Source: an uncultured Chthonomonadaceae bacterium (GTDB taxonomy: Bacteria > Armatimonadota > Chthonomonadetes > Chthonomonadales > Chthonomonadaceae). Taken from it: a DNA stretch of 64,000 nt. The stretch's first letter is position 1. Every line of letters starts with the position of its first letter. The notes beneath the pieces were generated by a model. The model ran no database searches and was not told the origin of the DNA. It saw only the letters and a program-made list of their open reading frames with translations. Below are positions 1 through 64,000 of the stretch, in pieces. The DNA lies in the NCBI GenBank assembly GCA_963835065.1, contig CAWIEK010000001.1:128001-192000 (forward strand), written 5' to 3'. Position numbers and translations under genes: made by a program.

Positions 1-1044
1 ATGCAAAGCCGTGTCGCTCGCCTCCATAATCAGCCAGGGCGTGCTGCGCCGAACGCTCAAAACCACTTCGCCCCCGGCAGGCGTGGCGCGCAGGGCGCTG
101 GAAAGCAGATGGTACACGACGTGGCGCGCGATATTTTCCGCCATTTCCACCATGCCCAGGTCCTCCGCCAATTGCATCTCAAACCGCACGTTTTTGCGTC
201 CGGCAAGCGGCATCAGAATTTCGTACAGGTGCTGCAGCATGGCCGTGACATTGACGGGGCGGTATTGCAGCGTCAGCTTGCCCGCGCGAATGTGCAGCAG
301 GTCGAGCATGTTGCTGATAATCTCATTGAGGTTCTGCGCCGAGTTTTCGATGTTGCTGACCCGCTCCGCCTGCTGTGGCGTCAGTTCGCCATACGTTTCT
401 TCCAGCAGCAGTTCCGCAAACCCCATGATCGCGGTCAGGGGTGTGCGCAATTCATGCGAGGCATTGCCTAAAAAGCGTTCCGCCAGATGCGCGGTAGCGA
501 ACGTCTGCTCCTGATGCGCCGCGATCTGCTGTTCCAGCCGTATGATTTCAATGTCGGCAACACAGGCCGCAAGGGCTTCCAGCGCGCCATCCACAAAAAC
601 CATATCCGGTTTCGCGTCCGCATTGTCCTCGTCTTCCGTTGCCCGGCGCATTTGCGTGGCAAGCAGCCGAAGCATAGGCCGCAAATCCGCCCACGCGACA
701 GGCAGAGCGACTAATTGCTCGGCGCAGGCGTTCAGGGAATTGCGAAAGCCGTCAAAGGTCGCGGCGTCTTCCGGCCTGGGCAGGTTTGAATCGGGCAGGT
801 AAACGGCATGTCCGTCCTGGGCAGAGTTGCTGGTCACGTTGTCAAGCGGCAGCCGTTGCGCGGCAGGAGGCGCGTTTTCGCGCAGCAGGTTCAGCACCCC
901 CGACAGCGCTTTCCACACCGCTCCATTGACGGCAAGCAGGGCCGGGTCAATATGCTTCCAATGTTTTACAGCCTCGGCCTGCCACAAGCGCAGTATCTCC
1001 GAAGTTTTGTTGTGTGCAATCAGGGGCGATGCGGTCATACGCAT
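1..1044 (-). CDS. Histidine kinase-like protein (HisKA plus degenerate HATPase), 3' end outside the window
   Basis: Translated manually because it is absent from the ORF track (no stop in the window). ATG at 1044 follows AAGGA. H-box FLGNASHELRTPLTAIMGFAELLLEE, then HVVYHLLSSALRATPAGG and ASDTALH. Confidence 0.85.
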   Translation of the reverse strand, partial: MRMTASPLIAHNKTSEILRLWQAEAVKHWKHIDPALLAVNGAVWKALSGVLNLLRENAPPAAQRLPLDNVTSNSAQDGHAVYLPDSNLPRPEDAATFDGFRNSLNACAEQLVALPVAWADLRPMLRLLATQMRRATEDEDNADAKPDMVFVDGALEALAACVADIEIIRLEQQIAAHQEQTFATAHLAERFLGNASHELRTPLTAIMGFAELLLEETYGELTPQQAERVSNIENSAQNLNEIISNMLDLLHIRAGKLTLQYRPVNVTAMLQHLYEILMPLAGRKNVRFEMQLAEDLGMVEMAENIARHVVYHLLSSALRATPAGGEVVLSVRRSTPWLIMEASDTALH

Positions 1045-1067
1045 GATTCCTTGCTGTTTCGACGCGC

Positions 1068-1997
1068 TCAGGGCGTTGCCTTGTCTTTAACGTCTTTGTC
1101 TGGACTGTCTTTGTCTTTGCTGTCGCCGGTTTTATCGGCTTTATCCGCTTTGTTGTCCTTGGGCGCGCGCTTACCCACGCGCGTCAGCACCAGGGCGGTC
1201 AGGTCATTGGCGGAATAAACCAGCGCGGACGTGTCGAAGACATGCGCGACGTTGCGCTCCGCCGCCACTTTGCCGACCGTTTGGCGCAGTTTCGCCATTT
1301 GCGCCCGGCGAAACGCTTCCAGGCGCTCGGCCTGCTGCGCGCGGGCATCGTCCTGCCAGTATGGCAAAATGGAAGCCAGCAACCGGCTCTGCTCCTGCAA
1401 TTGTTTCATCCGCGTTTTGTCTTCGGCTGTCAGCAGGTTGTCGGGCTTGATTTGCAGCTTGTTGAGTTCGTCCTGGCGCTGATCCGAAAGCGCGCGCAGG
1501 GCTTTCTGCCGCGTCTGATCCGCCTCTGTTTTTGTGGCCTTGAAGGTAATCGCGCCGTACTCCTGAAGCTCGTTTTCGTCCAGCATGGATACGGTTTTCA
1601 ATTCTTTCAGGCGTGTGCTGATGTCAACGGCGATTTCATTGGCGCGCTGCGCCAGTTGCTCCGGCCCGCCGCTGGCCGCATAAACCCGATCCATGTCCAC
1701 ACAGGCGATTTGCCCGCTCAACAGGGGGGCTTGCAGATTCTCGCGCTCATTGCCCGCCTGCCGCGCATGGCTCATCAGGCCGCCCGCGCCAATCAGCAGC
1801 GCGCACGACAACACGCCGACATGCAGCCAGAGCGAGTTCTTGAACCTGCCGGCGTGAGCGGGATGGCGCAATTCGGGTAGGGAAGGCGGCGTTGAAATGG
1901 CGGTTTCCTGTTTGGTTGTATCGGAAATTGTTTCCGGTGAAGACGGCAGCGCGTGAGCGGAGTAAACAGCGTTTTGCGCGGATGGGTTACGAAACAT
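1068..1997 (-). CDS. OmpH/Skp-family periplasmic chaperone-like protein
   Basis: Hydrophobic N-terminal segment, IACVDMDRVY strand, long coiled coil, and C-terminal VGKVAAERNVAHVFD...DLTALVL typical of OmpH. Start uncertain. Confidence 0.7.
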   Translation of the reverse strand: MFRNPSAQNAVYSAHALPSSPETISDTTKQETAISTPPSLPELRHPAHAGRFKNSLWLHVGVLSCALLIGAGGLMSHARQAGNERENLQAPLLSGQIACVDMDRVYAASGGPEQLAQRANEIAVDISTRLKELKTVSMLDENELQEYGAITFKATKTEADQTRQKALRALSDQRQDELNKLQIKPDNLLTAEDKTRMKQLQEQSRLLASILPYWQDDARAQQAERLEAFRRAQMAKLRQTVGKVAAERNVAHVFDTSALVYSANDLTALVLTRVGKRAPKDNKADKADKTGDSKDKDSPDKDVKDKATP

Positions 1998-2221
1998 TCG
2001 AGAACACCTTTCCTAAACTTCCGTAACGAACGTGAGACGCGCCAACTCGCGTTCTTGTTCTGTGGATATTTGCACATTTTCTTTGTGATGATCTGTAATG
2101 GATTGCTGGATTGTCAACGTTGTTTCGGCGCAGAACTCTGCGGCATTGCGGCATTTGCATCATTGGCTTGGTGGCATGAGCGTTGTCGGCGCAATGTCTG
2201 CATCCTGAATGTTGCGCGCCT

Positions 2222-2869
2222 TTAGCGCGTGAAGACTCGCCGCCCTTCGATGCGCAATCGCCCCTGCGCAAACAATTGCACCGCGCGCGCATACGCCTGG
2301 TGTTCGCAGGGCAGGATACGCGCCGCAAGCGTTTGCGGCGTATCGTCGTCTTCCACAGGCACGGCAGTTTGCAGTATAATAGGGCCTGTGTCATAATGTT
2401 CATCAACGAAATGCACCGTGCATCCGCTGACCTTCATGCCGCTGTCCAGAACGGCCTGATGGACGTGTTCGCCGTACATGCCTCTGCCGCCGAAAAGCGG
2501 CAGCAGGGCGGGATGCACGTTCATAATGCGCCCGGCATACGCGGTCACAATCGGCGGCGGCAATCGGCGCATGTATCCCGCCAGACATATCAATCCGATG
2601 CCATGCCGCGCCAGTACGCTGTGCAGCGCGTCTGCGTAGCCCGCTTCATCGTCCTGGTACTTGCGCGGCGATACGACGGACGTGGGAACCTGCATGGCGC
2701 GGGCGCGTTCCAGAACCGGCGCGTCACTGCGCGTTGCGATGACGACACCCATACGCGCGGCGATTTCTCCCCCGGCGCAGGCGTCCATCAGCGCCTGGAC
2801 ATTGGTTCCCCGACCCTGCCCCGATACAATCGCGGCAATCGCAAGCGGGGGTGAAACAGCATCGCTCAT
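2222..2869 (-). CDS. purN: Phosphoribosylglycinamide formyltransferase
   Basis: SGQGRGTNVQAL, LICLAGYMR, NVHPALLP.FGG.G, GCTVHFVDEHYDTGPII motifs. Confidence 0.95.
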   Translation of the reverse strand: MSDAVSPPLAIAAIVSGQGRGTNVQALMDACAGGEIAARMGVVIATRSDAPVLERARAMQVPTSVVSPRKYQDDEAGYADALHSVLARHGIGLICLAGYMRRLPPPIVTAYAGRIMNVHPALLPLFGGRGMYGEHVHQAVLDSGMKVSGCTVHFVDEHYDTGPIILQTAVPVEDDDTPQTLAARILPCEHQAYARAVQLFAQGRLRIEGRRVFTR

Positions 2870-2990
2870 ATTCAAGACGAGTCCTTCCTGCACAAACGGC
2901 GCAGCCACAGAACATAATTACGCAAAAGTTCCAAACACATTTTGCCGAGGGGCTGAAAACTCCCGGCGCGTTTGTATCCGGTAGCAAAAC

Positions 2991-3776
2991 ATGACGAACT
3001 TGGACGGGCGAAATCGGCGGCATTTCAAGGGACAGTGGGGTTATTTTGGCCTGGCCCTGCTGATTTCCTGCTTTGGGACGGGATGTGGGCGGGCCATCAA
3101 TCGCACGGCGGAGCGGCGCATACGCGAAGCCCTGCCCGATTTGCTCGGCAACGCCCGCGCCTATCGCGCGCATGTGGAAGGATCGGAAACGCGCACACTA
3201 GGCGGCAATATTGCCCGCGTCACCATTGACGGCGACGACGTAGAACTCAGCAACGGCTTATTGCTCGACCACCTGCATCTGGAACTGGAAGGCGTTCGCT
3301 ACGATACGGGCCACAGGCAGGTGCGTGACGTAAAATCCGCCCGCTTTACCGCAACGGTTTCCGCCAAAAGCGTGGATCAATACCTTGCCGGCGAATCGCC
3401 GCCCGGTGAGCGGATTCGCCAGGCGCGCGTGACGTTCGGCGAAGGCAACCGCGTCACCATTGCCGCCGAGCGCATGACGTTGGGTATCGGCGTCCCGTTT
3501 TCCCTGACCGGCCCGCTGCGCGTGTCCGGCCAAAAACTGGAAATTGATCCCACGCGCCTTGTTGTTGTAGGTATTCCTTTAACGGGGGCGCCCATGCGGT
3601 TTTTGGTGCAGCGCTTCGAGGGCGGCGCGAACCTTTCCGTCCTGCCCTTTCCCGTACAACTGACCGATGTTCACACCCAACCCGGCAGCCTGACCCTGAG
3701 CGGCACAGCCAATGTGACCGCCATTCTCCAGCAGGCGCAGCAAACGCCCACTCGCCCCAAAAATAGCCATAAATAG
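2991..3776 (+). CDS. DUF2993/LmeA-like lipid-binding protein
   Basis: N-terminal TM or lipobox (GTGC), beta-rich body, C-terminal LPFPVQLTDV...LTLSG pattern. Confidence 0.65.
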   Translation: MTNLDGRNRRHFKGQWGYFGLALLISCFGTGCGRAINRTAERRIREALPDLLGNARAYRAHVEGSETRTLGGNIARVTIDGDDVELSNGLLLDHLHLELEGVRYDTGHRQVRDVKSARFTATVSAKSVDQYLAGESPPGERIRQARVTFGEGNRVTIAAERMTLGIGVPFSLTGPLRVSGQKLEIDPTRLVVVGIPLTGAPMRFLVQRFEGGANLSVLPFPVQLTDVHTQPGSLTLSGTANVTAILQQAQQTPTRPKNSHK

Positions 3777-3777
3777 C

Positions 3778-4872
3778 ATGGATACGCCGACGCCAACAAC
3801 CGAATACGCCGAATGGGAAGCAACGCTTGCCGAGATCGCGCAGCCCGGACGCATGGAAACGACGCTGATATTAGGCGGCATGGACGTAGGGAAAACCACG
3901 TTTACGCGGCTGCTGGTCAACCGGCTTACCGCACACGGGCAGCGCGTCGCCATTGTGGATGGCGATTTGGGGCAGTCCGAGATCGGCCCGCCGACGTGCG
4001 TCGGGCTGGCCTTTGTGGAGCGTCCCGTACTCGCGCTGTCCGACCTGCCCGCCCACGCGCTGGCGTTTGTCGGCAGCACGTCGCCCGTCGGCCATCTGCT
4101 CGATCACGTCGCGGCTGTGCGCCGCCTGGCGGATCAGGCGAACGGGTATCCCCTTGTTGTGGACACCAGCGGGTTTCTATTCGGGTCGGGCGCGCGAAAA
4201 TTAAACCAGATCGAATTTGACCTGCTGACGCCGGCGCATGTCGTAGCCTTGCAGCGGCAGGGGGAACTGGAAGGCATCCTCGCGCCCATGCGCAGGCGTC
4301 ACGGCGTTCGCATCCACGCGCCCGCCATTCCCGCCTGCATCGGCAAAAAGCCGTCCGCGTTTCGCGCGCAGCGACGGGCTATGCGCTTCGCCTCTTATTT
4401 TCAAAACGCCCATCTGCACACTTATAGCTTTGATGACATCGCGTTTGTCGGGGCATGGCTTGGAAGCGGCGTCCCGGTTGCTCCGCATCTGCTGAAGTAT
4501 CTGAACCAGACGCTGCAATCCCGCGCCCGCGTGTATTACGGCGAAACATCGGATCGGCAATTAAATCTGATGGTCAGCCATGCCATTCCGCAGGACGCGC
4601 CGCAGTTGGGACTGGCGCAGCAAACCTTTCGCGCGCAAAGCATCGGCCTGACCGTCGCGCCGCGCCTGCGCCACCTGATGCTCGGCCTGGAAGGAGCAAA
4701 CGGCAAGCTGCTTGGCCTGGGCCTGCTGGAAGCCATTGATTTTCGGCGGCGCGCGTTGGGAGTGCTGACGCCTGTACGCGCGCCGGGCGCTGCCTGTATC
4801 GTCCGCATGGGCAGCCTGCGCGTCCAGCCGGACGGAACGGAAACCGGCGCGCTGAAACCCGGCGAACTATAA
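3778..4872 (+). CDS. Clp1/Grc3/Nol9-family polynucleotide 5'-hydroxyl kinase
   Basis: Walker A GGMDVGKTT, DGDLGQSEIGPP signature, VVDTSG, lid RAQRRAMRFASYF, C-terminal LGL..G.LLGLG. Confidence 0.85.
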   Translation: MDTPTPTTEYAEWEATLAEIAQPGRMETTLILGGMDVGKTTFTRLLVNRLTAHGQRVAIVDGDLGQSEIGPPTCVGLAFVERPVLALSDLPAHALAFVGSTSPVGHLLDHVAAVRRLADQANGYPLVVDTSGFLFGSGARKLNQIEFDLLTPAHVVALQRQGELEGILAPMRRRHGVRIHAPAIPACIGKKPSAFRAQRRAMRFASYFQNAHLHTYSFDDIAFVGAWLGSGVPVAPHLLKYLNQTLQSRARVYYGETSDRQLNLMVSHAIPQDAPQLGLAQQTFRAQSIGLTVAPRLRHLMLGLEGANGKLLGLGLLEAIDFRRRALGVLTPVRAPGAACIVRMGSLRVQPDGTETGALKPGEL

Positions 4873-4899
4873 ACATTGGCAGAAATCTAATCAGCACAA

Positions 4900-4960
4900 C
4901 GCGGGCATCTTATTTTTCCGGCTGCGGCGAAAACAGCCGGGAAGAAATAAGATGCCCGCG
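4900..4960. terminator. Hairpin between convergent genes (probable bidirectional terminator)
   Basis: CGCGGGCATCTTATTT...AAATAAGATGCCCGCG inverted repeat. Confidence 0.75.
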
Positions 4961-5099
4961 CATAATTTTAGAAACAGGCACTTAACCGAAACGCTCAATG
5001 GAAATCATTGTGTCGGCAAGCGCGCGGCTAAACGAAGGGGCGCTGAAAGTTCGTAGTTCCTGCCTCTCTATCAACTTCGAACTATCAACTCTCAACTGC

Positions 5100-6029
5100 T
5101 TAATCCGCTCTGCCTTTGCCGGCGCTGCCCCCGCCGCCACCGGAAGTGGAAAGCCCCGGACGCTGACGACCACCGCTACCCCCGCCGCTGTTGGGAACAC
5201 CGGGAGCGCCCAGTCCGCCGCCGCCTGCGGAACCGCTGGAGTTGGTGTCAATCAAGTGGGGAGCCTGGTTTTCGCGCAGGAACACTGCGATGGCGACCAC
5301 TTTGCCATTGAGCAAGCTGATCTGAGCGTGGTGGCGGATGTTGTAGTTCAGTACAAGGTTGGTAGACTGCTTATCTACGGTATCCGGCCATCCATACGTG
5401 CCGTACACTTTGGCTGCCGAGTCTCCTAAATGAATACCGCGCTCGGTAGGCTGGCCCTTGAAACGCCCGCGTTCCCACACGGACACACAGCGCTCATCGC
5501 CATTAAAGGCAAAGCAATAGGCTAGTTCGTCACGCGGGTAAAGATAAACCCATATGAAGCCGCCCGACTCGGCAAAGGTAACAGGCTTGTCGCTGGACCC
5601 GGACGCGCCGCCAAGCGCAGAACCGCCCCCACCGGGCGCGCCCAGCCCCCCGCCGCCCTTGCTGGGGGGAGGAGCCAGCAGACCGCCCCCCGGACTGCCG
5701 CCACTGCTCGGCACACCTGGCCCGCCCAGGCCACCACCCACGCCGCCGCCACCGCCGCCGCTGCTCGCATCCGCCATGCCTGTAACTCCGCCCGTTTCCT
5801 TGCCACTGGCATCCATGGCAAAAATGAAGTTCACGGACTCATCGGCGCGATAAACGCGCGACGGCTGCCCATACAATTGCAGGACGCGCTTGTAGCTTTG
5901 CAGCAGGCGCACCCCCAGCAATTCTTTGTCAATCACGCCGACGCGGGCATTTGCGCGTGGAGCCGGAATCCACGCCAGCAAACCGCCCGTGATGCACAGA
6001 CTACACAGCCCGGCTACTCCCTTACGCAT
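5100..6029 (-). CDS. Exported glycine-rich hypothetical protein (paralog of 6076-6966)
   Basis: Signal peptide, LLGVRLL..YK.VL..YGQP, Gly-rich linker, T.RGIHLG...YGWP. Confidence 0.8.
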   Translation of the reverse strand: MRKGVAGLCSLCITGGLLAWIPAPRANARVGVIDKELLGVRLLQSYKRVLQLYGQPSRVYRADESVNFIFAMDASGKETGGVTGMADASSGGGGGGVGGGLGGPGVPSSGGSPGGGLLAPPPSKGGGGLGAPGGGGSALGGASGSSDKPVTFAESGGFIWVYLYPRDELAYCFAFNGDERCVSVWERGRFKGQPTERGIHLGDSAAKVYGTYGWPDTVDKQSTNLVLNYNIRHHAQISLLNGKVVAIAVFLRENQAPHLIDTNSSGSAGGGGLGAPGVPNSGGGSGGRQRPGLSTSGGGGGSAGKGRAD

Positions 6030-6075
6030 TCTTCACTCCTTCGCTTCGAGTGTTTCGGTTCGAGTGTCCTGTCAG

Positions 6076-6966
6076 TTATTTCACAATGCCAATGGTGATG
6101 CCGACGATCTCATTGTGCAGGCTCTGGAACGCAACCCGTTCTTTGCCCGCGCCGTAGCGCAGCACCACGTATTCGCCGACATGTTCCCCGTCGTTGCTCC
6201 AGCCATAATTCTTCAGCACCGCGCCCAGCTGCATTCCCAGCGTAATGCCCTGCGCCGTAACCGCTGCGGGCATGTTTTTGGCGACGGGCGTATTCGGGCG
6301 CGGGCGGAAGCCATGCGCCTGAATTTGGATGACGCGGCCCTGCTTGTTGAACAAAAACGCATAGAATCGGCCCTGCTGCGGATACTTGTACCACCAGACA
6401 GTTTCTTCGCTCGGCCCGGTGGATTCGCCGCCACTGCCCGGAATGATGGGCAGGCCACCGTTCGCGCTCCCGCCCGATGCCCCGCCACCCGGAGCGCCGC
6501 CACTGCCGGGAAATCCCCCGCTGCCGCCCGGTCCCCCGCTGCCGGGAAACCCGCCACTGCCACCGGGACCACCACTGCCAGGACCGAAACCGGGCAAGGC
6601 AGGACCGAAACCACCGCCGGGACCGCCACTGCGGGGTGAGCCGCCGCTGCCGGGAAATCCGCCGCTGCCGCCGGGTCCTCCGCTGCCGGGAGGTCCCAAT
6701 AATCCGCCGCCGCCGCCCGGACCCAGTCCGCCGCCGCCGGGAGCGCCGCCGCTGTCAGCCTCGCCGGGAATCGGCATCCCCACCTGAATCTCGGCAGGCT
6801 GCCCAAAGCGGCGCAGCACATCTTTGTAGGTACTCAGCAATTGGACGCCGATCAGACTGTTTTCCGGCTTGGTTGTCCGGGGCGGCGCGGCGCTTGTACT
6901 TAAAACGGATATGGAGGCCATCACGCCGATCCCGGCAATGACAGCGGCAGGACGCCGTATGTGCAT
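6076..6966 (-). CDS. Exported glycine/proline-rich hypothetical protein (paralog of 5100-6029)
   Basis: Signal peptide, LIGVQLL..YKDVL..FGQP, GGPGGSGGFPGS repeats, TAQGITLG...YGWS. Confidence 0.8.
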   Translation of the reverse strand: MHIRRPAAVIAGIGVMASISVLSTSAAPPRTTKPENSLIGVQLLSTYKDVLRRFGQPAEIQVGMPIPGEADSGGAPGGGGLGPGGGGGLLGPPGSGGPGGSGGFPGSGGSPRSGGPGGGFGPALPGFGPGSGGPGGSGGFPGSGGPGGSGGFPGSGGAPGGGASGGSANGGLPIIPGSGGESTGPSEETVWWYKYPQQGRFYAFLFNKQGRVIQIQAHGFRPRPNTPVAKNMPAAVTAQGITLGMQLGAVLKNYGWSNDGEHVGEYVVLRYGAGKERVAFQSLHNEIVGITIGIVK

Positions 6967-7168
6967 GTTAAATTCCCTTCTGGAGTGTGGGTATTCAGGT
7001 ATTCAGGTTTTCGGTGTTCAGGAATTGGGCTTATATCTTGTATCTACATTATTCCCTGTTCGCTGCCGCAAAGCAAAATTCCTCTAAAGCCAAACGTTTT
7101 ACGTCAAAACTACGCAATCCCTCTCAACCGCTTCCGCACTTCTCTAATATCTAATGCCTGATGCCTTC

Positions 7169-9118
7169 TTACTCCGTGTGTCGTGTGCGCGCATACGCGG
7201 CGGCGGCGCGGCGGGCGGCTTCGCGGGAAGCGGCCAAACGGCGAGCGAGGGCGTCTACGGTCGCAAACGCATAGCCGCGCCGCCGCAGCTCGCGGATAAT
7301 GGTCGGCAGGGCTTGCAGTGTGCTTAGTTTGCCGTTGTGCATCAAAATCACCGAGCCGGGCCTGACCTGCGCCAGAACCGCGTCGGCAACCTGCTGCGCC
7401 CCGATGACTTCCGAACCGTAAACGTCTACCGTCCACATGCAAGGCGTGACGCCCCACGCGCGCACGATGCCTGCTACCGTGCCGTTCCAGTTGCCGCCGG
7501 GCGGACGCAGGTAGCGGGGCGTTTTGCCGGTCACAGCCTGCACTGCCGTTTGGGTCTGCATCACTTCACGGGCTATGGCCTCCGGCGACAATTTGGTCAG
7601 GTTCGGGTGCGTGTAACTGTGGTTGGCGATTTCCATGCCTGCCGCGTCCAGTTGGCGCGTCAGGTCGGGATATTCCATCACATGCCGCCCGATGACAAAA
7701 AACGTGGCGGGAACCTGCAGGCGCGTCAGCAGATCGAGCAGCGGTTCCGTGACGCCGGGTTTGGGGCCGTCATCGAACGTGAGCGCGATCACTTTTTCAT
7801 CGGGCAGTCCACCCCACATCGCTTCGCCGCCCGGCGTTATGCCGCCGCAGGAAATCAGGCCGCGCCGGGCATCCGGGCTGTCGGGACGAACCGCGCAGGC
7901 GCGGGCAAACCAGTGCCGCGCCGCGTCCGTACTGCCCAATCGCTGCTGCGCCACGCCCAGGGTATACGCGCATGCAAAACGATCCGGGCGCAGGGTCAAC
8001 ATTTGCCACATCTGCCCGCGCAGCCGCGCAATTCTATCGGAGTCAACGCCCGCTCCGCTTTGCGGGTTGGACGCGCGGATGCGCCGCGTCACGCGCCGCA
8101 TTTCTACCGCCTGGTTGTCGTACAGCAGGATGGACAGCGTATGCCAGCCATTCGGAACCGCGCGGGTATCGAGATTCAGGGCAAACGGGCGCGTGTTGAC
8201 CAGGCCAAGCGAGCGCCCGTCCAGTTCATACGCCACATACGCCACGCTCGGAATGACATCTTCGGGCGCGACTTCCACCACGCCACTCAGTCCCTTTTGC
8301 GCGGGCAGGGGAGCGGCCAGGCCATTCACGACCACGTTTTTGGGCAGCGGCTTCGCCCCCGAATCGAGGGCATGCGCGGCTTCAAAGGTCATTAATATGC
8401 CGCTCGGCTCCACAATGGAATCGCCCGCAAGCATCGCCTGCGCCTGCTCCATTTCGTCCGAAGCGCGCCGCGCATCGCCCTGCTGCATGGCGTTCAATCC
8501 GGCAAGCGCGTGAACGGCAGGGGCCATTGCGTCGGGAAACCCGGAGGAGGACAGCGCCACCTGCGCGCCCCCAAGCCATTGCGCGTACCGCCGCGCCAGT
8601 AGTAAATACGATTTGTCGCCGCCGCTCCGCTCCGATTTGGCAAACCAGTTCAGCGCTCCGGTTCGGTCTCCCCCCGCAAGCTGCGCCAGTCCCAATCCGT
8701 ACTGCGCAAGGGCGTCGTCGGGATCGCCGACAAGCGCGTTTTGAAATGCAACGCGGGCATGGCCGCCGTCGCCCGTATTGAGCAGCAGCGCGCCTGCAAG
8801 AATGGATGCGTTGGCGTCACCGGGCGCGTCTTTGAGGGCGCGATTGGCCTGCTGCGCCGCCCCGACCCAATCCCCTTTGCCCGCTTTGGCAAGGGCGTTT
8901 TCCGCAAGCGCGAGCGGCGTCACGTCTTTACCCGCGCCGTCGCCAACCGAAACGCCGGCAGACAGGGGCGAAGCGGCCAATCCCAAAACACCACCCACAA
9001 GCAAAGCGCTCAATGCCACAGAATGAAACTTCCGCAGCCGGGAAAACCCTTGTTTACACGATTGTTGACGCGAGAAACAAATTCGGTTCCGCACAGAAAA
9101 AACGGTTTGTCTTGCCAT
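7169..9118 (-). CDS. TPR-containing polysaccharide deacetylase (NodB/CE4)
   Basis: TFDDGP, NHSYTH, RPPGG, LMH motifs at the C-terminus; N-terminal signal and TPR-like helices. Start uncertain. Confidence 0.85.
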   Translation of the reverse strand: MARQTVFSVRNRICFSRQQSCKQGFSRLRKFHSVALSALLVGGVLGLAASPLSAGVSVGDGAGKDVTPLALAENALAKAGKGDWVGAAQQANRALKDAPGDANASILAGALLLNTGDGGHARVAFQNALVGDPDDALAQYGLGLAQLAGGDRTGALNWFAKSERSGGDKSYLLLARRYAQWLGGAQVALSSSGFPDAMAPAVHALAGLNAMQQGDARRASDEMEQAQAMLAGDSIVEPSGILMTFEAAHALDSGAKPLPKNVVVNGLAAPLPAQKGLSGVVEVAPEDVIPSVAYVAYELDGRSLGLVNTRPFALNLDTRAVPNGWHTLSILLYDNQAVEMRRVTRRIRASNPQSGAGVDSDRIARLRGQMWQMLTLRPDRFACAYTLGVAQQRLGSTDAARHWFARACAVRPDSPDARRGLISCGGITPGGEAMWGGLPDEKVIALTFDDGPKPGVTEPLLDLLTRLQVPATFFVIGRHVMEYPDLTRQLDAAGMEIANHSYTHPNLTKLSPEAIAREVMQTQTAVQAVTGKTPRYLRPPGGNWNGTVAGIVRAWGVTPCMWTVDVYGSEVIGAQQVADAVLAQVRPGSVILMHNGKLSTLQALPTIIRELRRRGYAFATVDALARRLAASREAARRAAAAYARTRHTE

Positions 9119-9239
9119 ATTACTTGATAAAACTCAATCTTCCAATGGTTATGTCGGGAGTTTGGCGAAAAAGGTTCACAGAGATCGGTGTTCAGGTATT
9201 TGCAAGCACCCATATTCGCCAAACGTATTAAATACCATG

Positions 9240-9273
9240 ACCTGAACACCTGAATACCTGAATACCTGAACAC
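9240..9273. repeat. 8-bp short tandem repeat (ACCTGAAT/C)
   Basis: acctgaacacctgaatacctgaatacctgaacac; the complementary form lies at about 6990-7022. Confidence 0.8.
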
Positions 9274-9278
9274 CGGAT

Positions 9279-9848
9279 TTAGGGTCGCGCATCCCGCAAA
9301 TTATCGTCTATGGCGATGAGGAGGCTGACGGTTTGCGCAAGTTCCACATCGAAGGATGAGGCTTGAGCGCCTGATTTTGCCTTTGTTTTGGCAGCGTATT
9401 GAGTATGTTCCCACGCGGCTTTGGTATGCGCGACACGAGCGGGAAATAATTGGAGCGCGTGAACGGTACGCTGCCACAGGGCGCGATTGGGCGCGTCGGT
9501 ATCGCGCAGCGCGGGCAGGCGTTGTCCCGGCTGCGTTGCTTCCACGCTGCGGGCAAGCAAATTCAGGTAGCGCTCGATGCGCGTTTTATAATGGGTCGGC
9601 GTTTCCCCTTGCAGCGGCAGCGCAATGCGGCGCAGATAGATATTCAGGTCTTCGCCCGGGTGACGCAGGCCGGCATTGTCAATCAGGGCGGAGCGCGCGT
9701 CTTCCACGCCTGCGGCCATAACATTAATGTCGCGCTGCGTGAGGGATGTGGGCGCAGCCTGCGCATGGGATAAGACCATTGCGAAACCTATCAAAGAAGA
9801 AAACAGCAGGCAGCGCGTAAATAAATCTGCTTTGTTTCGTTGGAACAT
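9279..9848 (-). CDS. Exported hypothetical protein
   Basis: ATG at 9848 after GAGGAAG; signal peptide ending AQA; helical body. Confidence 0.7.
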   Translation of the reverse strand: MFQRNKADLFTRCLLFSSLIGFAMVLSHAQAAPTSLTQRDINVMAAGVEDARSALIDNAGLRHPGEDLNIYLRRIALPLQGETPTHYKTRIERYLNLLARSVEATQPGQRLPALRDTDAPNRALWQRTVHALQLFPARVAHTKAAWEHTQYAAKTKAKSGAQASSFDVELAQTVSLLIAIDDNLRDARP

Positions 9849-10236
9849 AAAATGTTCTTCCTCTCCCAAACTTAGGAGAAGAACTTGCAAACTGTTTTCA
9901 CATTAACTGAGTTCGCCATGTTTAATGAAAACGCCGTATGTCCGAACGCCGAATACCCAATACCGAACACCGATTCCAAAAAACCTAACGCTATTATACC
10001 TGCCCGACACGAGCGTAGCAAGCGGCCTGCCACCGAAAAGCGGGAAAAGAGCCGAAAACCGAGAAAAGAAGGAAAAGAAAGGCATAAGGCTGAAATTTTC
10101 CGTTTGTTGCGGCTGCAATCAAAATTGCGTCCCTCGCGTAGTACGTGGTAGAATGTAGCGTTTGCCCTGCCCGCAATGGCAGCGCGATTCAAGCTCTTAA
10201 ACGCGACTTCCACATTCAACAGCGAGGTGATTGCAC

Positions 10237-11413
10237 ATGACCGCTACAGCCACAGCCACAGCCGATGGTTTGAGGGACGTTATAATCGGCCAGTCCGAAA
10301 TCTGCGATGTTCAGGCGCAGGGGAACTTGTACTATCGGGGTTATAATATCCACGAATTGGCAGACCACTCCACGTTCGAGGAGGTGGTCTATTTGTTGTG
10401 GTACGGCAAGCTGCCGTCCCTGTCCGAACTCAACGCTTTCAGCGAACAGCTTGCCGAACAGCGCGATTTGCCCGCCGATGTGCTGACGCTGCTGCGCCAT
10501 TACCCCAAAAACGCGAATTCGATGGATGCCCTGCGCACGGCTATTTCGGCGTTAGGAATGTTCGACCCGGACATGGGCGACAACTCCAAAGACGCTAATC
10601 TGCGCAAAGCCGCCCGCCTGCAAGCCAAAATCCCCACGATTGTCGCCGCCATCGAGCGCTTGAGTCAGGGCCTGGAACCCGTGCAGCCGCGCCGCGATTT
10701 GAGCCTTGCCGCCAATTTCCTGTATATGCTGCACGGCGAAGAGGCCGACCCGCTGTATGTCCGCACTTTTGACATTGACTTTATTCTTCACGCCGACCAT
10801 GAGATTAATGCCAGCACCTTTGCGACTCGCGTGACGGTAGCGACGGGCGCGGACATTTATTCCGGCATGGTGTCGGGCATCGGAACGCTGTCGGGACCCA
10901 AGCACGGCGCGGCAGCCGAAGAAACGATGGAAATGCTGCTGCAAATTGGCGATGTGAGCGGCGTGGATGCGTATGTGCGTCCCAAACTGACAGGCGCGAC
11001 GCGAACGCCCATTCCCGGCTTCGGCCATGCTGTGTACCGCGCCCCCGACCCCCGCGCCACGCACCTGCGCGAAATGAGCAAGCAGTTGGGGCAACTGCAC
11101 GGGGATACCAAATGGTTCGACATGACGACGGCGATTGAAAAACTGGTGGATGAACTGAGCAACACGCCCGAACGCCTTGGCGGCGGGCAAGCAGCCGATT
11201 TACGCGAATGTGGACTGCTTTTCCGCGTCCTGCTACTACGAAATGGGCCTGCCTGCCCGCCTGTACACGCCCATTTTCGCCATCAGCCGCACATCGGGCT
11301 GGTGCGCCCACATGAGTGAGCAGCTCACCAACAAGAAGATCATCCGCCCCCGCGCCGAATACGTCGGCAAGCACGACGTTCCCTATACGCCCATCGAACA
11401 GCGCGAAGCATAG
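10237..11413 (+). CDS. gltA: Citrate / 2-methylcitrate synthase, one frameshift near 11176
   Basis: GL.DV, LYYRGY, LHADHE.NAST, GPKHG, GFGHAVY; the catalytic NVD and FAISR.SGW.AH continue in the 11177-11413 frame. Confidence 0.9.
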
Positions 11414-11445
11414 CATACTGCCTTACATATTTGCCTGTAGGAAAG

Positions 11446-11476
11446 GAGGGGTAACTTACGTTTACCCCTCTTTTTT
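11446..11476 (+). terminator. Rho-independent terminator
   Basis: GAGGGGTAA-loop-TTACCCCTC followed by a T run. Confidence 0.8.
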
Positions 11477-11819
11477 CTGATTAACGGTATGTAGAGGCAT
11501 CGTCGAAATCTTGGCAATGCAGCGCTTCCAGCCCGATGTCTCGTTGTGTCAGGTTGTAGGAGAGAGGCGTCGTGACCTCGTAAGCGTCAGGGCGAACGGG
11601 AGGCGTGAAACATAGGACTTGCACCTCCCTTCCTGTCTGGATAGCACCTGTGTATAACATCTGAATAGTAGACGTTTGTACATGTTTAGACAGACTGAAG
11701 AAGGCAAAGGTTTCGTTTGTTTCGCGTTAATTTACTCTTTTTTGGCTTTTTTCTGGATTGTTTTGCGGGAGGGCTGCTGTTGGGGTCGTGTGTGGGAATG
11801 GAGAGGAGGCGCTTGCTTC

Positions 11820-12128
11820 GGGGTTATACATCTATCTCTTGCCGGAGGGCACAACCTGTGATATTGTTGGCGAATCCAAAAGAGGTTGTCCGTGTTCAGC
11901 AGATACATCAGGCCGCTTCCTCATCGTCTTCCGGGCGAAGCGCCTCGCGATACTCACGCCCAAGCCGCTGTTGCTTCCCCATGAACCTTCACTGTTGGCA
12001 AACGCGCCGAAACGCTGTTCCCACCAAGGCATTGTCGTTTGCGGTTTGTCCGTCGCCAACTGCTGTTTCAGCAACGCGAGTTCTTGTTCAATGGTAGTCA
12101 AGCGTTCTTCAACCGATGTTACTGCCAT
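11820..12128 (-). pseudogene. Degenerate vapBC-type toxin-antitoxin remnant
   Basis: MAVTSVEERL...WWEQRFGAFANS, then after a frameshift RLGREYREALRPEDDEEAA*. A TGATG overlap at 11910-11906 leads into MYLLNTDNL, a PIN-like N-terminus that then decays. Confidence 0.55.
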
Positions 12129-12684
12129 CGCTGTTCTCCTCACAAATCGGCACTATAAGATATTCTCTCTATTAGGAGTATGCTTATTATGTTACTACAC
12201 CTAAATCATTTTCTTGTCCAACAGGTAGTTTCTTCCTGTGTCAAGCACATAGCCTCCCACCCACTGCGCTTGAACTCCTGAATAGATGACAGGAACTTTT
12301 TCTGTAGACAAATGTGCGCAGGTCGGCTCCTTTGTTCTCTCAAATGCATGGCTTATGGCTAACAACATCGTATCTTAGTGTAGTCCTCGCTTCAATAATT
12401 GATAGGGGATAGAGATGTGGTCTACTGACGTAGGTTCTGGCTTCAAAGTAACTTGCGTCAAGGCTACTTTGATTTTGTCAGCAAATATTCACTTAGCGGA
12501 GTATGTCGGTGTCTGTTTCACCGGCTTCATGGCTTCCAACATTCCCTTAAAACTCGCCAATTGATGCAAAGCGACTTTGAACTGTTCTGGAGTGGTAATC
12601 ATAAGCGCACCTCGACAATGCCTTTTGGCTGTTTTGTCACCTTATCGTGATCGAAGCCATCCAGACGGCATATCAGGGGAACGG

Positions 12685-14700
12685 CTACGTCACTTTGAAA
12701 ACATGAAAATATTGCCGCATTAGCTGCTTCACGAAGGCGTACTGCATCCAGTTCCACGCAACGTTGATAGCGTCATCAGGAAGAAGAGCGGCATGTTCTT
12801 TGTCATCCGTATGACCAGATGGGATGATGGGATCACACGCATTCGGCGGATTGCTGCGCGTTTCCAAAACATGACAGAGATGCCACCGCATCCTGCAGTA
12901 CACGATAATTAACGAGCAACGCCGCCTCTGACGTCCTGCGCCAACAGGGTTTCCATGCCGACTCACCACAGCCCGGATATACGCCCTGTCCTCGCAATAC
13001 TGCCGCACGTACGCCACGACTCGGATTGTTAGAAAATGCCTTCCGGCAACACGATGCCTAATCTGCCGCCGGGTTTCAGCAGCGACAAACACCGCTCAAT
13101 AAACAAAACCTCCGTCTTTACTTTGCCTTTGCCGCCCCCGCCCATGTCGAACAGACTGGCGATAGGATCGCCTTCCGCCCCTTCCAGCCGCGCCAGCGCG
13201 TCCCGATACAAACTGCCGTACTCCTGCTCGTAGCGCCGCTGCGCGTCCCGGTCTATCTGGTAATCGCTGTCGCGCACGATGTCGGACGATTTCACATTCG
13301 ACCCGAACGGCGGATTACTCATAAATGATATCGAACCGCCCCTCAAAAATGCCGTTCACATTCAAAAACCCGTTATGATGGTGTACGCCGCCGTGTCCGT
13401 CACCGTGCATAATCATGTTCATTTTACTTGTACGCGCCATCCGGTCGTTTGCGTCCGTGCCGTACAAACAGCGGTTTGACAGTTTCCAAAGTGGCGAATC
13501 CCGTTCCCTCTGGTCGAGTTCCTTCTGCCGCCAAGCGTCTTTCTGCCGCAGCAACTCGGCTTTCTGCGCATCGCTCAGGTCAGCCCGCGCGTTTGTTTCC
13601 GCTTCAAAGCGGCGATATTCTCCATCCACGCTCTGCGTAATCTGTTCGCGCACCAGTTCAAACGCCCGAATCAGAAAGCCGCCCGAACCGCTGGCCGGAT
13701 CGCAAATCACGTCACCCGCTAGCGGCTGTACCATGCGTACCATAAATTCAACAATCGGGCGCGGCGTGAAAAACTGCCCGATTTCACCCCGAAACGTCCG
13801 GCCTAAAAAGCGTTCAAACGCAATTCCCTTAATATCTTCGCTCGTATCGCTCAGGTTGTACCGCTCCAGCAGGCCGACAATTTCCATACTCGTCGCCGGT
13901 TTCAGGTTGATCTTTTGGCTGGTCTCGTCCACAAACAGCCGGTCGTCACGATAGTACAGTTTTGTCAGGTCGAACAGGGAATTGATAGGATCGTCGCCAA
14001 GCTGCTCCTTGAGATAGTCCTGCGTGAAACGATTCTGCCGCAGCTTCTTGCGTTTCAATTCCCGCTCTACATACACTTTGACAAACAAAATTTTGGCGAT
14101 TTCATCAAAAGCCGCAGCCGGGTTTTTATGTTCGCGGTTCCGAATAACGTTGTGGCATTTGTGCAGCAGGTCGGCAAACTCATCCTCCCGGAACGTTTTC
14201 AGCTTTTCGATAAGTTCCTTTATCTGCTTGTCGTTGTCGCTGGCATGGGGAATGTCGGTAATCTCTTCCACATAGCCGGGCATTTTGTCTTTCAGGACGC
14301 GCCAATAGCGCGTTTCGCGGTTGTTGTGCGTGACAAAAAACGGCGCATCTACAAACCGCGCGTAGTTTTCACCCTGCTGATAATCCTTTTCCGAAATGGT
14401 CACGTTGTCCGACTTGCACTCAATTACGATCAGCGGACGCTTCTTGTCGGCTTTATCCTGCGCTGTCCGCCAGATAACAAAATCAGCGCGGGCATGGGCG
14501 GAACCCCTGCCCGTCAATTCCAACTCTTCCGCCATTTGCTCAAGTGGATAGCCGTATTCGTTGACCAGCGTACAAAGATACTCCTGCCGAACGCGCTCTT
14601 CGGGCTGTTCTACAAGATACATTTTACGAAGCGGACTATAAATCTTGTTGTTACTGCGCTGAACCGAAAGGTGGGAAGGGGAAGGCATCGCCTGTGTCAT
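12685..14700 (-). pseudogene. Fused HsdR-N nuclease / N6-adenine DNA methyltransferase, frameshifted and decaying at the 3' end
   Basis: PEERVRQ and ADFVIW...IECK nuclease motifs; GQFFTPR, DPASGSGGF, NPPFG (13029-13346 frame), LKPGGRLGIVLPEG; AYVRQYCEDRAYIRAVVS in a third frame. Confidence 0.85.
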
Positions 14701-14880
14701 ACTGAAAATACTCCCGCACAGAATTTGTCATTTGTTTCTACACAGCCTTCATATATTCCTGCGTGTAGAACCAGACACGGTGCGTTTCAAATTCAGAAAG
14801 GAGCAACGCGGCAATTATCCGCTTTCCGCCAAAGGGAGGGCGCGTCAAGTATAATAAAGGAAGAGGAGAGAACACGCCCT

Positions 14881-17304
14881 ATGTCCGATATGCCCGAACC
14901 CGTACCCTTCCCGACCGAAGCCGACGCGCCGCCCGAAGCCGAGGATATTCCCTATTTGCCGGAGTATGCGCCTGCCGGGGAGAGCCAGGACGAATTTGTT
15001 TTGCGCCCGCCGCTTGCCCTTGCCGAGATTGAAGCGGAAACTCGCGCTGTTGATCCCAATCATCCCCTGCTGAAAAGCCTGAACCCCGTGCAGCGGCAGG
15101 CCGTGCTGCATGGAACCGGGCCGCTGCTGCTGTTTGCCGGAGCCGGGTCGGGCAAAACGCGCGTTTTGACGCACCGCGTCGCCTACCTCATTTCCGAGCG
15201 CAATGTTCTGCCGCGCCACATTCTGGCCGTGACGTTCACCAACAAGGCCGCGCAGGAGATGAAGGAGCGCATCAACAAACTCGTGGGCGACAATGTGGGC
15301 AAGCACCTGTGGGTAGGCACGTTTCATGCCCTGTGCGCCCGCTTATTGCGCGAGTTCGGCGAAAAGATCGGGCTGGACCGGGACTTTGTCGTGTACGACG
15401 ATGCCGACCAAATGACGCTCATCAAAGAGTGTATGCGGCAGTTGAACATTGACGAGAAGAAGTTCGCGCCCCGCGCCCTGCTGTCCCGCATCAGCGCGGC
15501 AAAGGAAAAACTGGTGCGCCCTGCCGATTGGCACAAGCACTTTTTAGGCTTCTTCGACGACATTGCGGGCAAAGTCTATCCCGTTTATCAGCAGAAACTC
15601 CGCGACAACAACGCGCTGGATTTCGACGACCTGCTCACGGAAGCCGTTCACTTGTTACAGGAACGCGCCGACGTGCTGGAACGCCTGCAAAACCGCTTTC
15701 GCTACATTCTCGTGGACGAGTATCAGGACGTAAACCACGTCCAGTACATGCTGCTGCATCATCTTGCCATTAAGTATCAAAATCTATGCGTAGTTGGCGA
15801 CGATGATCAAAGTGTGTACGGGTGGAGAGGCGCAGATGTTCGCTTGATTTTGCAGTTTGAGCATGACTATCCGAACGCGACCGTGATGAAGTTGGAGCAG
15901 AATTACCGCTCCACGCAGACGATTTTGGAAGCCGCGTATGGCGTCGTGCGCCACAACAAAGGCCGCAAGGACAAAAAACTGTGGACGGAAAACGAAGAGG
16001 GCGTTCCGCTCCACATGCACGAGGCCGCCAACGAGCAGGAAGAAGCCGCGTGGATCGCGCAAAAGGTGCGGCAGGCCGTCAAGGAAGGCGGGCAAAAGTG
16101 GAGCAATTACGCCGTTCTGTACCGGACGAACGCGCAGTCGCGCATCATGGAAGATATGTTCCGCAACTGGTACATTCCCTACAAAATCGTGGGCGGCGTC
16201 CGGTTCTACGAGCGCAAGGAAATCAAGGACATTCTCGCGTACCTGCGTATCCTGTCAAACCCGGTAGACAGCATCAGCCTGCGGCGTATTATCAACGTTC
16301 CGGCGCGGGGCATCGGCCAAAGCACCTTTACGGCCATTGAAGAAGACATGCTGCTGTCGGGGCGCAATCTGTGGGACACCATTCAGCACATCGGCAACGT
16401 CAGCACGGTCAGCAGCCGGGCGCGGACGAAACTGGCCGAGTTCGCCTCCTTAATCGTATCGCTCCGACAGGAGCGCGAACATTCGACAGTTTCAGAACTG
16501 GTACAAAAGGTGCTGGACAGAACGGGCTATCAGCGGGCATTGGAAGAGGAAAACACGCTGGAAGCGCAGTCCCGCCTGGAAAACATCGGGGAACTGGTGA
16601 CGGCGGTTCGGCAGTTCGAATCCGAAACCGAAAGTCCGAGTTTGCAGGCGTTTTTGGAGCAGGTGTCGCTCGTATCGGATATTGACAGCCTTGACGCCAA
16701 CGCGGAAGCCGTGACGCTGATGACGCTTCACGCCGCCAAGGGGCTGGAATTCCCGACGGTGTTTCTGGTCGGCATGGAGGAGTGCGTATTTCCCCACGCC
16801 CGCTCGATGGAGTCGGACAAGGAATTGGAGGAGGAGCGGCGCTTGTGCTATGTGGGCATTACGCGCGCAAAGCGCGAAGTGGTGTTCAGCTTCGCCAGCC
16901 GCCGCACCACATATGGCAACATCGCCTTCAACCCGCCGTCGCGCTTTCTCAAAGAGATACCGTCCGAACTGTTCAAAGCCAACCGCAACCAGCGCGGCCC
17001 AACGGTTTCCTCTTTCGATCCTGATGAGGATGAAGAAGGGAACAGGGACAGGGACAGGGAACAGGGAATCAGGCCGAAACAGAAACTCTGGGATCAAGGA
17101 CTTATTTCGCCGCGCGAGGAGAAGCAGCGGGCGGAAGCCGCCGGGTACAAAGTCGGGCAGAAGGTGAAACACGCCACGTTCGGCACGGGCGTAATTCTCA
17201 AGGTCGCGGGCGAGGACGCGAACACGCAATTGGAAGTGGCGTTTCCGAACGTTGGCGTCAAAAAACTGCTGCTGGCGTATGCCAAACTGGAGCGCGTGAA
17301 GTAA
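14881..17304 (+). CDS. pcrA: ATP-dependent DNA helicase PcrA/UvrD
   Basis: AGAGSGKT, TFTNKAA, VDEYQD, GDDDQSVYGWRGA, LEQNYRST, TLHAAKGLEF, EERRLCYVGITRA; C-terminal Tudor-like domain. Confidence 0.96.
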   Translation: MSDMPEPVPFPTEADAPPEAEDIPYLPEYAPAGESQDEFVLRPPLALAEIEAETRAVDPNHPLLKSLNPVQRQAVLHGTGPLLLFAGAGSGKTRVLTHRVAYLISERNVLPRHILAVTFTNKAAQEMKERINKLVGDNVGKHLWVGTFHALCARLLREFGEKIGLDRDFVVYDDADQMTLIKECMRQLNIDEKKFAPRALLSRISAAKEKLVRPADWHKHFLGFFDDIAGKVYPVYQQKLRDNNALDFDDLLTEAVHLLQERADVLERLQNRFRYILVDEYQDVNHVQYMLLHHLAIKYQNLCVVGDDDQSVYGWRGADVRLILQFEHDYPNATVMKLEQNYRSTQTILEAAYGVVRHNKGRKDKKLWTENEEGVPLHMHEAANEQEEAAWIAQKVRQAVKEGGQKWSNYAVLYRTNAQSRIMEDMFRNWYIPYKIVGGVRFYERKEIKDILAYLRILSNPVDSISLRRIINVPARGIGQSTFTAIEEDMLLSGRNLWDTIQHIGNVSTVSSRARTKLAEFASLIVSLRQEREHSTVSELVQKVLDRTGYQRALEEENTLEAQSRLENIGELVTAVRQFESETESPSLQAFLEQVSLVSDIDSLDANAEAVTLMTLHAAKGLEFPTVFLVGMEECVFPHARSMESDKELEEERRLCYVGITRAKREVVFSFASRRTTYGNIAFNPPSRFLKEIPSELFKANRNQRGPTVSSFDPDEDEEGNRDRDREQGIRPKQKLWDQGLISPREEKQRAEAAGYKVGQKVKHATFGTGVILKVAGEDANTQLEVAFPNVGVKKLLLAYAKLERVK

Positions 17305-17325
17305 CAGGCGCAGAGGAGAACTACC

Positions 17326-18162
17326 ATGACAATCGCAGTTCCACAACCCAAAACGGATAAAACCCGCAAGCCCCGCGAGATTGATTATCCCGTTCGAGAT
17401 AACAACCCTATGGCTGAAACCGACAAACACGCCGATCTGATGGTGTACACGAAAACCGCGCTGCAAGTGCGTTATGCCGATCAACCGGACGTCTATGTGT
17501 CCGGCAACAACTTCCTCTATTATGAGGAGGGCGCTCCCAAAAAGTGCGTATCCCCGGATTGCTATGTGGTCTTTGGAGTTCCCAACTACAAGCGCGACTC
17601 GTACATGAGTTGGCGAGAGAGCGGAAAGCTGCCGAGCGTGGTATTCGAGTTCACCTCCGCAAAGACAAGCAGTGATGATATCAACGTGAAACGCCCCCTC
17701 TATGAAACCGTTCTGCGGGTGAATGAGTATTTTTTGTTCGACCCGACCGGGGATTATCTGGAACCCCGGCTGCAGGGCTGGCGGCTGATTGACGGACGCT
17801 ATCAGCCGATCCCTCTGGAAAACGGACGCATGCACAGCGAACAATTGGGGCTTGACCTGGTGCAGCAGGGCGAAACCATGCGCCTGTTCGATCCTCAGCG
17901 CGGCGAATTTTTGCTGGATTTGCTGGAAGCAACGCAGCGCGCCACAATGGAAGCGCAGCGCGCTGATTTGGAAGCGTACAAAGCGGAACTGGCGGCACGG
18001 AAGGCAGAAGCAGAAGCGCAACGCGCCAATGAAGAAGCGCAACGCGCCGAAGCGGAAAAGCAACGGGCAGAGGCGCAGGCGCAGGCGCGAGCCGAAACAG
18101 AAGCCGAAAATGCGCGTTTGCGCGCGGAATTGGCCGCGCTGCGCGGCACGAACCAGACTTAG
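17326..18162 (+). CDS. Uma2 (DUF820) family endonuclease-like protein with coiled-coil tail
   Basis: SPDCYVV, PSVVFEFTS, EYFLFDP motifs; AEAEAQRA-type repeats. Confidence 0.9.
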   Translation: MTIAVPQPKTDKTRKPREIDYPVRDNNPMAETDKHADLMVYTKTALQVRYADQPDVYVSGNNFLYYEEGAPKKCVSPDCYVVFGVPNYKRDSYMSWRESGKLPSVVFEFTSAKTSSDDINVKRPLYETVLRVNEYFLFDPTGDYLEPRLQGWRLIDGRYQPIPLENGRMHSEQLGLDLVQQGETMRLFDPQRGEFLLDLLEATQRATMEAQRADLEAYKAELAARKAEAEAQRANEEAQRAEAEKQRAEAQAQARAETEAENARLRAELAALRGTNQT

Positions 18163-18174
18163 ACGGGAGTAACC

Positions 18175-19381
18175 GTGAGCAATCAAAAAGTGATTCGCGC
18201 GCTGAAAACAGCCTGGGAACGCGAAGTGGAAGCGGCGCAGTTGTACCGCCTGCTTAGTGAACAGCAGGAGGACGCGCACCGGCGCGACATTTTTCTCAGA
18301 CTGGCGCAATCCGAGGAACAACATGCCCGCGAGTTTGGCAGCCGAATTGAAGCGCTGGGCGGTACATTGCCATCCGCCAATACAAACCCGACTGCGGCGC
18401 AGCGCCTGATGGCGCGCTCATTGGGCACGGACGCTATGCTGCGCCGCATCGAAGCCGAAGAAGATCGCAACGTCGCGCAATTTGACCGCTTTGCGCAGGC
18501 GCTGGCCGAAGATCAAATCTCGCATGAGCTGTTTACGCGCATCGAAGATGAGGAAAAACAACATGCCGGCCTGCTGCACACGCTGAAAACGCCCGACGAA
18601 CCCAAAGGCCGATCTGGAAGCCATGTTAAAAGGGGAAAAGTGGCACGGTTCTACCGGCAGTTGGATTGGGGATGCCATTTATGGCCTGAATGACGGGTTG
18701 GGGGCTGTATTCGGCGTGGTCAGCGGCATGGCGGGCGCAACCGCCACGCACCTCAACACCGCCGCCACCAACGCGAGCGCCGCCACTGCTGCCACTTCTG
18801 ACCCCCTGCAAAGCGGCAAAGTGGTGCTGACGGCAGGACTTATCGCAATGCTGGCGTCGGCGCTTTCGATGGGCGCAAGCGCGTTCATGGCAAGCAAATC
18901 GGAGCGGGAAGTGTACGAGGCGGAGATTGCGCGGGAAAAGCTGGAAATCGAGCAATCGCCCGAACACGAAAAAGAAGAACTGCAATTGCTGTTTCAACTG
19001 AAAGGCTTATCGGAGTCGGAAGCGCAGCTAATGGCGGACCGCATCGCCGCCAACCCTGACCAATTCTTGAAAACAATGGCGCAGGAAGAGCTTGGCCTGA
19101 GCCAACGGCATTTTCCCAACCCGCTCACGGGCGCGTTTTCCGCCGCGCTGTCAACGGGTATCGGTGGCTCACTGCCCATTATTCCGTTCTTTTTCACGCG
19201 CGGCCTGCCCGCCCTGCTTTGCTCCGCCGCCATCGGCCTGCTCGCCCATTTCGCGGTAGGCGCGGCCAAAAGCCTGGTCACGGCCCGCTCCTGGTGGGCC
19301 AGCGGGCTGGAAATGACTGCCATCGGCTTTCTGACCGGCGGCGTCACTTACGCGATAGGTGTCCTATTTCATATAGGGTAG
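18175..19381 (+). CDS. Ferritin/rubrerythrin-like domain fused to a VIT1/CCC1 transporter, one frameshift near 18612
   Basis: Two ExxH motifs (EEQH, EKQH), then DAIYGLNDGL and ASALSMGASAF in the next frame. Confidence 0.85.
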
Positions 19382-19426
19382 AAAAGAAGAAAAGGAGAAT
19401 TTCCTTTTCTTCTTTTCTCGGTTTGG

Positions 19427-20935
19427 CTACAACTGTGTGCAGATCGCTTTTACTTCCGTGTACATTTCCAGCGCTTCGTGGCCCATTTCGCGGCCCCAGC
19501 CGGACTGTTTGTAGCCGCCGAAGGGCAGCGCGGCATCGAATATATTGAAGCAGTTGATCCAGACCGTGCCCGCTTTCAGTTGCGCGGCAAGCCGGTGCGC
19601 TTTGCTGATGTCGCGCGTCCAGATTCCTGCCGCCAGGCCGTAGATGGAATCGTTGGCGACGGGCATCACGTCCTCCACATTGGAAAACGGAATGGCCGTG
19701 ACGACGGGGCCGAAGATTTCTTCCTGCACCACCTTCATGTTCGGCGTGGTGTCCACCAGCACGGTTGGCTCGACAAAGTAGCCCCGGCTGCCGATGCGAT
19801 TGCCGCCCGTGACTGCCCGCGCGCCCTCGTTTCGCCCGGCTTCCAGATAGCCGCATACGCGGGTAAGCTGCTCATCCGACACCAATGGCCCCATTTGCGA
19901 GGATGGGTCAATTCCCGGCCCGACTTTGATGTTTTTGGCCGCCTCGGAGATGCCGCTGACCACATCGTCAAAGATGGATTTTTCCACGTACAGGCGCGAC
20001 CCGGCGCAGCACACCTGCCCCTGATTGAAGAAGATCGCGCTTGCCGCTCCGGGAATAGCCGTTTGCAAGTCGGCGTCGTTCAGTACGATATTGGGCGATT
20101 TGCCGCCTAATTCCAGCGACACTTTTTTGAGATTGCCTGCCGCGGCTTTCAAAATCAACTTGCCGACTTCCGTGGAGCCGGTAAACGCCACTTTGTCAAT
20201 GTCGGGATGAGCCGCAATCGCCGCGCCCGCCGTTTCGCCGAAGCCGGTTACGATGTTGACCACGCCGTCCGGGAAACCGACTTCGCAGATTAATTCTCCC
20301 AATCGCAGAGCGGTCAGGGGCGTTTGCTCGGCGGGCTTGAGGACAACCGTACATCCTGTTGCCAGCGCGGGGCCAAGTTTCCACGCTGCCATGAGCAGGG
20401 GGAAATTCCACGGGATGATCTGCCCGACCACGCCCACCGGTTCCCGCAGGGTATACGCCAGAAACTTCGCGCCGGGCATGTAGGGTACGGAGATGGGGAT
20501 GGTGTTGCCTTCGATCTTGGTCGCCCAGCCCGCCATGTAGCGGAACAAATCAATGGCAAGCGCAACGTCGGCAACGCGGGCAATTGTGATCGGCTTGCCG
20601 TTGTCCAGGGCTTCCAGGCGGGCGAACTCGTCGGCGTTGGCTTCCAGCAAATCCGCCAGCCGCCACAACAGTTTGCCACGCTCCGAAGCGGTCATATCGG
20701 GCCACGCGCCACTCTCGAACGCCCGCCGCGCCGCCCGTACCGCTCGTTCCACGTCCGCCCGGTCCCCTGCCGGGATTTGCGCCAGCGTTTCCCCTGTCGC
20801 GGGGTTCAGGGTGGCAAACGTTTCGCCCGACTCGGCTTCCACCCACCGCCCGTCAATCAGCATCTTCCGTGTGCCGTTCAGCCAGCCGTCCTGCTGCGCC
20901 GGTTTTCCCAATGTTCTTTCCATCGTTGCCGTCAT
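19427..20935 (-). CDS. NAD-dependent aldehyde dehydrogenase
   Basis: IIPWNFP, FTGSTEVG, LELGGKSP, NQGQVCCAG, EEIFGPV, PFGGYKQSG. Confidence 0.95.
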   Translation of the reverse strand: MTATMERTLGKPAQQDGWLNGTRKMLIDGRWVEAESGETFATLNPATGETLAQIPAGDRADVERAVRAARRAFESGAWPDMTASERGKLLWRLADLLEANADEFARLEALDNGKPITIARVADVALAIDLFRYMAGWATKIEGNTIPISVPYMPGAKFLAYTLREPVGVVGQIIPWNFPLLMAAWKLGPALATGCTVVLKPAEQTPLTALRLGELICEVGFPDGVVNIVTGFGETAGAAIAAHPDIDKVAFTGSTEVGKLILKAAAGNLKKVSLELGGKSPNIVLNDADLQTAIPGAASAIFFNQGQVCCAGSRLYVEKSIFDDVVSGISEAAKNIKVGPGIDPSSQMGPLVSDEQLTRVCGYLEAGRNEGARAVTGGNRIGSRGYFVEPTVLVDTTPNMKVVQEEIFGPVVTAIPFSNVEDVMPVANDSIYGLAAGIWTRDISKAHRLAAQLKAGTVWINCFNIFDAALPFGGYKQSGWGREMGHEALEMYTEVKAICTQL

Positions 20936-21206
20936 GGTTCCGCTCCTTCGCGTACTGCTTGCTCGCCGTTGCTCTTGCGCTGTTCTGGGAAATGATAGTT
21001 TCCATCCAGCGTTGCGCCATTATACAGAAAACATGCAGGGGATGCAAGTATTGTTTTCCGGCGTACTGATAGCCCCGTCGTGAACGCCCCGTCTGATGGC
21101 AGGCATGAAGAAAATATCGCGTTCAACAGAACTTATTTGCCCTCAGAAAGGTTACATAAGCAGAAGCGCGATCAAGCGGTATTCTCGAATCTGAAGGAAA
21201 AACATC

Positions 21207-22025
21207 ATGAACGTGAAATCTCGTCTTTTCATAGGAAGTTTGTTCGCCTGTGTTTTAACCATTGTCGCGTTGCTGACCGTCCGGGCTATGTCGTTCGGCG
21301 GCGACAAAGCCAACAACGCCAAAAGCGGCACACCGGCCAACGGTGGAACGCCCGTTATCGTGGAACTGTTTACTTCGGAAGGCTGTTCCAGTTGCCCGTC
21401 TGCGGACAAAGTGATTGCGGATTTGAAGCGGACGCAGCCGATTAAAGGCGCGCGTATTCTCGTCCTGAGCGAGCATGTGGATTACTGGAACAACATCGGC
21501 TGGCGCGACCCGTTTTCCAATTCGGCGTTTACGTCCCGGCAGTACGAGTACGGGCGCAAGTTCCGGCTGGACAGCGTGTACACGCCGCAGGCAATCGTGG
21601 ACGGGCAGGCGGAAATGGTCGGCAGCGAGCGCGACAATCTGGAATCGGCGATTGCCAAATCCACGCGGGGCTACAAGGCCGAAGTCGCCGTAACGCCGGA
21701 GCCGAACGCCCCTGACAAGGTGCATGTCACGGTCACGCGCCCATCCATGAGCGACGCGGACGTGATGCTGGCAGTCACGGAAGACAATCTGACCAGCAAT
21801 GTGGCGCGGGGCGAGAATTCCGGGCGCAAACTGTCGCATGTCGGCGTGGTGCGCGAACTACGCAAGATCGGCAGCATTACGGGGAAGGAAACGTTCACAA
21901 CAACGGCGACTTTGGAACTGGAAAAAGGCTGGAAAAAGGCCGATCTGGAAGCGGTTGTGTTCGTGCAGGAGCGCGGCAGCAAACGGATTGTGGGCGCGAA
22001 TACGCTGAAGTTGGCGGCAGAGTAA
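21207..22025 (+). CDS. DUF1223 thioredoxin-like exported protein
   Basis: VELFTSEGCSSCP, HVDYWN, YTPQ, RGENSGR motifs; signal peptide. Confidence 0.9.
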   Translation: MNVKSRLFIGSLFACVLTIVALLTVRAMSFGGDKANNAKSGTPANGGTPVIVELFTSEGCSSCPSADKVIADLKRTQPIKGARILVLSEHVDYWNNIGWRDPFSNSAFTSRQYEYGRKFRLDSVYTPQAIVDGQAEMVGSERDNLESAIAKSTRGYKAEVAVTPEPNAPDKVHVTVTRPSMSDADVMLAVTEDNLTSNVARGENSGRKLSHVGVVRELRKIGSITGKETFTTTATLELEKGWKKADLEAVVFVQERGSKRIVGANTLKLAAE

Positions 22026-22221
22026 CGAGGAGAAAATCAGCCGCAAATACACGCGAATGGACGCAAATGGCAGGCAGGGATTTGACAGCAGCGAGGCGCG
22101 CGTTGTGCTTTGCCGGTTGATTTTTGATGGAAGCGTGAATTAAGGGAACATCCGGTCTGCGCGTCGCGTCACGCACATACCAATTCCAACTCGTGATGGT
22201 TCGGATAAGGGGAGCAAACGC

Positions 22222-22287
22222 ATGACCGTATTGATACCCGTGATATTGGTGGCAATCGCCTACTTCGACAGCAAATCCTGGCTGTAA
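22222..22287 (+). CDS. Putative 21-aa hydrophobic small peptide (MTVLIPVILVAIAYFDSKSWL)
   Basis: AAGGGGAG RBS 7 nt upstream; TTGACA at about 22082; strong hairpin downstream. Confidence 0.5.
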   Translation: MTVLIPVILVAIAYFDSKSWL

Positions 22288-22357
22288 GCCAAAATTTGCG
22301 TTCATCATCTCTTCAGCAGTTCACACTGCTTTGACAACAAAGTCCTCCTGATGGGAC

Positions 22358-22400
22358 GAGCGCCCTCTTCATAGTTTAGCTATGAAGAGGGCGCTCTTTA
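22358..22400 (+). terminator. Strong hairpin / terminator
   Basis: GAGCGCCCTCTTCATAG-loop-CTATGAAGAGGGCGCTC followed by TTTA. Confidence 0.8.
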
Positions 22401-22583
22401 TTCAGGGCGTAGGACCGGGGCGCAGCAGGGTTTACGGAGCCGTTTCGGGCGTGGCTTACGCGCTCCCACCACTGCCGCAACAACGTTCGCCTGAGAGTCT
22501 CCCAACAAATTTGGGATGGTGTCCGTAGGACACTTGCGCTTTCCTGCCAATCCTTTAATCCTGTAAATCATGGTTCAAGGCAA

Positions 22584-25392
22584 TTACGGCGTGGTGAACT
22601 CGTATTTGCCGCTGCCGACGGCATAGACGGCGTAACCCGGTTCGCGGCGCAGAAATTTAACGCCTTCCGCCTGCGCCGCGGGTTTGCCGCTCTCGTGACA
22701 TTCGGCGTTGTCGGCGGTTGGAACGTACACGGTTGCCGTTGTATTGGCGGGGATTTCGACGGACAGATGCAGGCGGTGGTTTACCATGCGCCAATCGCTT
22801 ATGATCTGGCCTGCGGCGGTTTGCAATTGCGCTTTGGCGCTTGTCAGGCCGCCAACAATATGCGGATGGATACGGATAGCTGTGAAACCGGGCGCATCCG
22901 GCTGAATTCCCGCCAGCGTTTCCACGAACCACGCGCTGATGTCGCCAAACATAATGTGGTTGCGCGAGTCGGTTCCGCCCCAGCTTTCCCACAGCGTCGT
23001 GCCGCCCTGCTCCAGCCACCAGCCCCAACCCGGCTTGTCCTTTTGCGCGGCGATGCGGTACGCCACATCCGCGCGCCCGCCGTCCGTGAGGGCATGAAAG
23101 ATGTACTTTGCGCCCAAAATACCGGTGTCAATGTGCCCGTTGCGCTTTTCCACCGCCGCCACGAGGGAACCCAAAACCCCTTCCTTATCCGGCGGTTCCA
23201 CCAATCCCTGATACAGCGCGCAGCTTAACGCCGTCTGGCTGCCGTTCGCAATTGTAGCCGTATCGGCGTGGTAGAAACGGGCGTTGAACGCGAATTTGAT
23301 TTGCGAGGCCAATTCTTTGAACTTCCACGCTTCCTCGCTTTTGCCCAACAGGGTTGCGATTTCGGCAACAATCACGGTATCCCGATAATAGTAGCCCGTC
23401 GAGGTCACTTCTACGGGCGTTTCCGTTTCGTAGGGAACCCAGTCGCCAAGCCCGATGGACACGCGGTAGTTCGGGGCCTTTGTAACCAGATAATAGAGGT
23501 ACTGCTTCATGCCCTCGTAATGCTGTTCCAGAATACGTTTGTCGCCTGAATACAGATAGCAGTACCAGGGAATCAGCACGAACGCGCTGTCCCACGCGGG
23601 GCCGTTGCCCCACTCGTACCCCCACCCACTGCTCGGCACAATGCCGGGCAGTTCACCCGTCGGACGCTGCTCGTCGTTGAGGTCGTTGGCCCATTTCGCA
23701 TACACGCCCCCACTGTCGAAAGCCAGCAGCCCGAACTCCGCCGCCAGGTGCGCGTCGCCCGTCCAGCCGTTTTTTTCGCGGTGCGGGCAGTCGGTCGGAA
23801 TGCTTTGCAGGTTGCTCAGGTACGACAGGCGCGTGGCCTGCCAGATGCGGTTGAGCAGGGGATTGGAGCAGGCAAAATCGGCGCGGGGCGCAACATCCGA
23901 ATGGAGGAACAGGCCGCGCAGGGTGTCCAGAGTCGGCTTGCCGGGAAAGCCGGTCATTTCCACGTACTGAAAGCCGTGATAGCAGAACTGCGCATGCCAG
24001 GTTTCCTCGCCTGCGCCCTTGCAGATGTACTCGTCCGTTTGAAAGCGCTGCGGCGGCTCGGCCTTGACTAAATGCTGCGCGAGGTGGGTTTGATCCAGCG
24101 TCCCGTCCGAGTGCAGACGCTCGCCGTAGCGCAGGGTGATTTTGGTTCCCGCCGGAGCGGACGCGCGCAGTTCCGCCCATCCCGCAAAATTCTGGCCCAT
24201 GTCGAACAGCCATACGCCGGGTTTCGGCTCAGTCACGTTGACAGGCTTGATAACGGTTTTCACGCGGATCGGCGGGCAGATTTGCGCTGTCAATTGCCCG
24301 CCGGGTGGAGAAACGATTTTTACCGGACTCCATCGGCTGTCATCGTAACCAGCCGTGTCCCAACCAGGCAGTTCCAGCCGCGCGTCATAACTCTGCCCGC
24401 CATAAATGCTGTCGTACACAATCGGGCCGGTCGTTGTTTTCCAGGTTTCGTCCGTGACAATGTTTTCGGTTGTGCCGTCCGCGTATTCGACGCGCAGTTC
24501 CAGCAAGGCTTTGGGCGCAGCCCGCCAGGGCGCGCGGTCAAAGTACCACACGGCGCGGGTATGCGCGTTCGCCCAACCCGTTCCCAGTGACAATGCCGAC
24601 CGCGTTCTGTCCGGTCTGCAATTGGCGCGTAACATCGTGAGTGACGTACAGGGCGCGGCGGTCATAGCGCGTATAGCCGGGATCAAGAACGTGGTCGCTG
24701 ACCTTCTGCCCGTTCAAATGCAGTTCGTAATAGCCCAGGCCGCAAATAAAGGCCGTTGCCCGTTTCACTTTGCCTTTCAAGGTGAACGCATGACGCAGGT
24801 ATGGCGCGGGCTGATACGCCGTTTCCGCCGCGCGCCCGATCCATTTGCCGTGCCAGTCGTCCGGCTGCAGCAGTCCCATTGTCCAGCGCGCGGCGGGGCT
24901 GTACGTGGAAACCTGATCACTGCCGTCCCATACGCGCACCTTCCACGCGGGGTGCATGGCCGATTGCAGCGGCTTGCCCGCATAGGGAACAAACCGGGTT
25001 TGTGTGGAAATTACCTTGCCGGTATCCCACAAATCGCCCCGGTTTTGCGCAAGGAGCGCCTCACTCGACGCAACCAGAATTTGATACGCGGTTTGTTTCT
25101 GCGCGCGCAGCCCGGATTCCAACTGCCAACTCAGGCGCGGCGCAAGCGTGTCCACGCCTTCAGCTTGATACTCCGTTGGAAGTTCATTGGAATACGCCTT
25201 AAAATGTCCGCTCCTATAGGAATTAGCCTGCTCAACGGAATGTTGCGTGGCTTGATATTCGCAGGCAAGTGCAACGGGTTTCAGGGCAGAGGTTTTCATA
25301 GCAGATGGTTTCACAGCCAATGTTTTCACGGCGGACGAGTTTACCGCAGCCAGTCCCGCCAACAGCAGGCAAAGCAGGGAGACAATCTTCAT
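22584..25392 (-). CDS. Alpha-L-rhamnosidase (GH78), one frameshift near 24590
   Basis: Signal peptide, PRLSW, GLGYYE, DMGQNFAGW, PTDCPHREKNGWTGD, TTLWE.W, NH.MFG. Confidence 0.92.
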
Positions 25393-25446
25393 GCGCGGCG
25401 CTCCTTACAGGCACAAACATCAGAAATCACCGAAAATCAGGCCGTG

Positions 25447-26295
25447 CTACTTTAGCTCGAAGCCCTGCTCCTGAAGCCGTTCGCGCAGCACGTCGCGCCC
25501 GGTCAGCGATTGGGCGGTAGCGACGCGGCGGGCGGAGCGCTGCGTCCAATCGCCCGATGCGCTCATACCCTCTGATTCGTAAAATCGGCGCATCGTCTCC
25601 TCGTAACGCGCCACATCCTCGGCCTGACTATCCAGCGCATAAGTTTCGTGATGCAGGATTGCCGATTGCGGCAGGCGCGGCTTGACCGTTGCCGCTTTTT
25701 CCTCGGCGGGCCAGCCGACCGTCATGCCGAAGAGGGCAAATACGCGGGGCGGCAGTTGCAGCAGGCTTGCCAACTCACGGGGCTTGTTGCGCGCCGCGCC
25801 CACATAGCAAATACCCAAACCCTGCGCTTCGGCGGCAACCGCGATATTCTGCGCGGCAAGGGAAGCGTCAATACTCGCCATAACGAACATTTCCAGATAG
25901 TCCAATCCCGCGCCGGGCAATCCCGCCTGCTCGGAAACCAGCCTTAATCGCGCCAAATCCGCGCAGAAAACCAGAAACAGCGGGGCCTGCCGAATAAATT
26001 CCTGATCGCCGCATAACAATGCCGCTTCCGCTTTGTGCCCCGGTTCCTGCAAGGCGACCATGCTCCACGTTTGCAGGTTGGAAGACGTAGCCGCGCTTTG
26101 CCCCGCGGCGGCCAGCCGTTCCAGCGTACCCGGCGGCAGAAGTTTTGCCTGATACTGCCGCACGGACTTATGCGCCAGCAGGCCAACCAACACTGCGTCC
26201 GCGAACGCGGTTCCTGACTCGTCCCCAACATCCGGCGCGTCTGCCCCGTAACGCTGATGTAGACCTGCTTCCAAATTTGTATCGGCCTTGCCCAT
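25447..26295 (-). CDS. NADPH-dependent nitroreductase / flavin oxidoreductase (NfsA/Frp family)
   Basis: HKSVRQY, ATSSNLQ, QNIAVAAE..GLGICYVG, KPRLP; RBS AAGGGA before ATG 26295. Confidence 0.9.
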   Translation of the reverse strand: MGKADTNLEAGLHQRYGADAPDVGDESGTAFADAVLVGLLAHKSVRQYQAKLLPPGTLERLAAAGQSAATSSNLQTWSMVALQEPGHKAEAALLCGDQEFIRQAPLFLVFCADLARLRLVSEQAGLPGAGLDYLEMFVMASIDASLAAQNIAVAAEAQGLGICYVGAARNKPRELASLLQLPPRVFALFGMTVGWPAEEKAATVKPRLPQSAILHHETYALDSQAEDVARYEETMRRFYESEGMSASGDWTQRSARRVATAQSLTGRDVLRERLQEQGFELK

Positions 26296-26458
26296 TCCGT
26301 AATCCCTTTCCAGCCTTGGGCCGGTATATACCATCTGAAATTCTTTACCGATAGTTAGAACTACGGCCAATTGTCCTGTAAAAACGAGAGAGTGCCGTGT
26401 TTAAGTGGTTTGTCTATTACGGCAGTGTTTCCGCGCGTTTACAGGGGAACGTTTTTGG

Positions 26459-28632
26459 TCACGCTTTCAGCCAGCGGTTCAGCCAGTCAAGGTTACGCTG
26501 CAAGCGATCCAGGCGCAGGTCGGGCGGGCCGGAGCGCGACAGGCCGTGCGAGGCTTCGCCGGGATAGCGGACATACTCCACAACCTTGCGCTGATGCCGC
26601 AAAGCCGAAAACAACTGTTCCGCCTGTTCCGCCGGGCAGCGCAGGTCGCCGTCGTAATGGATGAGCAGGAGGGGCGTCACGATATTGCCCGCATAGGCAA
26701 GCGGCGAACACTTCCACAACTGCGCGGGGTCGCTCCAGCCGTTCCCTTTGAAGGGATGGTCGGGACGCCAGGGAAAGTCACAGGTTCCGCTCATGCTTTG
26801 CAGGTTGGCAACCAGTCGGTCGGCGATAGCGCAGTGAAACCGATTGGTATGCCCGATTGCCCAGGCGGTCATATAACCCCCATACGAGCCTCCCATGATC
26901 GCGGTTCGGCCCGCGTCTACAAAGTCCAGGCTACACGCCCAATCCGTCGCGGCCATAATATCGTCGTAATCCACGCTCCCCCAGTTGCCCGCAATGGCTT
27001 TGGTGTGCGCTTCGCCGTACCCCTTGCTGCCGCGCGGGTTTGTGTACAGCACGACGTACCCCTGCGCGGCCAGCCATTGCAGTTCGTGATGGAACGTGTT
27101 GCCGTATTGCAGGTGCGGCCCGCCATGCACGTACACGACGAGCGGGTATTTTGCCCCGGCTTGCCTGTAGTCGTAGGCGGGTTTCAGCAGCCAGCCAAAA
27201 ACTTTCCCGCCGCTGCCATTGTCTACACCAATTTCATTGCTGCCATTGATCCTGCCAATCGGCTGTGGGTTGGCAACCCGAACATCCGCAAGAAAATCGG
27301 CATTGAAGGCATGCAGCGGCTTCCAAAAGGAAATCTGTTCCGCTTCATCGGTCAGGCAGTACAATTCATGTGGGACCGTCGCGCTTGCCATTGTGACAAC
27401 CAGCCGTTTTTCGCCTCCTGTGGCGCTGAAAGAGCCTATTTCATGTAACGGAGCTGTCCGTTGCAAGAGAGTTCCGTTCGTCACATTCGCCCTGTAAACA
27501 AGCGTATCTCCCTGTTCGCTGACAACGAAATATAAGCCGTTGCTGTCTGCCGTCCATTGCAGCATGTCGCCCGCGCCCACTTCATGCGCGTCGGAATTGG
27601 TCAGCCAGCCAACGCTTTTGTCCGTATATCCGGTCAAGTCCCGCGCTGTCTCACCCCCACTTGCAGGCAGAATATAAACGCGCTCATTGGCGGAGTGCCA
27701 TGTATCCAGCGGGTCGGGCAGGCCGACATACGCGAACGATTTTCCATCCGGCGACCACGCCAGCGAACTTTTTGCCCCCGCCGGCGACGGAATAAGAACC
27801 AACGGATGCTCCACGCTGTTTTGCGGCGATTGCGGCTCCTCCCCTGCCGATTGCGATTTGTCCGGGATCGCCTTCGCGCCGTTATGCCTGCGTTCGCGCC
27901 TTCCTCTGCCGCAAACACATCCTGCGCGGCGATTGTCCAGATGTCGTCCTGGGCGGGCGCGATGTCGCCATCCTCGCGGCGGTCACTTAAAAAGGCAAGC
28001 GTTCGGCTGTCGGGCGACCATGTGGGCAAATCACAATGGTAGGGGCCGGTTGTCAACTGCCGGGCTTCGCCCGTTTTCGCGTCCGCAAGCCAGACCTGAA
28101 AATACTCGTCATCGAAATAGCCCATGCCGTCCAGCCGATAAAACAGGCGCGAATGATGCCGTACCGGTGACGACAACTCTTTTTTCTTCCGCTCCTCCGC
28201 CGCGTCCTTGCGAAACGCGGCGGGAGTGGCCCGAAACGTGAACGCGATCTTAGTGCCGTCCGGCGACCAGCGAAACCCGCCGATACCGCCTTCCGTTTCC
28301 AAATGCGTCAGCGCCCGCGCCTCGCCGCCATCTGAAGGCAAAAGGTATATCTGGCTTTTGGGCTTCTGCCGATCCGACAGAAACGCCAATTGTTTGCCGT
28401 CCGGCGACCAGCGCGGATGAAAAGCGCTGCTGTCCTCCCCGGTAAACGGACGGGCTTCCCCGCCTGCCTGCTCCGGGTTGGTTGGCACGACCCAGATTTG
28501 CGACAGATACTTGTTTTTCTCGCGCTCGATGCGCTTTACCACGCAGGCGACCCGTTCGCCACCCGGCGTAATCTGCGGATCGCTGACAAGGCGCAAGTTC
28601 ATAAAATCATCTATGGCTATGGGACGGGGCAT
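26459..28632 (-). CDS. S9-family peptidase with beta-propeller, one frameshift near 27870
   Basis: WSPDG repeats; VHGGP, GGSYGG nucleophile, DLRC and SHG triad motifs. Confidence 0.92.
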
Positions 28633-28782
28633 GAGTACCTCACTGGTGATTGGTGGCTGGTGGTTGGTGATTGGAGTGATTTCGCTATGACAGGCGTAAA
28701 TCCCTTCCTGCGCCGGGATTTTCAATCCTCGGAACCCCGTTCTACAAACCTCATTCGCGTTCACTGCCTGGCCGGAGCGTAA

Positions 28783-28875
28783 GAGCCTATCCCAATTGGC
28801 CGGGGCTTTGCAATACCCGGCAGGAAAGTGCAAGCGTCTTTCAGACGCAAGGACAAGCTCTATCGGGATAGGCTC
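28783..28875. mobile_element. MITE family A, copy 1
   Basis: Terminal inverted repeats GAGCCTATCCC...GGGATAGGCTC flanked by TAA on both sides; core shared with about 35839-35931. Confidence 0.7.
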
Positions 28876-28878
28876 TAA

Positions 28879-28957
28879 GGGTCTGTAAATCTATAACTTC
28901 CCGGAGGGCACAACATGTTGTGCCCCTACATTCGGGAACTTATACTTTTACGAACCC
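28879..28957. mobile_element. MITE family B, copy 1, containing a GTAG-type REP palindrome
   Basis: About 24-bp imperfect TIRs GGGTCTGTAAATCTATAACTTCCC / GGGAACTTATACTTTTACGAACCC; TAA flanks; GTAGGGGCACAACATGTTGTGCCC on the minus strand. Confidence 0.75.
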
Positions 28958-28965
28958 TAAGGCGC

Positions 28966-29778
28966 TTACGCGGGCTTTACCCCACTGAAGATCATTTGCG
29001 GCGAGGAGGGGGCAAGGGGCCGGCCTCGATAATCTCCGTACACCGTTTCCACCGTAAAGCCCGTGTGCCGGTACAGCAGATGTATCTCCTGGGGATAGTA
29101 GACATGGCTTTCAAAGTCGCTGACGGAGCGTTCCGGCGGCGCGTTCCCCACGTACTTGTCGTAAAGGAAGCGGATACGCGCCTTCTGTTCATGGGCGAGG
29201 TAGCGCGTGGTTTTGTAGCGGATCAGACGGGTGCGGGTTTCCGCGTCAAAGGTATCCAGATCAATCTCGACTAATTCGCGCGGGGGCGAGCGCAGCGAAT
29301 CGGCGTAACTGCTCAGATCAGCCATCGTAACATCCACCACGAAGCGCCCGCCCGGGCCCAGGTTGTCGCCGGCGCAATTCCAGGCGGCGAGCTGATCGTC
29401 AAGCGTCAGGAGGTGGCAGACGGAAGAGCAGGGGGTGACGATCACATCAAAAGGCTGTTCGGCTTTCCAGTCGCGCATATCCCCTTCTACCAGGCGCAGG
29501 CGTTCGCGGACGTCAGGTTCGGCTTCTTCCTGCCGCTTTTGCGCCGCTTGCAGCATTTCGGGAACCAGTTCCAGTCCCACCACCTCAAAGCCATGCGCCG
29601 CGCCCGCCTGCGCCAACGGCAGGGTGACGCGCCCGTTGCCACAGGCGAGTTCCAGTACGCGCTTTGGCTGCAGCCGGGTAACAAGGGACACGAAGAAGTC
29701 AATATCGTCGGTATCTCCCACATGCTCCAGGTCGTAATCCTGCGGGCGCTGGTAAATCGCTTCGGGTAATTCGGCCAT
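28966..29778 (-). CDS. Class I SAM-dependent methyltransferase
   Basis: VLELACGNGR, EGDMRD, L.PGGRFVVD. Confidence 0.9.
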   Translation of the reverse strand: MAELPEAIYQRPQDYDLEHVGDTDDIDFFVSLVTRLQPKRVLELACGNGRVTLPLAQAGAAHGFEVVGLELVPEMLQAAQKRQEEAEPDVRERLRLVEGDMRDWKAEQPFDVIVTPCSSVCHLLTLDDQLAAWNCAGDNLGPGGRFVVDVTMADLSSYADSLRSPPRELVEIDLDTFDAETRTRLIRYKTTRYLAHEQKARIRFLYDKYVGNAPPERSVSDFESHVYYPQEIHLLYRHTGFTVETVYGDYRGRPLAPSSPQMIFSGVKPA

Positions 29779-29815
29779 AAAATTTCTTCTTTCTATTTGT
29801 CTATCCTGAAAATGC

Positions 29816-29846
29816 CGGTGTTCGGTGTTCGGTGTTCGGTGTTCGG
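29816..29846. repeat. 7-bp tandem repeat (CGGTGTT)n
   Basis: cggtgttcggtgttcggtgttcggtgttcgg. Confidence 0.85.
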
Positions 29847-30000
29847 ACAATTCGGCATGTTCATGCTTCAAGGTGAGCGTCGTTCATGCGGACTGTGTAG
29901 TTCATGCGGGCTGTTCAGAAACGTTCTGCCATGTGTACGGGTAGAAGGGAGTAGGGATTACAGAATCATGAATTTTAGAGAAAGGTACACACACTCCGAT

Positions 30001-31164
30001 ATGAACAGACGCGAGTTTATGCAGCGCGGCGCGGCTCTGAGCGCCGTGTCGCTTGCCCACGCCACAGCAGCAGCCTCCTCCCCTCCGAACGCGCAAGTTT
30101 CGGTGGCAAACGCAGATAGGGAAAAAGGGGCGCATAAGTGGCGCGGCGTCAATCTGGGCAGTTGGCTGGTGCTGGAAAAATGGATCACGCCCGGCGTTTT
30201 TGCCGATACTTCCGCTTCGGACGAATATACGCTGTGCCAGGCGCTGGGCAAGGACAAGGCGACTGCCCGGCTAAAGCGGCATCGGGAAACCTGGATTACG
30301 GCGGAGGACTTCAAATGGCTGGCGGCGCGTGGCCTCAACGCGGTTCGCCTGCCCGTGGGCTACTGGATTTTGGAAGACAACCCTCCCTTTATCAATGGCG
30401 TGGAAACGCTGGATTGGGCGTTTCGGACCGCGAGGGCCAATGGCCTGGGCATCCTGCTGGACCTGCACGGCGCGCCGGGCAGTCAGAACGGCTGGGATCA
30501 CAGCGGCAAATCGGGTACGCTCGGCTGGCCTGCCAGTCCGCAAAACATCGCCCACACCCTGCGCGTGGTGGAAGCCCTGGCCGCTCACTGCAAGACTTAC
30601 AACAACTTTATCGGCTTCGAACTGCTCAACGAGCCGCGCTGGGATGTGCCGCTGGACGTTCTGAAAACGTACTATCAGGACGCCTATGCGCGGGTGCGCA
30701 AGCACGTCGGCAAGGAGCGAACGGCAGTGGTAATCCACGACAGTTTCCGCCCCAACGCCTGGCAGGGCTTTATGCAGGAACCCCGGTACGGCAATGTGTT
30801 GCTGGACACGCATCTGTACCAATGCTATACTGACGATGACAAGAAGCGCGACATTTTCGCCCATCTGGAGATCGCCGGGCTGGAACGCAAGCGGCAGTTG
30901 GACACAATGCAGCAGCAATTGAGCGGGCTGGTGGGCGAATGGTCGTGCGCCCTCGATCCGCAGTCGCTGCGCGGGCGCGGCGGCTTCCCTCTGGATGCGG
31001 CCCTGCGCGCGTATGGCAGCGCGCAGGTGGTCAGTTACGAAACCACGCGCGGCTGGTTCTTCTGGACCTACAAGACTGAAAGCGGCGGCGGCTGGAGCTT
31101 CCGCGACTGCGTGAAACACGGCTGGCTGCCGGACCAGTATGGCAGTTCGCCGCTTGTCCGGTAA
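30001..31164 (+). CDS. GH5 glucan 1,3-beta-glucosidase-like protein with Tat signal
   Basis: MNRREFM; GVNLGSWLVLEKW, RLPVGYW, LNEP, VGEWS. Confidence 0.9.
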   Translation: MNRREFMQRGAALSAVSLAHATAAASSPPNAQVSVANADREKGAHKWRGVNLGSWLVLEKWITPGVFADTSASDEYTLCQALGKDKATARLKRHRETWITAEDFKWLAARGLNAVRLPVGYWILEDNPPFINGVETLDWAFRTARANGLGILLDLHGAPGSQNGWDHSGKSGTLGWPASPQNIAHTLRVVEALAAHCKTYNNFIGFELLNEPRWDVPLDVLKTYYQDAYARVRKHVGKERTAVVIHDSFRPNAWQGFMQEPRYGNVLLDTHLYQCYTDDDKKRDIFAHLEIAGLERKRQLDTMQQQLSGLVGEWSCALDPQSLRGRGGFPLDAALRAYGSAQVVSYETTRGWFFWTYKTESGGGWSFRDCVKHGWLPDQYGSSPLVR

Positions 31165-31461
31165 GCCTGTCCGCCCTGAACAAAAGAAGTGGCGTGGGAA
31201 AGGTTTCAGGTTTCAGGTTTCAGGGTAAGGCTGTCAGCCCCGAACAAATGAAGTAACGTGGCCGGTCATTTGTTTACCGCAAAATGGCGAACAGAGTTGC
31301 CTTACAGGAGGCGGAAAGAGCAACAGGCAGGAACAACACTTCTAAAGATTTAGAACCGGGTACAACCGCGTACAGAGGCAAAACTATATCCCGGCTGCGG
31401 AACAAGCAAAACGTTCGCCGCGTATTCAGGGCAATCTGGTTGTCTGAAGGAGAAGTTGATT

Positions 31462-32369
31462 ATGCCCGCTTTATTGAAGCCTGAGCGCCCGCTTGGCGCA
31501 ACGGGGGTTATGGTTCCGCTTGTGGGTTACGGCACGGCCCCGCTTGGCGAAGACAGTATCACGTCGGAACATGCGCAGCGCTGCCTGAATCTGGCGATTG
31601 ATTTGGGCATCACTTATCTGGACACGTCCCCGGATTACGGCAGTGAACCACACGTCGGGGAAGTAATGAAAACGCGGCGCGACGAGGTGTTTCTGGCGAC
31701 CAAAGTAAACCGCCGCAGCAAGCAGGGCGTGTTGGACGAAGTGAAAAAATCGCTGAGAAAGCTGCAAACCGACCACGTAGATTTAATACAGGTTCATTCG
31801 GTGAGCGCGTGGGCGGATTTGGAGGAAGCCCTGGCCCCGGACGGCGCGATTGCCGGACTGGAGCAGGCCAAAGCGGAAGGATTGGTGCGGTTCATCGGTA
31901 TCACAGGCCATGCCCGCCCGGAACTGCTCGGACACGCCCTGACGCAGTATGCCTTCGATACGGTTCTGGTCGCCTGCGGCATGGTGGACAAACTGATTAC
32001 CAGTCCCGAAACGTTCCTATTGCCCCGCGCCCGTGAAAAGAACGTCGGCGTGATCGCCATGAAAACGCTCGGGCACGGCGAAGTGAAGAACGTTGACCTT
32101 GCATTGCGCTACTCGCTTGGCTTGCCGGCGTGTCGCTGGCGATTGTGGGCATGGACGTGCCCGTACAAATTCAGCAAATCGCGCAAATCGCCGCCGACTT
32201 CAAGCCCCTTGCCGAGGAAGAGGAAGCGCGATTGATTGAGGAAGTGCGCCCCCTGCTGGAAAAGGACGCGGAAGAAAGCCAGAAAGGGCAAAGCAAGCTG
32301 TTCTGGCTGCACGATACAACGGTATCGGGATGGTCGCACCACGACGAACCGCAGCGCGTCCGCTACTGA
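31462..32369 (+). CDS. Aldo/keto reductase, one frameshift near 32125
   Basis: LG.TG..V..VGYG, DTSPDYG, LATK, TDHVDL..VH, IGITGH; C-terminus in the 32130-32369 frame. Confidence 0.88.
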
Positions 32370-32479
32370 AAATATGTAACGGCTGGTGGGTAGGCAATAG
32401 TGCCGACTGGTTGATGTTCCGAGCGATAAAAGGGAGGGAGGCGTCAAGTCTGCCCTCCCTTAATTCATACCTCTGTCCA

Positions 32480-32537
32480 TTGCAAAACACGCGGCAAACG
32501 AGGTATAATGTACAAATGTCGTGTAGTTATAGGAGGG
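32480..32537 (+). promoter_or_regulatory. Sigma70-like promoter and RBS pointing antisense into the PIN toxin gene
   Basis: TTGCAA-N18-TATAAT, then AGGAGG before ATG 32542. Confidence 0.55.
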
Positions 32538-32575
32538 ATTCATGGAGCAGTTCAAAGAGGGTGTCCAACTCGGAT

Positions 32576-33022
32576 CTAAACGTCATTTGGATGCACAGCA
32601 GTCAGGAACGCACTGTAGCGGGTAAAGTCGCGTCCGTTGTAGGTCAGCAGGTTTGCAATGCCGTGCATGTGCAGCGCCGCGGCCAGGCGCGCGTCATAGA
32701 CCTGTACGCCGGACACGCCGTAAGTCACGACAAGTTGCCGCCATTCCGCATGAATTACAGGCACGTCTTCCCAGGTGGGAAACAATTGTTCCAGTCGGCG
32801 CAGTTCGACGTTGGCCTGCGCGGGCGTCAGTCCCAAGCCAGGGCGGTTGCCAACGGGTGGGCGCGTGAGGAAGAACCAAAACTCGACGCTCACCTGCGGC
32901 AGCAGAATGACACGTTCGCGGGACTGAACCAGCCGGTTGGTGGCGCGAACGCACTCGGCGTACTGTGGAAGTTTGGGCTGCATCAGGCCACAAAGAATGT
33001 TGGTGTCTACGCCCCAGGGCAT
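32576..33022 (-). CDS. PIN-domain (VapC-like) toxin
   Basis: VDTNIL, QVSVEF, VYDARLAA, LTYNGRDF. Confidence 0.9.
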   Translation of the reverse strand: MPWGVDTNILCGLMQPKLPQYAECVRATNRLVQSRERVILLPQVSVEFWFFLTRPPVGNRPGLGLTPAQANVELRRLEQLFPTWEDVPVIHAEWRQLVVTYGVSGVQVYDARLAAALHMHGIANLLTYNGRDFTRYSAFLTAVHPNDV

Positions 33023-33552
33023 CAGCGGCCCTCCTCGTAGAAGTAAGCGCGGTCATACGCCTGTGGCGGCAATTGGGGCAGATCGTGGTGACTCTCCGCC
33101 CATGCCAGAAACTCTCGACTCCATTCTTCTGGTGTCGCTGTTTCGTAAAAAGGACGGCTCACTGTTGTTTGAGGCGCTGGTAGAACGTAATCTACAGGCG
33201 GGTCAAAATCGGGAAGAGGTACGAAACCTGAAGGCCATTCCTTTTGCAACATACGCCACTGCTGAAGGGGGGCTACGCCATGAACAATATAGTTTCGTAG
33301 TGTGTCCGGGAATAGAATTCTTGTTTGCCCCGGTTCAGCATTGTCTACATTGTCAATTATGAACAACAGTTTTGCGGCCCTCTCGCCGCCCATGTCGTGA
33401 TACAGAGCCAGCATATCCAGAAAGAGGCGTTTTTCCTCCTGATGGCTGAAGGCTGCTTCGATCATGCGGCGCACAATGTCACCAGGCGAAACCTCCAGTC
33501 CGCCGGCAACCTGTTCTACCTGATACTCTTCTGCCTGACCTAAAAAGCTCAT
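33022..33552 (-). CDS. Putative antitoxin with an extra domain (176 aa)
   Basis: GGAGGAG RBS; TGATG coupling to the PIN gene; C-terminal PFYETATPEEW...WAESH...DRAYFY. Confidence 0.65.
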   Translation of the reverse strand: MSFLGQAEEYQVEQVAGGLEVSPGDIVRRMIEAAFSHQEEKRLFLDMLALYHDMGGERAAKLLFIIDNVDNAEPGQTRILFPDTLRNYIVHGVAPLQQWRMLQKEWPSGFVPLPDFDPPVDYVLPAPQTTVSRPFYETATPEEWSREFLAWAESHHDLPQLPPQAYDRAYFYEEGR

Positions 33553-33623
33553 GTTAGCGTTACTCCTCCCAAGTGGATGGGCGTATCTGGCTGCCCGACA
33601 CCACCAGTGCCATGTTTCCAACA

Positions 33624-34074
33624 TCAGCGGACTCCTGCACCGAGGATTACAAAACGTTGCTGCATATTGGTGTCTATCAGGCGATTTGTCATTCGTCATC
33701 ACAATACAGGTTTTCACGTCGCAGCATGTCAGGCGTCAAGCCCGATGACCTATCGGCGTGGCTGTGTGTCCACTCCTGATAGGTTTGCTGCCAGTTGGGG
33801 TTTGTGACTGCTCTACCCGGCGGCAGAGGCTTCGGCGCGAGTCGGGGTTTGCTGTCTTCTGCCGGGGTGTCCAATATGGCTTTGAACTTCTGCAAGGGAA
33901 GCGTTGAGGGCGTCTGCGCAATCGGAAATGCGATGTGCTGTACGGCGCTCTGCACAAGGCGGCGTTCGTGCCGCTTGTAAGTCAGTTTTCTCCCGATATC
34001 ATAAACCGTCAATTTGCGTTTGGCTGTTAATTGCCTCGTGCCGGTATCCGCTGTTTTTCCCCCGGGAGTGACAT
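33624..34074 (-). pseudogene. Second antitoxin-like gene plus a truncated PIN stub
   Basis: C-terminus WQQTYQEWTHSH...RRENLY; ATGA overlap into MTNRLIDTN...GVR* (33692-33624); the probable start at 34074 is out of frame. Confidence 0.5.
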
Positions 34075-34109
34075 GGCTTTTAATCCTCGCTATTTCATGG
34101 GTAAAATAC

Positions 34110-34145
34110 AAGAAGTTCCTCACTCGAATGAGTGAGGAACTTCTT
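34110..34145 (-). terminator. Terminator downstream of the tRNA
   Basis: AAGAAGTTCCTCACTC-GAAT-GAGTGAGGAACTTCTT. Confidence 0.8.
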
Positions 34146-34159
34146 GATTGAAAATGGAA

Positions 34160-34231
34160 TTGGCGGTATTGGATTTGAACCAATGACCTCTTCCGTGTCA
34201 AGGAAGCGCTCTACCCCTGAGCCAACCGCCA
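34160..34231 (-). tRNA. tRNA-Val(GAC)
   Basis: Cloverleaf TGGCGGT/ACCGCCA, GCTC/GAGC, CTTCC-TTGACAC-GGAAG, ATTGG-TTCAAAT-CCAAT; CCA not encoded. Confidence 0.95.
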
Positions 34232-34257
34232 TTGTTGTGTTTGAACTTCTAAATACA

Positions 34258-34286
34258 ATTATACTCCAAAATTCAGCGCGGGTCAA
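34258..34286 (-). promoter_or_regulatory. Sigma70 promoter of tRNA-Val
   Basis: TTGACC-N17-TATAAT. Confidence 0.8.
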
Positions 34287-34440
34287 GAGCAAATACAGGG
34301 AGTGGGCCGCACCAACACGGCACGGATAGCGAGCCTGCCTGCGCAGCCGAATGTGATCCTCCTGCTCAATACTCATTACCGAATACCTAACACCGAATAC
34401 CTAACACTCAACACCCAACACCCTTCCATGGAGCGCATCT

Positions 34441-35553
34441 ATGTCTTCCTCCGTCAACATTGGACTGATCGGTTCCGGCTTTGTCGCCGATATTCACGCG
34501 CATGCCATTCGGCAGTTTGTGCCGAACGCGAAGGTGCTTGCCGTTGCCTCCCCGACTCCGGGGAAAGCGGCGGCCTTTGCCGCGTCACGGGCTATTCCTC
34601 ACGCCTTTGAAGATTACCGCGACCTGCTGGCGCTGCCGGACGTTGATCTGGTGACATTGGCGCTGCCCAACGACCTGCATTGCCGGGTGGCGCTGGATGC
34701 GGCACGGGCGGGCAAGCACATCCTTTGTGAAAAACCCCTGTGCCGCACATTAGACGAGGCCGATCAGATGATTGCGGCGTGCCGACAGGCGGGCGTCCTG
34801 CTGCTGTATGCGGAAGAACTGCTGTTTGCGCCCAAATACGTCCGGGCGCGGCAACTGGTTGAGGAGGGCGCATTGGGCCGGGCGTTTCTGGTGAAGCAGT
34901 GGGAGGAACACTTTGGGCCGCATGAAGCGTGGTTTTGGGATGTGCAGCGTTCGGGCGGGGGCGTCCTGCTGGACATGGGCTGTCACAGCATCGAGTACGC
35001 GCGCTGGGTGTTCGGCAAGCCGCCCATTCGGAGCGTCTCGGCCACGCTGGGAACCTACGTTCATGCCGACAAAACGCAGGGCGAAGACCATTCTCTCGTG
35101 ACGGTGGAGTATGAGGGCAATCGCGTCGGGCTGGCGGAAAACTCGTGGGCCAAACCCGGCGGCGTGGATGACCGGTGCGAAATCTACGGCTCCAAAGGCC
35201 ATACCCGCGCCGACCTGCTGCGCGGCAACGCCCTTGTCACGTACAGCGACGTGGGCTATGGCTACGCGACGGAAAAGATGGACGTAACCACCGGCTGGAC
35301 GTTCACCATGTTTGAGGAAGCGTGGAACTACGGCTTTCCACAGGAGATACAGCACTTCGTCAACTGCGTTTCGGGCGTGGAAGAACCGAAAGAAACGGGC
35401 ATGGACGGACGCGAAGTGCTGAAAATCATTTACGCCGCCTATCAATCTATGGGCGAAGGACGCAGAATCACCTGGCCGTATGAAGTGCCGGAATGGGCGC
35501 GGAGTGAGTCGCCCATCGTCTTGTGGAAACCCGAACTCCGGCAGAACAAATAG
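34441..35553 (+). CDS. Gfo/Idh/MocA-family oxidoreductase
   Basis: IGLIGSG, HILCEKP, GGGVLLDMGCH. Confidence 0.92.
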   Translation: MSSSVNIGLIGSGFVADIHAHAIRQFVPNAKVLAVASPTPGKAAAFAASRAIPHAFEDYRDLLALPDVDLVTLALPNDLHCRVALDAARAGKHILCEKPLCRTLDEADQMIAACRQAGVLLLYAEELLFAPKYVRARQLVEEGALGRAFLVKQWEEHFGPHEAWFWDVQRSGGGVLLDMGCHSIEYARWVFGKPPIRSVSATLGTYVHADKTQGEDHSLVTVEYEGNRVGLAENSWAKPGGVDDRCEIYGSKGHTRADLLRGNALVTYSDVGYGYATEKMDVTTGWTFTMFEEAWNYGFPQEIQHFVNCVSGVEEPKETGMDGREVLKIIYAAYQSMGEGRRITWPYEVPEWARSESPIVLWKPELRQNK

Positions 35554-35567
35554 CCCCTCGCTGGCTT

Positions 35568-35648
35568 ATAGACAAACCAGATAAAAGTGAGACAATCCGC
35601 GGCTCAGGTCAATCTCGACTTTGTCTGGTGTTTAACTGGTTTGTCTAT
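35568..35648. repeat. Small inverted-repeat element
   Basis: ATAGACAAACCAG ... CTGGTTTGTCTAT. Confidence 0.55.
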
Positions 35649-35662
35649 TCGTTCAGATACAA

Positions 35663-35696
35663 GTGACGGCTCACCAGGCGTAAACGTGGGGGCTTC
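35663..35696 (-). mobile_element. IS200/IS605-like right-end hairpin, copy 1
   Basis: GAAGCCCCCACGTTTACGCCTGGTGAGCCGTCAC; near-identical copy at 36752. Confidence 0.55.
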
Positions 35697-35838
35697 TCTC
35701 CGGTCCATGCCGGAATGGTGTGCCGTCCCACAGCATGGAACTGTAAGCGCGGATTTTTACTTGGCATGGGTTCCGCTTTGCCGCCTCGCAGGAGAGTAGG
35801 ACACAGGAACCACAAGCGCTGCTGCCAAACACGGACTA

Positions 35839-36012
35839 TAGACAATCCCAACAGGCCGGGTATTGAAAATACCCGGCAGGAAAGTGCAAGCGTCCAACAG
35901 ACGCAAATGCCGCGCCTGTTGGGAGAAGCTCTAAGGGTCCGTAAATGTATAACTTCCCGTTTGCATAGGTCGGTGTTCCCACTTGTTCGGGAAGTTAAAG
36001 ATTTACGGACCC
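35839..36012. mobile_element. MITE family A copy 2 joined through TAA to family B copy 2 (35935-36012)
   Basis: Same AATACCCGGCAGGAAAGTGCAAGCGTC core and same TIRs as 28783-28957. Confidence 0.72.
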
Positions 36013-36082
36013 TAAGTCAAACCGGTGAATGAACGGCAGCGCGGCGTGGGGCTATTAATCCAATGCGAAGGGGAGAATGTTT

Positions 36083-36736
36083 ATGTCAGAGGACACGATT
36101 GCGCATCCAAAAATCGTTTCGGTCGAAGAATGGGCGGCGGCGCGTGAGGCGCTGCTTGAGGGGGAGAAAGCGCTGACCCGCCAACGGGACGCCCTCAACG
36201 CGCAGCGCCGCCGATTGCCGATGGTCAAGCTCGAAAAGGAGTACGTTTTCGACGGGCCGGAAGGCAAGGTCAGCCTGAACAAGCTGTTTGCCGACCGCCG
36301 CCAACTGATCGTCTACCACTTCATGTTCGATCCGGCGTGGGAAGAGGGCTGTCCGGGCTGCACAGGCTTCGTCAACGCGCTAGGCGACCTGTCGCTGCTG
36401 AACGAGCGCGACACCACGTTCGCGCTTGTCTCGCGGGCGCCGCGCAACAAATTGGAGGCGTACCAGAAGCTGCAGGGCTGGCGCATCCCCTGGTATTCTT
36501 CTTTTGGAAGCGATTTCAACGTCGATTTCCACGTCACCGACGACAAGGGCGAAGGACCGGGACTGAGCGTTTTCTTCCGAATAGGAGAGGACGTATTCCA
36601 TACCTACTCCACCTATAATCGTGGCGTGGAAGCGCTTACCGACGCCTACCCTCTCCTCGATGTAACCCCCTACGGGCGTCAAGAGGATTTCGAGGACTCG
36701 CCACCCGGCTGGCCGCAGAAGCCTACCTATAGCTAG
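36083..36736 (+). CDS. DUF899 family thioredoxin-like protein
   Basis: EKALTRQRD...[29 protein letters not shown]. Confidence 0.92.
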
Positions 36737-36751
36737 GACACTGCGGCCTCA

Positions 36752-36785
36752 GTGACGGCTCCCCAGGCGTGAACGCGGGGGCTTC
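36752..36785 (-). mobile_element. IS200/IS605-like right-end hairpin, copy 2
   Basis: GAAGCCCCCGCGTTCACGCCTGGGGAGCCGTCAC. Confidence 0.55.
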
Positions 36786-36827
36786 ATGCTCTTACGGAGT
36801 TGAACCTGCGCCTGCCGCAACGGCTTA

Positions 36828-36905
36828 GGGTTCGTAAAAGTATAACTTCCCGAACAGGCGGGAACGCTGACCTTTGCAAACGGGAACTTATACTTTTACG
36901 GACCC
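36828..36905. mobile_element. MITE family B, copy 3 (inverted relative to copy 2)
   Basis: TIRs GGGTTCGTAAAAGTATAACTTCCC; TTA flanks; interior closely matches the reverse complement of copy 2. Confidence 0.78.
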
Positions 36906-36991
36906 TTAGGGTTGGCAACAGGAGGCGTGTCATCCGAGAACGTGGCGAAGTTCTCCAAGCCTACGTCTACACCCGCTTCCTTGCAGGAGGA

Positions 36992-37672
36992 TTAGCGATT
37001 TGAACTCTGATAAAGAAGAAACAACTCATCTGTTGCTGATTCAACGGAATGGATGCCCTTTTCTGCATCAGCCAACATGCCGTTGGCTTGCTTAATCAGC
37101 TTCAGATAGGCGGGATTGCCTGTGCTGCCGAACTCTTCCCACGCCTTGCATAGTTCCGAACGCAGCGTCAACACGTCCGCATAGGCAGTGTCCACCGCGC
37201 GCATTCCTTTGCGAATGGCGTCTGGAAGAGAGGCCGATACTGCCAATCGGCGAAAGCCTTGCGCATCCATGCGCAAAGCAATTCCGGCTGTATGGAAAAC
37301 ATGCTTATTGACGTTAATCGAGGCTCGCAGTCTCGCTACGCTCGTCTGGCGACGCGCCACCAGCAATGCCGCCCTTGCTTTTCCGTCATGTGCCGCCGCC
37401 ACAGCAGCGAGCGCTTTACGCGCCCGCGCCCAGTTTTCGTAAGCCGCTACCGAAGGCGGCGCGGCTGTCGTCCCCTCGGTTGATGGCTTCATTTTCGTCG
37501 TGGCCTGAGACGAGGGCGCGGGGGAGGACGCTATGGGCGTTGCCGCCACCACCGGGGTATCCGGCGATTGTTGTTGGCCGCTCTGCTCGGCGGACCGGCA
37601 TCCGGCAAACCAAAATTGAAGAGTGAACGCGATTGGCAGAATGAACACTCGTTTAGAATAGCGGTGTGACAT
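36992..37672 (-). CDS. Hypothetical lipoprotein
   Basis: Lipobox FAGC, Pro/Ser/Thr linker, helical domain; AGGAG RBS. Confidence 0.75.
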   Translation of the reverse strand: MSHRYSKRVFILPIAFTLQFWFAGCRSAEQSGQQQSPDTPVVAATPIASSPAPSSQATTKMKPSTEGTTAAPPSVAAYENWARARKALAAVAAAHDGKARAALLVARRQTSVARLRASINVNKHVFHTAGIALRMDAQGFRRLAVSASLPDAIRKGMRAVDTAYADVLTLRSELCKAWEEFGSTGNPAYLKLIKQANGMLADAEKGIHSVESATDELFLLYQSSNR

Positions 37673-37700
37673 GTGTTATCTCCTGTTATCTGCTTTGCGA

Positions 37701-38222
37701 TCAAGATTTCCCGTCCGGCACATCTGCCGCTGCCGGCCTTTGCGTGGCCTGATAGTCGAGAAGGACATAGCGAGAAAAGACGGCCAGAAGGAGCATCAGG
37801 GCGGCTCCGCACATCGCAGAGGCGTAAGTTTCGATGACAGCCTGTTGGCGGTCAGTGGCGCTGCCGTCTAAGATGACGTAGCCGATAATCATCGCAAGCA
37901 GGCACACAACGGCTAAAACGCTTCGCCGGTTCGTGCGAGACCGGGATTCCTTCTGAATATTTATGAAAGAAACCGCAGTGAAAAACTCAAGCAAAATCCC
38001 CAAGCTCAGACATCCTGTGCCGATGTCGTAGGTTCCCTGTCGCTCACGCGCATCATGCACTTCCATGAGTTTCCTCTGAAACTCCAGATCAGCGGAGTAA
38101 CCGCTATTTTCATGATACACAGCGCCCGGCCTGGTGCCGCTGCCAATGATGAATAGGAATGCCGCGATTGAAAAGACCAGGCACAGGCTGCCGATCATTC
38201 CATAAACAAACGCCGGTCTCAT
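37701..38222 (-). CDS. Hypothetical membrane protein (about 4 TM)
   Basis: AGGAGGT RBS; four hydrophobic segments. Confidence 0.75.
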   Translation of the reverse strand: MRPAFVYGMIGSLCLVFSIAAFLFIIGSGTRPGAVYHENSGYSADLEFQRKLMEVHDARERQGTYDIGTGCLSLGILLEFFTAVSFINIQKESRSRTNRRSVLAVVCLLAMIIGYVILDGSATDRQQAVIETYASAMCGAALMLLLAVFSRYVLLDYQATQRPAAADVPDGKS

Positions 38223-38393
38223 GCTGGTTACCTCCTGATGTTCCTGGCAGGCTGCGCTGTCAAATCCGCAACTTACCTGCAAGCGGGAATGCAAGGCGAG
38301 AAGAGCAAAGGCGGGGTTCGTCAACAAACGTTTGCATTGTCCGCTCTCCGCTCAATAAATTATCATAAAGCATGTTGCCCCTAAAATAGAAAG

Positions 38394-38474
38394 ATTCACG
38401 GTAAATTCACCGGGCGAGCATAGGTGTGCCATGCAGAATACAGCAGGGCAGCGCTATGTGAATTTTCTGTGAAT
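38394..38474. promoter_or_regulatory. Two inverted pairs of 11-bp-periodic direct repeats (candidate SARP operators)
   Basis: ATTCAC at 38394 and 38405; GTGAAT at 38458 and 38469. Confidence 0.55.
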
Positions 38475-38549
38475 TTACGTACACGCGAGCGCCGGTGGAT
38501 TAGAATCTCTATAGCATCCGTCTATGCAGGGGATCGGCGGTTCGCCGTT

Positions 38550-38591
38550 GAATGTACAGCGCGTGGCAGCGAATGTGCAGCGCGTGGCAGC
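38550..38591. repeat. 21-bp tandem duplication
   Basis: GAATGT(A/G)CAGCGCGTGGCAGC x2. Confidence 0.85.
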
Positions 38592-38612
38592 ATATAGATA
38601 TTGGAGGGGAAC

Positions 38613-40472
38613 ATGGCGCGTGTTGGCAATGGTGGCCTTGAACTTCGGCTTTTCGGCCCGTTTGATGCCCGCCTGAATGGAGAGCCACTTGCCGGACTGG
38701 CAGAACATCGCCGCGCCGCGCACGTGCTCGCGTTTCTTGCCTTGCATGGATCGCGGGTTCTGGATCGAGAATGGGTCGCCGATCAATTATCTGAAGAAGA
38801 CGCGGGCGGAAATCGAATCGAATTTACGCAGGAGAATTTGCGGCAGCAGTTGATGGCCGCGCGGCGAATGTTGCAGGAGGCTGCTCCGTCCCTTGTATCC
38901 GGTCATGGGGTTCTGTCGCTGGCAATGGAGACTTGCTATGTGGATACACATGCGTTCGACAAAATTTGGGACGCGCGCCAAACCGACCCGCGCGGCTTGG
39001 AGCGGATTGTCCAGGTCTACCAGGGGCCGCTGCTGCAGGATTGGAACGAAGCCTGGCTGCGGCCACAACGCGACGCCTACGCCCGAAAATACCTGAAGTG
39101 TCTCCAAGCGCTTGCGCGACAGGCGGAAGAAGACGAAAACATGGAAGCCGCCATTGACTATCTGGCAATGGCGGTGGAAACGGACCCCATCAGCCAGCAG
39201 GCGCAGAGCAGGCTACTGAAGGTACTGCTTGCTTCTCATGAGTATCTCAAAGCGAAGCAGGTATTTGAGCAGTATCATACGCTTCTTCGGGAACAGGGTA
39301 TGCCGCTTGCGCCGGAAATGCTCCTCCTCTGCGATCAGATTCCGAAACACGAAGCGGAGGCTGTTTCTTCCTCCAATGTCGCTTCCAGTGTCGCTTCTTC
39401 TAATGCTGTTTCTTTAAATGCCGCTTCTTCAAATGCCGCTTCTTCCGTCGGGGCCGCTTCCGTTGATGTGGAACCGCCCGGCGGCGCGGTACCGCTCCGC
39501 TCCCGCTATTATATCGTTCGCCCGGCAGATACGGAGTGTCATACAGCGATTGCCCGCAGGGACAGTTTCGTTTTGCTGCACGGTTCGCGGCAAGTCGGCA
39601 AAACCTCGGTACTGGCGCGGGGAGTGGAGCAGGCCCGGCGTATGGGCGCGCAGGCGCTGCATACCGACTTTCAAAAGTTCAGCGCCGCCGAAATGGAGTC
39701 CCTGGATTCCTTCTTTCTCTCCCTGGCGCGGCGCATAGCCAGAACTCTGAACCTGCCCGTCTCCCTTCACGACATATGGGATGACCATCTGGCCCCCGGT
39801 ATGAACTTCGAGCAGTTCTTCCTGGAAAGCGTACTGGAGCCTATCCCCGGCCCCGTCGTCTGGGGGTTGGATGAGGTGGATCGTCTGTTTACCTGCGATT
39901 ATCGCGGCGATGTCTTCAGCCTGTTCCGCTCCTGGCACAATGAGCGCGCGTTGGCTCCCGGCACACCCCTGGAACGGCTCACAATTCTCTTCTGCTACGC
40001 GGTGGAGGCCAACTGCTTTATTCCCAACCTCAATCAGTCTCCTTTTAATGTGGGAACCAGCATTGCCCTCAACGATTTCTCGCAGTTTCAGGTAGAAGAG
40101 CTTTGCAGCCTGCACGATCTTCCCACAGAGGAGGCCGTCTCTCTTTTTGCCCTGACCTGCGGACATCCTTACCTGACTCGCAACGCGCTCTACGCGCTCA
40201 AGACGCGACAGATGAATTGGAATTCGATAGCGGCGCAGGCTGCCCGCGAGGAGGGTCCCTTTGGCAGCCATCTGCGGCATCTTCGCAAAACGCTTATGGA
40301 AAACGAACCGCTTTATCGCGTCGTACAAGGCGTTTTGAAGGGCGAAGGCTGCGCGAACTCCGAGGCGTTCTATCATCTGACAGCGGCGGGCATTCTGAAA
40401 GGGGAGTCGCCGGAGGCCATCGAATTCCGCTGTCCTCTCTATGAAACTTATTTGAGAAAGCGCCTGTTATGA
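38613..40472 (+). CDS. SARP-type (wHTH-BTAD) transcriptional regulator fused to an AAA_35 NTPase
   Basis: LRLFGPF, LAFLAL, VD..AF, YQGPLL..W...W, DPISQ (BTAD); GSRQVGKTS, LDEVD, SPFNVG, GHPYL (AAA_35). Confidence 0.88.
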   Translation: MARVGNGGLELRLFGPFDARLNGEPLAGLAEHRRAAHVLAFLALHGSRVLDREWVADQLSEEDAGGNRIEFTQENLRQQLMAARRMLQEAAPSLVSGHGVLSLAMETCYVDTHAFDKIWDARQTDPRGLERIVQVYQGPLLQDWNEAWLRPQRDAYARKYLKCLQALARQAEEDENMEAAIDYLAMAVETDPISQQAQSRLLKVLLASHEYLKAKQVFEQYHTLLREQGMPLAPEMLLLCDQIPKHEAEAVSSSNVASSVASSNAVSLNAASSNAASSVGAASVDVEPPGGAVPLRSRYYIVRPADTECHTAIARRDSFVLLHGSRQVGKTSVLARGVEQARRMGAQALHTDFQKFSAAEMESLDSFFLSLARRIARTLNLPVSLHDIWDDHLAPGMNFEQFFLESVLEPIPGPVVWGLDEVDRLFTCDYRGDVFSLFRSWHNERALAPGTPLERLTILFCYAVEANCFIPNLNQSPFNVGTSIALNDFSQFQVEELCSLHDLPTEEAVSLFALTCGHPYLTRNALYALKTRQMNWNSIAAQAAREEGPFGSHLRHLRKTLMENEPLYRVVQGVLKGEGCANSEAFYHLTAAGILKGESPEAIEFRCPLYETYLRKRLL

Positions 40473-43400
40473 GTTCTTTTCCCTCGGACTTCCGGGCGCA
40501 GTTTTATACCTGCGGCGGCACGATGACAGGCGATGACCCATCCTATGTGGAGCGGGAGGCAGACGCCGAACTCTTCGCGGCGCTGCGGCAGGGGCAGTTC
40601 TGCTATGTCTTAACCGCCCGTCAGATGGGCAAATCTTCCCTGATGGTGCGCGCGTCCCGGCGGCTGCAAGCAGCGCTCCGCCCGGAAGCAGGCGCTGTCG
40701 CGCTGCTCGACCTTTCCGCTATCGGCCAGAATGCCTCTGAGGAATCCTGGTACTACACGCTGCTGACACAGATGGGAAAGCGATTGGGATTAAGTGGGGA
40801 GATGCGCGAATTGTGGCGCGCGCAGACCGATCTTCCTCCCCTGCAGCGTTGGATCATGGGAATAGAGGAGATTGTTCTGAAGCGTTTTTCCGGGCCGGTA
40901 GTGATCTTTCTGGATGAGATTGATATGGTGCGGGGCCTGACGTTTAAGACAGACGAGTTTTTCATCGCCATACGCGCGCTTTATAACCGCCGCGCCCTGG
41001 AACCGGGTCTGGAGCGGCTTACCTTCTGCCTGCTCGGCGTCGCCACACCCTCCGACCTGATCCAGGACGCGCAGCTGACCCCCTTCAACATTGGCAAGCG
41101 CATCGAGCTGACGGACTTCAGCCTGGAGGAAGCCGCTGTTCTGAAATGGGGCATGAGTGGCGAGGAACTCCTCAGCGACATGCTGCTTAAGCGCGTCCTG
41201 TATTGGACGGGAGGGCATCCCTATCTCACGCAGTGCCTTTGCCAGGCCATCAGCAAAAATCCCTCCCACCAAACCACAGAGGCAGTGGATGAGTTGTGCG
41301 ACGGGATGTTCCTTTCCGGCGGCGCGCGGGAAAAAGATATCAACCTGCAATTCGTCCGTGACCGGCTTCTGAAGTCGGCGGGAGATATAGCCGCTATTCT
41401 GGAACTCTACCGGCAGGTTCTATCCGGGCATCGGGTAGCGGACTCGGAAGCGGATCAGCGCATCAGCGTACTCCGGCTTTCCGGCGTTGCGCGCGTCATT
41501 GACAGGCATCTCGCCGTCCGTAATCGCATCTATGCGCGCGTTTTTAACCGGGAGTGGATACTGGCGCACATGCCGGACGCCGAACTGCGGCGGCAGAAAG
41601 CCGCCTATCGGAAGGGCATTTTCCGCGCCTTGTTCGTCTCCGGCGGCATACTCGCCGCCATAGCGCTTTGTGGCATGGTCGCGTTTATACAATGGCGGCA
41701 TGCCGTCGCAGAAGGGCTGCGCGCGTCCGCAGAGGGTCTTCGCGCGTCCGCGGAGCATCGTCGCGCAGAAGGCTTACGCTATACCTCGGACATGGCATTG
41801 GCGCAAATTTATTACGACCGTCAGCAGTATCGTCGCCTGGCGCAGGCGTTGACGGATCACTTGCCTTCCCCGGAGGAAAAAGAGGACCTGCGCGGCTGGG
41901 AGTGGGGCTACTACTGGCAGCGGATGCACCGTGATCTGCATACGTTTCAGCATAAGGGAAAAGGTATCGTCTATTCAATAGCCTTCTCTCCCGACGGCAA
42001 AATGTTGGCCTCGTCCAATGGCGACGGCTCGATCCGCTTCTGGGATACCATGTCAAAGCGCGAGATGCCGCCCGGCCTGGACGAGCATAACGACGAGGCG
42101 CTTTCCGAGGTATTCTCCATCGCCTTTTCCCCGAAAGACTCTAATCTCCTGGCCTCCTGCAGCGCCGATGGCACGATCAAGTTATGGGATGTCGCCGCTC
42201 GGCGCGTAAGGAAAACGTTCTCTTTCGGCGCGGCGGTAAACGCGCTGGCTTTCTCCCCTGACGGCAAGTATCTGGCGGCAGGCGACGCGAAGGGCGTGTT
42301 GTCCCGCCTGGATATGGCTTCGGGCCGCGTCACGCCATGGCAGGGTGGGAAAGAAGATGCGATCAACGCGGTGGCCTTCTCCCCCGATGGCCGTTGGCTG
42401 GTCGCCGGGTATGCCCCCAGTGGCAAGATCAGGCTCCTGGAGGCGTCTTCCCAACGCGCGATAGACCTCGCCCCCTCCTCTGCGCAGGGTCATATCTATT
42501 CGACGGCTATCTCCCCGGACAATCGCGCGCTGGCAATCGGCAGGAACGATGGCACTACGGAGATATGGGATATTCCCTCAAGGCACAGGGTAAACACGCT
42601 TCACGGCCATACCGACACGGTTCATGGCCTGGCATTTTCACCTGACGGCAAGTGCCTGGCAACCGGCAGTTGGGATAATACGATCCGCCTGTGGAATCTG
42701 GCAGAGCGCAAAACAATTCACACCTTCATCGGCCACACCAGTAGGGTCACGTGCGTCGCATTCTCCCGCGACGGCAGCGTCCTGGCCTCCGGCGCGGGAA
42801 ACGAGGTCAAGTTCTGGGATACGCGGCGGCTGGAGGACAATCCACGCATGTTGAATTGGCCGGTCAACCTGAAAATGGAGGGTTACGCGCAAGAACTGGC
42901 GTTTAATGCCAATAGTGTTCCCAATCTATGGATCAGGAAATCTCATCCCTCTGCGCTGACACTGTTTGACCTTACGGACTGGCGTAAGCGCCAATCTTTA
43001 GAAATGCCGGCAAATCCAGGCAGTGCCGCCTTTTCACCGGATCACAAAATGCTGGCTATGGGAAGTAACGATGGAACGGTGAGGCTGCAAGACTTACAAA
43101 CAGGAAAGGTGAAATCTTGTTTCCCGGTTGACGCGCGCGCGAAAGAGCGCAGGCAGATAGATGTTTGCAGCCTGGCCTTCTCTTCTGACGGTAAACTGTT
43201 GGCAGCGGCGAGTGGAGACCCTGCTGTCGTAACGCTGTGGGAAGTCGCCACGCAGCGGCTAATCGGGCAATTTCAGCACTCGAATGCCGCGCAGAGAATT
43301 GCTTTCTCCCCGCAGGGAACCCTGCTGGCGGTTGCCAACTGGCAGGGCCACGTTTTTGTGTGGAACTACGCGGCACACACGGGGAAAGTAGAAGTAAAGG

Positions 43401-43681
43401 ATGTGGAAGGCTGGGCGGCCCACAGTAAATCCGTAACGGACGTCGCCTTTTCTGCGGACGGGCGCACACTTGCAACCGGCAGCGAAGACCACACCGTCAA
43501 GTTATGGAATGTTGCCACGAAACGCGAGATGATTACATTTCGGGATCATAAGGAGGCCGTCTATAGAGTTCAGTTCTCTCCCGACGGCCGTATGCTGGCT
43601 ACGTTAGACCGTGACCATAAAATTTGCCTCTATTCTGCGGCTCTTCCGAGGGAAGTCAGCATGGACAAAGTCAGTCCCTGA
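40469..43681 (+). CDS. AAA_35 NTPase - transmembrane helix - WD40 beta-propeller protein
   Basis: YVEREAD, ARQMGKSS, LDEID, TPFNIG, TGGHPYLTQ; TM FRALFVSGGILAAIALCGMVAFI; LRGWEW; a dozen or more FSPDG/WD repeats. Confidence 0.9.
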   Translation: MSSFPSDFRAQFYTCGGTMTGDDPSYVEREADAELFAALRQGQFCYVLTARQMGKSSLMVRASRRLQAALRPEAGAVALLDLSAIGQNASEESWYYTLLTQMGKRLGLSGEMRELWRAQTDLPPLQRWIMGIEEIVLKRFSGPVVIFLDEIDMVRGLTFKTDEFFIAIRALYNRRALEPGLERLTFCLLGVATPSDLIQDAQLTPFNIGKRIELTDFSLEEAAVLKWGMSGEELLSDMLLKRVLYWTGGHPYLTQCLCQAISKNPSHQTTEAVDELCDGMFLSGGAREKDINLQFVRDRLLKSAGDIAAILELYRQVLSGHRVADSEADQRISVLRLSGVARVIDRHLAVRNRIYARVFNREWILAHMPDAELRRQKAAYRKGIFRALFVSGGILAAIALCGMVAFIQWRHAVAEGLRASAEGLRASAEHRRAEGLRYTSDMALAQIYYDRQQYRRLAQALTDHLPSPEEKEDLRGWEWGYYWQRMHRDLHTFQHKGKGIVYSIAFSPDGKMLASSNGDGSIRFWDTMSKREMPPGLDEHNDEALSEVFSIAFSPKDSNLLASCSADGTIKLWDVAARRVRKTFSFGAAVNALAFSPDGKYLAAGDAKGVLSRLDMASGRVTPWQGGKEDAINAVAFSPDGRWLVAGYAPSGKIRLLEASSQRAIDLAPSSAQGHIYSTAISPDNRALAIGRNDGTTEIWDIPSRHRVNTLHGHTDTVHGLAFSPDGKCLATGSWDNTIRLWNLAERKTIHTFIGHTSRVTCVAFSRDGSVLASGAGNEVKFWDTRRLEDNPRMLNWPVNLKMEGYAQELAFNANSVPNLWIRKSHPSALTLFDLTDWRKRQSLEMPANPGSAAFSPDHKMLAMGSNDGTVRLQDLQTGKVKSCFPVDARAKERRQIDVCSLAFSSDGKLLAAASGDPAVVTLWEVATQRLIGQFQHSNAAQRIAFSPQGTLLAVANWQGHVFVWNYAAHTGKVEVKDVEGWAAHSKSVTDVAFSADGRTLATGSEDHTVKLWNVATKREMITFRDHKEAVYRVQFSPDGRMLATLDRDHKICLYSAALPREVSMDKVSP

Positions 43682-43715
43682 ACCGAATACCTAATCAGTT
43701 GATCAATTCAGTTGA

Positions 43716-43994
43716 TCAATGTGGGGCGCGCAGGGATGGCAGCCTGCTGAGTTTGAGCTGCTTCTGGTTACGCGCCTGTGAGGGGCTAAGTTCGTCCTTC
43801 GCGCCGATGCCGCTCCAATGGATGACAGCAGCGCCGAGACATACCAAAGCGACCCCGGCGATAGCCACCGCATGAGGCAGTTTCAAACCGGCAAGCGGTA
43901 TGGTATCGGCGTCGGGCAGGGATTTTGGCTTACCCGGCGTGGAAATAACCCCGTTCTTGCTGTGGCCGCGATGAATGGTGACAAGTTTTGCCAT
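43716..43994 (-). CDS. Small single-TM protein downstream of the DUF1559 gene
   Basis: GAGGA RBS; one hydrophobic helix. Confidence 0.6.
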   Translation of the reverse strand: MAKLVTIHRGHSKNGVISTPGKPKSLPDADTIPLAGLKLPHAVAIAGVALVCLGAAVIHWSGIGAKDELSPSQARNQKQLKLSRLPSLRAPH

Positions 43995-44029
43995 TGTGTT
44001 TTCCTCTTCAAGCGAAGCGTTTATTCGCG

Positions 44030-44887
44030 TCAATTGGGCCAGAACGTCGTAAGATTAGCCTGCGCTTGCAGGTACGCCAGGCACGTTCGCGAGGCTCCGG
44101 GGTAGGCCGGCCCGTCCGGGTTGGCGCACCACTTCCCATAGTCCTCGGCATGTTTGGGAAAGGCGACGGTTGTGCCATCGGAGTAGACGCCGCCCTGCCA
44201 GGGCAGGGATTTGGCATGACCATCCGCATACAGCATGTTGAACTGGCCGCGATGCCGCAAGTCGCTGTTGCGGCTGCCGGCGAAATTACTCAGGATCGCA
44301 TTCCAAACCACTGTGTAGAACGGATAGTCGTAGGTATCTCCGAAGGCGAAGGTGTCGGCAGGAGCCACGAGCGCCGCGAGGGACTGGCCGGGAGCCACAT
44401 ACACGCTGCCTGTCTGGGATAGAGCCTGCACCAATCCCCCGCCCGCATAAACGTTGACGCCGAAGTTGTAGCCATAGCCCAGGCAGCGGTCACTGCGAAA
44501 CCCGACTTCGGTAAATCCAAGACTGTTGCAATCCTTTGCGGTTCGGTCAGGACAAAAGAAAACTTCCTCATTGTTGATATAGGAATGGAGAGCGGTGGAA
44601 ATGTCATAGGCGAGATTGGACGGCGCGCTCCCGACCAGAACTAACGTCGGGTAAGTCTCATCGTTGTCCTGCGCGTACATACTCAGCGCGCTGCCAAGCT
44701 GCCGGGTATTGCTCAGGCAGGCCGTTTTGCGCGCGCTTGCCCGCACTTGCGCAAAGACAGGAAAGAGGATCGCGGCCAGTATCGCAATAATCGCGATGAC
44801 CACAAGCAATTCTATGAGCGTGAAGCCCTGATGCCGCCCTCGCAGGGCAGGCAAACCGCAAGGGACAGACGGGGAAAAAGGGCGCAT
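44030..44887 (-). CDS. DUF1559 prepilin-type N-methylation / H-X9-DG protein
   Basis: [49 protein letters not shown]. Confidence 0.92.
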
Positions 44888-45002
44888 GGGCACGTTCCTA
44901 TTCAGGGCGCGTTCTATACACGCCGTCAAAAACAAAGATAGCAGAGTATTGGCGGCTGAACCCGTAAACTTTATCCCTCCGGCACAGTATCTTTAGAAAG
45001 GG

Positions 45003-47852
45003 CTAGGCCGCTTTGCTGAATTCGTTCGGGGTTTCCGCAGGAACGGGCGATGCCGGCAAGCGCTGTTTGCGCGCGGCGCGCAGGAACGCGGCGGCGATTA
45101 CGGGATCGAACTGTGTTCCCGCATTGGCGCGCACTTCCGCAAACGCCACTTCCCAATCCATGCCGCGCCGATAGGGGCGGTGCGTGGTCATGGCGCTGAC
45201 CGCATCGGCCACCGCCGCAATGCGTCCCAGGAGGGGAATGGCCTCGCCCTGCAATCCATCGGGATAGCCTTTTCCATCCCAGCGCTCATGGTGCGAACGT
45301 ACCACGTCCACAACGTTTTTCATGTCCGGCAGAGAGCCGACGATGAGCGCGCCCAGCAAGGGATGCTGTTTCAGAATATCGTATTCTTCGTCTGTCAAAC
45401 GCCCCGGTTTGCGCAGTATCTCGTCGGGAACGCCGATCTTCCCGACGTCATGGAGCAGCCCGCCGATACGCAAAGCCCGCAGCGTTTCCTCGGACAGTCC
45501 CATTTCTTCCGCAATCCAGAGCGCGTACTCGGTAACGTCTTCGGAATGTCGGCGCGTATAGCGGTCTTTGTTGTCCACAGCGGAAACCATCGAATCCAGA
45601 ACGCCATAAGAAGCCTCGACCCGGAACTCGCGGTTGGCGCGCTGAAATGGGGTGCTGCGTCCGATGCTGTCTCCCGACAGCTTGGCCGTATACAGGTTTT
45701 TATCGGCGATTGTCAACAATTCATGGCGGTTGCCGCTGTCATCAGGAAACGACGCGAGGCCGAAACTGAGGGTAATGGGAATAACGCGCTCGTCGCTGTC
45801 GCGGCGAAATCCCTCCGCCATGAGATGCGCGCTCATGCGCTCGGCGATCTGCACGGCCGTTTCCGGCGTAATGCCCGGCATGACGACGATGAATTCGTCG
45901 CCTCCATAGCGCCCCAGGCTGGCGGTGGACGGGCACTCCGCCCGCATGGTTTCCGCCACGCGCCGCAGCACCTGATCGCCGATGGGATGGCCGTAGGTGT
46001 CATTGAACAGCTTGAAATTGTTCAAATCCAGCATCATCACCGCAACGGGCTGATTGCTGTCCCGCGCCTGTACCAGCGCTTTGTCCAGGCGCTGGTGCAT
46101 GGCGCGGTGATTGAGCAGGCCCGTTACGGGGTCACAATCCGCTGCGGCCACTGCCGTCCCGTACAAACGCGCATTTTCCAGAGCCGTTGCTACGGCCAGC
46201 CCGATATTTTGCAGCAGTTCGGCTTCCGCCGGTTCAAAGCCGGATTGCCAGCGGAGGATGCCGATCATGCCGCGCAGCCGATGCTGCCATAACAACGGGG
46301 CGCGGAGGCAGTAACCCTCCCCGGCTTCCCCGTTCCAATCCGAAGCCGCGTGATCGCCCGGCGCGCTGCTTGTTGTGGCGGAGGGCGGCAAGCCCGCTAT
46401 TCCCGGCAGCGGCAGCGCGATCACCTCGGTTTGCGCAAGCACGGGCAATTGTTCCAGATAGGAAAGCATTGCAGGTAACATGGTGGTCTTGCCGACCGGC
46501 AGCATTGCGGCGCGAGTGTTCGCTTCCTGCGCGTTTTCCGACTCCTCAGCCCCGGCTTCGCACAGCCATATCACGACGGCATCCGCCTGAAAAGCCTCCT
46601 GCGCCTGCTCCCCGGCCAGCGTCAGCACCTCTTCCACCTTCAGCGTATTATTGACAGCCGTATTGATCCGCAGCAGGGCGCTGAGTTGTTGGGTGCGCCG
46701 CGCGACCCTGTGTTCCAGCGTTTCATTGAACGTCACCAGTTGCCGGGATAACTGCCGGTTTTCGAGCAGCGTGAAAACCTGTCGCAGCAGCACAAGCAGC
46801 AGCATGAGCAGGCCGATACTCAGCGTTTCATTGCTGATCTGTTTGTTGCCATGCGAGTAGTCATGCACAGAAATGATAAGGAAGGCGCCCAGACTGGCGA
46901 CGTAGGGCATGAACATCGAAACCAGGCGCGGAACAACCATGAAGGTATAACTTTTGGACGCTTTGCTGCCCTCGATACTCAAATCATCGGCTTTGCAGAA
47001 GGGAATCAGCGCGGCAAGGCCAATCGAAACAGACCCAAGCGGCCAGCCTACATCCGTCCAGGAACCATCATGAAACGCGCTGTGCAGGCGGGAAAAGGCG
47101 TAAACGAGGTCGGCGAATGTCCACGCGACGATGCCGCCAACCAGAAACAGCAGCGAACGCCGCAGATTGCGGTTTGTGGAAGGGCTGTTAAAAAGGACGA
47201 TAGCGCCAAAAACAGCGGCGAAGTCGCCAAGCGGATACGCGACGCTGGCGAGTTTTCCCAGGTGCGAAACCCCGGACTGCTGCCAGATGCGCTCCACCAG
47301 AAAATACCAGCCCAGAGCGGCCAGGCTGCTGTTGGCAATCGCGCTGTCGAGCAGCAGGCGCATGCGCCCGGCCTGGGGCATGCTGCCGAATAAGGCCAGC
47401 ACACCCCCGATGAGCAGGGGGAAAACAAGCAGCCAGGCGGCGTCGTCCCATCCGGGAAACGGCGCTTCCATGCGCTGTGTGCCGACACGATGCATGCCGA
47501 CATAATAAAAATAGATGACGTCGCCGACGGAATAGGCCAGGCACGCGAGGCCAATCAGCAGCCAGCCGCGCTGACGCGCTACGCTGCTGTGACGTCCAAA
47601 GCAGGCATACACAAGGTTACAAAGCGCAGCAAACAGATGCGGGCCGATTTGCAAAAAGTATTCAAACGTTTGCCCCAAAGTACCCCGTCCGCCTTGCGCT
47701 ATGCAGAGCAAGAGATACAGGAGCGGGAAGCCCATAGCGCTCAGGAAGGCGGCGTATTTATGTCGGGACCACGTTAAAGTTCGCATGTTTCCAATCGTAT
47801 CTGTATCTGTACCAATGGGAACCTGGCAGGATAGGTTTAAGGCAAGTACCAT
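45003..47852 (-). CDS. Multi-TM sensor - GAF - GGDEF - HD-GYP protein
   Basis: About 9-10 TM helices; GRYGGDEF; LLHDVGK, HHERWDG.GYP; start may be 47786. Confidence 0.92.
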   Translation of the reverse strand: MVLALNLSCQVPIGTDTDTIGNMRTLTWSRHKYAAFLSAMGFPLLYLLLCIAQGGRGTLGQTFEYFLQIGPHLFAALCNLVYACFGRHSSVARQRGWLLIGLACLAYSVGDVIYFYYVGMHRVGTQRMEAPFPGWDDAAWLLVFPLLIGGVLALFGSMPQAGRMRLLLDSAIANSSLAALGWYFLVERIWQQSGVSHLGKLASVAYPLGDFAAVFGAIVLFNSPSTNRNLRRSLLFLVGGIVAWTFADLVYAFSRLHSAFHDGSWTDVGWPLGSVSIGLAALIPFCKADDLSIEGSKASKSYTFMVVPRLVSMFMPYVASLGAFLIISVHDYSHGNKQISNETLSIGLLMLLLVLLRQVFTLLENRQLSRQLVTFNETLEHRVARRTQQLSALLRINTAVNNTLKVEEVLTLAGEQAQEAFQADAVVIWLCEAGAEESENAQEANTRAAMLPVGKTTMLPAMLSYLEQLPVLAQTEVIALPLPGIAGLPPSATTSSAPGDHAASDWNGEAGEGYCLRAPLLWQHRLRGMIGILRWQSGFEPAEAELLQNIGLAVATALENARLYGTAVAAADCDPVTGLLNHRAMHQRLDKALVQARDSNQPVAVMMLDLNNFKLFNDTYGHPIGDQVLRRVAETMRAECPSTASLGRYGGDEFIVVMPGITPETAVQIAERMSAHLMAEGFRRDSDERVIPITLSFGLASFPDDSGNRHELLTIADKNLYTAKLSGDSIGRSTPFQRANREFRVEASYGVLDSMVSAVDNKDRYTRRHSEDVTEYALWIAEEMGLSEETLRALRIGGLLHDVGKIGVPDEILRKPGRLTDEEYDILKQHPLLGALIVGSLPDMKNVVDVVRSHHERWDGKGYPDGLQGEAIPLLGRIAAVADAVSAMTTHRPYRRGMDWEVAFAEVRANAGTQFDPVIAAAFLRAARKQRLPASPVPAETPNEFSKAA

Positions 47853-47955
47853 TGTCGGCGCAAGATCAGGGGAACTTGAGAACAGGGAACACAGAAAGAA
47901 GGGAACAATTTTCGACGGCCAAATATTTTACCGTCAAAAATTTGTCGTCAAAGAC

Positions 47956-47984
47956 TTGACATAACGCTGTCAAACGAGTATACT
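47956..47984 (+). promoter_or_regulatory. Near-consensus sigma70 promoter overlapped by a palindrome
   Basis: TTGACA-N17-TATACT; TTGACA-N6-TGTCAA at 47956-47973. Confidence 0.7.
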
Positions 47985-48253
47985 GGCAAAGTTGCGGTAC
48001 ATTCCAGGCAGTTTACTTCCTACGATCTTTGCTATGATCTTTCTTCTCCAAACTCCTGGGTATCGTGGCGCGAAGCGTTCCTCTTTTTTATTTAGCCTTG
48101 TATTCAGCCTTGTTTTGCGCCCCGTCAGCGCTTCCTCGATCCCACGCCGGATTAGAAGGAATGGTAGACCCCTCGAATCGCCTCTTGCAGTGGAAACGGC
48201 TTTGATCAGCCCTGCCGCTGCCATCCTGCTTTCAAGGAAGGTCGCTATTCGTC

Positions 48254-49597
48254 ATGTTTACCACGGACTCCATGGTTCCTGTTTTGCCCGCCAACAGCGC
48301 TCTCAACAAGAGCGTGGCGCATTTTGCCCGGCCCTCCGGCCCGGATTTGCTGGCCCGCACGGAAGCCTTCGCGCGCTGGCGCGACGCGCGCCAGGCAAAC
48401 GAGGTCTGGCCTTACTCGCGCGCCATACTCTCCTCGCCCGATGCCCACTGCGCCATACGCAACGAATCGGGCCGCTGTTCGGAAGGCATCAACTTCGCCA
48501 ATACGGACTATCTCGGCCTGTCCACGCATCCCCTGATCCGCGAAGCGGCTGTTCGCGCCATTTACGAATACGGCCCGCACAGTCCCAGTTCCCCGATGCT
48601 GCAAGGCAACACAGGGCTGTCGCTGGCGCTGGAAGCCGCGTTGAGCGAATGGCTGCAAATGGAGCATGTGGCGCTGTTCACCACAGGATGGGGAGCGGGG
48701 TTCGGCTGCATTACGGCGCTCGTGCGGCCCGCCGACCACGTCATTCTGGACAACCTGGCGCATGCCTGTCTGCAACAGGGCGCGCAGGCCGCCACGCAGA
48801 ACATCCATCGCCATGCCCATCTCGACATTGACGGCGTAATAAAGCATCTGCAAGCCATTCGCCAAACCGACAGCAAGAACGGCATTTTGGTGGTGTCGGA
48901 GGGGCTGTTCTCCATGGACTCGGACTGCCCCGACCTTATGCGCTTGCAGCGGGTTTGCCGGGAGTACGAGGCGACCCTGATGGTGGATGTGGCGCATGAC
49001 CTGGGGTGCATGGGGCCGGACGGAACGGGCACAATCGGGGCGCAGCAGATGTTAGGCCAGATTGACCTCGTGATGGGCGCTTTCTCCAAGTCGTTCGGCA
49101 CGAACGGCGGCTTTGTCGCCACGCGGTCTCATGCGGTTCGGCACTACATCAAGACGTATGGCGGTTCGCATCTGTTTTCTACCGCCATGTCGCCCGTGCA
49201 GGCCGCTGTCGCGCTGGAAGCCATTCGGATCATCCAGTCGCCGGAGGGCGAACAGTTACGCGCCCGCATGATGCAGAATGTGCATGCCCTGCGCAACGCC
49301 TTTATCCCTTACGGCATTGCCTGCATGGGCGAGCCGACGCCGATTGTGCCGGTTCCCATCGGCAACGAAAAACTCGCCCGCGTGTCCAGCGCGCTGCTGT
49401 TTGCCTCCAATGTCTTCGCCAACCTGGTGGAATTCCCCGCCGTCGCGGTCGGCAGCGCCCGCTTCCGTATGCAGGTAATGTCCACCCATTCCGAAGAAGA
49501 CGTCCGAATTGGAGCCAAATCCGTTTGCGAGGCTATCTCCCAGGCCCATGACCTGCTGAACGTACCCGAAGAGGCGGTAGTGCAGGTGAGACTCTAA
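48254..49597 (+). CDS. PLP-dependent alpha-oxoamine synthase (BioF/Kbl/SPT/CqsA superfamily)
   Basis: NFANTDYLGL, D.LAHAC, EGLFSMD, DVAHDLG, GAFSKSFG (PLP lysine), FPAV. Confidence 0.9.
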   Translation: MFTTDSMVPVLPANSALNKSVAHFARPSGPDLLARTEAFARWRDARQANEVWPYSRAILSSPDAHCAIRNESGRCSEGINFANTDYLGLSTHPLIREAAVRAIYEYGPHSPSSPMLQGNTGLSLALEAALSEWLQMEHVALFTTGWGAGFGCITALVRPADHVILDNLAHACLQQGAQAATQNIHRHAHLDIDGVIKHLQAIRQTDSKNGILVVSEGLFSMDSDCPDLMRLQRVCREYEATLMVDVAHDLGCMGPDGTGTIGAQQMLGQIDLVMGAFSKSFGTNGGFVATRSHAVRHYIKTYGGSHLFSTAMSPVQAAVALEAIRIIQSPEGEQLRARMMQNVHALRNAFIPYGIACMGEPTPIVPVPIGNEKLARVSSALLFASNVFANLVEFPAVAVGSARFRMQVMSTHSEEDVRIGAKSVCEAISQAHDLLNVPEEAVVQVRL

Positions 49598-49735
49598 ACA
49601 GTTGATAGTTGATAGTTCGTAGTTGATAGCAAGGCAGGCCGTACGAACTGTCAGCGCCCCGCTGCTCAGGAAACCTGAAGTCAGGCGCTTCTTTACCTGG
49701 CCTCATATAGCGCTGAAGCCTTATCTTCTAAATCC

Positions 49736-49777
49736 AACACTGCTGACCTCGCAAGAATTTGCGAGGTCAGCAGTGTT
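49736..49777. repeat. Perfect 19-bp-stem palindrome
   Basis: AACACTGCTGACCTCGCAA-GAAT-TTGCGAGGTCAGCAGTGTT. Confidence 0.8.
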
Positions 49778-49799
49778 TATCAAGAACCAGGACACATGG

Positions 49800-50042
49800 A
49801 TGGAAGAAACTATTTTCGAGGAGACTGCCCGGCAGTATGAACAAGTGGCCGCTGAACTGGAACAGGCTGCCCGGCACATGAAAACTACCGCGCGTCATCT
49901 TCGGGAGCGTGAGGTTCCGCGCGGCTGCGCGCATGCGTTTGCCGGTTACGGGCATCTCTGCAAGGCGCAGGAACTGGTTCAGGAATTGGCTATACGCCAT
50001 TCGGCGCACTCGCAGCCGCTGCCGGAACCGTCAGACACCTGA
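49800..50042 (+). CDS. Small helical hypothetical protein
   Basis: AGGA RBS; AAELEQAARH...EVPRGCAHAFA. Confidence 0.7.
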   Translation: MEETIFEETARQYEQVAAELEQAARHMKTTARHLREREVPRGCAHAFAGYGHLCKAQELVQELAIRHSAHSQPLPEPSDT

Positions 50043-50104
50043 CGTGGCCTGAAGCCATCATGCCATGACGCTCCAAACCGTTCCTCGCAACTGATTTTTG
50101 GGCA

Positions 50105-51355
50105 TTACAGGCGGACGGGCGCGCGTTTTCCAGTGGGAATTCCCGCCGCGTTCGTTTCCTGCGGCCCCTGGCTGAACAGATCGTAATCCGCGCCGCTGCG
50201 CTGGTAGCGCAGGCTTTCGCCGGTGAACGGGTCAACGGCCAAAGCGCCGAGACGCAATTGCGACAGGCTGTTGGGCAGGCTGTTATGTTCCCAGCGGTAG
50301 CGGCGAGCGGCGGCATGGACGCCCAGCAGTCGTATCATGGCGTTGATGCGGTCGTACCTCTCCACGACAGTCCCGATATCCAGCGTAACCAGGGAGAACA
50401 AAGTGCCGCCGAGGGATTTCACGTTTGCCTTGTTCATGGGCAGGCGCTCTTTGACGGGACGCTTGAGATTGGCGGCGACGGCATCGTAATGGGCGGCAAT
50501 CAAGCCTTTGGCCTGGTCAATGGCCTGGCCGAGTTCCAGAGGATGCAGTTCCAGATAATCCAGCAGGTTTTGGGCGTCCGCCTGCTCGTGTTCATCCCCG
50601 GAGGAAGAATGTTGAAGCAGTTCCTCCAGGCCTTTGAGATCACTGCGCTTGTTTTCCAGTGAGCGCAGCGACTCTTGCCGATTCCCATTGAGCAACGCGG
50701 CGGTGGGCGAGGGCCATTCCAGGCACTCCTCCATCAGTCGCTGTACGCGCCCGCATTGATACTCGGAAAGCATGTCCAGATGGGCGCTGAAGCCTTTCAG
50801 CACAATGGTCTCAATGGAAACGCCGACAAGCCCGCTGATGACCGTATCGGTTTGTACGCGATACCCGAAGCGCAGGCCATCGCTGAGGACGTCAATGGCC
50901 GCATCCACGCGCCCATTCGCAAAGTAAACTTCCATTTGCGTGTTGAGCAGACGCGCCAGTTGGCGGAACAGGGAGAGTTCGGGATAAACGGTGGCGTCGT
51001 CCGGCAGTTGATGGGGAGAGACGGAGGGTTTGTTCAGCCCGTCGCGCACCAATTGCAGCGCCTTTTGTATCTGCGGGTCGGCCATCAAGCGCCGCTTCAG
51101 TGTCAGCGTTGTCGGCAGCGGCTCCGTCGCCGCATACACTTCTTTGTTGCCCTGAATCACATCACACGCCTGCACCCAATCCTCATACCCGTTTGCACCG
51201 GACGGCTGCGCGAACAGGCGCGAAAACACGGTTGGCCGGGAAGGTTTCGGTTCCTCCTGCGCCCGCGCAGGGCCACATAGCAGGGCAATCCCCACGCCCA
51301 CGCCAACATACATGCTGCCCACACCTATAAGGAAAAGAGCGGATTGCGCGCGCAT
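50105..51355 (-). CDS. Exported hypothetical protein with a pseudopilin-like C-terminal motif
   Basis: GGAGGT RBS; signal peptide; LP.SL..L...DPFTG..LRY...LFSQGP. Confidence 0.7.
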   Translation of the reverse strand: MRAQSALFLIGVGSMYVGVGVGIALLCGPARAQEEPKPSRPTVFSRLFAQPSGANGYEDWVQACDVIQGNKEVYAATEPLPTTLTLKRRLMADPQIQKALQLVRDGLNKPSVSPHQLPDDATVYPELSLFRQLARLLNTQMEVYFANGRVDAAIDVLSDGLRFGYRVQTDTVISGLVGVSIETIVLKGFSAHLDMLSEYQCGRVQRLMEECLEWPSPTAALLNGNRQESLRSLENKRSDLKGLEELLQHSSSGDEHEQADAQNLLDYLELHPLELGQAIDQAKGLIAAHYDAVAANLKRPVKERLPMNKANVKSLGGTLFSLVTLDIGTVVERYDRINAMIRLLGVHAAARRYRWEHNSLPNSLSQLRLGALAVDPFTGESLRYQRSGADYDLFSQGPQETNAAGIPTGKRAPVRL

Positions 51356-51554
51356 TAGGTACCTCCATCCGGCCAGGCGTCTTCTTGAAAATAAGAGGAT
51401 GTCCTGTACGCTGATAACATATACCGCATCACCCGCGCAAAATCCTTCCCGGCATTGGCTGCATTTATTGAAGGAAGCGGGGGAATGAATGTTCAATATA
51501 GGCGACAGAACGCACTCAACCATGGAAATGTGAGATATAAAGGAATCAACGAAG

Positions 51555-52702
51555 ATGAAGCAGAAGGAAAATGGGAACTTGCAGGAGTCGGGCGCGGTGA
51601 AGGGGGCAAGCGCGGCTGAATTGGAAAGGGATGGCAGCCATGCCGCGCCTCCCACCCAAATGACGCGGCGTGAAGTGCTTGCGGGGGGCGCAGTCCTGAC
51701 CGCTGTGGCGATTGGCGAAACGGCGAGCGGCCAACAGCGCAAGCCCACGCTCTACCAGGCCACGCAGGACTTTCTTGCCACGCTGGATGCCGACCAAAAG
51801 CAAAAGGCCGTTCTTGCCTTCAACACGGAGGAGCGGCTGAACTGGTATTACGTGCCGAAAGAGCGCAAGGGCCTGCACTACAAGGACATGAACGCCGCGC
51901 AGCAGCAGGCCGCGCATGCCCTGCTGCTCGTCGGGTTGAGCCAGAGCGGATACAAGAAGGTGGAAACGATCCGGCAGTTGGAAAACGTCCTGCGCGAAAT
52001 GGAAAACGGCAAAGGCCCGCCCGCGATCCCGGCCTGTACTACTTCACCGTTTTCGGGGAGCCTGCCGCCAGAGGGACGTGGGGATTGCGCTACGAGGGGC
52101 ATCACGTTTCGCTGAACTGGACATCGCTCAAAGGCAAAATCATCGCCAGCAGCCCGCAGTTTTTGGGCAGCAACCCCGCCGAAGTCCGTTCGGGCGCGCA
52201 AAAGGGAACGCGCGTTCTCGCCGCCGAAGAAGACCTGGCCCGCGCCCTCGTGAAATCCCTCAATGCGGAGCAGCGCAAGGACGCGGTTGTGAGCGAGACG
52301 GCTCCGGGCGACATTGTCTCCACCAATGCGCGTAAGGCGGGCATTCTGGAAGACAAAGGCATTGCGTACAGCCAGTTGAACAAGGAGCAGCAGGGGATGT
52401 TTCTCAGCCTGCTGCAAGAGTACGCCCATGTGCAGGTTGAGGAGATAGCCCGGCAGCGACTGGACGCCATACGCAAAGCGGGCATCGCGCAGGTGAAATT
52501 CGCGTGGATGGGCGGCCTGGAACGGGGCCAGCCGCACTACTATCGCATACAGGGCGCGACCTTCTTAGTGGAGTACGACAACACCCAAAACGACGCCAAC
52601 CACATCCATACCGTGTGGCGCGACTTCAAAGGCGATTGGGGCGCCGACCTCCTCGCCCTCCACTACCACACCGCCGACCACGATCATGGGCATGATGTCT
52701 GA
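51555..52702 (+). CDS. DUF3500 family protein, one frameshift near 52021
   Basis: Tat-like TRREVL; W.YVP..RKG; restored RDPGLYYFTVFG..WG.RYEGHH; EYDNTQNDANHIHTVWRD. Confidence 0.88.
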
Positions 52703-52703
52703 G

Positions 52704-52763
52704 TAGCTGATAGTTCACAGTTGATAGTTGATAGGGATACCAAGATTATCAACTATCAACTAC
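52704..52763. repeat. 7-bp (TAGTTGA) tandem repeats in inverted arrangement
   Basis: agttgatagttgatag ... tatcaactatcaacta; related arrays at about 5048-5097 and 49600-49629. Confidence 0.75.
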
Positions 52764-53158
52764 TTTGCAGGAGACTGCCGGGTTGATAACGCATATCCGC
52801 GCTGGCTTTTTAAATGGCGAAGAGGCCAGTAATTAGAAGAACGTTTGAAGCGTAAGACGCTGCCAAAGAAATTCATAATTTGATAATTTAAAATTTTTAG
52901 ATAAATATCGCGCTAATTCATTCAAACATGTGGCATACTTAGCGTAGTTATTTAATAAACCTTCTTGGTTTGCGCTATTCGTCTTTAACATGCTCCTGGG
53001 GCAAATCACCTTATCTATCTGATCTGGCGAAATCTTCCTCTTTTTCGCAGATTACCTGCTTATGCATTGATCTCCTGTTTTCGTGAGCGAATTAGTACTC
53101 CAGGTATAACAGGTATAAGACGTATCGCTGCTCGGTCTATATTTTTCGATGAGGAAAA

Positions 53159-53737
53159 ATGAACATGATTAAATATTTGGGGCTAAAGTGGACGGCCACT
53201 ATGATTGGACTGCTTCCCATTTTCTTGGCATTATTTTTGATGCTTAACGGATGTGGCTCTGGTGGCAGCAGTACCACAATTTTAGTTTTCGGGTATCGTC
53301 AATTGCCCGGGTCGGGAACACAAGTTCCCTTGCAAACTGATCCGGCTCCTACTCTCTCCATAACTCGGCCCCCGTTTTCTGCGGGAACAACGCCAGCGAT
53401 CAGCATCGACTTGGTGACGCCCTACACCGGTCAGGTTCATCCGATGGATAACAGCAATATCTATGAACCTGTGAACCAGTTCGCCTATGGGCGCGTGTTC
53501 AACGTGGATCCCTCTAAGACACGGGTTGTCATCTATGTACAGACCAATCAGCTTTACATTCAGCCCCTCGATAGCTCGTACTGCACTATCTATTCTGGCG
53601 ACACGTGGTATGCGCCTGTACATTCCGGTCGCGTTCTCGCCATGGTAGTGTCGAACGGCTTCCAGGCTCCCGCTACCTACCAGTCTACTCCGGTAGCTGA
53701 TGGTAATTCCATCCTCGCCGTTGCCCAACAGCCTTAA
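53159..53737 (+). CDS. Hypothetical lipoprotein
   Basis: Lipobox LNGC; beta-rich domain. Confidence 0.7.
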   Translation: MNMIKYLGLKWTATMIGLLPIFLALFLMLNGCGSGGSSTTILVFGYRQLPGSGTQVPLQTDPAPTLSITRPPFSAGTTPAISIDLVTPYTGQVHPMDNSNIYEPVNQFAYGRVFNVDPSKTRVVIYVQTNQLYIQPLDSSYCTIYSGDTWYAPVHSGRVLAMVVSNGFQAPATYQSTPVADGNSILAVAQQP

Positions 53738-53766
53738 CGGGCGACAGATTTCTCAAAGGAGAGAAA

Positions 53767-55038
53767 ATGTTTACCTTCCGTTGTTCTCGTGACATCGCGC
53801 GCAGCGGCCTGATAATACCCGGCAGGCTGGGAGTTGCGCGACTTGGAATGCTTTCCGCGATGACGCTCGGCGTATGTGGGTGCGGTGGTGGCGGCAAAAC
53901 CTCCTCAGTGATTCCGTCAACAGGAATTCCGTCAACCCCAACTAAATTGACTGTCACTGCCAAACCTGGCGCTATCACGATCTCGTGGAATGCCAGCGCC
54001 GGGGCGGCTCAGTATCAACTCTACCGCAGTACCCAATCGGGAGCGGAAACTGCCGATGGTAGCCCGACTACGACATTGAGCAGTGTGGAAGCTAGCATCC
54101 CGGCAGGGAAAACCTACTATTACCAGATCGCGGCGATAAATAGCGCTGGACAAAGTGTAAGGTCGAGTGAGGTCTCGGTCACACTACTGGATGCGGTGTA
54201 TGGCCTGAACTTCAGTCCCTATACGCAATCCGGGCAGGACCCGAACAACTCTGCGAGCAGCACAGTCTCGCCCGGACAGGTGGATGCGCTGCTTCAGAAG
54301 ATCAAGGGCTATACGTATTGGATACGTACATTCGGCACTCAAAACGGGCTAGAAGCCATTCCGCTCAAGGCGAAGCAGCAAGGCTTTAGCACGGCAGTAG
54401 GCGCCTACATCGGCACTGATCCGGCGGTCAACAACGCTCAGATCGCAAACTTGATCTCAGCGGCGCAGGCGGGAAACGTAAGCCTTGCCATTGTCGGCAA
54501 CGAGTACCTGCTCGCCAACGACAACAGCCCGAACCCTGATCCCCAAGCCGAATCAAAGTTGATCGCCTACATTCAGCAGGTTAAGGCACAGACGAATATT
54601 AACGTGACTTACGCGGATACATGGGATGAGATTGTCAACAAGCATCCGAACGTGATGAAGGCAGTGGATGTCATCGCCGTAAATATTTATCCGTTTTACG
54701 AGAACGCTACCATTGATCAGGCGCTTGCCAAACTGCAATCGGACTATCAGCTTACCGTTCAGGCAGCAAACGGTAAACAGGTGATTATTACCGAGACTGG
54801 ATGGCCCAGCTCCGGCGCGTCCCCGTCATTTAGCCCCGCCGCCGCGCCTTCGGCAGCGAATGCCGCCAAGTATTTCAACGACGTGGAGAATTGGGCGCGA
54901 ACCTCAAACATTTCTCTGTTCTACTTCTCCGCATTCGATGAGCCTTATAAGGCTAACTACAACGATTATGCGTCGTGGGGTATCTGGGATACCAACGGCA
55001 ATATGAAACCGGGTACGGCCAGCGTATTTTTGCACTGA
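53767..55038 (+). CDS. GH17-like beta-glucan hydrolase lipoprotein with an FN3 domain
   Basis: CGCGGG lipobox; FN3 W.AS.GA..Y..YR; FSPY, IRT, VGNE, IYPF, ITETGWPS, FSAFDEP.K. Confidence 0.85.
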   Translation: MFTFRCSRDIARSGLIIPGRLGVARLGMLSAMTLGVCGCGGGGKTSSVIPSTGIPSTPTKLTVTAKPGAITISWNASAGAAQYQLYRSTQSGAETADGSPTTTLSSVEASIPAGKTYYYQIAAINSAGQSVRSSEVSVTLLDAVYGLNFSPYTQSGQDPNNSASSTVSPGQVDALLQKIKGYTYWIRTFGTQNGLEAIPLKAKQQGFSTAVGAYIGTDPAVNNAQIANLISAAQAGNVSLAIVGNEYLLANDNSPNPDPQAESKLIAYIQQVKAQTNINVTYADTWDEIVNKHPNVMKAVDVIAVNIYPFYENATIDQALAKLQSDYQLTVQAANGKQVIITETGWPSSGASPSFSPAAAPSAANAAKYFNDVENWARTSNISLFYFSAFDEPYKANYNDYASWGIWDTNGNMKPGTASVFLH

Positions 55039-55608
55039 TGGAAGTGTATGATGAGGGTCTATCGTGTGTGCAGGACGGTAAAGCGGCTCATTCCAAGCGC
55101 GTCCCAGAACATTCGTATTGCGCTATCCGCGAGGGGGCAACAGATTGTACAGCAAGATATCTCGCGCCCCCGACCGGTCAGAATAGTTCCACTACGACCT
55201 TCAGCGCTCTTCCTGTCATTTAAGGTTCTTCTCCAGATGCCTGCTCGCTCCACATCCTGATTTGGTTATTGTTTCCATGCTGCTTCTCCCTCTTCTGTCT
55301 GGACTGTCCACAACGTTGCCGGTAGTTTTAATTCTCTTGATTCCCTCTCAGCGACACCATAAATGTAACACACGCCCCGTACTTTGTCAATGCCGACTCC
55401 TATCGCCCGAATTCCTGAAAAATAATGACCTGGCGAATATTCCAAATTATGGCTCTCAAGAAGGATAGTCGCCGGGGTTTGTAGCAATAGCAGGTAGTGG
55501 CGCGGGCCACCGCCGACGAGCGCCTTGAAATCCCGAAACAGAACCGACCCGCGCCGGGCAGTCGTTCAGACGCTCCGGCGTAGAGAAAACTCTTAGCGAG
55601 GAAACCTT

Positions 55609-56593
55609 ATGACGCGATGCAGCCGAAAGCAATTTCTGTCTCTGCTTCTTGTTTGCCTGATCGTTCCCCTCATGGCGTTTTCGCCACGCGAAATGCAGGG
55701 TTACGTATGTCCCCAACCACTTTCCCGCGCAGCCGGACAACCAGCCGATTGGGCCGGTACACGGCGGGGCGGCGGTGGATCGCGCCGGCAATGTCTACAT
55801 CAGCACGGACACCCCGCGCGGCATCCTGGTCTTCGGGCCGGACGGCAAATATCGGCGCTGTTTCGGGCCGGAACAGATTCATGGACTATACCTGACGCGC
55901 GAGCGCGATGGCGAATACCTCTATGCCGCCCGCCCCAATTTCCACGAAGTTCTCAAAATCAAAACCGATGGCACGTCGGCCTGGACGATGGGCTACCCGG
56001 CAGAGGCCGGCATCTACGCCAAAGCCGAGGAGTTCAACCCGACGAATATGGTTGCCCTGCCCGACGGCACGATCTTTGTCGCGGACGGGTACGGCAAGAA
56101 TTACATTCACAAGTACGACCGTGACCGCAAGTACCTGAAGTCGTTCGGCGGGCCGGGGGGAGTGCCGGCGGAAGACGGCAAGTTCAACCGCTGTCACGGC
56201 CTGGCGGTGGACACGCGCGGCCCGAAGCCCCTGCTCATCGTCTGCAACCGCGAGAGTGGCCGCGTGGAGCAATGGGATACGGACGGCAATCTGGTGAAAG
56301 TGCTGCAGCGCAACCTGCGTATGCCGGCAGCCGTTCATGTTGCGGGCGATTACATCGCTGTCGCCGAACTACAGGGGCGCGTCACGATTCTGGGCAAGGA
56401 TAACAGCATCGTCGCCCAGATCGGGGACAATCCCAACACAACCCAACGCGCCAACTTCGGCCTGGAACCGGCGCAGTGGACGGAGGGCATCTGCAACTCT
56501 CCGCACGGTATCTCGTTCGACCGCGCCGGTAATCTGGTCGTTTCCGAGTGGAGCAAATTCGGACGGCTTCACCTGTTCACGATCAAACGCTAG
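55609..56593 (+). CDS. NHL-repeat beta-propeller (peptidylglycine monooxygenase-like), frameshift near 55700
   Basis: Restored IGPVHGGAAVD; IHGL, VADGYG, FNRCHGL, CNRE, PHGI. Confidence 0.82.
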
Positions 56594-56633
56594 CCAGTAC
56601 GCGGTTGCGGCCCCGCCTGAATGGAAGGCATTT

Positions 56634-57753
56634 ATGAAACACGTATCCTGCGGTGTGAAAGGATGGGGCGTCCTGTCGCTCCTTTTCCTGAGCGTTGTTT
56701 CTCATGGAGCGGACACGCCGCCCTTGACAGTCGGCCTCTGGAAGAACATCACGCCTGCGGGCGTCCCCATGAGCGCGGCCAATCATGTGTTTTGTCAGGG
56801 CATGGCTATTGATCCGAAGCGCCCCTCCACGCTGTATCTTTGCGTCTGCGCTTATGAAGCAGCCAAAGGCGGACTGTATAAGACGACCGACCGGGGTTCG
56901 CACTGGTCCCGGATTGGGAACCTGGATGAACCGATCCATATCGCCGTTGACCCGCATCATTCCAACCATTTGTATTGCGTGGACGGGGTACGCGGCTCCA
57001 CGCAGGGGTTCTGGATTTCCACCGATGGCGGCGCTTCCTGGACCTTGCCGCCCGGCTTTGCGGCGGCAACGCAGCCCCCGATAGGAACGCGAGACCTGTA
57101 TTCCCTCGCCGTGGATCCGACGGACTTTCAATCATGTCCTGGTCAGTTTCCATTCGCCCTGGAGGGACTCCAACAATTGTGGCGTTCTGGAAAGCCGTGA
57201 CGGGGGAACCACCTGGATTAGCCATAATCCTCCGGCGGGTTCGGCAGGGGGCTATGGCATGGCGGTGTTCTTCCTGTATGATCCCGCCACCAAACAGGGA
57301 GATAAGAACACATGGCTGTTCACCGCGCAGGCGGGCGGCTTCTATCGAACGACGGACGCGGGTTCCACGTGGTCGCAAGCGTATCCGCTTCAAATGACAC
57401 ATGGCGGCAATCAACTCTATCGCGCCAAAAACGGGGTTCTGTATGCCGGCGCGTATCAATACCCGGTGCGCAGCGTGGACAACGGCGCGAGTTGGCAGCC
57501 GCTTAAGCAGGGGCTTGTGTACAGTTGGTACATGGGCATCTGCGGCGATGGGAAGAATTTGTATACCGGTTGCGTCAACGCCCATCAGCCGTTCTTCACC
57601 TCCCCCGAAAAGGACGGCGTGACCTGGACAGCCTACGGAAACGGGGCGCAGACGTTTTCCGAAGAGCCGTTTGAAATGGGGTACGACGCCGCCAACCATA
57701 TCCTGTATTCGGCCAGTTGGAGCGAGGGCCTGCTCGCCCTCAAAATCAGATAA
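56634..57753 (+). CDS. BNR/Asp-box beta-propeller exported protein, frameshift near 57129
   Basis: TTDRGSHW, STDGGASW, TTDAGSTW, SVDNGASW. Confidence 0.82.
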
Positions 57754-57864
57754 CAGGAAGCGTGGAAGGGGGGTACGCGATTTGCGAACTGCTGCTGAAA
57801 AAGAGCGCGGCCCCGGCACTGCAAAACAAAGCGAGAAACTTTTCAATCCGCCGAAAGATCAGTG

Positions 57865-59400
57865 TCACGGCTTTTGAGACGCGAGTTGTTGAGCGGCAAA
57901 CGGCGGGCGGTACACCCGAATGGCGGCAAGCGGTATCGCGGAACTGCCGCTAATTTCCAGCGTGTGCTTGCCGTTGGTTAATCCCTGCGCGATAGTCATA
58001 GCCGCCTCCATTGTTTTGTCCTGCGTGGCAGGCGCGGTGAACGTATCCTCGAAATGCGGAACCACGTTCCAGTGAACCGTGAACTTGTCCGGCACAGGCT
58101 TGACGCCGGGGAGCATCAGGGAGTATTCCACGTTCCAATCGTCCGGCTCAATCACAATGCGGCCTGAATTGGACACAAACTTCTGGTCGGAACGCCCCGC
58201 GCCATCCATCCCGGTTTTCGATCCCGACAGCGTAAACGTAAATTGTTTCGGGTTCGCCGGGTTTTTCGTTACTTCCATCGTCCATTCTTCCACCAGCAGC
58301 GGTTTTGCCGAACCCACTTGCAATATTACCGGCCACTTGCCTCCGGGCGTAGACAGAGCGCGGGTGAACCCGTACAACTCTGGAATGTCCGAAGGCTTTT
58401 TGCCGTCAATGCGTATGTCGGCGGGCATTCTCACATTGGACTTTGTGACCGCGCGGGTTGCCGAAGCCGTGCTAATTGCCGCCGCATTGATTGTCGCCGT
58501 CGCGCCATTTTTGGCGATTAAATCCACGCGGTTGCCGTCGAAGGGCAGAGTTAATTTGCCGTCTTTCCAGCGAACATCCTTGCCTACCATGTACGTTTGA
58601 ACCGTGTTGCAGCGCATGGGATTAATATGCGTGTCTTTACGGGGCACAAGGTACGCCTTGACCAGTTCGCTCATCAAATAATTGCCGTAAGCGTTCTGGT
58701 GAACGCCGTCCTGAAGCAATTGCGCGGCGTGAACGTTGTTGTCGCGCAGGTACTGCTTCCACAAATTGCGCTGATCCACCATGCCGCAGTCGTACTTTTT
58801 GGCGACAGTGGGCAGGTGCAGGTAGTTCATAAACGAGTTCCAGATTTTGCCGTCCGGGCGCAATTTGGCGGGATCGGTTTCCTCATTCAAGTCTTCGTCG
58901 CGGGTAACGTGATCGGTTTGTATGAGAACTTCGGCAGTCGTGCGTTCCCGTGTTCGGCGTATAATGTCCTCGTACTTGTCGTGCGCCCCATACACATGAA
59001 AAATCATCAGGTCGGGGTAAAACGGGTACAGGTCGGATTCGGCGGTTTTCACCAGCAGTTGCGAGGAAAAGCCGCCAAGCGCGCGGTTTTCAATAATCAA
59101 GTTGGCGTTGGGAAAGCGGCGCTTCAAATCGTCGGCGACATCCTTCCACCAGTATTGTTCCGTAATGGATTGCCCGTAAAACAGGATGCGGACAGTATTA
59201 TGATGCGTGGGGGTACTGGACGCGAGCAGCGTCATGGTGCGCTGGATGTGCAGGCCGAGCGTGGCCGGGTCGCCCACATTCTTCGGCGGCGGATAGGCAT
59301 TTTTCTCCTGCGCCATTGTCGGTACAATGGAACCGGCAAGCAGGCAGGCAAGCGCAAGCCCGGTTCTGACGCCAAAGTAAAGGTTGAATGTTGGCAACAT
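57865..59400 (-). CDS. Exported SGNH/GDSL hydrolase-like protein
   Basis: Signal peptide; FYGQSIT, NRALGG, DGVH. Confidence 0.78.
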   Translation of the reverse strand: MLPTFNLYFGVRTGLALACLLAGSIVPTMAQEKNAYPPPKNVGDPATLGLHIQRTMTLLASSTPTHHNTVRILFYGQSITEQYWWKDVADDLKRRFPNANLIIENRALGGFSSQLLVKTAESDLYPFYPDLMIFHVYGAHDKYEDIIRRTRERTTAEVLIQTDHVTRDEDLNEETDPAKLRPDGKIWNSFMNYLHLPTVAKKYDCGMVDQRNLWKQYLRDNNVHAAQLLQDGVHQNAYGNYLMSELVKAYLVPRKDTHINPMRCNTVQTYMVGKDVRWKDGKLTLPFDGNRVDLIAKNGATATINAAAISTASATRAVTKSNVRMPADIRIDGKKPSDIPELYGFTRALSTPGGKWPVILQVGSAKPLLVEEWTMEVTKNPANPKQFTFTLSGSKTGMDGAGRSDQKFVSNSGRIVIEPDDWNVEYSLMLPGVKPVPDKFTVHWNVVPHFEDTFTAPATQDKTMEAAMTIAQGLTNGKHTLEISGSSAIPLAAIRVYRPPFAAQQLASQKP

Positions 59401-59643
59401 GATTTGTGGTTTCCTTCAAGCGGATGAAAAACATCAGAAAGGTATCTTTTACAGTACCTGATAATACCTGTTCGCAGAGAGTTTCCCGCCGTTGGCAGGA
59501 CGGAAATATTGTTCAAGTGACGCTTTTTGGTGGAAAAAGCACAGGTGCAAAGCGGGAAGTTGTCGAAGATAGTAGTGTTTTGTTGCTGCATAACCGAAGT
59601 CCGTAGGCGTTGTGAACGTAAAATTGTGGAGAGAATAAAGAAG

Positions 59644-62403
59644 ATGCGCCGTACAAACTGTTGGGTCTATTGCTCTGCCATCGTTGTGATTCCTCTTTGG
59701 CTTCAAGCGCAAACCGCGCGGGCGGCTCCACCTCCCAAACCGGCCAAATCCAAGCCGTCTGCCGGACTGCCGCTGAAACTGAAGCCATCGGGCAGGTATG
59801 TGGAAGATTCCAGGCAACCGCCCTTGTTTGCGGCGGCATTGACGGACGATCTGCCGCGCGTCAAGGCGCTGCTGGCGAAAGGGGCCGATCCCAATACGCG
59901 CGACATGGACGGCTCCATGACGGCGCTGATGGCGGCGGCTCTCAACGGCAACGCGCAAATGTGTCGCGTCTTGCTGGACGCGGGCGCGAAAGCCGATCTT
60001 AACGATGGGGATGCGGACAAGAACACCGTGCTGTATTACGCTGCGGGTTCAGGCAACATAGCAGTGGTTCGCTTGTTTCTCACGCCCGGCAGCGACAAGC
60101 CTACGCTCAATCACAGCCTGAGCGCGGCAACAATCGGCGGGCATGAGGACATTCTGAAACTGCTGCTGGCACAGGGCGCCGATCCCAACGCCGAAGGCTG
60201 GGCCGGAACAACGCCGCTCCAATTTGCTGTTGAAGGCAATAACGCCGCCATTGCCAACCTGCTGCTTGACGCCAAAGCCGACCCCAACCTGCGCGATGGG
60301 GAAGGCCAAACGCCGCTGATGCTGGCGGCGGAAAAGTCGCGCCTCGACATGGTCGCCCTGTTGCTTAAACGCGGCGCAAATGTGAACGCCAAGGACGAGC
60401 TGGGCAAAACCGCGCTGCTGTATGCGACGGGCAAACAGCGCGACGCCCTGCGCGCCCTGCTCCTCAACGCGGGAGCCAAAGAATTCCCGCCCAATCTGTT
60501 CGACGCCGCACGGCAAAGCGACATTAAAACCGTTCGCGCGCTGCTGGCAAAGGGCGCGAACCCGAACGAAACCGATGAAAAGGGATGGACGCCCCTGTTC
60601 TATGCGGTGAAATCGGGTGGGATGCGCGATACCAATGTCATTCAGGCGTTGCTGGAAAGCGGCGCAAACCCCAACATTCGCGCCAAAGATGGAGCAACGC
60701 CGCTTTCCTTCGCCAAAACAGTAAATGCTGTGGAACTTCTTCCCCTCCTGCGGCGGGCGGGCGCGGATGCCCCGGAACTTGAGTTGATGGAGGCTCTTAA
60801 AGCCGGGGAAACGGAGCGGTTCAAAGAACTGCTTGCCACGATTCCCGACATCAACGCCAAGAATGAACAAGGCGAGACCGCCCTGACAATGGCCTGCGAC
60901 ATGGGCAGCCACGAAATAATTCAACTGCTGCTGGCAAAGGGCGCGGATGTCAACGCCACGGACAGGCAGAAGTGGACGCCTTTGTTTCATCTTGTCGGAG
61001 GCAGCGATACGGAAGCCGTAAAAGCCCTGCTGGACAGGGGAGCCAACATCAACGCGAAGGACGAAAGCGGGTTGACTCCCCTGATGCTGGCGAACCCCCA
61101 TAGCCTGCCTATGTTTCAACTGCTGCTGGAGCGGGGCGCGGACGTGAACGCCAAAACGGAGCGCGGTCGAAGTGTGCTGACAGGGATGGCCGATACCGCC
61201 GCCCCACAAATCCTGCAATTGCTGTTGAGCAAGGGAGTGGATGTCAACGCGCTGTCGCGGGACGGGGAAACCGCGCTGTCCAGCGCCGTAGGCAGGCTCA
61301 ATCTCGCCAATGTCCGGCTGCTGCTCGATCACAATGCCGATGTCAATGTCGTGGAAAAACTGACGGGAACGACGCTCCTGATGCTCGCGGCGAGAGGCGG
61401 CTACCAACCTGCAAAAGACGATCCTGACGCGCGGGAAAACTTCAAGCCGGAAAACAGCGTTATCATCACCCGCCTGCTGCTGGCAAAAGGCGTGAAGGTA
61501 AACGCCAAAGACAGAATGGGACGGACGGCGCTGGCGATTGCCCGCAAGTCGGAAAATGACGAATTGGCCGCTTTGCTGGTGAAAGCGGGCGCGCAAGCCC
61601 CGCGCTCCTCCCCCGGCAGCGACCTGTACACAGCCGTAGACCGGGATGATATTGTTGCCGCGCAGCAACTGCTCGCGCGCGGAGTTTCCCCCAATACATT
61701 CGATCAGGATGGCTATACGCCCCTGATGCTGACGGCTCTGCGCGGACGGACAATTCTGGTGAAACTGCTGCTGGCGCATGGCGCGCAGCCGGATTTGCAC
61801 AAAGCCCCGGACGCAACTCCCCTGACAATGGCGTGTGAGGAGGGGCATCTGGAAATTGTTCGGCTGCTGATCGGCAAAGGCGCGAATCCCAACATTCGCA
61901 ACGAAATCGGACAAACGCCCCTGATGCTGGCGGCGACAAAGCATCAGGCGGAGGTCTGTCGTCTGCTGCTGGCAAAGGGCGTCAATGTCAATGCCGCAGA
62001 CCTCAGTGGCATGACGCCCTTGATGTACGCCGCGTATACGTCCAACACAACTGTCGCGCAAATCCTGCTGGAGGCCCATGCGCAGGTCAATGCGCGTACG
62101 CGGCAGGGCATAACGGCCTTGATGCTGGCGGCGCAGGCCGGGTTCGAGGATGTTATCAAATTGCTGCTGGCGCATAAAGCCGACGTGGACGCGAAAACGC
62201 CCGAACACGACACCGCGCTGCTGCTGGCGGCGGAACGCGGGCAACTGGAAGCCGCGCGCCTGCTGCTTGCCGCCGGCGCAGACCCCAACGCGCATAACGA
62301 CAACCATGACACGCCGCTATCCCAAGCCGAAAAAGCGGACAACGCCGATCTCATCAGCCTGCTGAAACATCTGGGCGCAAAAGATACGGAGGCAAAGCCA
62401 TGA
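59644..62403 (+). CDS. Exported ankyrin-repeat protein (about 20 repeats)
   Basis: Repeated G.TPLM.AA...LL..GA.VN; signal peptide ending ARA. Confidence 0.92.
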   Translation: MRRTNCWVYCSAIVVIPLWLQAQTARAAPPPKPAKSKPSAGLPLKLKPSGRYVEDSRQPPLFAAALTDDLPRVKALLAKGADPNTRDMDGSMTALMAAALNGNAQMCRVLLDAGAKADLNDGDADKNTVLYYAAGSGNIAVVRLFLTPGSDKPTLNHSLSAATIGGHEDILKLLLAQGADPNAEGWAGTTPLQFAVEGNNAAIANLLLDAKADPNLRDGEGQTPLMLAAEKSRLDMVALLLKRGANVNAKDELGKTALLYATGKQRDALRALLLNAGAKEFPPNLFDAARQSDIKTVRALLAKGANPNETDEKGWTPLFYAVKSGGMRDTNVIQALLESGANPNIRAKDGATPLSFAKTVNAVELLPLLRRAGADAPELELMEALKAGETERFKELLATIPDINAKNEQGETALTMACDMGSHEIIQLLLAKGADVNATDRQKWTPLFHLVGGSDTEAVKALLDRGANINAKDESGLTPLMLANPHSLPMFQLLLERGADVNAKTERGRSVLTGMADTAAPQILQLLLSKGVDVNALSRDGETALSSAVGRLNLANVRLLLDHNADVNVVEKLTGTTLLMLAARGGYQPAKDDPDARENFKPENSVIITRLLLAKGVKVNAKDRMGRTALAIARKSENDELAALLVKAGAQAPRSSPGSDLYTAVDRDDIVAAQQLLARGVSPNTFDQDGYTPLMLTALRGRTILVKLLLAHGAQPDLHKAPDATPLTMACEEGHLEIVRLLIGKGANPNIRNEIGQTPLMLAATKHQAEVCRLLLAKGVNVNAADLSGMTPLMYAAYTSNTTVAQILLEAHAQVNARTRQGITALMLAAQAGFEDVIKLLLAHKADVDAKTPEHDTALLLAAERGQLEAARLLLAAGADPNAHNDNHDTPLSQAEKADNADLISLLKHLGAKDTEAKP

Positions 62404-62456
62404 AGCGTGGAAGGAGGGGGCGGAAACAAGTGGAGGGGAAACAGAGAAAGATAAAG

Positions 62457-63602
62457 ATGAAAAAGAGCCTGGCCGCGCGCGTTTGCAGTCTGGCGCTTCC
62501 GGCAGTGTTCGGCATCGGCGTATGCCTGCTGCCGACAAGCCTCTGCCACGCCTCGCCGCCAAAGAAGGCTGGAGCAAAACCGCGCGCCGCTTCCAAAACG
62601 GATGCGAGTAAAGCCACGCTGCCCCAGCGCCTGATACAGGCCGTTCAGCAGGGCGACGCCGACGAAGTGGAAACTCTGCTGGCAACAGGAGGGAACCCGA
62701 ACGCCGTTGATACTCAGGGCAGGCCGCTGCTGGTACAGGCGGTCTTAAGCGGAAAACCGGACATCATCGGCAACACGGAGAAAATGGGCGACGCGGACAT
62801 CGTACTGCTGCTTCTGGAGCGGGGCGCAAAGATCAATGCGCGCGGACCGAACGGCAATACCGCCTTTGCCCTGTCCGCAACGGTGGGCAACAAAGAGATT
62901 TGCGAACTGCTGATACAGCGCGGAGCCGACATCAACACGGCGGACAACAAAGGGATTACGCCGCTGATGTATGCGGTGGCGCGCTCCAATCTGGACATCG
63001 TAAACCTGCTGCTGACGAAACCGGTCAACATCAATGCCAAAATGCGTGATGGCGTCACCGCGCTTTCCCTGTGTGTCCTGTTGATGCAGGCGCAGGAAGA
63101 GAAGCAGGCAAAGTCGAGACTGTCGGTCCTGCCTTCCGCGCAATTTTTGAAAGATGTGGTTCGGGAAGATATTTTTGTCGCGCTGTTGGAGAAAGACGCG
63201 GATGTGAACGCCCGGCTGACCGACGGCATCACCATTCCGATGCTGGTGGCGGCCATTGGCTCCGATAAGATGCTGCGCCTGACGCTGAACAGGGGCGTGG
63301 ACATCAACGCGCAGGCGGCTGTCGGCACAACCGCGCTGATGGCCGCTGCGGAAACCGGGAACGCGCCCGGCGTGAAAATTCTGCTTGCCGGAGGAGCCGA
63401 CCCCAACATCAAAAACAACGCGGGCGTCACCGCGCTGATGATAGCGGCGCAAAAGGGGCGCTACGTGATTTGCGAACTGCTGCTGAAAAAGGGCGCGGAC
63501 CCGGCCCTGCAAAACAAAGCCGGGGAAACCGCCCGCGCCCTTGCGGAAAACGCGAACCTGACGGGCATCGTCAATCTGCTCAAACAGGCAGAAAAGCCGT
63601 AG
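62457..63602 (+). CDS. Exported ankyrin-repeat protein
   Basis: Signal peptide; repeated G.TALM.AA motifs. Confidence 0.9.
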   Translation: MKKSLAARVCSLALPAVFGIGVCLLPTSLCHASPPKKAGAKPRAASKTDASKATLPQRLIQAVQQGDADEVETLLATGGNPNAVDTQGRPLLVQAVLSGKPDIIGNTEKMGDADIVLLLLERGAKINARGPNGNTAFALSATVGNKEICELLIQRGADINTADNKGITPLMYAVARSNLDIVNLLLTKPVNINAKMRDGVTALSLCVLLMQAQEEKQAKSRLSVLPSAQFLKDVVREDIFVALLEKDADVNARLTDGITIPMLVAAIGSDKMLRLTLNRGVDINAQAAVGTTALMAAAETGNAPGVKILLAGGADPNIKNNAGVTALMIAAQKGRYVICELLLKKGADPALQNKAGETARALAENANLTGIVNLLKQAEKP

Positions 63603-63625
63603 CCGCGTTCGCGGCATTTGCCCTG

Positions 63626-64000
63626 TCAGGCGGATACGGCGGCTTCATTCGGCTCGATAGCGTTTTCGTTCGTGGACAGGCCGGTGATAATTTCGATCAG
63701 GTTGCCGTCGGGGTCGCGCAAGTGCGCGGTTCGCATCATCCACAGCGGGCGATCCTGCGCGGGCGTGTCTATGACAACGCCTTTGGCTTCCAACTGCGCG
63801 ACGGTTGCATCCACGTTGTCCACTTCAAAGACAATGGCGCAGGCGTCCTGACACGCTCCATAAGCAGGCTTGTGCGTCGTGCCGACAGCCTCGGCCATGT
63901 GCGTTTTGCCGAACAAAGCGAGCGTGACCGCGCCGCCGACAGACAGTTCCGTGTATTCGCCGTCCGGGTCGGCAAACAGTTGTTCCAACCCCAGCTTGTC
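63626..64000 (-). CDS. VOC/glyoxalase family protein, 5' end outside the window
   Basis: IVFEVDNVD, AHLRDPDGNLIEI. Confidence 0.85.
   Translation of the reverse strand, partial: DKLGLEQLFADPDGEYTELSVGGAVTLALFGKTHMAEAVGTTHKPAYGACQDACAIVFEVDNVDATVAQLEAKGVVIDTPAQDRPLWMMRTAHLRDPDGNLIEIITGLSTNENAIEPNEAAVSA

Follow-up and report, generated by a model that had tools for sequence, protein, structure and literature searches.

To our knowledge, characterised STAND and NLR proteins sense inside the cell and do so within a single chain. STAND NTPases typically exchange nucleotide and oligomerise when a ligand binds. The Npun2340/2341 family was reportedly placed within the MNS-clade STAND NTPases by Leipe et al. 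in 2004. In Synechocystis, the WD-repeat protein Hat is said to be membrane-bound and to have a regulatory phenotype (Hisbergues, 2001), and its layout reportedly comprises an N-terminal domain of unknown kind, one hydrophobic helix, and WD repeats. The SARP domain of AfsR is inhibited by the NOD and TPR, an inhibition that ATP binding lifts (PMC10936776). The nSTAND2 conflict operon consists of two adjacent STAND NTPase genes whose products are predicted to hetero-multimerise; one partner is eroded, with GT4 or HEPN effectors, and the accessible part of the source does not mention a membrane sensor (PMC8195603). The Npun2340/2341 family also occurs in that part of PMC8195603, by name only and with no architecture, topology, mechanism, or SARP output. 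Here, we analyzed a window of 64,000 nt from an uncultured Chthonomonadaceae bacterium, in which two genes, designated A and B, each carry an AAA_35 NTPase and are joined by an ATGA overlap (Table 1). Reading of the ORFs reproduced the two ATGA-coupled genes described in a first-pass annotation of this DNA. The pair is real, ordinary within its lineage, and apparently uncharacterised in print.

Table 1. Features of the A/B locus (positions in the window).
Feature	Position	Strand	Description
Gene A	38613..40472	+	SARP-type activator, 619 aa; ORF read in window
Gene A head, wHTH-BTAD	about aa 1-250		Followed by a Ser/Ala-rich linker, then the C-terminal type-A AAA_35 STAND NTPase
Type-A NTPase module of gene A	39468..40469	+	P-loop domain, helical domain after G.P, winged-helix-like end; AlphaFold and Foldseek
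Gene B	40469..43681	+	1070 aa; N-terminal type-B AAA_35, TM helix, stalk, WD40 array
Gene B TM helix, predicted	41633..41689	+	aa 389-407; the one hydrophobic helix in the sequence scan
Gene B WD40 array	41954..43648	+	About 13 divergent blades, probably two propellers; predicted extracytoplasmic
Candidate operator GTGAA-N6-GTGAA toward gene A	38458..38473	+	11-bp period
-10-like hexamer TAGAAT, gene A side	38501..38506	+	Predicted; 32 nt past start of last repeat
Candidate operator GTGAA-N6-GTGAA toward divergent genes	38395..38410	-	11-bp period
-10-like hexamer TATGAT, divergent side	38362..38367	-	Predicted; 32 nt past start of last repeat
Orphan membrane protein, candidate target	37701..38222	-	173 aa; four hydrophobic helices; divergent from gene A
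Orphan 226-aa protein, candidate target	36992..37672	-	Lipobox-like N-terminus by eye; likely co-transcribed
21-bp tandem duplication	38550..38591	+	20/21 identical; presumed leader of gene A

Pfam searches of gene A detected AAA_35 at aa 289-615 (E = 9.9e-69) and BTAD (E = 2.8e-7). The wHTH alone was weak in a single-sequence profile search (E = 2.2), and a 25-sequence family profile matched the SARP domain of AfsR (E = 6e-20) and EmbR (E = 5.7e-16) over profile positions 4-245. The order of an OmpR-type wHTH followed by BTAD is that of SARPs. No hydrophobic helix was found in gene A in the sequence scan, and all 119 homologues, retrieved in a search limited to similar lengths, end at the NTPase with no sensor domain. 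These results agree with the earlier reading of gene A as a wHTH-BTAD output lacking a sensor, and its proposed role as a transcription activator gained support. Gene A thus resembles AfsR and other large SARPs in its homologous head and in the STAND-type NTPase behind it. However, large SARPs combine the NOD with a repeat sensor in one chain, whereas A ends at an NTPase that is AAA_35 and is unmatched by the NOD of AfsR, and the sensor resides on a second, membrane-anchored NTPase.

The AlphaFold model of the A NTPase has a pLDDT of 94, and its best Foldseek matches are the archaeal proteins PAB2304 (E = 1.6e-9, TM 0.64) and SSO1545 (E = 7.8e-9), which we take to be members of the MNS clade, followed by ORC/Cdc6, Avs3, Avs4, and Apaf-1. 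Because a confident model gives these matches, the A NTPase, as modeled, is a STAND-type module. It has the P-loop domain, the helical domain with G.P, and the winged helix of this class, but the usual effector-NTPase-sensor arrangement in a single chain is split over two genes. Sequence comparison of A with relatives of solved structure gave weak matches to P-loops only (E = 0.023), and the corresponding search with B found no solved-structure relative. AAA_35 is probably the Npun2340/2341 family, as we infer from the archaeal best fold matches of A and from the existence of cyanobacterial A/B pairs; the double-numbered name also hints at a gene pair.

In gene B, Pfam placed AAA_35 at aa 17-359 (E = 6.5e-25), so that profile searches bore out the family assignment in both proteins as well as BTAD in A. 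The A and B profiles align from end to end with 25% identity. In a quick tree of 33 + 33 rows, the A and B NTPases form the two sides of one branch (SH-aLRT 100), with cyanobacterial members in each group. Motif conservation was counted over 69 adjacent A/B pairs. Common to A and B are the Walker A lysine (69/69), PFN.G, G.P, and, past Walker B, an arginine that is invariant. The Walker A motif of gene A is GxRQxGK[TS], but its first glycine is absent from B, in which T, D, or N occupies the position in 69/69 paired proteins. B retains GK[ST], its Walker B DE is invariant (69/69), and the catalytic Walker B glutamate of A is kept in only 59/69. The first-pass annotation had described intact Walker motifs, PFN.G, and GHPYL in both genes; PFN.G and GHPYL are indeed found in both proteins and Walker A is intact in A, but the first Walker A glycine is missing in B.

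The remainder of gene B fits its earlier description as a TM helix and a large WD40 array with no output. Twelve WD blades were found by pattern and a 13th is visible in the sequence; the blades are divergent, with a mean pairwise identity of 25%. Six K/R residues flank the helix on the NTPase side and three on the far side. Among relatives, a TM helix follows the NTPase of B at 71 of 75 evaluable loci; the other four comprise two with a TM further on and two with other tails. A K/R excess on the NTPase side was seen in 37/42 proteins of one set and in 49/71 of a second, slightly overlapping set, and this positive-inside bias is modest. The domains found in place of the WD40 or beyond it are the stronger evidence on topology. 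Behind the TM, the B protein of a Planktothrix plasmid carries CHASE2 and further TMs, and that of a Nostoc plasmid carries a peptidoglycan amidase. Eighteen non-WD40 tails of B consisted of PEGA/CarboxypepD (5), TPR (3), and tails with nothing detected (10). PF01183 and PF01551, presumably lysozyme and M23 peptidase, were found on other B proteins. CHASE2, amidase-type, and similar domains work outside the cytoplasm. Since CHASE2 or a cell-wall amidase sits behind the TM in relatives, the WD40 sensor of B likely faces outward, as judged from sequence; the extracytoplasmic propeller postulated at first was thereby strengthened as a prediction by the TM frequency, the K/R bias, and these tails. 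In two cyanobacterial B proteins a TM was undetected, and therefore cytoplasmic versions exist.

The association of the two genes is conserved, contrary to the outcome that would have spoken against the original proposal. A set of 33 SARP-A genes was taken from the best matches in this genome and its relatives. The B gene directly follows 28 of them, is divergent from two, lies upstream of one, and was not seen for two. At further SARP-A loci with flanks of about 1.5 kb, B was seen in 25/33. Conversely, A lies within 58 of the 80 best B loci (of 599 matches), which come from several phyla. Of the remaining 22 B loci, eight have <500 nt of upstream sequence, and A is absent from 14 of the 72 loci having at least 500 nt. 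Matches to the SARP-A query with E below 1e-60 occur in 72/401 genomes of the phylum (three candidates scored per genome, some NTPase-only). Pair distances of A and B co-vary (rho 0.84; 0.78 among eight paralogous pairs of one genome); this is expected from linkage alone and shows co-duplication, not binding. The homologue search found no genuine A-B fusion. Two apparent fusions, P0123 and P0125, are probable frameshift read-throughs, in which A covers profile positions 1-298 and 4-256 of 335, respectively. As to the outputs, 49 of 56 A N-termini were scanned (the other seven being duplicates) and gave kinase with or without TIR (19), OmpR-wHTH (12), TIR (10), BTAD (5), trypsin (1), and none (2), so that the output swapping anticipated for AAA_35 pairs is borne out. 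The named protein relatives belong to Chthonomonadaceae or Chthonomonadales.

The gap upstream of gene A contains a GTGAA direct-repeat box twice, back to back and one per direction, in 11-bp phase and with identical spacing to a predicted -10-like hexamer on both strands. The strict form GTGAATTT-N3-GTGAAT occurs only twice in the 8-Mb genome, both times at this locus. A general pattern ([GA]TGA[CAT], 11-bp period) was read from upstream regions and then fixed before counting. It was found before 11/30 training SARP-A genes and before 8/248 other genes of the training loci, four of these eight being inside SARP-A loci; the genome-wide frequency is 105/4647 genes, and the overall background is 2-3%. 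Held-out SARP-A genes carried it in 1/6, 6/11, and 7/33 cases, which makes 14/50 with the box and 36/50 without; other periods (8 to 14) gave 0-4, against 14/50 at period 11. The box preceded 1/13 other SARP genes of the source genome, 0/25 enzyme-output A genes, and, in its GTGA form, 0/12 OmpR-wHTH A genes. For the last group, a motif-free repeat test gave 4/11 at period 11 but 3/11 at periods 12 and 14, and we make no claim. Among 87 intergenic arrays of the genome, five have an in-phase -10-like hexamer once a 7-bp ATGAATG repeat is dropped, and three of these five are at the two SARP-A loci. A box-to-hexamer distance of 32/33 nt was seen in 3/14 held-out arrays versus 7/13 in training. 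Direct repeats at an 11- or 22-bp period by target promoters are typical of SARPs, and the 11-bp repeats near the promoter are a further likeness to AfsR at the level of a candidate operator. The usual distance of 8 bp between the 3' repeat and the -10 is not found here (32 nt, to a predicted -10), and the GTGAA box lies upstream of the -35, unlike the AfsR box at -40 to -19 given in the accessible part of PMC10936776. The box suggests autoregulation of the A/B operon, with the divergent genes as putative further targets. The 21-bp tandem repeat was also considered as an operator and rejected, as it occurs once, 28 period-21 duplications exist genome-wide, and other loci show mixed periods.

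The box also appears to follow the recognition helix. When SARP-A genes are grouped by helix, the box is found in 19/30 of one class and 5/45 of the others (0/12, 0/7, 2/10, and 3/16). In the YNLR class, 4/7 have instead GCGT repeated with a period of 12, and no distinct box emerged in the upstream regions of the RHxLS class. With Asn helices, the fifth box base is A in 13 and C in four, and at least one A is present in 5/5 boxed loci; with Ser helices, it is C in 26 and A in four, and A is present in 3/15 boxed loci. Gene A of the window has an Asn helix (QENLRQ), and its locus contains four half-sites of the form GTGAA. In a tree of 17 rows, the Asn/A pairing turns up in two clades, each with support of its own, and locus L229 is one clear counter-example to the Ser/C pairing. 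Because the helix classes were defined with the data in view, and the genomes are related, so that kin are non-independent, the helix-to-box covariation is only suggestive. The candidate GTGAA-box operator with its proposed recognition code is the contribution added here, and the enrichment was tested independently on the held-out genes.

Of the two divergent genes, the 173-aa membrane protein lacks homologues in the 60 other genomes searched within the order, and the 226-aa protein is probably a lipoprotein. The upstream gene is divergent at 18/26 other loci. About 10 of 16 divergent non-B genes look exported by eye (PEP-CTERM-like tails, GloVer repeats, and prepilin), and the divergent gene is housekeeping-like at three other loci. 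Neighbours vary across loci, and no conserved third gene was found among them.

Here, we propose a mechanism that we regard as somewhat better than an even bet: a STAND signalling protein split in two, in which an outward-facing B relays its signal through A, and the SARP head activates its own operon and the divergent genes. In the resting state, the NTPase of A would hold the SARP head off, by analogy with AfsR. A ligand would bind the outward WD40 propellers of B, and the signal would cross the membrane via the stalk and the TM. B would then seed an A/B assembly at the membrane, probably by direct NTPase-to-NTPase contact and hetero-oligomerisation, and nucleotide exchange would relieve the SARP head, again by analogy with AfsR. 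The freed head would likely bind the two phased GTGAA boxes and induce the A/B operon itself as well as the divergent membrane-protein and lipoprotein genes. No phosphate relay would be needed between the outside signal and the neighbouring genes. The proposal is the best explanation of the domains, coupling, conserved pairing, swapping of outputs and sensors, and box enrichment found here, taken with a fold, TM, and topology that are predicted.

The same parts and targets would also serve the opposite logic, with B as a membrane anti-activator that holds A at rest until the signal releases it, like an anti-sigma factor. Translational coupling suits the 1:1 synthesis of such a pair, the lower conservation of the Walker B glutamate in A than in B (59/69 versus 69/69) may mean that the A domain mainly docks, and in P0124 an A domain is added to a complete SARP-ATPase-TPR regulator. 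However, the Walker A lysine conserved throughout both proteins and the invariant arginine suggest nucleotide-controlled assembly, and A-type outputs include kinase, TIR, and trypsin, which are typically switched on by clustering; we consider the anti-activator unlikely. A further reading makes A a self-sufficient one-component regulator and B merely a product of its regulon, or a protein with its propellers inside, with no signal from B to A. It could account for the lack of A-B fusions and for the unpaired A and B genes, but A has no sensor domain in any of the 119 homologues, B stays attached to A across five classes of output, and known extracytoplasmic domains fill the far side of B in relatives; we judge this reading distinctly unlikely.

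The first-pass annotation had also allowed for a conflict or defence role, in which a phage or a competing cell would be sensed by the propellers at the envelope, with A triggering a protective response. TIR, trypsin, or kinase on sister A proteins, BTAD combined with TIR in 23 of the 120 homologues listed, several paralogous loci of the source genome broken into pieces, and the fold matches of A to Avs3, Avs4, and Apaf-1 are in keeping with such a role. PADLOC, however, gave no match for gene A, a match to the WD40 region only for gene B, and matches for 3/63 neighbours, each to a generic domain, so that neither PADLOC nor the neighbours provided a defence context for SARP-A/B. The toxic effector and defence island of anti-phage STAND proteins (Avs and bNACHT) were not found, the WD40 blades have diverged and are not high-identity repeats, and the output at this locus is a transcription activator. 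For the SARP version the defence role thus found no support, and we judge it distinctly unlikely. The nSTAND2 pair likewise has a STAND NTPase in each of two adjacent genes, but, compared with the accessible description in PMC8195603, A and B both keep GK[ST] and their output is transcription.

Beyond this locus, we tentatively suggest, at a confidence just short of even for the claim as a whole, that AAA_35 pairs make up a general and so far undescribed class of bacterial transmembrane signalling, which might be called two-component STAND, in which receptor and output NTPases would couple by hetero-assembly and not by phosphotransfer. The class would extend over Armatimonadota, Acidobacteriota, Verrucomicrobiota, Chloroflexota, and cyanobacteria, and its SARP branch would have a readable helix-to-operator code (Asn-GTGAA and Ser-GTGAC). 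As in two-component systems, a membrane sensor gene lies beside a wHTH regulator gene, sensors (CHASE2) and outputs can be exchanged, the direct repeats are phased, and autoregulation is likely. Unlike those systems, the coupling would pass through two homologous P-loop domains; Pfam found no kinase, histidine kinase, or receiver domain in A or in B (for B, among the best 25 of 74 families), and the rest of B is accounted for by the NTPase, TM, stalk, and WD40. No description of the A/B pair was found in the literature, and the clade tables of PMC12803255 and PMC13581612 may still classify the family. The system is absent from the accessible parts of PMC8195603, PMC7159879, PMC12803255, PMC13581612, PMC10907252, PMC10936776, PMC7583971 (irrelevant), PMC2491639, PMC4057619, and PMC5587647, and AAA_35 gave no match in the portion of the PMC13581612 supplements searched. 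The literature search also found no functional paper on the abundant AAA_35 family, in accord with the first description of it as little characterised. If true, the split membrane-spanning STAND would be one more entry, free of phosphorylation, among the few modes by which bacteria signal across the membrane; an abundant Pfam family would gain a function, and the helix-to-operator code would make SARP-branch regulons predictable from sequence. The idea can be tested directly at this locus, which has a defined candidate operator, a pair of divergent promoters, transcription as its readout, and a specificity prediction that concerns a single residue.

The source genome has 21 AAA_35 matches. Among them are two SARP-A/B pairs, a cyclase-TIR-A, a trypsin-A, and several copies broken into fragments; its cyclase and trypsin heads were assigned by eye, and Pfam supports such heads in relatives. 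Many of its A and B genes are unlinked. Cyanobacterial A/B pairs include examples on Nostoc plasmids. The reported layout of Synechocystis Hat resembles that of B and is a lead only.

The presumed leader of gene A, which encodes the SARP head with its C-terminal type-A AAA_35 NTPase, carries a 21-bp tandem duplication that occurs only once genome-wide. Within it, CAGC(G) recurs with a spacing of 10-11-10, and the duplication could be a site for a second regulator. Repeats were also found at homologous A genes. Just 5' of those of the OmpR-wHTH type, (C/T)T(G/T)AA words spaced about 11–12 bp apart were recognized by eye at nine loci, for the most part from Acidobacteriota (L106, L108, L119, L120, L125, L135, L152, L155, and L166), and these words are probably the genes' own operator. 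At five loci (L053, L178, L206, L209, and L217), SARP-A genes with a YNLR recognition helix have a distinct repeat, AGCGTG(G/T), with a spacing of 12 or 23 bp.

The repeats and genes located around the pair of gene A and gene B (type-B NTPase, TM helix, and WD40 array) are listed in the table. The inverted repeat is possibly a REP-like element or a structured RNA. The tandem repeat following gene B overlaps the end of the convergent orphan ORF.

Repeats and genes around the A/B pair in the window
Feature	Position	Remarks
Imperfect inverted repeat, 42 nt	36811-36922	between DUF899 gene and probable lipoprotein gene
Tandem duplication, 21 bp	38550-38591	presumed leader of gene A
Perfect tandem repeat, 13 bp	43695-43720	immediately 3' of gene B
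Convergent orphan ORF, 92 aa	43716-43994	single TM
Prepilin/DUF1559 gene	44033-44887	near GAF-GGDEF-HD_5 gene
Multi-TM c-di-GMP protein gene	45003-47852	GAF-GGDEF-HD_5

In the source genome, several paralogous A/B loci (G000:C7, C54, C60, and C68) are in pieces through frameshifts or stops, reflecting either assembly error or decay. Many of its intergenic regions are rich in 7-bp tandem repeats of the ATGAATG and AATACCG/AACACCG types.

Further architectures were observed among the relatives. The protein P0124 is a complete SARP-ATPase-TPR regulator with an A-type NTPase appended, and the B protein P0126 has two B-type NTPases in tandem ahead of the TM. On a Planktothrix plasmid (L173:2652-9059), genes for DUF928 and CHAT proteins come after a pair made up of A and B-CHASE2.
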